From: an uncultured Chloroflexia bacterium
GTDB lineage: Bacteria > Chloroflexota > Limnocylindria > Limnocylindrales > CSP1-4
DNA: 64,000 nucleotides
Reading direction: 5' to 3'
NCBI GenBank assembly: GCA_963712745.1
Contig: CAVQJC010000001.1
Span: 256,001-320,000, forward strand
This document shows positions 1-64,000 of the stretch, piece by piece (positions within the stretch are counted from its first letter, which is position 1; every line of letters starts with the position of its first letter). The position numbers and the translations under genes are program-made. Below the pieces are notes generated by a model. The model saw only the letters and a program-made list of their open reading frames with translations, made no database searches and had not been told where the DNA came from.

Positions 1-769
1 AGACCATGGTCATGACGTTGACCGCGGTGCCCAGGTCGTGCGGGATCTTCTGGTTGTCGCGGTAGTCGCGAGCGCGCTTGCCGAACCAGCTGGCGAAGAC
101 GGCCTTGATGGCCAGGTCGAGTTGCTGGTAGGGATCCTGCGGGAAGGGCGCGCCGGTCTCGTCGAGCACGATGGCCTTGAGATCCTGGACGACGGCCTTC
201 ATGCCCTCGGCATCGACGTCTGTGTCCTGCTTGGCTCCGACGCGCTCCTTGACGGCATCGAGGGCTTCATCCATGCGCTCGCCGCTCACGCCGAGCACGA
301 TGCGGCCGAAGAGCTGGATGAAGCGACGGTAGGCATCCCAGCCGAAGCGCTCGTTAGCGGTGAGCTTGATGAGGCCCTGGAGGGTCTCCTCGTTGAGGCC
401 GAGGTTGAGGACGGTGTCCATCATGCCCGGCATGGAGAACTTGGCCCCGGAGCGGACGCTGACCAGCAGCGGGTTCTCGACGTCGCCGAAGCCCTTGCCC
501 GTCTCTGCCTCGATCTGGGCCACGGCTGCCGTGACGTCCTCCCACAGACCCGCAGGCAGCGTCTCACCGGCCGCGAAGTAGTCGTTGCAGGCCTCGGTGG
601 TGATGGTGAAGCCGGGCGGCACAGGCAGGCCCGCCTTGGTCATCTCGGCAAGACCGGCGCCCTTGCCACCGAGCAGGTCGCGCATGGTGCCGTCACCCTC
701 GGCCTCGCCGGCGCCGAAGGTGTAGACGTATCGCTTGTCAGCGACTTGGGGACGGATCGAAGCAGACAT
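1..769 (-). CDS. ppdK: pyruvate phosphate dikinase (5' part; runs off the window edge)
   Basis: Hand translation from ATG at 769: MSASIRPQVADKRYVYTFGAGEAEGDGTMRDLLGGKGAGLAEMTKAGLPVPPGFTITTEAC...LLVSVRSGAKFSMPGMMDTVLNLGLN, the PPDK N-terminal signature; not in the ORF track because it is truncated. Confidence 0.95.
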   Translation of the reverse strand, partial: MSASIRPQVADKRYVYTFGAGEAEGDGTMRDLLGGKGAGLAEMTKAGLPVPPGFTITTEACNDYFAAGETLPAGLWEDVTAAVAQIEAETGKGFGDVENPLLVSVRSGAKFSMPGMMDTVLNLGLNEETLQGLIKLTANERFGWDAYRRFIQLFGRIVLGVSGERMDEALDAVKERVGAKQDTDVDAEGMKAVVQDLKAIVLDETGAPFPQDPYQQLDLAIKAVFASWFGKRARDYRDNQKIPHDLGTAVNVMTMV

Positions 770-962
770 GTACAGGGTGACCTCAGGGTGTGGGCTGGCG
801 GGCATGGGCTGCCGCAGCGTCGGTATCTGGACAACCCGAATGATACGGCACTCCAGCAGGTGGGCTACTGCCATCCGGCCCCCCGTGAGCCAGTCCCTGT
901 GGCCGACTCCCAGGGTCCGCTCGGGATACACTGCCGGCTCCCCTGCCCCGCCGGAGAGACCG

Positions 963-1646
963 ATGACCGACCGACAAGCGACCGACACACGTGCGACCGA
1001 ACTCGAAGACCTGCAGCAGGCCGCGGAGGAGACCTGGGTGCGTGAGTTCCTGGCCGGGCCGACGCGCACAAGGCTGACCGAACTGCCGCCACAGGACGGC
1101 GACCCTGCGCCGGACCTGGAGTTGCCCGACGCGAGCGGGAGGCCACGCCGCCTGTCGGAGTTCTGGGCGGAGGGTCCGCTGCACCTGGTCTTCATGCGCC
1201 AGTTCGGCTGCGGCTGCCTGGCCGACCGCTGGGAGCAGCTGGAGCCGGCGCAGGCCCGCATCGCCCAGGCCGGAGCCACGCTGGTGGCCGTGTGCCAGGC
1301 CGATCCGGCCCGCGCCGCGGCCGTGGCCGAGCGACGTGGGTACCGTTTCCCGCTGCTATGCGACCCGCAGCTCAGGGCCTACCGGGCATACGGACTGCCC
1401 GAGGGCGTGCCGGCCACCATCACCCAGGATTTCCCCTGGCGGCCGGGCGACACCGAGACGGCCGAGCAGTGGACGGCCTCGAGGCGGGGCACCGAACGCG
1501 CGCTCGTCGACCACATGTGGCAGCTGCCCGGCGAGTTCGTGGTGGCCGCCGGCGGCCGCATCATCCTTGCTCACCGGGCCCAATACTGCGAGGACTTCCC
1601 CCTCACCGAGGTCATCTTGGGGGCGATCGCCGCCGCTCACGCGTAG
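963..1646 (+). CDS. AhpC/TSA-like (peroxiredoxin-like) thioredoxin-fold protein
   Basis: GDPAPDLELPDASG...LVFMRQFGCGC...FPLLCDP..AYRAYGL...QLPGEFVV; GGAG upstream of ATG 963 (start trimmed from ORF 735). Confidence 0.75.
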   Translation: MTDRQATDTRATELEDLQQAAEETWVREFLAGPTRTRLTELPPQDGDPAPDLELPDASGRPRRLSEFWAEGPLHLVFMRQFGCGCLADRWEQLEPAQARIAQAGATLVAVCQADPARAAAVAERRGYRFPLLCDPQLRAYRAYGLPEGVPATITQDFPWRPGDTETAEQWTASRRGTERALVDHMWQLPGEFVVAAGGRIILAHRAQYCEDFPLTEVILGAIAAAHA

Positions 1647-1696
1647 GCGGGCGGGTCTCGGGCAGCCCGGCCGGGACCACTCGGTCGTTTGGGCCG

Positions 1697-1702
1697 TACA
1701 CT
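1697..1702 (+). promoter_or_regulatory. -10 element of a probable leaderless fpr transcript
   Basis: TACACT 7 nt before ATG 1710, no SD. Confidence 0.5.
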
Positions 1703-1709
1703 CAGGGTC

Positions 1710-2510
1710 ATGACCGACTCTAGCCAAGACACGCGCAGCATCATCCCCGAGGCGGAGAAGTACAACGCCACCCTGGTGAAGCGCGAGGACGACACCGACT
1801 CGCTGGGCCGGTTCTGGGTCCGCCCTCACGGGGAGATGACCGACTTCGAGCCCGGCCAGTACATGACCATCGGCGTCTACGCCGACGACAAGCTCTACCA
1901 GCGACCGTACTCGGTGGCCTCGTCGCCGCAGGCCACCGGCGAGGACGGCTACGAGTTCTACGTGCGGCTCGTGCCCATCCTGCGCTTCACGACCCTGTTG
2001 TGGCGGCTGCCGGTGGGCCACCAGATGCGCATGATCGGGCCCAAGGGCCGGTTCATGCTCGAGCCCGATGACGATCGCGTGCACCTGTTCGTCTCCACCG
2101 GTACCGGCATCGCACCGTTCATCGCCATGACCCGGCAGTTGCTCCACGACCGCAAGCCGCGCAAGACGGTGATGCTCCACGGCTGCAGCTACCAGGACGA
2201 GCTGGGGTACCGCGGTCAGCTCGAGTCCTGGCAGCGTGACGGCACCTACCCCATGACCTACGTGCCCACCGTCTCGCGCCCGGACGACCCGCGCAACACG
2301 GGCTGGACCGGTTACACCGGTCGGGCAGAGGCCATCGTGCGCGACGTCTGCCAGAACGAGGGCCTCCAGCCCGACGACACGGTGGTCTACCTCTGTGGCA
2401 ACCCGGAGATGATCATCAACGTCGAGTCGGAGCTGCTGAGCCTCGACTACCCCGAGTTCCACGTCAAGAAGGAGCTCTACTGGCCCAAGGGCAAGAAGCC
2501 GACCGCCTGA
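1710..2510 (+). CDS. fpr: ferredoxin--NADP+ reductase (FNR family)
   Basis: FEPGQY, RPYSVAS, GPKGRF, STGTGIAPF, VYLCGNPEMI and ELYW motifs. Confidence 0.85.
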   Translation: MTDSSQDTRSIIPEAEKYNATLVKREDDTDSLGRFWVRPHGEMTDFEPGQYMTIGVYADDKLYQRPYSVASSPQATGEDGYEFYVRLVPILRFTTLLWRLPVGHQMRMIGPKGRFMLEPDDDRVHLFVSTGTGIAPFIAMTRQLLHDRKPRKTVMLHGCSYQDELGYRGQLESWQRDGTYPMTYVPTVSRPDDPRNTGWTGYTGRAEAIVRDVCQNEGLQPDDTVVYLCGNPEMIINVESELLSLDYPEFHVKKELYWPKGKKPTA

Positions 2511-2584
2511 GACATCGGCCGCGCGCGGCGGGAAGCCGACCGCCTGAGACATCGGCCGCGCGCGGCGGGAAGCCGACCGCCTGA
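2495..2584. repeat. 37-bp tandem direct repeat, about 2.4 copies, overlapping the fpr stop
   Basis: gaagccgaccgcctgagacatcggccgcgcgcggcgg at 2495 and 2532, partial copy at 2569. Confidence 0.95.
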
Positions 2585-2768
2585 CCGTCTTTCGGGGTCG
2601 GCCCGGCGCTGCCCAGGCTGCGCCGTTCAGCGTGAAGCGCCATCATGGGCCTGGCCACCGCTGGGTGACCAACGGCCCGCAAAGAATGGTGCGCTGGTTA
2701 GTACACATTCGCCGGGTGCGGTGTCATGCTGTGGCTGGGAACCGGGAATCGCAGTCTGAAGGGGTCGA

Positions 2769-3629
2769 ATGCACCCAGTCGTGAAGCGGGAGATACTCTC
2801 CCCCAACGTCACTCGGCTCGAGATCGAAGCCAGTCGCATCGCAGAGGTCCGCCAGCCGGGACAGTTCGTCATCGTGCGCATCGGAGATGGCGCCGAGCGG
2901 GTGCCGCTGACCATCGCTGACGCCGACCCCGAGGCCGGCACCATCACGCTCACCATCCAGGCCGTGGGCAAGACCAGCTGCGACCTGTGCCTGCTGCAGG
3001 TGGGCGACGCCATCCAGGATGTGGCCGGCCCGCTGGGCGAGGCCACCGAGCTCATCGACTCCGGCCATGCCGTGTGCGTCGGCGGCGGCGTCGGCACCGC
3101 GGTCGTGCACCCCATGGCCCAGGGCCTGGCGGCCAACGGCGTCAAGGTCACCAGCATCATCGGCGGCCGCGCCCGGGAATGGGTCATCTTCGAGGACGAA
3201 CTGCGCCGCTACGGCGACGTCCGCGTGTGCACCGACGACGGCTCCTACGGCCGCCACGGCTTCGTCACCGAAGAGCTGCACGACATGCTCGCCGAGGGCG
3301 GGGTCGATCACGTCTACGCAGTGGGCCCGGTGCCCATGATGGGTGCCGTGGCGAAGGTGACCAAGGAGTTCGACATTCCCACCACGGTGTCGCTCAACAC
3401 CATCATGGTCGACGGCACGGGCATGTGCGGTGGCTGCCGCGTCAACGTCGGCGGCAAGACCGTCTATGCCTGCGTGGACGGCCCGGAGTTCGATGCTCAG
3501 AGCGTCGACTTCAAGCAGCTGGCCGACCGGCTGTCGATGTACCGCGAGACCGAGAAACAGGCCTTCGAGGTCTCGCGTTGCATGATCACTACCCTGGCCG
3601 AGGCCGCCGGCGGAGACACCCCCCGGTGA
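2769..3629 (+). CDS. nfnA: NfnA/SudB-like FAD/[2Fe-2S] subunit of electron-bifurcating transhydrogenase
   Basis: PGQFVIVR, ERVPLTIAD, GGGVGTA, MVDGTGMCGGCRV...ACVDGPEFD. Confidence 0.85.
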   Translation: MHPVVKREILSPNVTRLEIEASRIAEVRQPGQFVIVRIGDGAERVPLTIADADPEAGTITLTIQAVGKTSCDLCLLQVGDAIQDVAGPLGEATELIDSGHAVCVGGGVGTAVVHPMAQGLAANGVKVTSIIGGRAREWVIFEDELRRYGDVRVCTDDGSYGRHGFVTEELHDMLAEGGVDHVYAVGPVPMMGAVAKVTKEFDIPTTVSLNTIMVDGTGMCGGCRVNVGGKTVYACVDGPEFDAQSVDFKQLADRLSMYRETEKQAFEVSRCMITTLAEAAGGDTPR

Positions 3630-5113
3630 GCGAGCGTCCCGACCTCTCCCCCAAGGAGCGGATGCAGATCGAGCGGCACGAGGTTCCCGCCCGCTCGGCG
3701 GTCATCCGCGCGATGGACTTCAACGAGGTCAGCCTGGGCTACTCCCAGGTGCTGGCCATGGAAGAGGCCGAACGCTGTCTCGACTGCAGGAACCCGCGCT
3801 GCATCGACGGCTGTCCGGTGCGCGTCAACATCCCCCAGTTCATCGAGCGACTGGCCGGCGGCGACCTCCACGGCGCAGCCGAGTCATTGCTCGACGACAA
3901 CGCCCTGCCCTGCGTCACCGGGCGCGTCTGCCCGCAGGAGACGCAGTGCGAGGGCCTGTGCATCCGGGCCAAGAAGGGCGAGCCCGTGGCGGTCGGGGCG
4001 CTGGAGCGGTTCGTGGCCGACTGGGCCCAGGACCACCTCGACGAGCTCAAGACCAACGTCAGCCCCGACACCGGCAAGCGGGTGGCCATCGTGGGCTCCG
4101 GGCCGGCCGGCCTGACCGCTGCCGGGGAATTGGCTAGGTCCGGACACAAGGTGACCGTCTTCGAGGCCTTCCACGCTCCCGGTGGCGTGCTCATCTACGG
4201 CATCCCCGAATTCCGCCTGCCCAAGGACGTGGTGCAGAAGGAGGTCGACCGGCTCAAGGACCTGGGTGTGACCATCGAGGTCAACGCCATCGTGGGCAAG
4301 ACCTGGACCCTGCGCGAGCTGCGCCAGAACTTCGACGCCGTCTTCATCGCGGTCGGCGCGGGGCTGCCGGTCTTCATGGGCATCGATGGCGAGGACCTCA
4401 AGGGCGTGTACTCGGCCAACGAGTACCTCACTCGCGTCAACCTCATGGGCGCCTTCCGCAAGGACACCGACACACCGGTCCTGCACGGCCAGAAGGTCGT
4501 GGTCGTGGGTGGCGGCAACGTGGCCATGGACGCGGTTCGCACCGCGCGGCGCATGGGCGCCACGCAGGCCACGATCGCCTACCGCCGCGGCAAGGACGAG
4601 CTGCCCGCTCGGGCAGAGGAGGTCCACCACGCCGAGGAAGAGGGCGTGAAGTTCGAGCTCATGGCCTCACCCGTGCGCATCATCGGCAACGACGATGGCT
4701 GGGTCACCGGCATCGAGTGCCAGATGATGGAGCTGGGCGAGCCCGACGGTTCAGGGCGTCGCCGGCCGGCTCCGATCCCCGACTCCGAGTACGTCATCGA
4801 TTGCGACATGGTCGTGGTCGCCATCGGCACCCGCAGCAACCCCATGCTGACCTCGTCGGAGCCGGACCTCAAGATCAACGAGTGGGGCTATCTGGTGGTG
4901 GACGAGGACGGCATGACCTCGGTGCCGGGCATCTTCGCGGGTGGCGACATCGTCCGCGGCGCGGCCACGGTCATCCTGGCCATGGGCGACGGCAAGCGCG
5001 CCGCCCGTGCCATCGAGAAGTACCTGGGCACCGTGCAGGAGCTACTGCCCAAGGCCGTCGGGGAAGCGGCCGCGGCAGGCGCCGCAGACGGAGGCACTGC
5101 CGCCGGCGTGTAG
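3626..5113 (+). CDS. nfnB: NfnB/SudA (GltD-like NADPH flavo-FeS subunit)
   Basis: EAERCLDC...C..GCP, GRVCPQETQCEGLC, GSGPAGL, GGGNVAMD, GGDIVRGAATVILAMGDG; GTG 3626 overlaps the nfnA TGA. Confidence 0.85.
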   Translation: MSERPDLSPKERMQIERHEVPARSAVIRAMDFNEVSLGYSQVLAMEEAERCLDCRNPRCIDGCPVRVNIPQFIERLAGGDLHGAAESLLDDNALPCVTGRVCPQETQCEGLCIRAKKGEPVAVGALERFVADWAQDHLDELKTNVSPDTGKRVAIVGSGPAGLTAAGELARSGHKVTVFEAFHAPGGVLIYGIPEFRLPKDVVQKEVDRLKDLGVTIEVNAIVGKTWTLRELRQNFDAVFIAVGAGLPVFMGIDGEDLKGVYSANEYLTRVNLMGAFRKDTDTPVLHGQKVVVVGGGNVAMDAVRTARRMGATQATIAYRRGKDELPARAEEVHHAEEEGVKFELMASPVRIIGNDDGWVTGIECQMMELGEPDGSGRRRPAPIPDSEYVIDCDMVVVAIGTRSNPMLTSSEPDLKINEWGYLVVDEDGMTSVPGIFAGGDIVRGAATVILAMGDGKRAARAIEKYLGTVQELLPKAVGEAAAAGAADGGTAAGV

Positions 5114-5134
5114 CTCCCCTGCGTCGGAGCCTGG

Positions 5135-6559
5135 CTAGGCTTCGCGGGCCTCGGCCATGCGGTCGAGGATGAGGCGCTTGACGTTCTCGACCGGCACGCG
5201 CTCCTGGCTCATCGAGTCGCGATCGCGCACCGTCACGGCGCCGTCCTCCAGCGAGTCGACATCGACCGTCACGCACCAGGGCGTGCCGATCTCATCCTGC
5301 CGGCGGTAGAGCTTGCCGATGGCGGCCGTGTCGTCGTAGACGGCCATGATGTCCTTCTGCAGGTCTGACTTGATCTTGTGGCAGAGCTCGACGATCTCCG
5401 GGCGCTTCTTGAGCAGCGGCAGCACCGCCACCTTGTAGGGCGCGATGTCCGGGTGCAGCCGGAGCACCACCCGCGACCCCTTCTCCAGCTGCTCCTCGTG
5501 GTACGAGTCGATGAAGAACGTGAACGCGGCGCGATCGGCGCCAGCGGCCGCCTCCACCACCCAGGGGATGAAGTGCTCCTCCGCCTTGGGGTCGAAGTAC
5601 TCGAGGTTCTCACCGCTGGCACGCGCATGCGAGCCGAGGTCGAAGTCGCCGCGGTTATGCACGCCCTCGAGCTCCTTCCAACCGAAGGGGAAGCGATACT
5701 CGACGTCGATGGCCTTCTTGGCGTAGTGGGCCAGCTCGTCGCTGGCGTGCTCACGGAAGCGCAGCCGCGCGGGCGTGACGCCGTAGCGCTCGTACCAGGC
5801 CTTGCGCTTGGGCAGCCACTCCTCGAAGGCCTCCGAGGCAGCCTCGCCGGGGCGCACGAAGTACTGCATCTCCATCTGCTCGAACTCGCGCATGCGGAAG
5901 ACGAAGTTGCCGGGGCTGATCTCGTTGCGGAACGACTTGCCGATCTGGGCGATGCCGAAGGGCACCTTCTTGCGGCTGGAGACCTGCACGTTCTTGAAGT
6001 TCACGTACGAGCCCTGGGCGGTCTCGGGGCGCAGGTAGACGATGGCGCCCTCGTCCTCGACCGGGCCCATGTGCGTCTTGAACATGAGGTTGAAGCGCCG
6101 CGGTGGCGAGAGCGGCCCCTCCTCGACCGGACAGACGAGGCCCAGCTTCTCGACGATGGCCTCATCCTGAAGCTCGGTAGCGGAGAGGCCCTCGGCTCCG
6201 GGCAACTCGTCGAGCCTGAACCGCCGGTGGCAGGTGTCGCACTCGACGAGGGGGTCGCTGAACGAGCCCACGTGGCCGGAGGTGACCCATACCTCGGGGT
6301 GCATGAGGATGCCCGCGTCCAGGCCTACGATGTCGTCGCGCTCCTGGACCATCGAGCGCCACCACGCTCGCTTGACGTTGTTCTTGAGCTCGACGCCGAG
6401 AGGGCCGTAGTCCCAGACGGCGTTGATGCCGCCGTAGATCTCCGACGAGGGATAGACGAAGCCGCGCCGCTTGGCCAGCGAGACGATGGTCTCGAGCTTC
6501 TCGACGGAGGGACCCGGATCGGCGGCGTCGGGCGCGGTGGTAGAAGGCTGGACGGTCAC
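5135..6559 (-). CDS. glyQS: glycine--tRNA ligase, homodimeric (GRS1/glyQS type)
   Basis: [46 protein letters not shown]; GTG 6559 with upstream GGAG. Confidence 0.93.
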
Positions 6560-6634
6560 GTGTGGAGTCTCCCTGGGCGAGGCGCCGGCCGTGGCAGGGC
6601 CGGTCGTAGTGGGCAGATTGTGGCACCGATGACC

Positions 6635-6661
6635 CAAGTGGGTGCCGCCGGCACCCACTTG
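6635..6661. other. perfect 12-bp inverted repeat (hairpin) between recO and glyQS
   Basis: caagtgggtgcc-gcc-ggcacccacttg; no U-tract. Confidence 0.7.
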
Positions 6662-6699
6662 AGTGCCGTCCGCGCCACGCCGCGAAGGACGTGCGGGCC

Positions 6700-7467
6700 T
6701 CATCCGGGCGAGCGGCGGACCTCGTCCACGAACGAGAGCGACCGGGCCTCGCGCTCGAGGATGAATTGGGTGTAGCGGCGCATCACCGACTCCACCTCCG
6801 TTTCGACGGCCTGCGGCACCCGCAGGGCCGCCAGGGCCTCGACGTCGAAGCGCCGGTAGGCCCTGAGCAGCTTCAGCGCCGCCAGCGAGAGGCGCACCGA
6901 CTCGGCCGGCGGTGAGGGATGATCCGGGCACAGCACCCCGCCGAGCGCCGGCACCCAGCGGAACATGTCGGTCTCCTCGAGCACTCGGTGGCACTCCACG
7001 CAACGCTCGAGCTCTGGGCGTACGCCCAGAGCGTCGGCCAGTCCGGACTCGAACCAGCGCGCCACGCGCGCGGGGTCCATGCCGTCGTCGAGCAGCTGGC
7101 AGGCACGCCGCAATAGCCCGTAGACCGGGTGGGCACCGCCACGTTCCTCGACCGCCCGGTCGGCCAGCTCTCCGAGGTACCAGGCCACCGCGGTCGACTC
7201 CAGACGGTCGCGCAGGCGCAGCCAGGCGTGGGCCACGCTGACCTGCGTGATGACGTCGAGGTTGCGACCCCGGGCCAGCGCCACCTCCAGTTCGGCGAAC
7301 GGCTCCACGCTCCCGCCGATGCGACTCCTGGGCCGGCGGACGCCCTTGGCCACGGCGCGGATCTTGCCGTCCTCGGGCGTGAGCAGCGTGATGATGCGAT
7401 CGGCCTCGCCCAGGTCGAAGTGAGCGAGGACGATGGCACGCGTCTTGTAGGTCCGGGGTCGGGGCAC
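6700..7467 (-). CDS. recO: DNA repair protein RecO
   Basis: AIVL...[23 protein letters not shown], CxxC zinc region; GTG 7467. Confidence 0.92.
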
Positions 7468-7549
7468 GCCGCCGAGCGTATCTCGTGACGGGCTCCGCTG
7501 TCGCCTTATCGTCATCGGACAATGTGCTACAAGCGAGTATCATTTCCCG

Positions 7550-8572
7550 GTGCTCGCATCCATCGACCTCGACCGACTGATCGCCGACACCGAGCAGGAG
7601 ATGCTCGGTGTGATCGAGCGCGCGGAGGACGAGCGCACGCGAGAGTTGTACGCGATGGTCCGATACCACATGGGCCTCGACAGCGACGCGCCGCGTGGCA
7701 AGCGCATGCGCCCGCTCATCGGCCTGCTGGCCTACCAGTCCATCGCCGGGGACCATGCCAAGGCCCTGCCAGGAGCGGCGGCGGTGGAGATGGGCCACAA
7801 CTTCAGCCTGGTCCACGACGACATCGAGGACAACGGCGCCGAACGCCGTCATCGGCCTGCGCTTTGGACCGTGTGGGGTGTGCCCCAGGCCATCAACACC
7901 GGCGACACCCTCTTCACGCTTAGCCGCCTGGCCCTCTACCGCCTGCAGGAGGAGGGCTTCGACGACGCCCGCGTCCTGCGCCTCATGCGCCTGTACGACG
8001 AGACCTGCCTGGCGCTTTGTGAGGGGCAGTTCATGGACATCTGGATGTCCGAGCACGACGAGTGGATCTCGGTCGACTACTACTTCGACATGATCGGCCG
8101 CAAGACCGCCTCACTCATCGCCGGTTCGGCCGAGGCAGGTGCGGTGCTGGCTACCGACGACGAGGCGACCATCGGCGCGTATCGGCGTTTCGGCTGGGCA
8201 CTGGGGCTGGCCTTCCAGCTCAACGACGACTTGCTGGGCATCTGGGGCGACAAGGCCACGACCGGCAAGGAGACGTCGGACGTCGCCACCCGCAAGAAGA
8301 CGCTGCCCCTGATCTACGCCCTGGCCGAAGCCACCGGCCGCGATGGCGAGCGGCTGAGGTCGGTGCTGGCCCAGTCGGAGGCTGAGCCGTCTGCAGCCGA
8401 GGTCGACGAGGTGCTGGGCATCCTCGGGCGCGTCGGGGCGGAGGAATACACTCGCGCACGCGCCCGCAGCCACCGTGACCAGGCCCTCGCCGAACTGGCC
8501 TCGGTGGGCCTGGTGGACGCGGCCTCGATGGAGCGTCTCAGCGAGGTCGTCCGCGCCGCCATCAGCGCCTAG
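7550..8572 (+). CDS. polyprenyl diphosphate synthase (type I GGPP synthase-like)
   Basis: [18 protein letters not shown] (Phe at -5 of the first DDxxD), [17 protein letters not shown]. Confidence 0.9.
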
Positions 8573-8628
8573 CCTCGCGACGTCGAGCCAGCGGCCATGG
8601 CCGCTGGCGGATCCGTGGCCGAACCGGA

Positions 8629-9960
8629 CTAGCCTTCGGTCTCCCTGGCCTTGTCCGGCGGGGGCGGAGTGTGCACCACGTGGACGGTGCGCACGCGACG
8701 GCCGTCGGTGGCTTCCACCGTGAGCGTGAGTCCGTCGACCTCGACCGTGTCGCCCACGCTGGGCACGCCCCCGATGTAGTGGTACACGAGGCCGCCGAGC
8801 GTGTCGAACTCCTCCTGGTCATCGCCGCCGAGCGAGGTGCCGAAGTGCTCGAGCACGTCGTCCACGTCGGCCCGGCCGTCGATGCGCGCCTCGAGCTCGC
8901 CGAGCGGCACGATCAGTGGCTCCTCTTCGTCGTACTCGTCCTGGATCTCGCCCACGATCTCCTCGAGCAGGTCCTCGATGGTCACCAGGCCGGCCGTACC
9001 GCCATGCTCGTCGAGCACCACGGCCATGTGGACCCGGCGCCGCTGCAGGCTGCGCAACAGGTCGTCGACGAGCATCGACTCGGGCACGAACAGGGGCGTG
9101 CGCAGAAGGCGACGGATCGACGGTGGGCGGTCCTCGCCGACCAGGTATGGCAGCAGGTCCTTGGCATAGAACATGCCGATGATGTTGTCGATGTTCTCCT
9201 CGTAGACCGGGATGCGCGAGTGGCCCTCGCCCACGATGGTCGATACGATGTCGTCGAGCGAGGCGTCGACGTCGAGCGCGACCATGTCCACGCGCGCGAC
9301 CATGACCTCGTGCGCACGCTGCTCCCCGAGTTCGAGGACGGCGCCGATCATCTGCTCCTCCTCCGCCTCGATGGTGCCCTGCTCGGTGCCGCGCTCGAGG
9401 AGGATGCGCAGCTCCTCGCTGGTGATGGCCTCGTCGCTCACATCGCGCACGCCGAGCATGCGCGTCACCAGGTGCGTGACGGTCGTGAGGAACCAGACCA
9501 CGGGCGTGAGGATCCGGCCAAGCGCGTCGACCGGGCGGGCCAGGGCCAGGGCGTAGCGCTCGGCGTGGGCCAGGGCCAACGTCTTGGGCACGAGTTCACC
9601 GAAGACGATGGTCACGAGGCTGACGACGAGGGTGACGATGAGCAGAGCCAGTACGTCGGCCGAGGTCGCCAACGGCCCGATGTCACGAAGCGACTCGGCC
9701 AGGGCGCCGGCGATGCTGGCGCCGGCAAAGGCGGCGGCCAGAAAGCCGATGAAGGTGATGCCCAGCTGGATGGTGGCCAGCAGGCCGCCGGGCTTCTCCT
9801 TCATGCGAGCCACCCGCTGGGCACGCTTGTCGCCCTCGTCGCTGAGCTGCCGGATGCGGCTGCGGCGCACGGTCACGAGGGCGATCTCGGCAGCCACGAA
9901 GACACCGTTGACCGCGATGAGCAAGGCGATGACCACGATCTCGAGGAGGGAGCTGCCCAT
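8629..9960 (-). CDS. hemolysin-family/CNNM (DUF21-CBS-CorC) membrane protein
   Basis: FVAAEIALV, GELVPKTLA, HSRIPVY, DEHGGTAGLVTIEDLLEEIVGEIQDEYD. Confidence 0.9.
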   Translation of the reverse strand: MGSSLLEIVVIALLIAVNGVFVAAEIALVTVRRSRIRQLSDEGDKRAQRVARMKEKPGGLLATIQLGITFIGFLAAAFAGASIAGALAESLRDIGPLATSADVLALLIVTLVVSLVTIVFGELVPKTLALAHAERYALALARPVDALGRILTPVVWFLTTVTHLVTRMLGVRDVSDEAITSEELRILLERGTEQGTIEAEEEQMIGAVLELGEQRAHEVMVARVDMVALDVDASLDDIVSTIVGEGHSRIPVYEENIDNIIGMFYAKDLLPYLVGEDRPPSIRRLLRTPLFVPESMLVDDLLRSLQRRRVHMAVVLDEHGGTAGLVTIEDLLEEIVGEIQDEYDEEEPLIVPLGELEARIDGRADVDDVLEHFGTSLGGDDQEEFDTLGGLVYHYIGGVPSVGDTVEVDGLTLTVEATDGRRVRTVHVVHTPPPPDKARETEG

Positions 9961-9965
9961 CAGCC

Positions 9966-11411
9966 CTACGGGGCGTCCTCCGTACGACTCTGGTCAGCCG
10001 TGGTCACATCGGCCGATGGAGGCTGCTCCCCCTGAGCCTCCTCCTGTTCGCCGCGTCGGGCACGGATGCGAGCCGGCACACCGAGCGCCATCTTGCCGGC
10101 GGGCACGTCCCTGGTCACCAGCGAGGCGGCCCCCGTGAACGCGCCCTCGCCCACGGTCACGGGCGCTCGCATGATGGTGTCGGAGCCGATGAAGGCGCCC
10201 TTGCCGATGCGCGTGCGGTGCTTGCGCACCCCGTCGTAGTTGGCCGTGATGGAACCGGCGCCGATGTTGACCTTCTCGCCCACGTCGGCATCGCCGAGGT
10301 AGCTGAAGTGGTGGCTCTTGGTGCCGGCGCCGATGTTGCTGTTCTTGACCTCAGCGTAGTTGCCGAGCTCCACGTTGGGCCCGATGTAGGCGCCCTTGCG
10401 CACATGGCTGAAGGGGCCGATGGTGACATCGGCATCAACGACCGAGCCCTCCAGCACGCTGGCCCAGACCACGGTGCGCTCGCCGATGCGCGTGTCGAAG
10501 ATCTGCGAGCCGCTGCGGATGACCGCGTCCCGCTCGATGACCGTCTCTCCTCGCAGGTACACGTTCGGCTCCAGGGTCACGTCCTCAGCCATCTCCACCG
10601 TGGCATCGATGAAGGTGGATGCCGGGTCCTGCATGGTCACGCCCGCACGCATGTGGGCCTCATTGATGCGCAGCCGCATCTCCAGCTCAGCGTCGGCCAG
10701 CTGGGCACGATCATTGATGCCCAGGAGCGTGCCGTCGTCCTCGACCTCGAGAGTGGCCACCGGCCGGTCGTCGGCCCGCGCCAGCGGGATGAGCTCGGGC
10801 AAGTAGAGCTCGCCGGTGACCGGGGAGGGCTCGACGTCGCCGAGGCGAGCTCGCAGCCAGTCGGCATCGAAGGCGTAGAGCCCGGAGTTGATCTCCTCGA
10901 TCTCGAGCTCGTCGGGGGTGGCGTCCTTGAACTCGACCACGCCCGCGATGCGGCCGTCGGGGCCGCGGACGACGCGACCGAGTGTAGCCGGGTCGTCCAT
11001 GTCCACGCTGATGAGTGCGATGGCAGCGTCATTGTCGCGCCGGACACCCGCCAGCTCGGCCATGAGCGCCGGATCCACGAGCGGCACGTCGCCACTGAGC
11101 ACGATGATCTCGTCGACCTCCGCCGGCAGGTCGCGCAGGGCGGTGGCGATGGCGTCGGCGGTGCCGCGGGGCTCGGCCTGGATGGCGAAGTCAGCCTCGC
11201 CGGCGAAGACTTCGGCGATCTGGGCGACCGCTGGGCTGATGACCACGAGCGGTCTGGCGCCGGTGGCGGCCACGGCCGCATCGAGCACGTACGCCAGCAT
11301 CGGGCGACCGCAGATGGGGTGCAGCACCTTGGGGGTACTCGAACGCATCCGGGTACCGAGCCCGGCAGCCATCACGACCGCGACCAGGGGATGAGGACGG
11401 TGGGTGTTCAC
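9966..11411 (-). CDS. glmU: bifunctional UDP-GlcNAc pyrophosphorylase/GlcN-1-P acetyltransferase
   Basis: MAAGLGTRMRS..PKVLH, EINSG, HFSYLGDA, NYDG, hexapeptide repeats. Confidence 0.95.
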   Translation of the reverse strand: MNTHRPHPLVAVVMAAGLGTRMRSSTPKVLHPICGRPMLAYVLDAAVAATGARPLVVISPAVAQIAEVFAGEADFAIQAEPRGTADAIATALRDLPAEVDEIIVLSGDVPLVDPALMAELAGVRRDNDAAIALISVDMDDPATLGRVVRGPDGRIAGVVEFKDATPDELEIEEINSGLYAFDADWLRARLGDVEPSPVTGELYLPELIPLARADDRPVATLEVEDDGTLLGINDRAQLADAELEMRLRINEAHMRAGVTMQDPASTFIDATVEMAEDVTLEPNVYLRGETVIERDAVIRSGSQIFDTRIGERTVVWASVLEGSVVDADVTIGPFSHVRKGAYIGPNVELGNYAEVKNSNIGAGTKSHHFSYLGDADVGEKVNIGAGSITANYDGVRKHRTRIGKGAFIGSDTIMRAPVTVGEGAFTGAASLVTRDVPAGKMALGVPARIRARRGEQEEAQGEQPPSADVTTADQSRTEDAP

Positions 11412-11466
11412 GAAGCGGCGCTACCGCCCCTCGGTGATGGGGGTTGTTGGGGCATCAGGTCAGATG

Positions 11467-11496
11467 AATCTAGGGGTGCCCGTGCATGGGTGTCAA
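11467..11496 (-). promoter_or_regulatory. sigma70-type promoter for glmU
   Basis: TTGACA-N18-TAGATT on the minus strand. Confidence 0.65.
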
Positions 11497-11597
11497 ACGG
11501 CGCCCTTGGCTATCGCTCTCCTGTCCGAGCCGCGGCGCCCCTGGTCGATCCGCTCGGGGGTCACATCCGCTCCGGGGCTCAGGCGCTCCAGACTTCC

Positions 11598-11978
11598 CTA
11601 GCGCTTCTGGGCCACGACCTCGATCTCGACGAGGATGTCCAACGGCAGGCGCGCGGCCTCGATGGTGGTGCGCGCAGGATATGGCTCCGCCAGGAACGAG
11701 CCGTAGACCTCGTTGAAGGCCTTGAAGTCGTTCATGTCCGCGAGATAGCAGGTCGACTTCACGACATCGCTGAAGTCGAGGCCCATCTCACCCAAGAGCG
11801 CCTCGATGTTCTTCAAGGTGCGTTCGGTCTGGACCGCCACGTCGCCCTCCACGAGCATGTTCGTCTGGGGGTCGATGGGCCCCTGGCCGGAGCAGAACAC
11901 GAGCGTCTCGGTGACGATGGCCTGGCTGTAGGGACCGATGGCATTGGGGGCCTTCGGTGTCTGGATGCGCTGCTTCAC
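11598..11978 (-). CDS. ridA: RidA/YjgF reactive-intermediate deaminase
   Basis: APNAIGPYSQA, SGQ, FNEVY, PART, LVEIE. Confidence 0.9.
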   Translation of the reverse strand: MKQRIQTPKAPNAIGPYSQAIVTETLVFCSGQGPIDPQTNMLVEGDVAVQTERTLKNIEALLGEMGLDFSDVVKSTCYLADMNDFKAFNEVYGSFLAEPYPARTTIEAARLPLDILVEIEVVAQKR

Positions 11979-12901
11979 GAGTCCTCTCCCCTTCCGATGG
12001 TCGACGTGGTGATGATGCTGGCCCCCTCAAGCTCGGCAGGCCCCGCGGCACCGAGGGCGATCGCCGCACGGGTGGCCGCCGCTTCCGAAGGATAGACCGC
12101 TACCAGAGTCGGCCCGGAGCCGGTCAGCAACACCGCATGACCGAGGATGCGCGCCGCAGCCTCGCGCGCATCGGCCAGGCCGGGTGACAGACGTGCTGCC
12201 GGTGCCCACAGGTCGTTCGCCTCGCGAAGCATCGCCGTGGTGGCCGCCAGGGTCATCCCATCGACGCCCTCGCGCAGGACCGCGGCAGCCTCGTCGACGC
12301 GCTCGGCCGTCGATGAAGCGATGACAGGGCCGCGGTCGAACTCGGCGAAGACGGCCGCCGTCGAAAGCCGCTCTCGAGGGGTGATGAGGATGAGACCGGC
12401 CTCTGGCTCGGGCGCCGGCAGCGGCACCAGATGCTCGCCGATACCCTCGACGAGCGAGGCTGCGTGACCAGCCACGAAGAAGGGCACATCGGCACCCAGC
12501 CGCAGGGCCGCCTCGAGGCGCTGCGCGGGATGGAGCCGGACACGCCAGGCCGCCAGGGCCAGGTCCATGGCCGCCGCTGCATCGGAGCTGCCTCCACCGA
12601 GGCCGGACGCAGCCGGGATACGCTTCTTCAGCCGGAAGCGCAGCCAGGGTAGCGCTGGGTCGATGGCCTCGCGCAGCTGGGCCGTGGCCCGCAGGACGAG
12701 GTTGTCGTCATCCGCCTCGAGCTCGCCATCGATGTCGAGGTGGTCCCGGGAGGCGTCCGCGCCGACCTCCACCTCGAGCCGGTCGTGCAGCGTCAGGCGC
12801 AGGAACACCGAGCGCAGCAGGTGGTAGCCGTCCTCGCGCACGCCGGTGACGGCCAGCGCCAGGTTGACCTTGGCCCGAGCCTTGACGCTGAGCGTGGTCA
12901 C
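11975..12901 (-). CDS. ispE: 4-diphosphocytidyl-2-C-methyl-D-erythritol kinase
   Basis: AKVNLAL..GYH, KRIPAASGLGGGSSDAA, GADVPFF, LTGSGPT; GTG 12901 overlaps the rsmA stop. Confidence 0.92.
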   Translation of the reverse strand: MTTLSVKARAKVNLALAVTGVREDGYHLLRSVFLRLTLHDRLEVEVGADASRDHLDIDGELEADDDNLVLRATAQLREAIDPALPWLRFRLKKRIPAASGLGGGSSDAAAAMDLALAAWRVRLHPAQRLEAALRLGADVPFFVAGHAASLVEGIGEHLVPLPAPEPEAGLILITPRERLSTAAVFAEFDRGPVIASSTAERVDEAAAVLREGVDGMTLAATTAMLREANDLWAPAARLSPGLADAREAAARILGHAVLLTGSGPTLVAVYPSEAAATRAAIALGAAGPAELEGASIITTSTIGRGEDS

Positions 12902-13776
12902 GCTGCCATCGGCAGAGGCGTCAGCGCCGCACGCAACGCCAGCCACTCCTCGACCGAGAGGGTCTGGGGCCGTCGGTCGGGAGCGATGGAGCAGGCAGCC
13001 AGGGCCGCGTCGACCCGCTCGCGGTCCAGGCCCGGCAGCTGGCGAGCAAGCACGTTGTGGATCATCTTGCGTCGCTCGCGGAACCCGGCCTGCACCAGGC
13101 GCCACAGCTCGTCTTCGTCCTCGGGGCCCAGGCGCCGCTCGCGCGTCACGCCGATGAGGATGGCCGAGTCGACCTCGGGCGCGGGCTCGAAGGCCGCCGC
13201 CGAGACCGTGAAGGCCACCTCCACAGGCGCGTGGTACTGGACAAACACCGAGAGGTAGCTCATGCCGCCCGGCGGCGAGGCGATGCGCTCGGCGACCTCC
13301 TTCTGGACCATCATCACGAAGCGGGTCGGGCGCGGCTCCCCTCCGAGCACGTGGTGGAGGATGGGGCTGGTGATGTGGTAGGGCACATTGGCCACCAGCG
13401 CCCAGGGCTCGGTGGCCAGGTCCGCCACGGCCACGTCGAGGAAGTCATCCTCCACCAGCGTCAGGTCGGGATGGTCGGCGAACCGCTGGCGCAGATGTCC
13501 CGCCAGCCGGAAGTCCAGCTCGACCGCCGTCACGGCTGCTCCGGCGGCCAGCAGCTGGGCGGTGAGGATGCCCACACCTGGCCCGACTTCCACGATGCGC
13601 TCGCCGGGCTGCACATCGGCGAGCTCGATGATGCGTTCCAGCACTGCGCCGTCGGCGAGGTGGTTCTGCGACAGCGACTTGCGCGCGACCAGGCGGTGCT
13701 GGCGCAGGTAGCGCTCGACCGCCTCGGGGCCGAGTCGCGCGGGATCGAGCTCCCACCCGTCCGCCGACATCGTCAC
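12898..13776 (-). CDS. rsmA: 16S rRNA m6,2A dimethyltransferase
   Basis: KSLSQNHL, EVGPGVG, ANVPYHITSP, MVQKEVAERI. Confidence 0.94.
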   Translation of the reverse strand: MTMSADGWELDPARLGPEAVERYLRQHRLVARKSLSQNHLADGAVLERIIELADVQPGERIVEVGPGVGILTAQLLAAGAAVTAVELDFRLAGHLRQRFADHPDLTLVEDDFLDVAVADLATEPWALVANVPYHITSPILHHVLGGEPRPTRFVMMVQKEVAERIASPPGGMSYLSVFVQYHAPVEVAFTVSAAAFEPAPEVDSAILIGVTRERRLGPEDEDELWRLVQAGFRERRKMIHNVLARQLPGLDRERVDAALAACSIAPDRRPQTLSVEEWLALRAALTPLPMAA

Positions 13777-14840
13777 ACGGCCAGCTTGAGGGATGGGCGC
13801 GCATCGAGCGAGCGGTCGGCGCGGGTGCCGGCGAGGTGGCGATGGTAGCCGGCGGCTCCGATCATGGCGGCGTTGTCAGTGCACAGGCCGGGCCGCGGCA
13901 CGATGAGCGGCAGCCCCAGGCCCCCGGCACCCTCGGCGATACGTTCCCGCAGCACCGCGTTGGCGGCGACACCGCCGCCCAGCAGGATGGACCTCGCACC
14001 CAGCTCGCGCGCAGCTCGCAGCAGCTTGGTCGATAGCACCTCCACGACCAATTCCTGGAAGGCCCACGACAGCTCCGCCACGTCTTGCGCCGACAGGCCC
14101 GAGCCGTCGAGGTCACGAGCCTGGGGCGGCAGGCCCAGGGCCTCACCGACCGCATGCCGGGCCGCGGTCTTGAGCCCGGAGAACGAGAAGTCGTAGGACT
14201 CGCCCATCCAGGCGCGGGGGAAGCGACGGTCGTGGGCAGTGGCACCGGCAGCTGCCTTCATGATGGCCGGGCCGCCCGGATACGAGAGTCCCAGCAGCCG
14301 GCCGACCTTGTCGAATGCCTCGCCGGCCGCGTCGTCGACGGTCTGACCGAGCAGCCGGTAGCGCAGGTGGTCCTGCATCTCCACGATGAAGGTGTGGCCA
14401 CCGCTCACCACGAGCGCGACCAGCGGGAACTCCGGCGCCGGTCGCTCCACTTCGTCGGGGTCGAGCAGCCAGGCGGCGTAGATGTGGCCCTCCAGATGGT
14501 TCACCGGCACCAGCGGCAGGCCCAGGCTCCAGGCCAGGGTCTTGGCCATGGTGATGCCCACCAGCAGCGACCCGGCCAGGCCGGGTCCTTCGGTCACGGC
14601 CACGGCCTCGACCTCGCTCCAGTCTTCGAGGCCGGCCCGGGCACGGGCTTCGTCGAGCACGGGGATCATCCAGCGCAAGTGGGCACGCGCAGCCACCTCG
14701 GGCACGATCCCGCCCGTCTCCGAATGCAGCTGCACCTGGCTGGCGACGACGTTGGCCACGATGCGGCGGCCCCGCTCGACGACCGCGACCGCTGTCTCAT
14801 CGCAGGATGATTCGACCGCGAGGATGCGTCCACGGCTCAT
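13773..14840 (-). CDS. tsaD: tRNA N6-adenosine threonylcarbamoyltransferase
   Basis: ESSCDET, GGIVPEVAARAH, HLEGH, VSGGHT, DDAAGEAFDK, CTDNAAMI. Confidence 0.96.
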   Translation of the reverse strand: MSRGRILAVESSCDETAVAVVERGRRIVANVVASQVQLHSETGGIVPEVAARAHLRWMIPVLDEARARAGLEDWSEVEAVAVTEGPGLAGSLLVGITMAKTLAWSLGLPLVPVNHLEGHIYAAWLLDPDEVERPAPEFPLVALVVSGGHTFIVEMQDHLRYRLLGQTVDDAAGEAFDKVGRLLGLSYPGGPAIMKAAAGATAHDRRFPRAWMGESYDFSFSGLKTAARHAVGEALGLPPQARDLDGSGLSAQDVAELSWAFQELVVEVLSTKLLRAARELGARSILLGGGVAANAVLRERIAEGAGGLGLPLIVPRPGLCTDNAAMIGAAGYHRHLAGTRADRSLDARPSLKLAV

Positions 14841-15421
14841 GCGTCGAGCACCTCCGGGGGAGCATCAGGATCGGCCGCGAAGCCCGGGTCGTCGGGCAGC
14901 ACCGCGATGGCGTACTGCTCGGTCTTCCTCGCCAGCAGACGCCCCATCTCGGGCGTCGCCAGCCGGTCGGTGGTCATGATGAGCGCGTCTTCGCCGTTGT
15001 CCGAGTAGTAACGCGGTCGCAGACCCACGGGCTTGAAGCCGAACTCCTGGTACAGCCTGCGGGCGGCGCCGTTACCGAGGCGCACCTCCAGCGTGCACAC
15101 CGCCGCGCCGACCTCAGCGGAGAGGGCCATCAGCTGCGCGAGCAGCAGGCCGCCGATGCCGCGGCGGCGGTAGGCGGGCAGCACCGCGAACGTGGTCACA
15201 TGTGCCTCGTCGACCATCAGCCAGATGCCGGCGTAGGCCACGACTCGCTGGCCGGCCCGGACCACCAGGTAGCGCGCCATCCGATTGGACTCGATCTCCT
15301 CGCGGAACGCGTAGGGCGGCCACGGCGTGGGGAACGAAGCGCTCTCGATGGCGTGGACGGCGGGGATGTCGTTGGCGGTCATGGGCTCGACCGCCAGCCT
15401 CACCGGAGGTCGGGCGACCAT
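14837..15421 (-). CDS. rimI: ribosomal protein alanine N-acetyltransferase
   Basis: IESASFPTPW, RRRGIG, LEVR, YYSDNGEDALIM. Confidence 0.9.
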   Translation of the reverse strand: MVARPPVRLAVEPMTANDIPAVHAIESASFPTPWPPYAFREEIESNRMARYLVVRAGQRVVAYAGIWLMVDEAHVTTFAVLPAYRRRGIGGLLLAQLMALSAEVGAAVCTLEVRLGNGAARRLYQEFGFKPVGLRPRYYSDNGEDALIMTTDRLATPEMGRLLARKTEQYAIAVLPDDPGFAADPDAPPEVLDA

Positions 15422-16065
15422 CCCAGGTCCTCCGCGGCACGCTGCACGCCACGCGGCAGCGCGACGTAGGCCGGGGTCAGCCCAGCCACGTCGTCAGTCG
15501 CTCCGGCACTGAGGCGTTCGTGCGCCATCTCCAGCAGCGCCGTAGCCAGGCCCGCGACCGCGGCCGTGCCCAGCCGGGCCGCCTCCTCGCCGAGCACCTC
15601 GTCACCCAGGTCGACGGCCAGGGCGGTCGCACTGCCGATGGCCAGCGCCAGATCCCCGGGCGCGATGAGCACGGGATCGGCACCACGCCGGGCAAGGTAG
15701 TGGTCACGGGCACCCGCCGGCAACACGACCGCAGCATCGGGGGCCCCGCTGGCCCGGCGCAGGGCGTCGGATGACATCACGCCCACGAGCGGGAGTCGTC
15801 GGGCGTAGGCGATGGTCTTGACCGTGGCCAGGCCCACGCGCAGGCCGGTGAAGGACCCAGGGCCCGTCCCGACCGCCAGCGCGGTGACGTCATCGAGCGT
15901 GCTGCCGGCTGCGGCAAGGACCTCGTCGATCTGCTCGAGGACGTGGGCGCCGTGCCGATGCCGTACCTGCCTGGTACTGACCGCCACGGGCGCATCGCGG
16001 CCGATCGCGACCACGCTCGAGCGGGTAGAGGTGTCGACGGCGAGGACGAGGCCAGCCGCGCTCAT
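15400..16065 (-). CDS. tsaB: t6A biosynthesis protein TsaB
   Basis: LAVDTST, GPGSFTGLRVG. Confidence 0.92.
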   Translation of the reverse strand: MSAAGLVLAVDTSTRSSVVAIGRDAPVAVSTRQVRHRHGAHVLEQIDEVLAAAGSTLDDVTALAVGTGPGSFTGLRVGLATVKTIAYARRLPLVGVMSSDALRRASGAPDAAVVLPAGARDHYLARRGADPVLIAPGDLALAIGSATALAVDLGDEVLGEEAARLGTAAVAGLATALLEMAHERLSAGATDDVAGLTPAYVALPRGVQRAAEDLGWSPDLR

Positions 16066-16568
16066 GCCGAGCCCTGCCAGCGACGAGCGGCCTCCACGTA
16101 GCGACGGGCAGCCTGGCCGTGACCACTGATGTCGATGACGCGCGAGGACTCAGCCACCGGCTCGATGGCCACCGTCAGCCGCTCCGGGTCAAGGTCCGCA
16201 TCGAGGCGGTCGGCCCACTCGCTGAGCGTGACACCATCGTCCTGCCGCTCGTCGAGGAGCCCTCCCGCGAGCACGTCGCTGGCACCGGCCAGGCGGTAGA
16301 GATCCTGGTGGAAGAGCGTCAGCCGGCCCTGATACTCGGCCATGAGCGTGAAGCTTGGGCTATTGACGACATCGTCGATGCCCAGGCCGGCCGCGAAACC
16401 CTTGGCGAACTGCGTCTTGCCGGCGCCGAGCGGCCCTACCAGTGCGAGCCGGTCGCCCGCCTGCGCCGCCGGCGCGAGGGCCGCGGCGAAGTCCCGCGTC
16501 TCGGCGGTGGACGACGTGCGCACGCGCACCGAGACGGGGGCGGCTCGTTCGAGATCGGACATGGTCAT
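16062..16568 (-). CDS. tsaE: t6A biosynthesis ATPase TsaE
   Basis: GPLGAGKT, VNSPSFTL, HQDLYRL, EWAD. Confidence 0.93.
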   Translation of the reverse strand: MTMSDLERAAPVSVRVRTSSTAETRDFAAALAPAAQAGDRLALVGPLGAGKTQFAKGFAAGLGIDDVVNSPSFTLMAEYQGRLTLFHQDLYRLAGASDVLAGGLLDERQDDGVTLSEWADRLDADLDPERLTVAIEPVAESSRVIDISGHGQAARRYVEAARRWQGSA

Positions 16569-16577
16569 CGCGGCAGG

Positions 16578-17681
16578 TTAGCCGAGTCGCTCCAGGATGG
16601 TGAGCGGCACGCAGTGGCGTTCCAGCGAGCCATCGGCCGCTGGCAGCTCCACGAAACCGCCCGGGACGTAGCTCCCGCCTGGCCAGCGACGCGGGCCCGA
16701 CAGGCCCACCAGGCGCCCCTCGTGGTCGCGATGCTCGCCGGCCACGGCGCGCACCGTGCCCGGTGGACGGGACATGGCCTCGACCAGCGGTGCGGGGTCG
16801 CCCTCGATGACGAGCGTGCGCGAGTCGGGCAGGACCCCGGCGGTGCGGCCCTGGGCCGCCACCAGCAGGTCCCACAGGTAGCCCGGGATGGGCGAGCGAC
16901 CGAAGCCTCCGAGCGCCACCAGGCCGAAGGGGGCAGCCGCATGCAGTGCAGCCTGCTGGCGAGCCTCCGAGGAGGTCAGCTGGCGCAGGTCGCGACTGGC
17001 CACGCCCCCGGCGACGACCGCGGCCACACCCAGGGCACGAGCGCGCGACAGTGCCTCGATGTCGATCCGGGCACCGACCACCAGAACGGCGCCCGAGACA
17101 CCGACATCGATGCGGGAGGTCTGCACCTCCGCATCGCGGACATCGACGGCGAGGACGATGCGGCCCGAGGACGCACGGCCCCAGCCGAAGCGAGTGTCGA
17201 CGGCCAGACCGTCCGCTCGCAGGTCGATCCGTGACGGCGTCACGGTCTCGATGACACCGGCCACCGGGGCCGTCACCAGGATGTCGCTGCGACCGGCCAC
17301 AAGGCGCGTGACGCCGTCACGTCCGTGCTCACAGACACGCGTGCGGAGCGTTTCGGACGACGACTTCCGGCCCAGCCGACCGGAATGCTCGAGCGGCACG
17401 TCGTCGAGCACCGAACCGGGCGGCAGGCCGATGACCCGCGCGCTGCTGGGGATCTCGACGGCCTCCTGTTCGCGGAAGTGCTCGACGATGGGCTGGCCCG
17501 GCTCCACTCGCTGACCCGGCGCCACCAGCGGTCGGTCGGCCAGGTGGATGGCGATGCGCAGCAGGCGGCCGACCTCGGGACGCGCCGCAGGCACCACGAA
17601 ACGAGCGGGGTCGGGCCCGGCGAAGCGCGCGGGGTCGGGCCCGGTCGTCGCCTCGTCGGCGGCTGGGCGTCGGTCGTCCAT
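16578..17681 (-). CDS. uncharacterised protein with barrel-sandwich-hybrid-like motifs, a central alpha/beta domain and a KOW/SH3-like C-terminus
   Basis: LVAPGQRVEPGQPI and VTAPVAGVIETV half-motifs, GAVLVVGARIDIEALSRARALGVAAVVAGGV; ATG overlaps the upstream stop (TGATG). Confidence 0.65.
   Translation of the reverse strand: MDDRRPAADEATTGPDPARFAGPDPARFVVPAARPEVGRLLRIAIHLADRPLVAPGQRVEPGQPIVEHFREQEAVEIPSSARVIGLPPGSVLDDVPLEHSGRLGRKSSSETLRTRVCEHGRDGVTRLVAGRSDILVTAPVAGVIETVTPSRIDLRADGLAVDTRFGWGRASSGRIVLAVDVRDAEVQTSRIDVGVSGAVLVVGARIDIEALSRARALGVAAVVAGGVASRDLRQLTSSEARQQAALHAAAPFGLVALGGFGRSPIPGYLWDLLVAAQGRTAGVLPDSRTLVIEGDPAPLVEAMSRPPGTVRAVAGEHRDHEGRLVGLSGPRRWPGGSYVPGGFVELPAADGSLERHCVPLTILERLG
17597..17644. 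repeat. 24-bp near-perfect tandem duplication (GPDPARF x2) in the N-terminus of the hypothetical protein
   Basis: cgaaacgagcggggtcgggcccgg / cgaagcgcgcggggtcgggcccgg. Confidence 0.8.
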
Positions 17682-19300
17682 CAGTCCGCCCCCATCCAGA
17701 CGGGGGCCTCCCAGGCCTCGAGCGTGGCCCGCCGGCTCTCGCCCCCGGGAGGCAAGTCGAGCGGTATGGGCCGCGTGTCCACGAACAGACCGGCCAGTCC
17801 GCCGCTGACCTCCAGGGGGATCGTGCGACCCTCCACACCAAGCACGGCGCCGTCACCGGGGTCGATGCCCAGGCGGGCCACGATGCCGGGTGGCAGATCC
17901 ACCAGCTGCAGGACGCCAGGCTCGAGGCGCAGTCGCTGATCGCCGAGCGAGCTGGCGATGCTCATGGTGGCGCCGGCCTTGTCCTTCTTGCGGGTCGCGA
18001 TGGAGCCCGTGAGCACGGCGCTGCAAAGGGGCAGCAGGCAGTCACCCATGAGGTCGGCCAGCAGTCGCTGGCGATCGGCCTCCACCGGCAGGGCTCCGAG
18101 GGGCGCCAGCACGCCCGCGTGGTCGTAGAGGATGCTCATCGCGCCCGGACTGCGGATACCGTCGACCGCCGCCATCGCGGAGGCTGCTGGGGGCAGGCCG
18201 GCGAAGGCCCCGCCGCCCAGGACCATGACGCTCGAGCCGCGCCGCTCGCCGCTCGCTGCTGCACCCTGCTCCCAGGCAGCCGCGAGGCGTTCGAGCGCGG
18301 CCCGCAGGGCTGCCAGCTGGAGGTGCAGGCCGTCGCGGCCGGTCCCGGCCCAGGGCTGGAGCACAAGGTCGCGTAGCGCGTCGAGACGGGCGGCCGGGTC
18401 GCCGTCCAGCGTGGACCAGCGCAGCACGGCCTCGCCGGTGCCATCGGCGTCGAGCAGGGTCGGGGGCAGCATGCCGGCCTCGGCGAGGACCGCGTGGCCC
18501 AGCTCCCCCTCCGGCCCCGCCTGCGTGCGCGCGCCGGCGGCGGCGCCGATCTCGATGCCGTCGACGTGACTTCCCAGCACCGCCGCCAGCGAGACGACAG
18601 CGGCCCTCAGGGCGGCGCGGCCGTCGGTGGGCACCGGTTGGCCGCCAGCGGCAAGATGCCGGCCCACCTGCGAAGCCGCTCCGCGCAGGAGCGAGTCAGC
18701 GGTGAGCGGGACAGGGTCAGGGGCAGGCAGGGAGAAGAGCCGCCCGTCGGGCAGGCCTTCGGGTCGGTCGGCGAAGGGCCCGCAGGCGATGACCGCGAGA
18801 TCGTCACGGAAGCGGGCCAGCGAGGCGGCCCGGGGCCACAGCCGATGCGCCGCCGCACGTTCCTCCTCGTCGACGCCATCGCGACCGCCCATGACCACCG
18901 CGTCCACGTCGAGATCGAGACAAGCCTCGCCGAACGCCACAAGGTCGGGGTCGGGCCCGAAGAAGCGATGTCGAACGGTCCAGCCGGCGCCGGTGAAGGC
19001 ACGCTCGAGGAGGTCTCCCGTCTCGGCCGAAGCGGCCACCAGCACGGCCCTGGACGGGCGTCCGGTACGGACCTCAAGGCGGGACCAGTCGCGCCAGCCT
19101 TCCATGGAGCCGGCCAGCGAGGCGTCCGTACGCGCGACACGCCAGGCCAGGTCCTCGAGCACCGACTCGGGATCGAGGACCACCGGCGCGGCCGCGGCCG
19201 CGAGCATGCGATAACGGCCCTCGACGGGGGCGATGAGCGTGGCCTTGATGGCGACCGTACCGCGGTCGAGCGTGAAGAAGGCAGCAGAGTCCTGGGTCAC
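17681..19300 (-). CDS. GlmL/MutL-like (glutamate mutase L family, actin/ASKHA fold) protein, divergent
   Basis: TLDRGTVAIKATLIAPVEGRYRMLA, DAVVMGGRDG, GIEIGAA, VLGGGAF, C-terminal GGLAGLFVDTRPIPLDLP..R..L..W resemble long-form GlmL-like motifs as recalled; no HMM run. Confidence 0.6.
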   Translation of the reverse strand: MTQDSAAFFTLDRGTVAIKATLIAPVEGRYRMLAAAAAPVVLDPESVLEDLAWRVARTDASLAGSMEGWRDWSRLEVRTGRPSRAVLVAASAETGDLLERAFTGAGWTVRHRFFGPDPDLVAFGEACLDLDVDAVVMGGRDGVDEEERAAAHRLWPRAASLARFRDDLAVIACGPFADRPEGLPDGRLFSLPAPDPVPLTADSLLRGAASQVGRHLAAGGQPVPTDGRAALRAAVVSLAAVLGSHVDGIEIGAAAGARTQAGPEGELGHAVLAEAGMLPPTLLDADGTGEAVLRWSTLDGDPAARLDALRDLVLQPWAGTGRDGLHLQLAALRAALERLAAAWEQGAAASGERRGSSVMVLGGGAFAGLPPAASAMAAVDGIRSPGAMSILYDHAGVLAPLGALPVEADRQRLLADLMGDCLLPLCSAVLTGSIATRKKDKAGATMSIASSLGDQRLRLEPGVLQLVDLPPGIVARLGIDPGDGAVLGVEGRTIPLEVSGGLAGLFVDTRPIPLDLPPGGESRRATLEAWEAPVWMGAD

Positions 19301-19307
19301 ACGACAG

Positions 19308-19313
19308 ATGGTA
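19308..19313 (-). promoter_or_regulatory. -10 element of a probable leaderless transcript of the GlmL-like gene
   Basis: TACCAT 7 nt before GTG 19300, no SD. Confidence 0.5.
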
Positions 19314-19399
19314 GCCGCGCCGGGCTATTCAGGCGCCAGGAGCCGGTCGGGCGGGGCAAGTGTGGGTCGTCCCTGGCGGCCGGCCGCCGCGGCCACGCC

Positions 19400-19717
19400 T
19401 CAGGCGAAGAGGTCGGCTTCGGCGTCCAGCTCTTCAAGGCGGTCGATGAGGCGTTCGATGCCGTCGTCATCGGCCAGCAGGTTGCGGGCGCCGGGATCAT
19501 CGCCACCGAAGATGCCCCTGATAACCGGGTCGAAGAAGAGCATGCCCAATCCATCGAGCGAGCCGGCACCGCGATTGGCCTCCAGGAACAGCACGGCCGG
19601 GACGGTCGCACCGCGCATCTGGATCTGCCGCGCCACCGACTCGACGTCATCTCCTTCGAAGATGCCGAAATCGGCTGACTCGCTGAGCGGCTCGGTCACT
19701 GCCGGCGGTCGTAGCAA
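19400..19717 (-). CDS. small acidic helical hypothetical protein
   Basis: VARQIQMRGATVPAVLFLEAN...FFDPVIRGIF...IERLIDRLEEL; AGGAGG upstream of TTG 19717 (alternative GTG 19699). Confidence 0.65.
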   Translation of the reverse strand: MLRPPAVTEPLSESADFGIFEGDDVESVARQIQMRGATVPAVLFLEANRGAGSLDGLGMLFFDPVIRGIFGGDDPGARNLLADDDGIERLIDRLEELDAEADLFA

Positions 19718-19809
19718 AACCGTTTCGTCCTCCTAGAGACATGCAGAACCGGCACGGCTGCGGGGTCGGGTCCCTCTCTACCCAGTCCTCGCGACCGGTT
19801 TCGTCACGT

Positions 19810-20979
19810 CTACTTCGGTGCCGGCGTGCGTTCTTCGCGATCAGCAGTACCAGCCAACGGATGGTACACCCGGGCCAGCCTTTGAGCCATCGTTGTCAGC
19901 ACTTCCCACGCGATCGTGTTGCGCCGACGCGCCAGTTCCCCGGCCGAGATCGCCTGTCCGCCCTGGCTGCCCAGAAGGACGAACTCCTCGTCGTATCCGA
20001 GCCCGGGCAGATCGGTCACATCGGCCGTGACCGAGTCCATCGAGACACGGCCCACGAGCGGCACGCGGCGGCCGCGCACGAGGGCCTCCGCGCCCGGCTG
20101 CGCGCTGCGCAGGTAGCCATCGCCGTAGCCGACGGGCAGGACGGCGATGCGCGACGGTCGCTGGGCTCGCCAGGTGCCGCCGTAGCCGACGGAGCCGCCC
20201 ACGGGCACGTGGCTGAAGGCGACAGCGTGGGCCTTGACCGACATCGCCGGCCGCAGCCGAGCCGCGGCATCCAGCGCATCACGGGCGATGGGTAGGCCCT
20301 CATCGAGGACGCCGTGGATAGCGATGCCGGGCCGAACCAGGTCGAGCGCGGGCTCGTCGCCCGCGAAGATGCCGCCGGAGGCTGCGATGTGGCGCGGCGG
20401 AACGGGGATCCGCGCTTCGCGCAGGGCGGTCGTGGCGACCTCGAAACGGAGCAGTTGGGCATCCGACGTCGGCGGGTCCTCGGGGCTGTGCAGGTGGGAC
20501 CACAGGCCGGCCAGCTCGATACCCGGATGGGCCTGGACCTGGGCCGCGACCGCGGCGACCTCCTCGGTGGGCAGGCCACCGCGACCCATGCCGGTCTCGA
20601 CCGCGATGTGCACTCGGACGGGCGGGCCGTGGGGCCGAACCGCGTCACCGATGGCACGCAGGTCGGACGCGGACATGACCGGCAGCTCGAGGCCGTGTGC
20701 GAGGGCCTCGGGCACCGCCGAGTGGGGCACCGGGTAGAGCAGCAGGATGCGCGTGTCGACCTCCGGCCGGAGCGCGATGGCCTCGTCGAGGGTGGCCACG
20801 CAGAGCGCGTCGGCGAGCGGCGAGATGGCCCGGCCGACGGCCAGCATGCCGTGGCCGTAGCCATCGGCCTTGACCACCGGCGCCACCGCGGCCGAGCCCA
20901 CCACCGAGCGGATGACACCGATGTTGTGACCGATGGCCTCGAGGTCGATCTCGACCCAGGCACCGCGGCGGTCGATCAT
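19810..20979 (-). CDS. alr: alanine racemase
   Basis: VVKADGYGHG (PLP Lys), ETGMGRGG, VGYGG, GYGDG, GRVSMD. Confidence 0.95.
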   Translation of the reverse strand: MIDRRGAWVEIDLEAIGHNIGVIRSVVGSAAVAPVVKADGYGHGMLAVGRAISPLADALCVATLDEAIALRPEVDTRILLLYPVPHSAVPEALAHGLELPVMSASDLRAIGDAVRPHGPPVRVHIAVETGMGRGGLPTEEVAAVAAQVQAHPGIELAGLWSHLHSPEDPPTSDAQLLRFEVATTALREARIPVPPRHIAASGGIFAGDEPALDLVRPGIAIHGVLDEGLPIARDALDAAARLRPAMSVKAHAVAFSHVPVGGSVGYGGTWRAQRPSRIAVLPVGYGDGYLRSAQPGAEALVRGRRVPLVGRVSMDSVTADVTDLPGLGYDEEFVLLGSQGGQAISAGELARRRNTIAWEVLTTMAQRLARVYHPLAGTADREERTPAPK

Positions 20980-21917
20980 GACCCGCCCGCGGCCGGAGCC
21001 TCGAAGCCGAGGCGGCCGCGGGTCTCTCGCTCACGCACGGCCGCCAGGTGGCGCCGCACGCGAGGGATGGCCGGCAACAGGTCGGTGGCCATCAGGCCCG
21101 CGTCGCCGAGGCGGCTGCTGACGTCCTCGCCGGCACGGGCGTGGAGGAAGACGCCGAGGGCTGCCGCGTCGAAGGGGCCCAGGCCCTGGCCCAGCAGCGA
21201 GGCGATGACGCCGGCGAGCACGTCGCCGGTGCCGCCCGAGCCGAGAGCAGGTACTTCGAACGGCGCCGTGAGCGACCGGCCGTCGGGCTCGGCGATGACG
21301 GTATGGGCGCCCTTGAGCACCACCACCACTCCCCACTCGCGAGCCGCGCCCAGGGCAGCCTCGCGCCGGCTGGCGCCGTCCCCGGCACCGCCGTCGCGGC
21401 CCAGCCGCGCGAACTCGCCCGGGTGTGGCGTCAAGACCAGTGCCCGGCGCACCCGGGTCCACCAGCGCGGCAGGCCGGAGAGAGCATCCAGGGCACCCGC
21501 GTCGACGACGGCGGGCGCACCCTCGGCGGCGAGCAGGGCGCGGACCAGCCGGCTCGTGGCCCGCCCGGGCATCAGTCCAGGGCCGACCAGCAGTGCGTCA
21601 CAGGGCATGGCGCCGAGATCGGCAGCGGCCTCGTCGGCCGCGACCTGGTAGGGGGTCACCTCGGGCAGGCCGCGGGTGATCAGCTCTGGCACACGCCCGG
21701 CGATGGCCGGCTGCAGCGAGGCCGGTACGCACACGGTCACCAGGCCGCTGCCGGCGCGGAGCGCCGCGGCACCGGACATGAGCGCGGCACCGGCATAGTC
21801 GAGCGATCCGGCCACAGCCAGGACCCGTCCGAACGTGCCCTTGTGGCCAAGCGGATCGCGCTCGGGCAGCAGTCGGGCAGCAGTCGCCTCGTCGAGCAGC
21901 ACCTCACCCGCGACCAT
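20976..21917 (-). CDS. nnrD: ADP-dependent NAD(P)H-hydrate dehydratase (stand-alone, no epimerase domain)
   Basis: HKGTFG, GAAALRAGSGLV, GPGL, LTPHPGEF, LKGA, GGTGDVLAG. Confidence 0.9.
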   Translation of the reverse strand: MVAGEVLLDEATAARLLPERDPLGHKGTFGRVLAVAGSLDYAGAALMSGAAALRAGSGLVTVCVPASLQPAIAGRVPELITRGLPEVTPYQVAADEAAADLGAMPCDALLVGPGLMPGRATSRLVRALLAAEGAPAVVDAGALDALSGLPRWWTRVRRALVLTPHPGEFARLGRDGGAGDGASRREAALGAAREWGVVVVLKGAHTVIAEPDGRSLTAPFEVPALGSGGTGDVLAGVIASLLGQGLGPFDAAALGVFLHARAGEDVSSRLGDAGLMATDLLPAIPRVRRHLAAVRERETRGRLGFEAPAAGGS

Positions 21918-22493
21918 CAACCCGCCCCGGTTTTCCCGTTGCGCACGGCCTCCGTCTCCGGGTCGTGCCCGGGCTCAGCCTCGGCGGCACGCACCTCCGC
22001 GTCGAGGTCGCGCAGCCGGCGCATGCGCGCCATCAGCTGCCGCTCACGGTCGTCCATGCGCGCTTCCATGTCGATGGGGAGGACGAACTCGCCGCCCTCG
22101 GTGCGCACGCCGAAGGCCACGGCCACGGCGTATTCGCGCTCATGGCTGATGGACACCGCGATCCGCTCCATGCCCAGCTGGTTGGCCCGGCGGAGGGCGC
22201 GATCATGGAGCCGGCACATGGGCGCGCCGGTGGGCAGCCGGATCGATCTCGATCTCGCGCCAGCCGACCCCGCGCACGCCCAGCCCGAGCACCTTCGAGA
22301 CCGCCTCCTTGGCCGCCCAGCGGCCAGCGAAGTTCTCGGGACGATCGCGTACGTAGGCGTCCTCGTGGTCGGTCAGGACGCGCCCGGCGAAGCGCCGGCC
22401 ATGCTTCTCGATGGCACGGCGGATGCGGTCGACCTTGATGATGTCGATCCCTACCTCGGTCGTGCCCGGCGGCGGCGTCGGCAGGGCGGTCAC
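21917..22493 (-). pseudogene. acpS: holo-ACP synthase split by a +1 frameshift near 22244 (probable sequencing error)
   Basis: VGIDII..RI, FAGRWAAKEAVSKVLG, WREIE in one frame and RLPTGAP..VSISHEREYAVA in another; removing one base from gatcgatc restores the frame. Confidence 0.85.
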
Positions 22494-24319
22494 TCGACCG
22501 TCACCGACTTGGCCAGGTTGCGCGGCTGGTCGACGTCGGTGCCGCGCTCCACCGCGGTGTGATAGGCGAAGAGCTGCAGCGGGATGACCGCCAGCACCGG
22601 GCTCAGCATCTCGACGGTGGGGGGCACCCACATGATGTCGTCAGCCACGGCCTTCATGCGGTCATCACCCTCGGTCACGACGGCGATGACGTGGGCATCC
22701 CGGGCGCGACCCTCCATCAGGTTGCTGACGAGCTTGTCGTGCACCGCGGTGCGAGTGGCCACCGCCACCAGCGGCACCTCCGCGTCGAGCAGCGAGATGG
22801 GCCCGTGCTTCAGCTCCCCCGCCGCGTAGCCCTCGGCGTGCACGTAGCTGACCTCCTTGAGCTTGAGTGCACCTTCGAGGGCGGCCGGGTAGGTGATGCC
22901 GCGGCCGACGTACATGTAGCCACGAGAACCCACGTAGCGGCGGGCCAGCTCGGCCGCCGAGGCCTCGTTGAGTTCGAGGGTGCGCTCGGCATTGGCCGGC
23001 AGGGCTCGTAGCCCCTCCACCAGGGCCTTCTCATAGAGGGGATCGAGGCGGCCGCGTATCTTGGCCATCTGGGCCGCCACGAGCAGCAGCGTCAGCACCT
23101 GCGTCACGTAGGTCTTGGTGGCCACGACGGCGATCTCCGGCCCGGCCTGCAGGAAGAGCACCGCGTCGGCCTCGCGCGTGATGGCCGAGCCGACCGTGTT
23201 GGTCACCGCTACCACCGGGCAGCCCCGCTCCCGGGCGAGGCGGGTAGGGGCCAGCGTGTCGGCCGTCTCGCCCGACTGCGTGACCGCGATGACCAGCGTC
23301 TTCTGGTCCAGCGGAGGCGGATCGTAGCGGAACTCGGAACCCACGTTCCAGCGGGCTGGCAGCCCGGTCCATGCCTGCAGCGCAGTGGCCGCCACGGCCG
23401 CGGCATAGGCCGCGCTGCCGCAGGCGACGAGCTCGACGCGCTCGATGTAGGGCAGGATCGCCCGCAGCGGCTCGAGCTCCGGCACCCGCACCTCGTCCTG
23501 GTGGATGCGCCCGGCGATGGCGGCCCGGATGGCCTCCGGCTGCTCGTGCATCTCCTTGAGCATGTAGTGCTCGTAGCCACCCTTCTCGGCAGCCTCGATG
23601 TCCCAATCGATCTGGTGCACGGGCCGTACCTGGGGGCGGCCGACGATGTCGGTGATGGACACCCGGCCGGGACGGATGTCGGCCACGTCGCCCTCCTCCA
23701 GGAAGATGACGTCGCGCGTGTAGGCCAGCACCGCAGCCACATCGGAGGCCAGGAAGGCCTCTTCCTCGCCCAGACCGACGATGAGCGGCACGTTCATCTT
23801 GGCCCCCAGCACGCGGTCGGGCTCACCCTTGTGGATGACCGCCAGGGCGTAGGCGCCGTGGGCCCGCTGGAGGGCCTCGCGGACGGCAGCCGCGAGGTCA
23901 CCGTGGTAGGCCTCTTCGACGAGGTGGGCGATGGCCTCGGTGTCGGTCTCGCTGTCGAAGACGTGACCTGCCGCCTCCAGCTCCGCCCGCAGCTCGATGA
24001 AGTTCTCGATGATGCCGTTGTGGATGACCGTCAGCTCGCCGGTGCAGTCGACGTGGGGATGGGCGTTGAGATCATTGGGCCGTCCGTGAGTGGCCCAGCG
24101 TGTGTGACCCAGTCCCGCCGTCGAGGCCGGGGTACCTTCGGCCAGGGCCTTCTGCAATCCGGCGATCTTGCCGGCTCGCTTGCGCACGAAGAGGTCGCCC
24201 GCCTCGGTGACAAGGGCGATGCCGGCCGAGTCGTAGCCGCGATACTCGAGCCGGGCCAGGCCCTCGATCAGCACTGGTGCCGCCTGACGATGGCCGACGT
24301 AGCCGACGATCCCGCACAT
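22490..24319 (-). CDS. glmS: glutamine--fructose-6-phosphate aminotransferase
   Basis: MCGIVG, LEYRGYDSAG, HTRWATHG, QSGETAD, PRNLAKSVTVE. Confidence 0.97.
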   Translation of the reverse strand: MCGIVGYVGHRQAAPVLIEGLARLEYRGYDSAGIALVTEAGDLFVRKRAGKIAGLQKALAEGTPASTAGLGHTRWATHGRPNDLNAHPHVDCTGELTVIHNGIIENFIELRAELEAAGHVFDSETDTEAIAHLVEEAYHGDLAAAVREALQRAHGAYALAVIHKGEPDRVLGAKMNVPLIVGLGEEEAFLASDVAAVLAYTRDVIFLEEGDVADIRPGRVSITDIVGRPQVRPVHQIDWDIEAAEKGGYEHYMLKEMHEQPEAIRAAIAGRIHQDEVRVPELEPLRAILPYIERVELVACGSAAYAAAVAATALQAWTGLPARWNVGSEFRYDPPPLDQKTLVIAVTQSGETADTLAPTRLARERGCPVVAVTNTVGSAITREADAVLFLQAGPEIAVVATKTYVTQVLTLLLVAAQMAKIRGRLDPLYEKALVEGLRALPANAERTLELNEASAAELARRYVGSRGYMYVGRGITYPAALEGALKLKEVSYVHAEGYAAGELKHGPISLLDAEVPLVAVATRTAVHDKLVSNLMEGRARDAHVIAVVTEGDDRMKAVADDIMWVPPTVEMLSPVLAVIPLQLFAYHTAVERGTDVDQPRNLAKSVTVE

Positions 24320-24322
24320 GGC

Positions 24323-25660
24323 CTAGTGCTCCTGGTTGAGGCGCTCTGCCGCGAGCGCAGCGAGCTCGTCGGCCAGGCGCAGCACGAGTGTCGCGTCACG
24401 ACCCTCGACCATCACGCGCAGGGCCGGTTCGGTACCCGAGGGCCGGACCACGATACGTCCGTGCGCGGCCAGCTCGGCCTCGGCCGCGGCCACGGCCTCG
24501 GTCAGCACCCGGTCGGCCCGCCACTCCTTGGTGCGCACCCGGATGGTCCGCTGCTCCTGGGGATCGAGCGGGATGGCCGCGGCCAGCTCCGAGAGGGGGC
24601 GGCCGCTGCGGGCGAGGATGTCGAGGATCTCGAGGGCGGTGACGATGCCGTCGCCGGTGTCGGTGTGCTCGCGGATGATGACGTGGCCGCTCTTCTCCCC
24701 GCCGAGACCGGCGTCGGAGACAAGCATCGAGTCGACGATGTAGCGGTCGCCCACCTTGGTGCGCAGCACGCGCCCGCCGGCCCCTTCGACCGCGCGGGCG
24801 AGGCCGCCGTTGCTGAGGATGGTGACCACGAGGGTGTCCTCTGCCAGCGCCCCCCGGGCCAGCCGGTCGAGCGCGATGATGCCCAGGAGCTGGTCCCCGT
24901 CGACGACCTGGCCGCGCTCATCGACGGCCACGCAGCGATCGGCGTCGCCATCGAGGCTGAAGCCGACGTCGCCACCCTGACTGGCCACGATGCCGGCCAG
25001 CGTCCCCGGTACGGTCGCGCCGCAATCGAGATTGATGTTGAGCCCGTCGGGCTGGTCGTAGTGTGCGCTCACGGAGGCACCCGAGGCGGCCAGGATGGGC
25101 GGTGCCACGGCCGAGGCCGAGCCGTTGGCACAGTCGACGTGCAGGCGCAGGTCGGAGCCGATGCGCCCGGCCATGCCCAGCCGGTGCTCGAGGTAGTGGT
25201 CCAGGTCCTGGCGGGCGTCGACGATGCGTCCGAGGGCGGCGTTGCGCGGGCTGCCCAGCTCCTCGGAACGGATGATGAGCGTCTCGAGCTCGTCCTCCAT
25301 CTCGTCATCGAGCTTGAGGCCCTTGCCGCTGAGGACCTTGAGACCGTTGTCCTCGGCGGGATTGTGCGAGGCACTCACCATCACGCCCGCCGCGTACCCG
25401 CTCACCGCCGTGACGTGCGCCAGCGCCGGCGTGGGGCAGATCCCGAGGGCGTGGACATCGGCGCCGGCGGAGGTGCCGCCGGACATGAGCGCAGCGGTGA
25501 ACATGTCGCCCGAACGGCGGGTGTCCTGGCCCACCAGGATGCGGCCGCCGGGACCTGCCAGCCTGGTGGCGATGGCCCGTCCAAGCGCGTGGGCCAGTGA
25601 TGGTTTGAGATCTACGTTGGCGACACCGCGGATGCCGTCAGTGCCGAAGAGATTGCTCAC
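24323..25660 (-). CDS. glmM: phosphoglucosamine mutase
   Basis: FGTDGIRG, SASHNP, DGDADR, GGEKSGH, RPSGTEP. Confidence 0.96.
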   Translation of the reverse strand: MSNLFGTDGIRGVANVDLKPSLAHALGRAIATRLAGPGGRILVGQDTRRSGDMFTAALMSGGTSAGADVHALGICPTPALAHVTAVSGYAAGVMVSASHNPAEDNGLKVLSGKGLKLDDEMEDELETLIIRSEELGSPRNAALGRIVDARQDLDHYLEHRLGMAGRIGSDLRLHVDCANGSASAVAPPILAASGASVSAHYDQPDGLNINLDCGATVPGTLAGIVASQGGDVGFSLDGDADRCVAVDERGQVVDGDQLLGIIALDRLARGALAEDTLVVTILSNGGLARAVEGAGGRVLRTKVGDRYIVDSMLVSDAGLGGEKSGHVIIREHTDTGDGIVTALEILDILARSGRPLSELAAAIPLDPQEQRTIRVRTKEWRADRVLTEAVAAAEAELAAHGRIVVRPSGTEPALRVMVEGRDATLVLRLADELAALAAERLNQEH

Positions 25661-26871
25661 GAAGGCTGCGCGACCGTGACACGCACGGTGGCGGGCGACA
25701 CTTGCACGACGCTCGTGCCGCGGGGGGTTCGGACGATGGGCATGACCTCATTGTCGCCCACCTCGAGGCCGGCCGCCGGAACCTCCACGCTGATCTCCTC
25801 CACCGAGAGCTCGTCGAGTTCGGCCACCGGTCCCGAGACCACCACACTGACCGAGGGTTGTGCCAGGCGATAGGCGAAGCTGGGGTCGGGCCCGCTGAGG
25901 GCGGGGCCGACCTCGAAGGTCCGCGAGCCGAACGAATCGGTGAAGGTGACCAGCACGGTGACCTCCTCCGCCCCGGCGCTGGTGATCTCCTCGGGCAAGA
26001 CGAGTGCGGACTCCACCACCAGCTCCACCGATTGGCCTCCGATATCGACCGGCTCGGTGGTGATGAACCCAAGCTGCCGGATGGTCGGATTCTCACCGCT
26101 GACGGTGACCGTAGCGGGCAGGACCGAGACGTTGTCGACGCGCTTGCCGTGGAGCGGTTCACCGACCAGTTCGGGGATGATGGGGAGGGTGGCATAGGCC
26201 AGCTGGCGCGCCACGTCGGCCCCTACGCGCACGGTCGCCGGCTGGACCTCGACGCCGGGCACGATGGCGCCGACCTCGTCGAAGGCCTCGACGGTCACGT
26301 CCTCATCGATGTTGATGCCCGAAGCGTCGACGATGAAGCGGCCCTCGACGCTGCGCACGTTCTGCAGTCGCGACGATGCTCCGCTGATGACGACCTGGTT
26401 GGGCTCGACGCTGATGGGCCCGAGCTCGATGCCCTCGGGTAGCGGACCGTGGTCGACCACGACCGGCATGGTCCGCGAGACGACCTCGTCGACGCGCACG
26501 GTCACGCCCGGGGGGTCGTAGCCCACCACGCGCACGCGCGGATCCACGGGGAAGACGTCGACCGGCACCTCCACGGTCGTGGCACCCGGTCGCGGCTCGA
26601 CCGCGGAAAGATCGATGCTGGCACGGAAGCTGTCGTTGGTGAGCGCCTCAGCGATCTCGCCCGAGGCGCGGAAGTCGATACGGGCCACCGCGCCGGGGTC
26701 GTCGAGGAGCGAGCCGCCAACGGGCGCATTGAGCACCTCGATGGGCACTGGACCGGTCCACGAGCGGGTCGACTCGGAGAGGGCCACGCCGGCGTAGAGC
26801 ACCACGGCCAGGCCCAGCGCGGTCAGCTTCAGGGGCCAGTTGCTGAAGACCAGGCGGCCGATGGTATTCAC
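25657..26871 (-). CDS. cdaR: YbbR-repeat CdaA regulator
   Basis: NWPLKLTALGLAVVLY transmembrane anchor followed by repeated beta domains (V.P..V.V.G); lies between cdaA and glmM. Confidence 0.85.
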   Translation of the reverse strand: MNTIGRLVFSNWPLKLTALGLAVVLYAGVALSESTRSWTGPVPIEVLNAPVGGSLLDDPGAVARIDFRASGEIAEALTNDSFRASIDLSAVEPRPGATTVEVPVDVFPVDPRVRVVGYDPPGVTVRVDEVVSRTMPVVVDHGPLPEGIELGPISVEPNQVVISGASSRLQNVRSVEGRFIVDASGINIDEDVTVEAFDEVGAIVPGVEVQPATVRVGADVARQLAYATLPIIPELVGEPLHGKRVDNVSVLPATVTVSGENPTIRQLGFITTEPVDIGGQSVELVVESALVLPEEITSAGAEEVTVLVTFTDSFGSRTFEVGPALSGPDPSFAYRLAQPSVSVVVSGPVAELDELSVEEISVEVPAAGLEVGDNEVMPIVRTPRGTSVVQVSPATVRVTVAQPS

Positions 26872-27755
26872 CGCTCGTCCCCACCTTCGGCCGAGGGCGC
26901 AGGCTCGGGAGTGTCGCCCCCGCTGGGCGCGGCACCGTTGTGACGCCAGCTGACACGCCGGGCGCGGCTGCTCACGTCGGTTGGTGCGAGCAGGCCGTAG
27001 AGCCGCTGCCGCAGCTCGTCCTCGTCGAGCTCGCGCACGATGCGCCCGGTCTGGGCCAGGCTGATGGCGCCGCTCTCCTCGCTGACCACGATGGCCAGCG
27101 CGTCGGTCTGCTCGGTCACACCCAGCGCGGCTCGGTGCCGGGTCCCGTAGTGTTCGAGCGAGGTCTCGCGTTCGGCCAAGGGCAGCATCACGCCGGCTGC
27201 CACGATCTCATCGCCGCTGACGATGACGGCGCCGTCGTGCAGTGGATAGCCGGGCGCGAAGAGCGAGGCCAGCAGCTCCGCGGAGAGGTCTGCGTTCATG
27301 ATCACACCGGCCTCGGCCATATCGCCCAGGCCGGTGTCGCGCTCGACCACGATGAGCGCACCCGTGCGGCGGCGCTGCAACTTGGCCGCGGCGGCGGCGA
27401 TGATGGCCGCACGGCGCTGGTAACCGCTCGCGTCGGAGGCTCCGAGCCAGGCCCAGGAGCCGACCCGTCCGAGCCGGTCAAGCCCACGCCGGAGCTCCGG
27501 CTGGAAGACGACCACGAGTGCCACCAGACCGACCACGGCACCGGTCTGGAGGATGCCCGAGAGCAGGCGCAGGTCGAGTCCGAGGGCGATGACGTAGACG
27601 GCGTAGACGATGGCCGCGCCGATGGCCAGGCGCACCGCGCGCGTGCCCTGGATGAGGCGCAACACGAGATAGATGAGGACCGCGGTCAGGAAGATGTCGA
27701 GCAGAGCGCTCGGTTCGATCCGCAGGTCAGCAGCCAGGTCCCGCAACTGATCCAT
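26868..27755 (-). CDS. cdaA: diadenylate cyclase
   Basis: Three TM helices, FQPELRRGL, LHDGA, GTRHRAA, VSEESG. Confidence 0.93.
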   Translation of the reverse strand: MDQLRDLAADLRIEPSALLDIFLTAVLIYLVLRLIQGTRAVRLAIGAAIVYAVYVIALGLDLRLLSGILQTGAVVGLVALVVVFQPELRRGLDRLGRVGSWAWLGASDASGYQRRAAIIAAAAAKLQRRRTGALIVVERDTGLGDMAEAGVIMNADLSAELLASLFAPGYPLHDGAVIVSGDEIVAAGVMLPLAERETSLEHYGTRHRAALGVTEQTDALAIVVSEESGAISLAQTGRIVRELDEDELRQRLYGLLAPTDVSSRARRVSWRHNGAAPSGGDTPEPAPSAEGGDER

Positions 27756-27811
27756 CTGCGGCTGAGACTACCACCGCCGCGGGCCGGGGGACGGCGGCGC
27801 GGCAGCGGCGG

Positions 27812-28552
27812 TCAGGCGCCCATGGCAGCCAGGCGTTCGAGCTCCGGCGAGAGTGTGCGAAAGTCGCGAGCGAGCGCTGCCAAGGCGTTGCGCCGCAGGC
27901 GGTCGTCGTCGAGGTCGAGCCGGCGCTCGATGAGTAGTGCCCGTTGGACACCGAGCTCACGCCAGCCCAGCCGCAGGTAGAGCATGGCCATGACGAAGTG
28001 GAGGTCGATGTTGCCCGGGCGAGCCGCGAGTCCCCTGAGGCAGGCGTCGATCGCCGCGTCGAAGTCGTTGACCGCAGCGAAGCCGTTGGCGGCGGTGAGA
28101 CAGGCGGCGGCCGCGACGTCGAGGTCGCCGGCGGCGTGGGCGGCGGCGCCGTTGCTGATGTGTCGCTCCAGCTCGAGGGACCGGGCGTCGGTCACGCGCG
28201 AGCGGGAGTGGCCGGGACCGGCCATCGCCTCCAGCTCGGCGGCTCGGGAGCGCAGCGCTCCAGCTTCCAGGCCCTGGCCCCCCGCAGCCAGCGCGGCGGC
28301 CTTGCCCTTCATCGCCTCCACGTCTGAGGGCGACCGCTCGAGCGCCTGGTCGAAGACCTTGAGGGCGGCCTTCGGCTCCTGCATCCGCAGGTAGATGTTG
28401 CCGATGGCGACGAAGGGTAGCGGCCGGTCCGGGACCAGCTCGGCGGCCTCCTGATAGTGCCCGATGGCCTCTCGCGGGCGGCCCTTGACGACGGCGAGGT
28501 GGCCGCGCCGGAGGGCGTCCTTGTAGCGGATGGAGACAGGGTCGCTCATCAT
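27812..28552 (-). CDS. tetratricopeptide-repeat protein
   Basis: TPR-like helices (AIGHYQEAAELVP, IGNIYLRM..ALKVFDQAL, AIDACLRGLAARP); start trimmed to ATG 28552/28549. Confidence 0.75.
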   Translation of the reverse strand: MMSDPVSIRYKDALRRGHLAVVKGRPREAIGHYQEAAELVPDRPLPFVAIGNIYLRMQEPKAALKVFDQALERSPSDVEAMKGKAAALAAGGQGLEAGALRSRAAELEAMAGPGHSRSRVTDARSLELERHISNGAAAHAAGDLDVAAAACLTAANGFAAVNDFDAAIDACLRGLAARPGNIDLHFVMAMLYLRLGWRELGVQRALLIERRLDLDDDRLRRNALAALARDFRTLSPELERLAAMGA

Positions 28553-28683
28553 CCCTGAGCATCGAGTATGACGAAGCCCGGGACGATGCGTCGATGGTCC
28601 CGGGCTGCAGATAGGTGTGGTGTCCGTAGGTCCGGGGTGGTCCACACCCCGGACGGACGTGCTGCGCGCCGATGCGCGCGGCG

Positions 28684-29079
28684 CTAGCGCTTGGTGAACT
28701 GCGGCGCCTTGCGGGCTCGCTTGAGGCCGTACTTCTTGCGCTCCTTCATGCGCGGGTCGCGCGAGAGGAGGCCGGCCTGACGCAGCGGCACCCGGGCCCC
28801 CGGATCGGAGGCCAGGATGGCCCGGGCGATGCCGTGGCGGATGGCGCCGGCCTGGCCGTGATGGCCGCCGCCGTTGACCTTGACCATGGCGTTGAATTGA
28901 CCCTCCGTGCCGGTGACCCGGAAGGGCATCAGGATGTCAGCGAGGTCCACCGCGTTGCCGAAGTGCTCCTCCAGGCTGCGACCGTTGACCACGACCTCAC
29001 CCTCGCCGGTAAGGAGCCGCACGCGCGCCACGGCCGTCTTGCGGCGGCCGGTGCCCTCGTGGAAGGTGACCTGGTTCAT
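28684..29079 (-). CDS. rpsI: 30S ribosomal protein S9
   Basis: [12 protein letters not shown]...[19 protein letters not shown]. Confidence 0.97.
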
Positions 29080-29522
29080 CAGTTAGCGCCTCCTGCCGGA
29101 GCGGGAACCGGCTGCTGTGCCTCGTGCGGATGGTCCTTGCCGGCGTAGACCTTGAGCTTGCGCATCTGCTGGGTTCCGAGGCGGGTGTGCGGGACCATGC
29201 CCTTGACCGCGCGGCGGATCACCTCCTCGGGGCGTCGCTCCAGCAGATGGCTCAGCTTCTCCTCACGGAGGCCGCCGGGGTAGCCACTGTGCCGGTAGTA
29301 GCGCTTGGACTCCAGCTTGTCGCCGGTGACCTTGATCTTCTCGGCGTTGATGATGATGACGTGGTCACCGGTGTCGATGTGCGTCGAGTAGGTCGGCTTG
29401 TGCTTGCCGGTCAGCAGTCGCGCCACACGCGTGGCGAGACGGCCGAGCGTCTGACCGTCGGCATCGACGACCAGCCACTGGCGCTCGATCTCACTTGCCT
29501 TTGGCGTGTAGGTCCTGCTCAT
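29079..29522 (-). CDS. rplM: 50S ribosomal protein L13
   Basis: WLVVDA..LGRLA, GKHKP, HSGYPGG. Confidence 0.97.
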
Positions 29523-30319
29523 GGCCCCTGTCGTGCTTCCTTGTTGGATGTCCTTGTCGATCTCGATGGTCCGATCGTGGCCCGTCGCAGGCAGAGCCCA
29601 CGTGCGGGTGCGACCGCCCCTTCGAAGGCCCTGCCCGGCGATCCAAGCTCGCGGACCAGGTCCTCTGCGGTGGCCCGTCCCATCCCGATACGGATGAGGG
29701 CGGCCACGATGCTGCGCACCATCTGGCGCAGGAAGGCGTCGCCGGCCACGTCGACCGTGACCAGGTGGCCTCGCCTGCGGACCCGGATCTCGTAGAGCGT
29801 CCGGACCGAGGTGTGCTGAACGCGCCCGAAGGCCGAGAAGTCATGCCGACCGACCAGGTGCTGGGCGGCGGCGTGCATGGCCCCGGCATCGAGGCGTTCA
29901 TCGAGTTCGTAGACGTAGCGCCTGCGCAATGGCTTGCGCGGGCCCGTCCAGATGCTGTAGCGGTACTCCCTCCGCGTCGCGGCGCGACGTGGATCGAAGT
30001 CGATCGCTACCCGTGTCAGCGGCCCGATCGAGACGTCCGGGGGCAACAACGCCCCGATGGCCCGACCAAGCTCCGACGCGATCATGCTGCCCTGCCAGGT
30101 GAACGCGATCACCTGCCCGGTGGCATGCACCCCGGCATCCGTGCGACCGGCCGCGTCGATCCGGATGCGAGGCTCACCCGACAGGTGGGCCAACGCGCGC
30201 TCCAGCTCTCCCTGGACGGTCCGACGGCCAGGCTGTGCCTGGAAGCCGGCGAACTCAGTGCCGTCGTATTCGACCCGTGCGCGGTACCGCACGGGGCCGC
30301 CCTCTCGGGCAGTCTTCAT
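29519..30319 (-). CDS. truA: tRNA pseudouridine(38-40) synthase (alternative start GTG 30292)
   Basis: [27 protein letters not shown]. Confidence 0.95.
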
Positions 30320-30367
30320 CTTGTCCGTCGCGTCCCGACGCTTGCGCGCCCGGCTCGGCGGCTCTGC

Positions 30368-30721
30368 CTAGACCAGCTCGAGCTGGACCATCGGGGCGCT
30401 GTCGCCGGGCCGAGGGCCAAGCTTGACGACCCGGGTGTAGCCCGAGTTGCGACCCCCGTAGCGGGGCACGATCTCGTCGTAGAGCTTCTCGATCACGAGC
30501 GGCTCATCGGGCAGCTCAGCCACGATGCGCCGGCGCTCGGCGAGGGTCCCACCCTTGGCCAGCGTGATCACACGCTCGACCATGCCGCGCACTTCCTTGG
30601 CGCGAGCCTCGGTGGTCTTGATCTGTTCGTAGCGCAGGACGGCCACGATGAGGTTGGCGTACATGGCCTTGCGTGGCGCGGTCTTACGACCGAACTTGCG
30701 CCCATCGATACGGTGAGCCAC
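30368..30721 (-). CDS. rplQ: 50S ribosomal protein L17
   Basis: IKTTEARAKE, SGYTRVVKLG. Confidence 0.96.
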   Translation of the reverse strand: MAHRIDGRKFGRKTAPRKAMYANLIVAVLRYEQIKTTEARAKEVRGMVERVITLAKGGTLAERRRIVAELPDEPLVIEKLYDEIVPRYGGRNSGYTRVVKLGPRPGDSAPMVQLELV

Positions 30722-30723
30722 GG

Positions 30724-31752
30724 CTAGACGTCCTCCTCCATGAAGGTCTCGTCCAGCTCGGCGTCGTCCTCGACATCCTCGGCCTCAGCCTCGGCATCGA
30801 AGCCTTCGAGCGCCTCGTCCTCGGGCGGCAGGAAGCCTCGCATGCGCAGGCGTTCCTTCATCTCGTCGAGGGACTTCTTGCCGAAGTTGCGCATGCGCAG
30901 CAGGTCCTCGTCCTGCAGCTGTAGCAGCTGTCCGACCCTGACGATGTTGTTGCGCTTCAGTGAGTTGTAGGCCCGCATGGGCAGGTCCAGGTCCTCGATC
31001 GGCATATCCAGCACGTTGGGCGGCAGCGTCTCCGCGCCGCTCACGGCCTCGACCTCGCTGGTCAGCTGGCGGCCGGCAGTGGTGAACTGGCTGAACTGCT
31101 CGACCAGCATCTCCGCGGCGCGGGAGAGCGCCTCTTCCGGAGAGATGGTGCCGTCGGTCTCGATGACGAGGGTCAGCTTGTCGTAGTTGGTGACCTGTCC
31201 CACTCGCGTGTTCTCGACGTGGTAGTCGACCTTGCGCACGGGCGTGAAGATGGCGTCGACCGGGATGACCCCGATAGGCAGGCCTTCCTTGGTGTCCTCC
31301 GCCGAGAGGTAGCCGGTGCCACGCTCCACGGTCAGGTCCATCTCGATGGTCGCGTCCGGCTCCAGGGTCAGGATGTGCTGGTCGGGGTTGACGATCTCGA
31401 CGTCCGCGGACTCCACGATGTCAGCCGCGGTGACCGGCCCGGCCCCGCTCTTGACGAGCTTCAGCTGGGTCGGATGGGGGACGTAGCTCTTGAGCCGCAG
31501 CCGCTTGAGGTTGAGGAGGATCTGGATGACGTCCTCCTTGACCCCGGCGATGGTGCTGAACTCGTGGCTGACGTCGCGGATCTGCACGGAGGTGACTGCG
31601 GCACCCTCCAACGACGAGAGCAGCACGCGCCGAAGCGCGTTGCCCAGCGTGACGCCATAGCCGGCGCGCAGCGGGCTCGCCTCGTACTTGCCGTAGGTCT
31701 CAGTCTCGAGCTCCTCGACGGACTCGATCTGGGCATTCTCCAGTTCGATCAT
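30724..31752 (-). CDS. rpoA: RNA polymerase alpha subunit
   Basis: GYGVTLGNALRRVLLSS, DAIFTPV, RNFGKKS; acidic tail. Confidence 0.97.
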   Translation of the reverse strand: MIELENAQIESVEELETETYGKYEASPLRAGYGVTLGNALRRVLLSSLEGAAVTSVQIRDVSHEFSTIAGVKEDVIQILLNLKRLRLKSYVPHPTQLKLVKSGAGPVTAADIVESADVEIVNPDQHILTLEPDATIEMDLTVERGTGYLSAEDTKEGLPIGVIPVDAIFTPVRKVDYHVENTRVGQVTNYDKLTLVIETDGTISPEEALSRAAEMLVEQFSQFTTAGRQLTSEVEAVSGAETLPPNVLDMPIEDLDLPMRAYNSLKRNNIVRVGQLLQLQDEDLLRMRNFGKKSLDEMKERLRMRGFLPPEDEALEGFDAEAEAEDVEDDAELDETFMEEDV

Positions 31753-31761
31753 GTGCTGGCG

Positions 31762-32388
31762 CTACCTCGAGTAGTACTCGACCACGAGCTGCTCGTTGAG
31801 TTCGAGCGGCATCTGGTCGCGGGTCGGCATCGCCGTCACGGTCCCGACAAGCTTGTCGGCGTCGACATCGACCCAGTCAGGCTTCTGGGCGCCACCGATG
31901 GCGTCCTTCAGCTGCTTGAAGTATTCGGTCTTGCGGCTGGTGGCGCGCACCTCGATCTTGTCGCCCTCCCGAACACGGAACGAGGGGATGTTGGTACGCG
32001 TTCCGTTGACGTCGAAGTGTCCGTGGCCCACGAGCTGGCGGGCCTGGGCACGACTGCTGGCGAAGCCCATGCGGTACACGACGTTGTCGAGACGGGTCTC
32101 GAGCAGTCGAAGCAGGTTCTCGCCGGTGACGCCGGGGCGCGAAGCAGCGGTGTCGTAGTACTTCTTGAACGGCCGCTCGTTGACCATGTAGACGCGGCGC
32201 ACCTTCTGCTTCTCACGCAGCTGGATGCCGTAGTTGGACATCTTGCGCCGGCGGATGCCGTGCTGGCCGGGCGGGGTGCCACGACGTTCGAAGGGGCACT
32301 TCTTGGTGTAGCACTTGCTGCCCTTGAGGTACAGCTTCATGCCTTCGCGACGGCAGAGACGGGAGACTGGTCCGCGGTATCGAGACAT
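31762..32388 (-). CDS. rpsD: 30S ribosomal protein S4
   Basis: PGQHG, QLREKQK, LETRLDNVVYR, EYYSR. Confidence 0.97.
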   Translation of the reverse strand: MSRYRGPVSRLCRREGMKLYLKGSKCYTKKCPFERRGTPPGQHGIRRRKMSNYGIQLREKQKVRRVYMVNERPFKKYYDTAASRPGVTGENLLRLLETRLDNVVYRMGFASSRAQARQLVGHGHFDVNGTRTNIPSFRVREGDKIEVRATSRKTEYFKQLKDAIGGAQKPDWVDVDADKLVGTVTAMPTRDQMPLELNEQLVVEYYSR

Positions 32389-32398
32389 GGCGAACCTC

Positions 32399-32794
32399 CT
32401 AGACCCGGCGCCGCTTGGGCGCGCGGCAGCCGTTGTGCGGGAGGGGGGTCACGTCGGTGATGGCGCTGACCTCGAGGCCAGCAGCCTGGAGCGAACGGAT
32501 AGCCTGCTCGCGACCCGAACCGGGGCCCTTCACGAAGACCTCGATCTGGCGCATGCCGTGCTCCATGGCCCGCTTGGCGGCACCATCGGCAGCCAGGGCG
32601 GCGGCGTACGGGGTGGACTTTCGGGAGCCCTTGAAGCCGGCCGTGCCGGCGCTACCCCAAGCCACGACTGCACCACTGAGGTCCGTGATCGTCACGATCG
32701 TGTTGTTGAAGGACGCCTGGATATGGACGTGCCCGGAGGGCACGTTCTTCTTCTCCTTGCGCCTGGACTTCGTGGCGCGCTTTCGTTCCGCCAT
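32399..32794 (-). CDS. rpsK: 30S ribosomal protein S11
   Basis: [26 protein letters not shown]. Confidence 0.97.
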
Positions 32795-32869
32795 CGATCG
32801 GGTGTCTCTCCTGCGTGTCGCCGGGCGGGCCTCCGGTTACTGGGACCGGGCCGCCGCTGCGTTCGGTGG

Positions 32870-33241
32870 TTACTTCTTGCGCCGGACGCCGACGGTCTTC
32901 TTGGGACCGCGTCGCTGGCGTGCGTTTGTCTTGGTGCGCTGACCACGGACCGGCAGGTTGCGCCGGTGCCGCAGACCGCGATAGGAACCGATCTCGGTCA
33001 GCCGCTTGATATTCATGGCCGTCTCGCGGCGGAGGTCGCCCTCCACGGTGTAGCGGCGGTCGATGATGTCGCGCAGACGATTGACCTGCTCATCGGTGAG
33101 GTCGCGGACGCGGGTGTCCGCGTTCACGTTGGCCTGTGCGAGGACCTTCTGGCTGGTGGGCAGCCCGATCCCGTAGATGTACGTAAGCGCGATCTCCACC
33201 CGCTTCTCGCGGGGGATATCGATGCCGGCGATACGTGCCAC
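32870..33241 (-). CDS. rpsM: 30S ribosomal protein S13
   Basis: [19 protein letters not shown]. Confidence 0.97.
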
Positions 33242-33249
33242 CGTTCCTC

Positions 33250-33363
33250 CTAGCCCTGGCGCTGCTTGTGCTTGGGGTTGGAGCAGATGATCATCACGCG
33301 CCCCTTCCGCCGGATCACCTTGCAGCGATCACAGCGCCTCTTAACCGATGCAGAGACCTTCAC
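33250..33363 (-). CDS. rpmJ: 50S ribosomal protein L36 (zinc-binding type)
   Basis: Hand translation: [37 protein letters not shown]. Confidence 0.96.
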
Positions 33364-33379
33364 GTCGTTCTCTCGCGTC

Positions 33380-33598
33380 CTACTTGAGTCGATAGGTGAT
33401 GCGGCCGCGGGAGAGGTCGTATGGCGACAGCTCGACGCGAACGCGATCGCCGGGGAGGATGCGGATGAAGTTCATGCGCAGCTTGCCGCTGATGTGCGCC
33501 AGCACCTGATGCTTGTCCTCGAGCTCGATCCGGAACATGGTGTTCGGCAACGGCTCGATGACCGTTCCTTCGACCTCGATTGCATCTCGCTTAGCCAC
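33380..33598 (-). CDS. infA: translation initiation factor IF-1
   Basis: [27 protein letters not shown]. Confidence 0.97.
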
Positions 33599-33710
33599 AG
33601 GCGACCGCTAGACCCCGACTACATTGTTGGATGGATGGGCCCGACGCCGGTCCCGACACGGTCGGCGGGGCGCCAGCAAGCGCCGGGATCGCCCCGGCGC
33701 GCGAAGGATG

Positions 33711-33740
33711 AGTGTATCAGAAGTCGAATAGTAGCGGCAA
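33711..33740 (-). promoter_or_regulatory. putative internal promoter for infA-rpmJ-alpha genes
   Basis: TTGCCG-N18-TACACT in the map-infA gap. Confidence 0.45.
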
Positions 33741-33758
33741 GCGGCATCAGGGGCGTGC

Positions 33759-34583
33759 TCATGCGCGCACCTCTGCGGGTACCGGCAGGCCTTCGACGAC
33801 CTCACCGGCGCCCAGCGTCAGGATGCGCGGCCCGTCGGCGGTGACAGCGATGGTGTGCTCCCAGTGGGCCGCCAGGCTGCCGTCGGCAGTGGCCACGGTC
33901 CAGCCATCGGGCTTCACCCGTGTCTCATGGGAGCCGATGGTGAACATGGGCTCGATGGCGATGCAGAGGCCGACCTCGACCTTGCGACCTTTGCGACCGG
34001 TGCGGTAGTTGGTGACCTGCGGCTCCTCGTGCATCTGGTTGCCGATGCCATGGCCGACGTAGCCGCGGACGATGCCGTAGCCAGCCGCGAGCCCGACGTC
34101 CTCGATGGCGGCCGCGATGTCTTCCAGAGTGGCACCGGGGATCGCTGCGCGGACCCCCGCCAGCAGGCCCGCGCGCGTGACGTCGCTGAGTCTGCGCGTC
34201 TCGTCGGGCACGTCAGCCATGAGGAAGGTGCGCGCGGAGTCGCCGTTCCAGCCATCGACCTCGGCACCACAATCGACTGAGACCATCATGCCCTCCTCGA
34301 TGATCCGCCCGTCGGGGACACCGTGGACGACCTCGTCGTCGAGGGAGACGCAGGTCGCGTGCTGGAAGGGTCCGAGCTGACCGGGGACACCGATGAAGTT
34401 GGGCGTCCCGCCCCCGTCGCGGATGACCTCGTCAGCGATGGCGTCGAGCTGCAAGGGTGTCAGGCCCGGGCGGATGGCCTCGGCCACCGCGTCGAGCGCG
34501 GCTGCGGTGAGGGCTCCGGCCACGGCCATCTTCTCGATCTGGGACCGAGACTTGAGAACCACGCGCCGACGGTCGAAGAGCAC
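33759..34583 (-). CDS. map: methionine aminopeptidase type I
   Basis: VVHGVP, GDSART, GHGIG..MHEEP, IEPM, HWEHT; GTG 34583. Confidence 0.94.
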   Translation of the reverse strand: MLFDRRRVVLKSRSQIEKMAVAGALTAAALDAVAEAIRPGLTPLQLDAIADEVIRDGGGTPNFIGVPGQLGPFQHATCVSLDDEVVHGVPDGRIIEEGMMVSVDCGAEVDGWNGDSARTFLMADVPDETRRLSDVTRAGLLAGVRAAIPGATLEDIAAAIEDVGLAAGYGIVRGYVGHGIGNQMHEEPQVTNYRTGRKGRKVEVGLCIAIEPMFTIGSHETRVKPDGWTVATADGSLAAHWEHTIAVTADGPRILTLGAGEVVEGLPVPAEVRA

Positions 34584-34584
34584 G

Positions 34585-35295
34585 CTAGGCGGAGTTCTTG
34601 GAGGCGACGACGCGGAGCAGCTCCGCGGTGACCTCTGCGGGCGGCTGGTCGCCGGGCACCGAGAAGAGGACATCGTTGTTGGCGTAGTAGTCGACGACCT
34701 CGAACATGGCGGGCAACTGCTTGTCCAGCCGCTCCTGCACGGTCTCGGTGCTGTCGTCCGGGCGCTGGTAGAGCTCGGCCCCGTCGATGTCGCAGATGCC
34801 GTCCTGCTGCGGCGGCAAGGCGACCACGTGGTAGACGTGCTGGTCGTCCTTGCTACAGATGCGCCGCCCGGTAAGTCGCGCCAGGAGCAGGCCCGTGGGG
34901 ACCTCGATGTAGGGCACGGCGCTGACGGCGAGGCCGGCCCTGTGAAGCATCCTGTCGAGGGCCTCGGCCTGGGCCACCGTGCGCGGGAAGCCGTCGAGGA
35001 TGACGCCCTTGGCGGCATCCTTCCAGCCAAGGCGGTCGTCGACCATGGCCACCACGATGTCGTCCGGCACCAGTTCGCCGGCCTCCATCAGGCCGCGGAT
35101 CTTCTGCGCCAGCGGCGTCTCGCTCTTGAGCATGGCCCGGAAGAGCTCGCCGGTAGAGACGTGCGGCAGGTCCAGCTCCTCGGCCAGGCGCTCGGCCTGG
35201 GTGCCTTTACCGGCTCCCGGGGCACCCAGCATCACGATGATGCGACGATCTCCCCCCGTACGAGCCGCTTGCGTTGCAGCAGCTTGCGATGTCAC
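34585..35295 (-). CDS. adk: adenylate kinase
   Basis: GAPGAGKGTQA, LDGFPRT, QRPDD. Confidence 0.96.
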   Translation of the reverse strand: MTSQAAATQAARTGGDRRIIVMLGAPGAGKGTQAERLAEELDLPHVSTGELFRAMLKSETPLAQKIRGLMEAGELVPDDIVVAMVDDRLGWKDAAKGVILDGFPRTVAQAEALDRMLHRAGLAVSAVPYIEVPTGLLLARLTGRRICSKDDQHVYHVVALPPQQDGICDIDGAELYQRPDDSTETVQERLDKQLPAMFEVVDYYANNDVLFSVPGDQPPAEVTAELLRVVASKNSA

Positions 35296-36578
35296 CTGAT
35301 GAATCCCTCATAGTTGCGCATCATCAGCTGCGCCTCGAGCTGCTTCATCGTCTCCACCACGACCGAGACGACGATCAGCAATGCCGTGCCGCCCAGACTG
35401 AAGGAACCGACGACGCTGCCCGCGAAGAGCGCACCGACGATGATGGGACTGACCGCGACGGTGCCGAGGAAGAGAGCGCCGGCGAGGCTGATACGGAAGA
35501 CCACCTTGGCCAGGTAGTCACGCGTCGGCGCACCCGGTCGGATGCCCGGGATGAAACCACCGTTCTTGCGAAGCTGGTCGGCCGTCTCATCGGGCTTGAA
35601 CGTGAACGCCGTGTAGAAGTACGTGAATCCGACGACCAGCAGGAAGAACACGATCGCGTAGAGCGGACTGCCCTGGCTGAGCCAGTCGATGACGATGTTG
35701 GCAGCATCCTCGATGACGCCACCCGAAGCGCTGAAGTAGGTCGCCATCTGCACCGGGAAGAGCAGGATGCTCACAGCGAAGATGATGGGGATGACGCCGG
35801 CCTGGTTGACGCGCAACGGCAGGAACGTGGCGCCACCCTGGTACATGCGCCGGCCGCGGACGCGGCTGGCGTATTGGATGGGGATGCGGCGCTGGCCTTC
35901 CTGGATGTAGACGATGGTGGCCACCGCGGCGATGGCCAGCAGGCCGAACGCCAGTCCGGCGGCAAGGTCCGGCGAGGTGAGGAACGTGTTCACCGCCCCT
36001 GGCAGGCCGGCCACGATACCGGCGAAGATGATGAAGCTGATGCCGTTGCCGATACCGCGCTCGCTGATGAGCTCACCGATCCACATCACGAGGATGGTGC
36101 CCGCGGTCAGAGTGATGATCTGGGTCAGCGTGGTGAAGCTGGTCAGGTTGAAGTCCTGGACCACGCCGTACTGACCTGACGACAGCAGCGCCAGGTAGCC
36201 GTACGACTGCAGGATGGCCAGCGGCACCGTCAGGTAGCGCGTGTAGGAGTTGATCTTGCTGCGGCCGTACTCGCCCTCGCGGGAGAGCTGCTGCAGACGG
36301 GGCACGACGCCCGTCATCAGCTGCATGATGATCGACGCGTTGATGTAGGGGTTCACGCCCAACGCGATGATGGAGAAGTTCTGCAGGCCACCTCCGGAGA
36401 AGAGGTTCAGCATCTGCAGGAAGCTGTTCTCGCCGATTACCCCTTCCAGCGCATCGCGGTCGATGCCGGGCACGGGTACGTGCGCCAGCATCCGCACGAT
36501 GACGAGCATCCCCAGGATGAAGAGGATGCGCTTGCGGATGTCGGGCGCACGGAACGCATTGACGAGGGCCTCGAACAC
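35292..36578 (-). CDS. secY: preprotein translocase SecY
   Basis: LGVNPYINASIIMQL, GIGNGIS, AGVIPIIFA, IPGIRPG. Confidence 0.97.
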   Translation of the reverse strand: MFEALVNAFRAPDIRKRILFILGMLVIVRMLAHVPVPGIDRDALEGVIGENSFLQMLNLFSGGGLQNFSIIALGVNPYINASIIMQLMTGVVPRLQQLSREGEYGRSKINSYTRYLTVPLAILQSYGYLALLSSGQYGVVQDFNLTSFTTLTQIITLTAGTILVMWIGELISERGIGNGISFIIFAGIVAGLPGAVNTFLTSPDLAAGLAFGLLAIAAVATIVYIQEGQRRIPIQYASRVRGRRMYQGGATFLPLRVNQAGVIPIIFAVSILLFPVQMATYFSASGGVIEDAANIVIDWLSQGSPLYAIVFFLLVVGFTYFYTAFTFKPDETADQLRKNGGFIPGIRPGAPTRDYLAKVVFRISLAGALFLGTVAVSPIIVGALFAGSVVGSFSLGGTALLIVVSVVVETMKQLEAQLMMRNYEGFIR

Positions 36579-36581
36579 GGC

Positions 36582-37262
36582 TTACTCGGCAGCCTTCTCG
36601 TCGGAGGTCTCAGCCTCGGCCGCGGGCGCCTCGTCGGCCGCGGGAGCATCCTCGGGGGGCGCCTCGGCCGGCTCGGGGGTAGCCTCCGGGGCCGCCTCGG
36701 CAGCCGGCGCGGGGTCGGTCTCGGGCGTAGGCGCGTCGGCCGGGGTCTCGTCGGGCGTGGCCTCGGGTTCCGCTGCGGGCTCGGGAGCGAGCACCTGCAC
36801 ATAGCCGCCGGCCCCCTCGATCTTCGACTTGGCTGAGGCCGTGAAGGCATCAGCGGCCACGAAGACCTTGACCTCGAGGTCGCCGGAGCCGAGCACCTTG
36901 AGCGGGCGGTCGGCATGGCTGATGAGGCCCGCCGAGGCCAGGACCTCGGCGTTGACGGTGATGGGCTCCGAGCCGGCGTCGGTGCCGAAGCGACCGGCGG
37001 CGGCATACTCGGAGATGCGGCCGACGTTGACGACCTGGTACTCGATGCGGTTGACGGGCTTGAACCCACGCAGCTTGGGCACCCGCACGTGGATGGGCGT
37101 CTGGCCGCCTTCGAACCAGCCGGGGATGCTGGCACCGGAGCGCGACTTCTGGCCCTTGGTGCCGCGACCCGCGGTCTTGCCCTTGCCGGCAGCGATACCG
37201 CGGCCGACCCTAATGCGCCGCTTGGTGGAGCCGGGCGCGGGCTTCAGATCATGGAGCTTCAC
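36582..37262 (-). CDS. rplO: 50S ribosomal protein L15 with acidic C-terminal tail
   Basis: RVGRG, GRGTKGQKSR, FEGGQTP; ~65-aa A/E/P tail. Confidence 0.95.
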   Translation of the reverse strand: MKLHDLKPAPGSTKRRIRVGRGIAAGKGKTAGRGTKGQKSRSGASIPGWFEGGQTPIHVRVPKLRGFKPVNRIEYQVVNVGRISEYAAAGRFGTDAGSEPITVNAEVLASAGLISHADRPLKVLGSGDLEVKVFVAADAFTASAKSKIEGAGGYVQVLAPEPAAEPEATPDETPADAPTPETDPAPAAEAAPEATPEPAEAPPEDAPAADEAPAAEAETSDEKAAE

Positions 37263-37495
37263 GCCTCAGCCTCTTCCTTCTTCTTGGATGCGGCCTTCTT
37301 CCTGGCGGGTGCGGCGACCTCCTCGCAGTGGACGAGGTAGCGCACGGCGCGGACCTGGCCGCGCACCGCAGGATCGTCAGGCAGTTCGACCGTCTGACCG
37401 ATACGACGCAGGCCCAGGGCACGGACAGTGCCGCGCGCGCTGGGATTCGTACCCACGGTCGACTTCTTGAGCGTGACGAGCAGCTTACTGGCCAT
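37259..37495 (-). CDS. rpmD: 50S ribosomal protein L30
   Basis: [26 protein letters not shown]. Confidence 0.93.
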
Positions 37496-38042
37496 CGACG
37501 AGCTCCCCGCTCATCACGGCCTCGCCTTCGGGTGCCGGCTGGCCGGGGATGACGCTGCGCAGCTTCTTGCCACGCCACTCGGAGAGCTCGGCCGCGGAGC
37601 GCATGTTGCGCAGCCCCTCGAGCGTGGCCCGGGTGACGTTGACGGGATTGTTGCTGCCCAGCGACTTGGACAGGATGTCGCGGATGCCGGCCGCTTCCAC
37701 GACGGCACGCACCGAGGCACCGGCGATGACGCCCGTGCCCTGCGAGGCCGGCTTGAGCATGACGGTGCTGGCACCGTACTGCTGGCGGACCTCATGGGGC
37801 ACGGTCGTGCCCACCATCGGCACCTTGACGAGGTTCTTCTTGGCGTCCTCCACACCCTTGCGGATGGACTCCGGCACCTCGCCGGCCTTGCCCAGACCGA
37901 CACCGACGTGGCCTGCGCCGTCACCGACGACGACCACGGCGCTGAAGCTGAAGCGGCGACCACCCTTGACCACCTTGGCCACGCGGTTGATCTGGACGAC
38001 GCGCTCCTCGAGCGTGAGCTTGGTAGGATCGATCCGAGCCAT
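37485..38042 (-). CDS. rpsE: 30S ribosomal protein S5
   Basis: [21 protein letters not shown]. Confidence 0.97.
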
Positions 38043-38050
38043 GGGCCCTC

Positions 38051-38413
38051 CTAGAACTCCAGGCCGGACTCACGAGCGCCCTCGGCGAGCGCACGGATCC
38101 GTCCGTGGTACTTGAACCCGGCGCGGTCGAACACGACGCGCTCGACACCAGCGGCCTTGGCGCGGTCCCCGATGAGGGACCCCACCTGCTTGGCGCGCTC
38201 GGTCTTCGTGCCACCGGCTCCATGCACGCCCGACTCCATGGAGGAGGCGGAGGCAAGGGTATACCCGGTGGAATCATCGATGACCTGGGCATAGATCTGG
38301 TTGATGCTCCGGAAGACCGCCAGGCGCGGTCGCTCACTCGACCCCGCCACGCGTAGGCGGAGCCGCGAGTGACGCTTCTGACGTGCGGCGGAGCGGCTTC
38401 GTGCCGTTGGCAT
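38051..38413 (-). CDS. rplR: 50S ribosomal protein L18
   Basis: [21 protein letters not shown]. Confidence 0.97.
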
Positions 38414-38497
38414 CGCGGTCGTCGATCTCCTGCTAGCGGCCGGGGCGCCCGACGGGCGCCGCGACCAGGGTTGCTCTCGTTAGCTGGTCGGGGGTGC

Positions 38498-39046
38498 CTA
38501 GGCGCCGCCGATCTTGCCGGCCTTGCCGGCCTTGCGACGCACGACCTCGCCCGCGTAGCGGACACCCTTGCCCTTGTAGGGCTCGGGCTTGCGAGTGGCG
38601 CGCACCTGCGCGGCGATCTGCCCAACCAGCTCCTTGTCGATGCCGGTCACGGCGACCTTGGTGGGGTTCTCCACCGCGAAGGCGATACCCTCGGGCGGAT
38701 CGATCTCGATGGGGTGGCTGTAGCCCAGGTTGAGCTGCAGCTTCTTGCCCACGAGCTGGGCGCGGTAGCCGACGCCCTGGATCTCGAGGTTGCGGGTGTA
38801 GCCCTCGGTGACGCCCACGACCATGTTGTTGATGAGGGTGCGGGTCAGGCCGTGTAGCTCGCGGGAGCGCTTTTCCTCGTTGGGACGCTCGACGCGCAGC
38901 TGGCCGTCCTCGGAGAGGACCTTCAGCACGGGCGTGATGTCACGCTCCAGCTGGCCCTTGGGGCCCTTGACCTTGATATGGTTGCCAGCGACGTCGACAT
39001 CGACGCCGGAGGGGATGGGGATGGGCAGCTTGCCGACTCGGGACAT
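38498..39046 (-). CDS. rplF: 50S ribosomal protein L6
   Basis: [20 protein letters not shown]. Confidence 0.97.
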
Positions 39047-39055
39047 CAGTACCGC

Positions 39056-39451
39056 CTACCAGACATAGGCCAGGACCTCGCCGCCGAGCTGGCTCCTGCG
39101 AGCCTGCGCGCCGGTCATGATGCCCTGACTGGTGCTGACGATGACGACGCCGAGCCCGCCCAGCACGCGCGGGATCTCGGTCTTTGATGCATAGACCCGC
39201 AGGCCTGGCTTGCTGATGCGCTTGAGCCCACTGACCACCGGCACCTTGCCCACGTACTTGAGCTTGATGGTGATGTCCTTGCGCGGGCCTGCCTGGGCCT
39301 CGGAGAAGTCTTCGATGAAGCCCTCAGCCTTGAGGATCTCGGCGATGGCCAGCTTGGTCTTGGACGCCGGCATCGAGACATCCGTGTGGCGCGCCCGGCT
39401 GGCGTTGCGGATGCGGGTGAGCATGTCGGCGATGGGATCGGAGATATTCAT
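39056..39451 (-). CDS. rpsH: 30S ribosomal protein S8
   Basis: [21 protein letters not shown]; ATG 39451. Confidence 0.97.
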
Positions 39452-39455
39452 GTGC

Positions 39456-39641
39456 CTACCAACTCGACTTGGTGACGCCCGGCAGTTCGCCCAGCAGGGC
39501 ACGCTCCCGGAAGCAGATGCGGCAGAGCCCGAAACGACGCATGTATGCACGCGAGCGTCCGCAGACGAAACAGCGGTGGTAGGAGCGCACCGGGAAGCGC
39601 GGCTTGCGCTTCGCCTTGGCGATCATCGACTTCTTGGCCAT
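39456..39641 (-). CDS. rpsN: 30S ribosomal protein S14, type Z (zinc-binding)
   Basis: [22 protein letters not shown]. Confidence 0.96.
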
Positions 39642-39652
39642 ACGGTCGCTCC

Positions 39653-40195
39653 TTAGTTCTCGAAGGGCATGCCGAGGAGAGCCAGCAGGCGCTGACCTTC
39701 CTCGTCGGTCTTGGCTGTGGTCACGACCGTCATCTCGAGACCCCGAAGGCGGTCGATCTTGTCGTAGTCGATCTCCGGGAACGCGAGCTGCTCACGCAGG
39801 CCCAGCGAGAAGTTGCCGCGACCGTCGAACGACTTGGTGGGCACGCCCCGGAAGTCCCGGATGCGGGGCAGGGCGAGTCGTGTCAGGCGCTCGAGGAAAT
39901 CCCACATGCGCTGGCCCCGCAGGGTGACCTTCACGCCGATGGTGTTGCCTTCGCGGATCTTGAACTGGGCGATCGACCGCTTGGCCTTGGTGATCACCGG
40001 CTTCTGGCCGGTGATGGTGGCCATGTCGGCCACGGCAGCCTCGACGGCCTTGGAGTTGGTCAGCGCTTCACCCAGGCCGATGTTGACGGTGATCTTGGTG
40101 AGGCGAGGCACCTCCATGGGGTTCTGGTACTCGAACTCCTTGACGAGCGCCGCGATGACCTCTTCCTCGTAGCGCTGGCGCAGTCCGCTACTCAC
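39653..40195 (-). CDS. rplE: 50S ribosomal protein L5
   Basis: [21 protein letters not shown]. Confidence 0.97.
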
Positions 40196-40656
40196 TAGTT
40201 GGCCTCCGTTCGGGTCACGGACTCGCCGCAGTGAGTGCAGATGCGGATGCTGCGGCCGTCGCCGGAGCGCTCGTGGCGCAGACGGGTCGGGCGCGAGCAG
40301 CGCGGACAGACGAGCATGACGTTGCTGATCGAGATGGGCTGGGGGATGTCCAGGATGCCGCCCTGCTGGATACGGGGCTGGCGCTCGGTCCGGCCCGCCA
40401 CCTGCCGCGGCTTGGTGTGCCGCTTGGCGATGTTGAGACCCTCGATGACCACGGCCGCGCCGGACAGCGGTGCCTTGTCCTGCCAGCCTGAGCCGAAACG
40501 CTCGGTCGAGCGGGCCCAGCCCTGCTGGTGGCGCAGCACCTTCTGGATGACACCACGCTTGCCGGCGTCCTTGCCCTTGAGCACGACCACCTCGTCACCG
40601 GAACGGAGGTCCGGGACGCGGGTATGGCGGCGGGGCTTGACGGAAGGGGCCATCAC
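40195..40656 (-). CDS. rplX: 50S ribosomal protein L24 (elongated)
   Basis: [43 protein letters not shown]. Confidence 0.93.
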
Positions 40657-41021
40657 AGCACCTCCGGCGCGAGCGAGATGATCTTCATGTAGTTGTGGTC
40701 GCGGAGCTCGCGCGCCACCGGGCCGAAGATGCGCGTGCCGCGCGGGTTGCCGTTGTTGTCGATGAGCACAGCCGCGTTCTCGTCGAAACGGATGTAGCTC
40801 CCGTCCGGGCGCCCGTATTCCTTGGCCGTGCGCACGATGACAGCCTTGACGATGTCACCCTTCTTGACCGCGGCGTTGGGGATGGCCTGCTTGACGGAAC
40901 CGACGATGACGTCTCCGACCCCGGCCGTAGGCTTCTGCGAGCGGCCCAGGATGCGGATGCACTCGACCGAGCGGGCACCGGTGTTGTCGGCCACCCGCAG
41001 GCGGCTGCTGGGCTGGATCAT
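40653..41021 (-). CDS. rplN: 50S ribosomal protein L14
   Basis: [26 protein letters not shown]. Confidence 0.97.
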
Positions 41022-41533
41022 GCGGAAGCCTCCTCGCCCTCGGGCGCCTCAGCGCTCCCCTCGGCTGGCGCCTCAGCGCTCTCCTCGGCTGGCGCCTCAG
41101 CGCTCTCCTCGGCTGGCGCCTCAGCGGCGGGCGAGGCCGCGGTCGCGACCGCGGCCTCGGTGGCGGTATCCGACTCGGTCTTGGCCCGGCCCGGGTGGGC
41201 GGCCATGTGGATGGCCTCGGCCGTCTCGGCCTCCTCGGAGACGATGGCCTCACCAGCGCCCAGGCCGGCCTTGGCTACGATCTCGGCGAGGCGCCAGCGC
41301 TTGGTGGCGGAGAGGGGGCGGGCCTCCTCGATGCGCACGGTATCGCCGACGTGGGCCTCGTTGCGCTCATCATGCGCCTTGAACTTGGTGGTCAGGCGGA
41401 TGACGCGCTTGTAGATGCGGTGGCGGGCAAGACGCTCGACGGAAACGACGATGGTCTTGTCCATCTTGTCGGAAACGACGCGGCCGACCTTGGCCTTGCG
41501 CTTTCCGCGCTGAGGTTCAGTGGCGGCGCTCAT
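41018..41533 (-). CDS. rpsQ: 30S ribosomal protein S17 with acidic C-terminal extension
   Basis: [28 protein letters not shown]. Confidence 0.95.
41043..41126. repeat. 24-bp tandem repeat, about 3.5 copies, encoding (AEAPAEES)n in the S17 tail
   Basis: ggcgcctcagcgctc(t/c)cctcggct at 41043, 41067, 41091 and partial at 41115. Confidence 0.92.
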
Positions 41534-41770
41534 CTATTCTCCTCCAGCAGCCGCGCCCGGGCCGCCTTCTGCGCCGTCGCCGAGCTTGCGCTCGGTCTGG
41601 ACGGTCAGCAGTCGGGCGATATCCTTGCGCGTCTGCGAGATCTGGCTGTAATCGGTCAGCTGGCGCGTGGCCAGCTGGAAACGCAGGTCGTAGAGATGGC
41701 GCCGTGCGGACTCCAGCTCCTCGGTAAGCTCCTGCTGCGAGAGGCTGCGGGCCTTAGCGATCTCCATCAT
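41534..41770 (-). CDS. rpmC: 50S ribosomal protein L29
   Basis: [13 protein letters not shown]...RKDIARLLT; ATG 41770/41767. Confidence 0.93.
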
Positions 41771-42182
41771 GGACCCCCTCCCTGACCAGGACCTTGACGC
41801 TGGTGGGCAGCTTGTGGCTGGCCAGGCGCATGGCTTCGACGGCGTCGTCGTGGGGGACGCCGGCCATCTCGAACAGGATGCGGCCAGGCTTGACGACGGC
41901 GACCCAGTGGTCGGCGGCACCCTTGCCCTTGCCCATGCGCACCTCGGCCGGCTTCTTGGTGACCGGCTTGTCGGGGAAGATGCGGATCCAGATCTTGCCG
42001 CCACGGCGGACGTAGCGGGTCATGGCACGACGAGCGGCCTCGATCTGGCGGCTGGTGATATAGCCGGGCTCCTCGGTCATCAGCGCATAGTCGCCGAAGG
42101 CGATGGTCGAACCACCCTTGGCGATGCCGCTCATGCGGCCACGCTGCTGCTTGCGGTGCTTGACGCGACGGGGCATCAACAT
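41754..42182 (-). CDS. rplP: 50S ribosomal protein L16
   Basis: [18 protein letters not shown]. Confidence 0.97.
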
Positions 42183-42185
42183 GGT

Positions 42186-42857
42186 CTAGGCCCCTCCCCC
42201 GGCCGCGACGGCCTCGTTCGGCGCAGTCTTCTCGGGGATGATGTCGCCGCGGTAGATCCAGACCTTGACGCCGATGGCGCCGTAGGTGGTGCGCGAGAGG
42301 ACCTGGCCGTAGCTGATGTCAGCGCGCAGCGTGCCCAGCGGGATACGGCCTTCCTTGTCCCACTCGCGGCGGGCCATCTCGGAACCGCCGAGGCGACCGG
42401 AGACCTGGACCTTCACGCCCTTGGCGCCGGCCTTCATGGTGCGCTGGATGGACTGCTTGATGGCCTTGCGGAAGGCGATGCGGCGGGTGAGCTGCTGGGC
42501 GATGTTGGTCGCCACCAGCACGCCGTCGAGCTCCGGCTGGCGGATCTCGCGGATCTCCAGCTTGACCTTGCGGTCGGTGAGCTTGCCCACGGCCTGGCGC
42601 AGCAATTCCACGTTGGCCCCGCCCTTGCCGATGACGATGCCCGGCTTGGCGGTGTGGACCGTCACGGTCACGTGGTTGATGCCTCGCTCGATCTCGACCA
42701 GCGAGACGCTGGCGTTGGCCAGTCGCTTCTGCACGAGCGTACGGATGGAGATGTCCTCACGCAGCAGGTCGGTGTATTCCTTGTCCGAATACCACTTGGC
42801 GTTCCAGGTGCGCGAGACGCCCAGCCGGAAGCCGTTGGGGTGGACCTTGTGTCCCAT
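42186..42857 (-). CDS. rpsC: 30S ribosomal protein S3
   Basis: [27 protein letters not shown]. Confidence 0.97.
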
Positions 42858-42859
42858 GC

Positions 42860-43198
42860 CTAGGCCTCCCGGTTCTCGACCACGACCGTCACGTGGGTCA
42901 TGGGCTTGTTGATGGGGAATGCACGCCCTTGGGCGCGTGGTCGCCAGCGCTTGATGGTGGGTCCCTCGTTGGCAGTGGCCTCCGCGACGATGAGCTCATC
43001 GGCGGGGAGGTCATGGTTGTTCTCGGCGTTGGCCGTGGCGCTCTTGAGCACCTTGGCCACGTCGCGGGCGGCGCCCTGCGGCATGAACTGCAGGAGGGCG
43101 GCAGCCTCTTCCACGGGGCGCCCGACGATGGCCTGCGTGACCAGCCGGGTCTTGCGCGTGGAGCGGCGGAGGTACTTGGCGGTAGCAGAAACTCGCAT
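42860..43198 (-). CDS. rplV: 50S ribosomal protein L22
   Basis: [16 protein letters not shown]. Confidence 0.96.
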
Positions 43199-43206
43199 CG
43201 GGGCTC

Positions 43207-43491
43207 CTACTTCAGCGACGTCGACCGCTCGGTGTGTCGCCCGTGACCGCGGTAGTTGCGGGTGGGGGCGAACTCACCGAGCCGGTGGCCGACCATGTTT
43301 TCCGAGATGAAGATCGGAATGTGCTTGCGGCCGTTGTAGACCGCGACGGTGTGACCGATGAAGTCGGGGAAGATGACGCTGGCACGCGACCAGGTCTTCA
43401 ACACCTGCTTCTCGTTGTTCTTGTTCATCGTCTGCACGCGGGCCAGGAGCCGCTGCTCGACGTACGGACCCTTCTTCAGGGAACGTGACAT
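43207..43491 (-). CDS. rpsS: 30S ribosomal protein S19
   Basis: [22 protein letters not shown]. Confidence 0.97.
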
Positions 43492-43506
43492 GACGCTCCT
43501 CCTTGC

Positions 43507-44334
43507 CTAGCGGCGATGACGGGAGGTCGCGATGAGCCTCCCCGACTTCTTGTTGCGACGGGTGCGGTGACCCATGGCCGGCTGACCCCAGGGGGTCTTG
43601 GGCGGCATGCCCGTGGGTGACTTGCCCTCGCCACCACCATGGGGATGGTCCCTGGGATTCATGACCACGCCGCGGACCTCAGGCCGCCTGCCCATGTGGC
43701 GGGCGCGACCGGCCTTGCCCAGGCTCTGGTTCTCGTGGTCGATGTTGCCCACCTGGCCGACCGTGGCCATGCAGCGCATGTCCACGCGGCGGACCTCACC
43801 GGAGGGCAGGCGCACCAGGGCGTACTGGCCCTCCTTGGCCATCAGCTGCGCCGAGGTACCGGCGGAGCGGACGATCTGGCCACCCTTGCCGGGGACGAGC
43901 TCGATATTGTGGATCTGCGTGCCCAGCGGGATAGCCTTGAGCGGCAGGGCGTTGCCCACGCGCGCCTCGGCCTTGGTGCCGGCCACGACCACGTCGCCGA
44001 CCCTGAGGCCGTTGGGCACCAGGATGTACCGCTTCTCGCCGTCGGCGTAGTGCAGCAGGCCGATGCGGGCCGAGCGGTTGGGGTCGTACTCGACGGTCGC
44101 GAGTCGCGCGGGGACATCCCACTTGTCGCGTCGGAAGTCGATGCGGCGGTAGTTGCGCTTGGCGCCGCCGCCGCGATGACGCACGGTCATGCGGCCCTGG
44201 GAGTTGCGGCCGGAGCCGCGCTTCTTGGACTCGACCAGCGGCTTGTAGGGCTTGTCGGTGGTGATCTCCTCGAAGGTCGACCGCGTCATGAAGCGGCGAC
44301 CGGGGGAGGTTGGCTTGTAGCCTCGGATGGGCAT
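43507..44334 (-). CDS. rplB: 50S ribosomal protein L2
   Basis: [20 protein letters not shown]; ATG 44334. Confidence 0.97.
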
Positions 44335-44336
44335 CG

Positions 44337-44639
44337 TCAGACTCCCTCGAAGAACTCGATCGAGTCGCCGGCCTTGACGGTCACGACGGCCTTCTTCCAG
44401 GGTGACGTGAAGCCGACCTGGCGCCCGCGACGACGGTTGCGGGACTTCTCCTTGCGCTTCGTGGTCATCACGTTGACGTTGAGCACGGTGACCTTGAAGA
44501 GCTCCTCGACGGCTGCCTTGATCTGCAGCTTGTTGGCCTCGTCGGCGACTGCGAAGGTGTACTTGTTGACGGTCGACTGGTCCATCGATTTCTCGCTGAT
44601 GACCGGTCGCAGGATGATCTGCGTCGCTACGAGCGTCAT
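44337..44639 (-). CDS. rplW: 50S ribosomal protein L23
   Basis: [24 protein letters not shown]. Confidence 0.96.
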
Positions 44640-45259
44640 GCGTACACCTCCGACATGGTGGCGATGGAGGGCTTGGTGATGACGATCGCATCCGCGTCGA
44701 CGACATCGACGATGTTGAGCGAGTCCGAGCGGATGACCACGAGGTTGGGCACGTTGCGAGCCGAGAGCTCGAGCGCCTCGTTCTTGCCGTCCTCTACCAC
44801 GAGCACCTTGCCGGCGGCCTGAAGCGCGGCCAGGTGGCCCAGCAGCTGCTTGGTCTTGATGTCGTCGAGGGAGAGGTCGTTGACGACCTTGATCACGCCG
44901 TCGTCGAACTTGCTCGTGAGTGCACCCACCAGCGCGAGGCGGCGCATGCGCTTGGGCAGGCGCTTGTCGTACTTGCGCGGGCTGGGGCCGAAGACCACGC
45001 CGCCGCCCTTGTAGTGGGGCGCAGAGCGAGTGCCCTGGCGGGCCCTGCCGGTGCCCTTCTGACGATAGGGCTTGCGGCCGCCGCCGCGAACCTCGGCGCG
45101 GGTCTTGACCTTGGCCGTGCCCAGGCGCCGGCCGGCCATCTGGGCCACCACCGCCTGGTGCATGACCGCCGTGTTGACGGGAGCCGCGAACAGCGCGTCC
45201 GGCAGGTCGATGGTGCCGGCCTCCGAGCCGGTCTTGTCGAAGAGAGGTGTCGTTGGCAT
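44636..45259 (-). CDS. rplD: 50S ribosomal protein L4
   Basis: [18 protein letters not shown]. Confidence 0.97.
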
Positions 45260-45261
45260 GG

Positions 45262-45870
45262 CTATGCCTTCCTGACCACGACGAGCGCGTTGCGGGGACC
45301 GGGGACCGGGCCCTTGACGAGCAGCAGGTTGCGCTCGCTGTCGGTGCGCACGATGGTGGCGTTCTTGACCGTGACCCGCTCGTGGCCCATGTGGCCCGCC
45401 ATGGGGGAGCCGCGGAAGACCTTGCCCGGGTAGGTGCCGCCGCCGATGGAGCCGGGAGCTCGATGCGAGTCGGAGCCGTGTGTCTCCGGCCCGCGACGGA
45501 AGTGGTGACGCTTGATGGTGCCGGCGAAGCCCTTGCCCTTGGAGGTGCCCGTCACGGCCACGGACTCGCCGGCCTCGAAGATGCTGACGTCGAGGGTCTG
45601 GCCGATCTCGTAGTCGGCTACGTCGTCGACGCGGAACTCGCGCACGTCCCGCACCCGGGGCAGGTCCTTGAGCTGGCCCGCGCGAGGCTTGGTCGTGCGA
45701 CGAGCGGTGCCGGCGCCGACCTGGACGGCGGTATAGCCGTCGCGCTCGAGCGTGCGCAGCTCCGTCACGGTGTTGGGCTCGACGGCCACCACGGAGACCG
45801 GCACCATCGTGCCGTCCTCCGCGAAGATTTGTGTCATTCCGACCTTGCGGCCGATCAGTCCGATACTCAT
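45262..45870 (-). CDS. rplC: 50S ribosomal protein L3
   Basis: [24 protein letters not shown]. Confidence 0.97.
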
Positions 45871-46178
45871 CACATCCTGATCTCGATATCGACGCCGGCG
45901 GCCAGCGACAGGCGCATCAGCGCGTCAACGGTCTTCGAGGACGGGTCCAGGATGTCGATGAGCCGCTTATGTGTGCGGATCTCGAACTGCTCCCGGCTGT
46001 CCTTGTCGATGAACGGGGACCGCAGGACCGTGAACTTCTCGATACGGGTCGGCAGCGGCACCGGGCCAACGACCTCGGCACCGGTGCGCTGGGCCGTCTC
46101 CACGATCTGGAGCGCGGACTGATCCAGCAGCCGGTGATCGTATGCCTTCAGGCGGATCCGGATCCGCTGCCGTGCCAC
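45870..46178 (-). CDS. rpsJ: 30S ribosomal protein S10
   Basis: [28 protein letters not shown]. Confidence 0.97.
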
Positions 46179-46180
46179 CC

Positions 46181-47378
<1,198 letters not shown>

Positions 47379-47467
47379 TGCCGTCGTCGTCCTCTGCTAC
47401 GTCCTTGACTGCTGATCTGCTGATCGCTGCTTGGGCTTGAATCTGTGGTTGGTGTGGTGGTTACCGG

Positions 47468-49540
47468 CTATGTCGTCGACTTCTGGACCAGCTCCTGGGC
47501 GATGGCCTTGGGAACCTCGGCGTAGTGCGAGAACTCCATCGAGGAGGTCGCGCGTCCCTGGGTCATGCTGCGAAGGTCGGTCACGTAGCCGAACATCGAG
47601 GCCAGCGGTACGAAGGCGCTGACCACCTGCGTGCCGTTGCGGTTGTCCATCCCTTCGATGTGACCGCGGCGGCTGTTCAGATCGCCGATGACGTCGCCCA
47701 TGAACTCCTCGGGCATCACGACCTCGACGCGCATGACCGGTTCGAGGATGGCCGGGTTGGCCTTCTGGACGGCGGCCTTGGCGGCCATCGAACCGGCGAT
47801 CTTGAACGCCATCTCCGAGGAGTCCACCTCGTGGGTGGAGCCGTCGAAGAGGGTGGCCTTGACATCCACCATGGGGAAGCCGGCGTAGACGCCGGTCTCG
47901 AGGGCTTCGCGGATGCCGGCGTCCACGGCCTTGATGTACTCGCGCGGGATGACCCCGCCCACGATCTTGTCCACGAACTCGTAGCCGCTGCCCTTCTCGC
48001 CCGGCCCCAGCCTGATGATGGCGTGGCCGTACTGGCCCCGCCCACCGGTCTGGCGCACGAAGCGGCCGTTGCCCTCCGCCTCGCGGCGGATGGTCTCGCG
48101 GTAGGAGACCTGCGGCTTGCCGACGTTGGCGGCGACCTTGAACTCGCGCACCATGCGGTCCACCAACACGTCCAGGTGCAGCTCGCCCATGCCTGCGATG
48201 AGGGTCTGGCCCGACTCTTCGTCGTTGTGCACCCGGAAGGTGGGGTCCTCCTCGGCCAGCCGCTGCAGGGCTACGGCCAGCTTGTCCTGGTCGGCCTTGG
48301 TCTTGGGCTCGATGGCGACCTCGATGACCGGCTCCGGGAACGTCATCGACTCGAGGATCACGGGGTGGTCGAGGTCGGTCAGGGTGTCGCCGGTGAAGGT
48401 GTCCTTGAGGCCCACGGCGGCGGCGATGTCGCCGGCCCCGACCTCGTCGATGTCCTCCCGCGAGTTGGCGTGGAGCTCGACGATACGGCCGATGCGTTCC
48501 TTCTTGCCCTTGCTCGCGTTGTAGACGTAGGAGCCGGTCTTGAGCTTGCCGCTGTAGACGCGGAAGAAGGCCAGCTTGCCTACGAACGGGTCGGCCGCGA
48601 TCTTGAAGGCGAGAGCCGCGAAGGGCTCTTTCTCATCGACCGCTCGGACGACCTCATTGCCGTCGGGGTCAATGCCGGTGATGGGTGGCACGTCCAGCGG
48701 CGAAGGGAGGTAGTGCACGACCGCGTCGAGCATGGGCTGCACGCCCTTGTTCTTGAGAGCGCTGCCGGTGAGCACCGGGACCACGCGGTTCTGCAGCGTG
48801 CCCAGGCGCAGGCCGTGGCGGATCTCCTGGGGCGTGAGCTCCTCACCCTCGAGGAACTTCATGGTCAGCTCGTCATCGACCTCGGCCACGGCCTCGATCA
48901 TGGTGGCACGGTGCGTCTCGGCCTCTGCCAACAGGTCCGCCGGGATGTCGGTGACCTCAGGCTTGGCGCCGAGATCGTCGCGGTAGATGATGGCGTTCAT
49001 CTCGATGAGGTCGACCACGCCCTGGAACTGCCCTTCCTGGCCGATGGGGATCTGGATGGGTACGGCGTTGGCGCCGAGGCGGTCCTTGATCGAGTCGACG
49101 CAGCGCCAGAAGTCGGCGCCGGTGCGGTCGAGCTTGTTGATGAAGCAGAAGCGCGGCACACCGTAGCGGTCAGCCTGGCGCCAGACCGTCTCCGACTGGG
49201 GCTCCACGCCGGCCACGCCGTCGAAGACGACGACCGCGCCGTCGAGCACTCGCAGGCTCCGCTCGACCTCGACGGTGAAGTCCACGTGTCCGGGCGTATC
49301 GATGATGTTGATGCGCGTGTTGTTCCAGAAGCAGGTCGTGGCCGCGGCCGTGATGGTGATGCCGCGTTCCTGTTCCTGGGGCATCCAGTCCATCGTGGCC
49401 GCGCCCTCGTGGACCTCACCGATCTTGTAGATCTTGTCCGTGTAGAACAGGATCCGCTCAGTCACGGTCGTCTTGCCGGCGTCGATATGCGCGATGATGC
49501 CGATGTTCCGCGTGCGAGCAAGCGGGAACTTCCGTGACAT
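47468..49540 (-). CDS. fusA: elongation factor G
   Basis: [30 protein letters not shown]; ATG 49540. Confidence 0.97.
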
Positions 49541-49574
49541 CGTGTCGGTGGTCCTCGTTAGATCGGTGGTCCGC

Positions 49575-50038
49575 TTACCAGCGGAAGTGGCTGAAGGCCT
49601 TGTTGGCGTCGGCCATCTTGTGGGTGTCCTCGCGCCGCTTGACGGCGGCACCGAGTCCGTTCATGGCGTCCACCAGCTCGAAGGCCAGCTTCTCGCTCAT
49701 GGACTTGCCGCTGCGCTTGCGCGCAGCCTGGACCAGCCAGCGCACGCCGAGGCTGGTGCGGCGGTCGCCACGGATCTCGACGGGCACCTGGTAGGTGGCG
49801 CCACCGACGCGGCGGGGCTTGACCTCGATGATGGGCGTGGCGTTGCGCAGGGCGGCATCGAGCACCTCCAGCCCGGGCCGGCCGGCCGAAGCCTCGGCTC
49901 GGGCCAGCGCCTGGCGCAGGATCTTCTCGGCCAGGCCCTTCTTGCCGTCCTTCATCAGCTTCACGACGAAGCGGTCCGTCGTACGCGAGAGCGGCGGCGA
50001 GTACTTGACCTTGCGCGGGATCTGAGCACGTCGGGGCA

Positions 50039-50039
<1 letters not shown>
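49575..50039 (-). CDS. rpsG: 30S ribosomal protein S7
   Basis: [30 protein letters not shown]. Confidence 0.96.
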
Positions 50040-50452
<413 letters not shown>

Positions 50453-50679
50453 GGAGTCTTCGTCTCCCCTATCGATGTGCGTCGTGGTGACGCGGTGTCG
50501 GGGCGCGCACGGAGCGCACGGTCCCCTGTCTCGGCTATCTGGGTCTGGTATGGCGGCTTCTGGGTCTCCCCGGGTGCGGCCCGCTGTGGGGCCTCCTCGC
50601 GGGGTGGCCGCCTGGCGTGCTCATCGGCCCACGGGCCGCGCGCACAGAACCGACACGGCTGTTGCAGCCGCGACCGCGA

Positions 50680-50708
50680 AGTCTAGCAGTGGGCCGCGAG
50701 ACCGTCAA
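50680..50708 (-). promoter_or_regulatory. sigma70-type promoter of the str (rpsL) operon
   Basis: TTGACG-N17-TAGACT with TG extension. Confidence 0.75.
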
Positions 50709-50738
50709 CGACGTGACGGCCCGGCGGCCCCTAAGCCG

Positions 50739-55337
<4,599 letters not shown>

Positions 55338-55424
55338 CGTTCTCCTTCAGCCGCGCCGTCGATGAGCGGTGCGGGATGCGCGGGTGGCCCGGAGGGAGGC
55401 TCCGGACCGGTGGCCCAGGGGTGG

Positions 55425-58892
<3,468 letters not shown>

Positions 58893-58986
58893 GGGGCACT
58901 CCTGGCCTCAGGGAGAGGCGATCAAGGCACGGGAATCCGACCACATGGGTCGTTGAAAAGAAAAGGGCCGCGCTCACCGACCGCGT

Positions 58987-59015
58987 ATGGTATCGCGTGT
59001 TCCGCGAAACGTCAA
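58987..59015 (-). promoter_or_regulatory. sigma70-type promoter of rpoBC
   Basis: TTGACG-N17-TACCAT. Confidence 0.75.
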
Positions 59016-59033
59016 CAGCGTCCGGACATGGCA

Positions 59034-59063
59034 GATGGGGGAGGCCCGGAGGCCACCCCCATC
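59034..59063 (-). terminator. GC-rich hairpin after rplL (possible terminator without U-tract)
   Basis: gatggggg-a-ggcc-cgga-ggcc-a-cccccatc. Confidence 0.45.
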
Positions 59064-59081
59064 GTTGGGCAGCGAGGGTGG

Positions 59082-59471
59082 CTACTTGACTTCGACCTTG
59101 GCGCCCTGCTCTTCGAGGGCAGCCTTGATCTTCTCGGCCTCCTCCTTGTCCACGCCCTCCTTCACGGCCTTGGGCGCAGCGTCGACGAGGTCCTTGGCCT
59201 CCTTGAGGCCGAGGCCGGTCAGCTCGCGCACGACCTTGATGACGGGGATCTTGTTGGGGCCGATCTCGGTCAGCACGGCCTCGAACTCGGTCTGCTCGGC
59301 GGCGGCCTCGCCGCCGGCGTCGGCAGCGGGGGCAGCCGCGACCGCGACCGCGGCCGGGGCTGCGGCGGTGACGCCGTAGCGCTCCTCGAAGGCCTTGATG
59401 AACTCGGACAGCTCGAGGACGGTCATGCCGTCGATGGCTTCGAGGATGTCGTCCTGGGAAAGCTTGGCCAT
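59082..59471 (-). CDS. rplL: 50S ribosomal protein L7/L12
   Basis: [19 protein letters not shown]. Confidence 0.97.
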
Positions 59472-59527
59472 AGGGGTGTCGTTCCTTCCGTTAGCTGGTG
59501 GTGGGACTGATCGTCAGTGGGTGAGTG

Positions 59528-60055
59528 CTAGGCCGCTTCGGCGGCTTCGCGCTGCTCTCTGAGCTGCGCCAGGCCGTAGCCAAGATTGCGCAGCGGCGCA
59601 GCGAGCAGGCTGGCCATCGTGCTCAGCGGCGAGGCCATGCCACCGGCCAGCTGGGCCAGCAGGGCCTCGCGACCGGGGAGCTTGGCCAGCGCGGCCACAG
59701 CAGCGGCGTCGACCGTCTCGCCGTTGATGGCGGCGCCACGGATCTCGACGTTGAAGGGCTTGGTGGCATCCAGCAGGCTCTTGGCCAGCGAGGCCTCGTC
59801 CTGGCCGCCGATGGCGATGGCGCTGGGGCCGGTGAGGAGCGGGATGAGCTCCTCGCGGCCGGCTTGCTCGGCAGCGATCTTGGCCAGGCGGTTCTTGATG
59901 ACCCGGTACTGGATGTCCTTCGCGCGCAGCTCTCGGCGCACCTTCAGCAGGTCAGCCACGGACAGGCCTCGATGGTCGGAGACGATGGTGGTGTCCGCCT
60001 CCTTGAGGAGCTCTGCGAGCTCCGCCACGGCAGCCTGCTTGGCTTCTGTGGGCAT
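59528..60055 (-). CDS. rplJ: 50S ribosomal protein L10
   Basis: HRGLSV, VIKNRL, LAKLPGRE; AAAGGAGG before ATG 60055. Confidence 0.96.
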   Translation of the reverse strand: MPTEAKQAAVAELAELLKEADTTIVSDHRGLSVADLLKVRRELRAKDIQYRVIKNRLAKIAAEQAGREELIPLLTGPSAIAIGGQDEASLAKSLLDATKPFNVEIRGAAINGETVDAAAVAALAKLPGREALLAQLAGGMASPLSTMASLLAAPLRNLGYGLAQLREQREAAEAA

Positions 60056-60172
60056 GTAACCTCCTTTGCTGGGTTGGGCGCGCCGGCGCGACCACCCCTG
60101 TGTGTCCCGCACAGGAGCGTCAGTCGCTGCGACATGCAGCACCCGGAACCCGTGAGGTCCGGTTCGACACCT

Positions 60173-60307
60173 GCCTTGGCGTGCCCGTCGGCGTCCCCGC
60201 GCTTGGCGGTCCGGTCGACGATTTCGGTCCGGTCCGGCGCTCCACGATCATCGTGGCGCGCGGCACGGGAGCCTTTCGGCCCCCTCGGACGCATCGCTGT
60301 CTCTGGC
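60173..60307 (-). ncRNA. L10 leader (rplJL autoregulatory RNA), expanded
   Basis: Minus strand GCC-AGAGACA-GCG...CGC-CAA-GGC flanking pattern as in L10 leaders, within the ~330-nt rplA-rplJ gap. Confidence 0.6.
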
Positions 60308-60382
60308 GGAACGGCTCTTCGTTTCGACGGGAAGCGCCCCGTCAACGCTGTGGTTGGATGCGGGCCCGAGGCCCGACAGCTC

Positions 60383-61090
60383 CTAGGCCGCGGCGCGAGC
60401 CAGGAGTCCGGGGACATCCACGCGGATGCCCGGTCCCATGGTGGACGCGACGGTGAGGCTCCTGAAGTACTGGCCCTTGGTCTCCTTGGGCCGGGCCCGG
60501 TTGACCGCGTCGGTCAGGGCCGCCAGGTTCTCGACCAGCTGCTCGTTCTCGAAGTGGGACTTGCCGAAGGGCACATGGATGATGCCGCCCTTGTCGACCT
60601 TGAACTCGATACGCCCACCCTTGAGCTCCCCGATGACTTGCTCGAGGTCGAAGGTGACGGTACCGGCCTTGGGGTTCGGCATCAGCCCGCGGCGGCCGAG
60701 GATGCGGCCGAGCTTGCCCACGCGACCCATCATGTCGGGCGTGGCCACGGCCACATCGAACTCCAGCCAGCCGCCCTCGATCTTCTCAGCGAGGTCGTCG
60801 GCCCCGACCTCGTCGGCACCGGCGGCGGTGGCCTCGGCCGCCTTGTCACCCTGGGCGAAGACGGCCACGCGCACGACCTTGCCGCTGCCATGCGGCAGCG
60901 AGACGGTGCCGCGCACCATCTGCTCGGCATGACGAGGGTCGACGCCGAGGCGGATGTGCGCCTCGACCGATCCGTCGAACTTGGTGGTGGAGGTCTGCTT
61001 CAGGAGCGACATGGCCTCGTCAGGCTCGTAGACCCTGCCATGCTCGACGAGCTTGGCGGCGTCCTGGTATCGCTTTCCGTGCTGAGCCAT
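60383..61090 (-). CDS. rplA: 50S ribosomal protein L1
   Basis: [28 protein letters not shown]. Confidence 0.97.
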
Positions 61091-61096
61091 GTGGTG

Positions 61097-61135
61097 GGAT
61101 CCTTTCGCTGGCGGCCGTGGTCGGCCTCCCCCTGG
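61097..61135 (-). promoter_or_regulatory. possible L1-binding mRNA site upstream of rplA
   Basis: GGGGAGGCC-gaccac-GGCCGCCA stem with purine internal loop just before the rplA start; resemblance only. Confidence 0.3.
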
Positions 61136-61224
61136 TGACGCGGGGTGGACGTGCCGGTCGCAGCCCGTGGGCCGCGGCAGGGGCCCGTCCGTTCCGGCCG
61201 GCGGACGGTGCCCGTAGTGGTGGT

Positions 61225-61653
61225 CTAGTCGACGACCTCGATGCCCATGGAGCGGGCCGTGCCCGCGATCACGCGGGCGGCCATCTCGGGGTCATCGGCG
61301 TTGAGGTCGGACTTCTTGATCTCGGCGATCTCGAGCAGCTGGGCCTGGGTGACCTGGCCCACGTAGGCTTCCCGTCCCGATGCCCCAGAGCCCTTCTCCA
61401 CGCCGGCCGCCTTGCGCAGCAGATCCGCCGCGGGCGGCGTCTTGAGCACGAAGGTGAAGCTGCGGTCCTCGAAGATGGTGATCCTGGCGGGGATGATCTG
61501 GCCGCTCTGGGCCGCAGTCCTCTCGTTGTAGGACTTGGTGAACTCGACGATGTTGATGCCGTGCGGACCGAGCGCGGTACCCACGGGCGGGGCCGGGGTG
61601 GCCTTGCCGGCGGGCAGCTGCAGGGTCAGGACGGTGCGGATCTTCTTGGCCAT
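61225..61653 (-). CDS. rplK: 50S ribosomal protein L11
   Basis: [22 protein letters not shown]. Confidence 0.97.
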
Positions 61654-61701
61654 CGGTTCGTCTCGTTCTACCTCGTTGGGATCTGGTTCTGGCCGGGAGA
61701 G

Positions 61702-62283
61702 CTAGAGCTTCTCGACCTGCAGGAAGTCCAGCTCCACGGGCGTCTCACGTCCGAAGATGCTGACCAGGACCTTGAGCTTGTTACGCTCGGGATTGACTTC
61801 TTCCACGGTGCCGATGAACTCGGCGAAGGGGCCGTCGGTGACCCGCACCGACTGGCCCTTGCTGAAGGCCACGCGATACTTGGGCGTCTCGACACCCATC
61901 TGGCGCAGGATCTGCTTGACCTCGTGCTCCTCGAGGGGCACCGGCTCGTTGCGCGAGCCGGGGATGTTGCCGCCGCCCACGAAGCTGGTCACGCCAGGCG
62001 TGTTGCGCACGACGAACCAGGACTCGGGATCGAGGACCATCTCCACCAGCACGTAGCCGGGGAAGACCTTCTTCTGCACGGTGACACGCTGGCCGCCGCG
62101 GATCTCGATCTCGTCCTCTTCGGGCACCAGGACCTGGTAGATCTTGTCCTCCATGCCCATGGTCTCGATGCGGTGCTCGAGATTGGTCTTCACCTTCTTC
62201 TCGTAACCCGAGTAGGTGTGGATGACATACCAGCGCTTCTCGGGCTGGGCGGTCTCGGTGAGATGGTCGAGGAAGCTGGCCAC
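61702..62283 (-). CDS. nusG: transcription elongation factor NusG
   Basis: [35 protein letters not shown]. Confidence 0.97.
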
Positions 62284-62474
62284 TAGAAGATGTCCGTGAT
62301 GACGCGCAAGGCCACGGTCCAGAGGTTGTCCCAGAACCAGATGTACACGCCGAAGATCGCGCTGATCACGAACACGAGGATCGTAAGGTTGCGCACGTGC
62401 TCCCGGGTGGGCCAGGTCACCTTCTTCAGTTCGGACCAGGACTCGATGAAGTACTGGCGGATCCTACCGATCAC
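62283..62474 (-). CDS. secE: preprotein translocase SecE
   Basis: [10 protein letters not shown] plus TM helix; GTG 62474. Confidence 0.93.
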
Positions 62475-62513
62475 GGTTCTCTTCGATGCCTCTTGACTGG
62501 CGGCTGGTGGAGG

Positions 62514-62590
62514 TGGCAGGCGCGGCGGGACTCGAACCCACAACCCCTGGTTTTGGAGACCAGTGCTCTGCCAAATTGAGCTACGCGCCT
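62514..62590 (-). tRNA. tRNA-Trp (CCA)
   Basis: AGGCGCGTAGCTCAATTTGGCAGAGCACTGGTCTCCAAAACCAGGGGTTGTGGGTTCGAGTCCCGCCGCGCCTGCCA; cloverleaf, anticodon CCA, encoded CCA end. Confidence 0.96.
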
Positions 62591-62609
62591 ACGCTCGAAC
62601 GTTCGTCCC

Positions 62610-62774
62610 CTACTTCGTCTCGCGGTGAAGTGTATGCGTTCGACAGCGAGGGCAGTAGCGCCGCAGCTCGATGCGACTGGGGTCGTTCTTCTTGTTCTTC
62701 TCCGTCGTGTACGTGCGTTCCCTGCACTCGGTGCAGGCGAGCGTGATGACGGGCCGGTTTTCGGCTTTTGCCAC
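62610..62774 (-). CDS. rpmG: 50S ribosomal protein L33 (zinc-binding type)
   Basis: Hand translation: [54 protein letters not shown]. Confidence 0.96.
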
Positions 62775-62780
62775 TTGAGT

Positions 62781-63977
<1,197 letters not shown>

Positions 63978-64000
63978 CCTTGTAGTCCGCTTGGCCCCCG

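Follow-up and report, generated by a model that had tools for sequence, protein, structure and literature searches.

What do three uncharacterised genes contribute to the housekeeping block in which they lie, and does the GlmL-like character ascribed to one of them mean that it serves a B12-dependent enzyme? The genes are found in a 64,000-nucleotide stretch of DNA from an uncultured Chloroflexia bacterium (contig CAVQJC010000001.1, positions 256,001 to 320,000), hereafter the window, and encode proteins of 105, 539 and 367 aa. In PMC4682846, MutL/GlmL is described as a chaperone for the reactivation of glutamate mutase, a reactivase role that is itself assigned there by analogy, with citation of a diol dehydratase paper (Fig. 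4 legend). Our literature searches on GlmL, MutL and reactivases yielded general B12 papers only; no paper naming PF13941 was found, and none joining Limnocylindria with glutamate mutase.

A conserved three-gene module between alr and tsaE

The ORF coordinates and the Pfam assignments of the neighbours agree with the initial annotation in placing three co-oriented, uncharacterised genes on the minus strand, with alr on one side and tsaE on the other. The gene for the 105-aa protein (19400–19717) starts with TTG, the gene for the 539-aa protein (17681–19300) starts with GTG, and the gene for the 367-aa protein, hereafter the partner (16578–17681), starts with ATG. The upstream neighbours identified by Pfam are cdaA, ybbR/cdaR, glmM, glmS, nnrD (Carb_kinase) and alr, while the downstream neighbours are tsaE, tsaB, rimI and tsaD, which are co-oriented behind the 367-aa gene (13773–16568, minus strand), together with rsmA and ispE.

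The trio is colinear in all 66 related loci (31–74% identity, from Chloroflexota/Limnocylindrales MAGs), and the housekeeping block around the 539-aa gene is identical in context in every one of them. These loci were found with patterns from the closer alignment (A1), which makes only the near clade findable; the wide alignment (A3) contained no usable conserved stretch. Specifically, a homologue of the 367-aa partner is present in 62/62 loci with room downstream, a homologue of the 105-aa protein occupies the same position in 64/64 loci whose upstream sequence extends to 450 nt or more, and the 539-aa/367-aa pair lies immediately 5′ of tsaE in 59/59 loci with enough downstream sequence. The pairing of the two larger genes, on which the initial proposal was built, is therefore kept among relatives. 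The same proposal spoke of the trio as interrupting a housekeeping order; a contiguous alr–tsaE order is presumably the arrangement of other phyla, and the trio is present in all the relatives that we retrieved. Three apparent natural fusions (P0310, P0335 and P0357) were rejected, the gene calls being seen by eye to run through wrong frames. The wrong-frame call P0357 still holds segments in the order 539-like, 367-like and TsaE.

The GC content of the trio region, 0.73–0.75, is like that of the flanks and shows no compositional break. In addition, PADLOC returned 0 matches for the 105-, 539- and 367-aa proteins and so gave no sign of membership in anti-phage defence. Both observations fit vertical inheritance, and the best explanation of the distribution is that a Chloroflexota lineage, partly Candidatus Limnocylindrales, has passed on the three genes vertically as a module.

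The 539-aa protein is a remote relative of GlmL

Sequence searches with the 539-aa protein against Pfam, NCBIfam and PDB sequences gave 0 matches at E values up to 10. The AF2 model of the protein (pLDDT 89.7, pTM 0.90) shows two RNase-H-like lobes around a nucleotide cleft, as expected of the ASKHA fold. A Foldseek search of the PDB with this model gave 267 matches at E ≤ 0.001, of which the best 49 are almost all ASKHA-type, including PilM, PanK-III, FtsA, acetate, xylulose and glycerol kinases and Hsp70. The top entries are PilM, type III pantothenate kinase, FtsA, acetate kinase and hydantoinase/acetone carboxylase subunits.

The ASKHA fold is common to the 539-aa protein and MutL/GlmL (PF13941; NCBIfam NF040745, TIGR01319), and a bridging clade reveals homology between the two across the whole PF13941 region. 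In particular, the bridging proteins (A4, ~580 aa) match PF13941 at 1e-24 to 1e-75, and hhalign aligns the family profile (A1) with these PF13941-bearing proteins over 510 columns (99.9%, E 1.6e-31). PF13941 is above its cut-off in 12 of 29 scanned profile matches, all 12 being the distant ones of ~565–606 aa, and weak PF13941 matches are seen in only 4 of 34 wider family members (best 3e-5). The Atlas neighbours of the 539-aa protein are Chloroflexota clusters in which 28%, 16% and 100% of the members carry PF13941. A tblastn search of plasmids with a bridging-clade protein gave no match.

The bridging clade itself stays far below the cut-offs of the GlmL models, with 108 against 475, 94 against 600 and 90 against 204 bits. 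The 94-bit score, far under its cut-off, belongs to the model of the GlmL-related ornithine degradation protein Or-4 (NF040744), which is of the same superfamily and which the clade matches at E values down to 6.8e-27. Since no GlmL model cut-off is reached, the 539-aa protein is not GlmL proper. These results show that it has the ASKHA fold and branches off remotely from the MutL/GlmL (PF13941) family, so that its kinship with GlmL is a distant one. The term GlmL-like, as used in the initial annotation, has indirect support from the ASKHA fold and from the full-length homology to PF13941 proteins; direct profile scans do not show it.

We counted motifs in 63 family members and in 12 PF13941-clade proteins. 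The phosphate-1, adenosine and GGxD-type motifs of MutL/GlmL are recognisable in the 539-aa family: phosphate-1 (DxG[ST]) retains D12 in 62/63 and G14 in 61/63 members, and the adenosine Gly-Gly retains G363 in 61/63 and G364 in 58/63. At phosphate-2 (DxGG/T..), an acidic residue is found at position 250 in 58/63 members and G252 in 62/63. D393, G500, G501, G504, D508 and R510 are present in 63/63 family members and in 12/12 PF13941-clade proteins. Unlike MutL/GlmL, the 539-aa protein has an extra C-terminal beta domain of ~110 residues past the end of PF13941, which it shares with the bridging clade; the motif GGxxGxxxDxR of this domain is invariant and common to the 539-aa family and the PF13941-bearing clade. 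A further difference lies in phosphate-2, where the Thr-Thr of the PF13941 clade is lost and replaced by Gly/Ala-Ser-Arg, the new Arg being present in 56/63 members. This replacement makes ATP hydrolysis by the 539-aa protein uncertain.

The two companion proteins represent new families

The AF2 model of the 367-aa partner (pLDDT 81.7) is composed of an N-terminal sandwich-barrel-hybrid-like (SBHM) beta domain, a central alpha/beta domain (residues ~199–305) and a C-terminal KOW/SH3-like beta domain. Foldseek gave only 1 match at E ≤ 0.001 for this model, with TM-scores of at most 0.23 on the query; the weak similarities among the matches listed are to T. maritima NusG (6.6e-5), AF_0055, MccF/LdcA, RraA and KOW domains. 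A profile of the partner searched against the PDB reached an insertion of RNAP beta′ at E 0.11 and uL24 at E 0.76, and a profile search with a diverse partner alignment (A5) returned the same clade only. A Pfam NIT match in 6 of 19 members (E 0.0014; 19.5 bits, cut-off 24.9) was discarded as a chance resemblance between helices. The partner is a new family.

The 105-aa protein has no Pfam, NCBIfam or meaningful PDB match; the profile matches that it has in the PDB are to designed repeat proteins only and were rejected as low-complexity helix matches. Its conserved core consists of about the last 78 residues, and the family alignment (A6) contains 18 invariant columns. The gene is preceded by AGGAGG, 11 nt before its TTG. 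We conclude that it encodes a small acidic protein of a new family without a known domain.

Gene junctions and a candidate leaderless promoter

The junction of the 539-aa and 367-aa genes reads GGACTGATGGAC, in which the last base of TGA, at 17681, is also the first base of ATG (TGATG, 17679–17683, minus strand). The overlap that had been reported at this point is real, and a stop/start overlap of the two genes is kept in 51 of 55 loci, as a 4-nt NTGA in 50/55 and as TGATG in 1/55, an arrangement indicative of translational coupling. A gap of 9 nt separates the 367-aa gene from tsaE, and in some relatives tsaE overlaps its end; tsaE, tsaB, rimI and tsaD then overlap by 4, 22 and 4 nt. Judging from this spacing, the pair and tsaE, tsaB, rimI and tsaD probably belong to the same transcription unit.

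In front of the 539-aa gene, the −10-like hexamer TACCAT (19308–19313, minus strand, read from 19313 to 19308) is followed by 7 nt (ctgtcgt) and then by the GTG at 19300, while no SD-like motif is present within 40 nt before the gene in the window. The leaderless-type −10 proposed at the outset can thus be read in the sequence, and relatives preserve it: TAnnnT stands 6–8 nt before the GTG of the 539-aa gene in 47/47 loci, with GTG as the start in all 47. The flanks around TAnnnT are unalignable between distant loci, yet the position of the hexamer is kept, and such conservation in 47/47 relatives is not due to chance. Within the window, TAnnnT followed by 6–7 nt and ATG/GTG has only 7 occurrences on both strands and precedes no more than 3 of the 64 gene starts listed; an SD-like motif stands in front of most genes. 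A tsaE-proximal TAnnnT is present in only 16/49 loci. Scans of positions 13500–22600 for a full sigma-70 consensus and for terminator-like sites found nothing.

Leaderless units with a TAnnnT −10 element a few nt before the start codon are known in Actinobacteria and Deinococcus. The pair likewise has TAnnnT 6–8 nt before GTG and lacks an SD motif, although the arrangement is rare in this window. Its conservation in 47/47 loci points to a candidate leaderless transcription unit, with a −10 hexamer 6–8 nt before the start codon, no SD motif and a predicted GUG 5′ end, the transcript of which would run into tsaE-tsaB-rimI-tsaD.

No B12-dependent system is found beside the trio

Pfam detects no B12-binding or mutase family among the 67 distinct ORFs of the window, and Rfam, whose sole match is one tRNA, detects no cobalamin riboswitch in it, in accordance with the initial statement that the window has no mutase or B12 gene. 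Unlike MutL/GlmL genes, the 539-aa gene is not beside subunits of a B12-dependent mutase, either in the window or in the housekeeping block of the 66/66 loci, and it is accompanied by two conserved companion genes of undescribed families. Or-4 differs in the same respect, as it sits in an ornithine fermentation cluster whereas the trio sits among housekeeping genes. Diol/glycerol dehydratase reactivases and EutA are absent among the best 49 of the 267 Foldseek matches of the 539-aa model, and DdrA/DdrB are absent among the Foldseek matches listed for the 367-aa model. The pair has in common with DdrAB/GdrAB and EutA the concept of an ASKHA ATPase co-expressed with a smaller alpha/beta partner (see also PMC4682846 and PMC5597319). 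DdrAB/GdrAB differ, however, from the architecture of the 367-aa partner (SBHM, alpha/beta and KOW-like domains).

Discussion

We tentatively favour, as a possibility that stops short of being probable, a nucleotide-dependent, chaperone-like complex of the 539-aa and 367-aa proteins that acts on a housekeeping client. The two proteins would be translated at a constant ratio from a leaderless mRNA continuing into tsaE-tsaB-rimI-tsaD and would form a heteromer, the indications for which are genetic, namely co-occurrence in 62/62 loci and the stop/start overlap in 51/55. The ASKHA subunit would bind and hydrolyse nucleotide, and closure of its domains would move the alpha/beta and beta-barrel domains of the partner against the client protein, in the mode of action proposed for the GlmL, EutA and DdrAB reactivases. 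As the client we envisage an enzyme of the housekeeping set instead of a B12 mutase encoded nearby. The gene for the 105-aa protein is a constant neighbour but lies upstream of the promoter, and its product may be a third component or a regulator. In a more far-reaching reading, which we regard as rather unlikely, the trio would be a B12-independent ASKHA machine, in which a GlmL-derived nucleotide switch, an SBHM/KOW partner and a small acidic protein have been recruited as additional, lineage-specific subunits or assembly factors of the universal t6A system (TsaBDE) or of another core process and are expressed as leaderless first cistrons of that operon.

Several other readings have to be weighed against the chaperone-like complex. 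The pair could be an accessory of the t6A machinery that works with TsaB, TsaD and TsaE, for example in tRNA delivery or complex remodelling; RNA would then be bound by the KOW-like C-terminal domain of the partner, and TsaB and TsaD, which are ASKHA proteins themselves, would be the docking site of the ASKHA subunit. The invariable position directly 5′ of tsaE, the 9-nt gap or, in several relatives, overlap with it, and a conserved promoter that in most lineages stands before the pair and not before tsaE are consistent with such a role. Co-transcription is weak evidence for it, however, because rimI, which has an unrelated function, is in the same operon; the KOW similarity is marginal (E 0.1–0.9), and neither member of the pair is similar to any known t6A component in Pfam or NCBIfam. 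Furthermore, to our knowledge, t6A synthesis in bacteria of other lineages does not involve such proteins, and we consider the t6A reading quite unlikely. We think it equally doubtful that the 539-aa protein is a B12-enzyme reactivase of the ordinary kind, serving a mutase whose gene lies in another part of the genome. Its only named relatives, GlmL and Or-4, are both tied to B12-dependent mutases (PMC4682846), but the window lacks B12-binding and mutase families and a cobalamin riboswitch, the housekeeping neighbourhood is the same in 66/66 loci, and two steps of homology separate the protein from true GlmL. Moreover, we know of no GlmL system that includes the 367-aa partner or the 105-aa protein, which also counts against this reading.

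According to Pfam, MutL resembles the hydantoinase branch. The pair might be an ATP-dependent enzyme of the hydantoinase/oxoprolinase type, with an ASKHA kinase-like part, a catalytic or substrate-binding partner and a small-molecule substrate, possibly linked to D-alanine or amino sugars. The ASKHA subunits of N-methylhydantoinase (hydantoinase A), acetophenone carboxylase and acetone carboxylase (beta) are structural matches to the 539-aa model (E 6e-7 to 1.4e-5), Hydantoinase_A occurs in 12% of the members of one Atlas neighbour cluster, and glmS, glmM, glmU and alr each lie within 10 kb of the pair. Yet the partner does not resemble HyuB-type subunits, the 539-aa protein has no Pfam Hydantoinase_A match, the cell-wall genes are upstream of the pair's own promoter, and at one locus (L023) alr is missing from its usual place while the trio is retained; such an enzyme seems to us distinctly improbable. 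The connection to cell-envelope precursor metabolism that had been suggested for the module finds no specific support; the promoter and the overlaps tie the pair to tsaE-tsaB-rimI-tsaD and not to alr, glmS or glmM. Finally, PilM and FtsA score best among the solved structures (Foldseek E 1e-8 to 2e-6), as would suit a filament-forming or membrane-scaffold actin-like protein of their kind with an adaptor. Their TM-scores are low (0.22–0.30 on the query), sequence homology leads to the GlmL/hydantoinase branch instead, and no pilus or division genes are nearby in the window. With no GlmL structure among the PDB matches, PilM and FtsA may rank first just as the closest ASKHA folds with a solved structure, and a filament or scaffold appears very improbable.

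GlmL-type proteins have so far been known only as little-studied helpers beside B12-dependent mutases. Here, a whole GlmL-related branch is found in a different setting, with an extra C-terminal domain and two companions of undescribed families, and the trio is a constant part of a core housekeeping operon in a soil and freshwater lineage that is abundant and uncultured. With its conserved TAnnnT-N6-8-GTG arrangement, the locus is a well-defined candidate for work on leaderless expression in Chloroflexota. If the pair is a complex that uses nucleotide to remodel a client other than a B12 enzyme, this branch of ASKHA proteins would have a wider role, and three gene families that are currently 'hypothetical' would gain a function.

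Fold and homology of the 539-aa protein

The 539-aa protein (GTG start, 17681–19300, minus strand) gives zero Pfam or NCBIfam matches at E values up to 10 and no match to PDB sequences, and its family profile retrieves chance-level PDB matches only (E ≥ 0.078). A word-indexed search in which 8000 candidates were scored returned 141 homologues at E ≤ 0.001. The 120 listed are 50–100% identical to it; all given names are "hypothetical protein", none has a precomputed Pfam domain, and the organisms, where named, are mostly Chloroflexota or Limnocylindrales MAGs. An AlphaFold model built from an alignment of 38 homologues (A1, mean column identity 67%) has a pLDDT of 89.7 and a pTM of 0.90. Foldseek comparison of this model with the PDB yields 267 matches at E ≤ 0.001 among 500 counted, headed by PilM (1.1e-8) and followed by type III pantothenate kinase, N-methylhydantoinase and acetate kinase, with ASKHA subunits of acetophenone and acetone carboxylases, FtsA, xylulo- and glycerol kinases and Hsp70 further down; TM-scores on the query are only 0.21–0.30. 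These matches and the low TM-scores show that the predicted structure has an ASKHA fold without a close solved relative.

With the A1 profile, a full HMMER search across 1.84 billion representatives yields 799 proteins at E ≤ 0.001, of which 337 reach E ≤ 1e-10 and 79 reach E ≤ 1e-30. A Pfam scan of 29 of the 150 listed matches revealed no family in the 10 closest full-length proteins, scores slightly below the PF13941 (MutL) cut-off in two intermediate proteins, and PF13941 above cut-off in 12 more distant ones (562–606 aa, profile E 1e-17 to 1e-22), covering nearly the whole model in 11 of them. Profile–profile comparison of A1 with the alignment of those 12 (A4) gives a probability of 99.9% and an E value of 1.6e-31 over 510 aligned columns that begin at the N-terminal DxG[ST] motif and reach the last helix. 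In the ESM Atlas, the 539-aa protein adjoins clusters of Chloroflexota proteins; PF13941 occurs in 28%, 16% and 100% of their members. The initial annotation had called the protein GlmL-like; direct Pfam and NCBIfam scans do not show this, and the ASKHA fold and the 510-column alignment to PF13941 proteins support it indirectly and show a remote GlmL-type ASKHA protein.

All 12 proteins of the PF13941 clade match three NCBIfam models, those of GlmL, the ornithine-pathway protein Or-4 and TIGR01319, with best scores of 108, 94 and 90 bits against cut-offs of 475, 600 and 204; with scores this far under the cut-offs, the clade, too, is not true GlmL. Unlike the PF13941 model, both clades run on for ~110 residues past its end, and their C-terminal beta domain bears the motif GGxxGxxxDxRxxPLxLP. 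Two relatives of the 539-aa protein, P0259 (652 aa) and P0262 (701 aa), contain a 100–160-residue low-complexity insertion rich in Ala, Pro, Asp and Glu after the Rossmann-like inserted domain, which is missing in the window protein.

Nucleotide-binding motifs

Motifs were counted after aligning 63 distinct proteins of the window's clade with the 12 PF13941-clade proteins. At phosphate-1, the Asp is present in 62 of 63 (10 Asp and 2 Glu in the PF13941 clade) and the Gly in 61 of 63 and 12 of 12. The phosphate-2 acidic residue is found in 58 of 63 (44 Glu, 14 Asp) and is Asp in all 12, while its Gly is found in 62 of 63 and 12 of 12. After this Gly, the window's clade reads mostly Ala-Ala-Ala-Gly-Ser-Arg, with the Arg in 56 of 63, and the PF13941 clade mostly has Thr-Thr two residues further (6/12 and 8/12). 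The adenosine Gly-Gly is kept in 61 and 58 of 63, and in 12 (first Gly) and 5 (second Gly) of 12; G386, D393, G500, G501, G504, D508 and R510 occur in 63/63 and 12/12. These counts indicate a clade in which the nucleotide-binding scaffold is largely retained and the catalytic loop is changed. Judged from these residues, nucleotide binding is plausible and hydrolysis uncertain.

The 367-aa partner and the 105-aa protein

For the 367-aa protein (ATG start, 16578–17681, minus strand), no Pfam family passes its cut-off; a match to NIT (19.5 bits against a cut-off of 24.9) was judged to be chance. Its 180 homologues at E ≤ 0.001 are all "hypothetical", and homologues of the two large proteins have neighbouring locus tags in two MAGs (AB1Z67_12375/12380 and ACC726_11595/11590). 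The structural model (pLDDT 81.7, pTM 0.75) comprises a beta-rich N-terminus, a beta-alpha-beta domain (residues ~199–305) and a small C-terminal beta domain. Its single Foldseek match at E ≤ 0.001 is T. maritima NusG, a protein with both a barrel-hybrid insertion and a KOW domain; lower-scoring matches are AF_0055, MccF/LdcA and RraA for the central domain (target TM 0.23–0.56), and KOW domains and eS4 for the C-terminus. The profile of 19 partner sequences, down to 30% identity (A5), retrieves from the PDB the RNA polymerase beta' sandwich-barrel insertion at E 0.11 and uL24 at E 0.76. As a lead only, its Atlas neighbours include a Bacillota cluster (score 0.93) where 25% of members have RnfC_N and 19% have Biotin_lipoyl. 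We read the model as sandwich-barrel-hybrid, alpha/beta and KOW/SH3-like domains, in a protein that is outside any described family. Within the gene, a 24-nt stretch is duplicated in tandem (17597–17644, 2.0 copies, 91% match); its product, GPDPARFA/GPDPARFV, falls in the N-terminal tail, which is modelled with low confidence, and the PDPxRF segment is single-copy in aligned relatives.

The 105-aa protein (TTG start, 19400–19717, minus strand) matches nothing in Pfam or NCBIfam and nothing meaningful in the PDB, and 18 sequences of its family share a well-conserved core of ~78 residues with 18 invariant columns. Because the ORF is 94–97 aa in distant relatives, the true start may lie downstream of the TTG, which is preceded at 11 nt by AGGAGG.

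Gene neighbourhood and conservation

By Pfam, cdaA, ybbR/cdaR, glmM, glmS, nnrD (Carb_kinase) and alr lie upstream of the trio, and tsaE, tsaB, rimI, tsaD, rsmA and ispE downstream. The remaining window genes are likewise housekeeping, with ribosomal protein genes, secY, adk, rpoA, rpoB, rpoC, fusA, tuf, nusG and secE on one side and RidA, glmU, a CNNM/CorC transporter, polyprenyl synthase and recO on the other. G+C content around the trio is 68–76%, without a compositional break.

A single A1-based scan of species-representative genomes, using the patterns EDLAWR[VA][AL]R and DHA[RGA][VI]L[AG]PLG, gave 66 loci with 31–74% identity to the 539-aa protein. Record titles name Candidatus Limnocylindrales in 12 and Candidatus Dormiibacterota in one, the others being labelled generically as Chloroflexia, Chloroflexi, Chloroflexota or Anaerolineae; NCBI taxonomy places Limnocylindrales within class Candidatus Limnocylindria, Chloroflexota. 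When 15 window proteins were compared with these loci by tblastn, the detected genes were colinear and on one strand in 66/66. In particular, the 105-aa homologue is found wherever the upstream sequence reaches 450 nt (64 of 64 loci), the 367-aa homologue in 62 loci (downstream sequence in the other four is 208 nt at most), tsaE in 59 (1151 nt at most in the other seven) and alr in 62, with no room for it in three of the other four; loci with broken matches were retained in these counts. The trio is vertically inherited, and the partner strictly co-occurs with the 539-aa protein. Matches are fragmented in many block genes, beyond the trio, in L011, L012, L022, L030, L032, L060, L063, L064 and L066, which suggests frequent assembly indel errors, not pseudogenes. 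At L023, alr is absent between nnrD and the 105-aa gene (~7378–7667) despite 8 kb of upstream sequence; the trio is kept, the genes upstream are shifted by ~1 kb and the rest of the block is all present.

Between glmS and nnrD in the window, acpS (21917–22640, minus strand) is split across two reading frames with a break near 22203–22230, the N-terminal part occupying frame 22203–22640 up to "...WREIEI" and the remainder frame 21917–22372 from "IRLPTGAP...". It is a single intact ORF of ~185–200 aa in all seven relatives inspected (L001, L002, L004, L010, L014, L025 and L042). Because acpS, the holo-ACP synthase gene, is normally essential, the split is probably a one-base assembly error and not a pseudogene. 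Of two EF-Tu-type ORFs, the one at the window end (62781–63977) is full length at 398 aa; the one after fusA (46548–47378) is called at only 276 aa, the GTP-binding domain alone, and may likewise be cut by a frameshift.

Gene junction and candidate promoter

In the window, the two large genes meet at GGACTGATGGAC, where the TGA stop and ATG start share one base. Among 55 loci with coverage of the C-terminus of the 539-aa homologue, the partner-frame start codon overlaps the stop as NTGA in 50 and as TGATG, as in the window, in one; in the remaining four, the nearest in-frame start is 19–44 nt off, with ATGA still at the junction in two. The overlap in 51 of 55 relatives bears out the predicted translational coupling that the initial annotation had proposed from the window's TGATG.

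The leaderless-type −10 element annotated there is likewise conserved. TACCAT (19313–19308) stands seven bases ahead of the 539-aa GTG; all 47 loci with a clear gene start use GTG, and the spacing between a TAnnnT hexamer and this GTG is 6 nt in 28 loci, 7 nt in 18 and 8 nt in one. Close relatives have TACCAT here, distant ones TAGGAT, TAGCAT or TACGAT, and the intergenic sequence around the hexamer is not conserved between the two groups. On both strands the window contains 100 TAnnnT and seven TAnnnT-N6–7-ATG/GTG; the spaced arrangement marks just 3 of 64 listed gene starts, those of the 539-aa gene, tsaE and the polyprenyl synthase gene. A Shine–Dalgarno (SD)-like motif is present at most other window genes; for the 539-aa gene, no such motif lies within 40 nt. 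Scans of 13500–22600 for two-hexamer sigma-70 promoters and terminators found none. The pattern shows a conserved putative leaderless-type promoter before the pair, and the simplest reading is that a leaderless transcript would run from the 539-aa GTG through the partner into tsaE-tsaB-rimI-tsaD.

Just ahead of tsaE (16569–16577), TAACCT lies 6 nt before the start with no close SD, its TAA being the 367-aa stop codon; just ahead of the polyprenyl synthase gene at 7550 (7529–7549), TATCAT lies 6 nt before the start, also with no close SD. A start-proximal TAnnnT precedes tsaE in 16 of 49 loci, and several others have tsaE beginning inside the partner gene. An additional, optional internal start before tsaE may exist in the clade.

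Possible function of the pair

Our tentative proposal is that the 539-aa and 367-aa proteins would act together as a nucleotide-driven complex and remodel a client, much as is assumed for MutL/GlmL, described as a chaperone in the reactivation of glutamate mutase (PMC4682846). Families assigned to the actin superfamily include glutamate mutase, diol dehydratase reactivase and EutA (PMC5597319). The pair could instead be an ordinary B12 reactivase whose client is encoded at a distance, as the kinship with PF13941 might suggest; no B12 context was found within the 64-kb window, as had been noted initially, and we regard this as unlikely. Equally doubtful is a role as accessory of the t6A machinery, which is encoded directly downstream and would share the predicted transcript. 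A hydantoinase-like enzyme, recalling the N-methylhydantoinase fold match, is rather improbable, and a PilM/FtsA-like scaffold, recalling the top structural match at its low TM-score, is very improbable.

A link to cell-envelope precursor metabolism, raised in the initial annotation, finds no specific support; the glm genes and alr are located ahead of the pair's own putative promoter, and at L023 the trio persists although alr is missing. The literature searched on PF13941, GlmL/MutL/reactivases and Limnocylindria with glutamate mutase gave no description of such a module. The trio places a GlmL-derived ASKHA branch in a new genetic setting, beside two novel companions.
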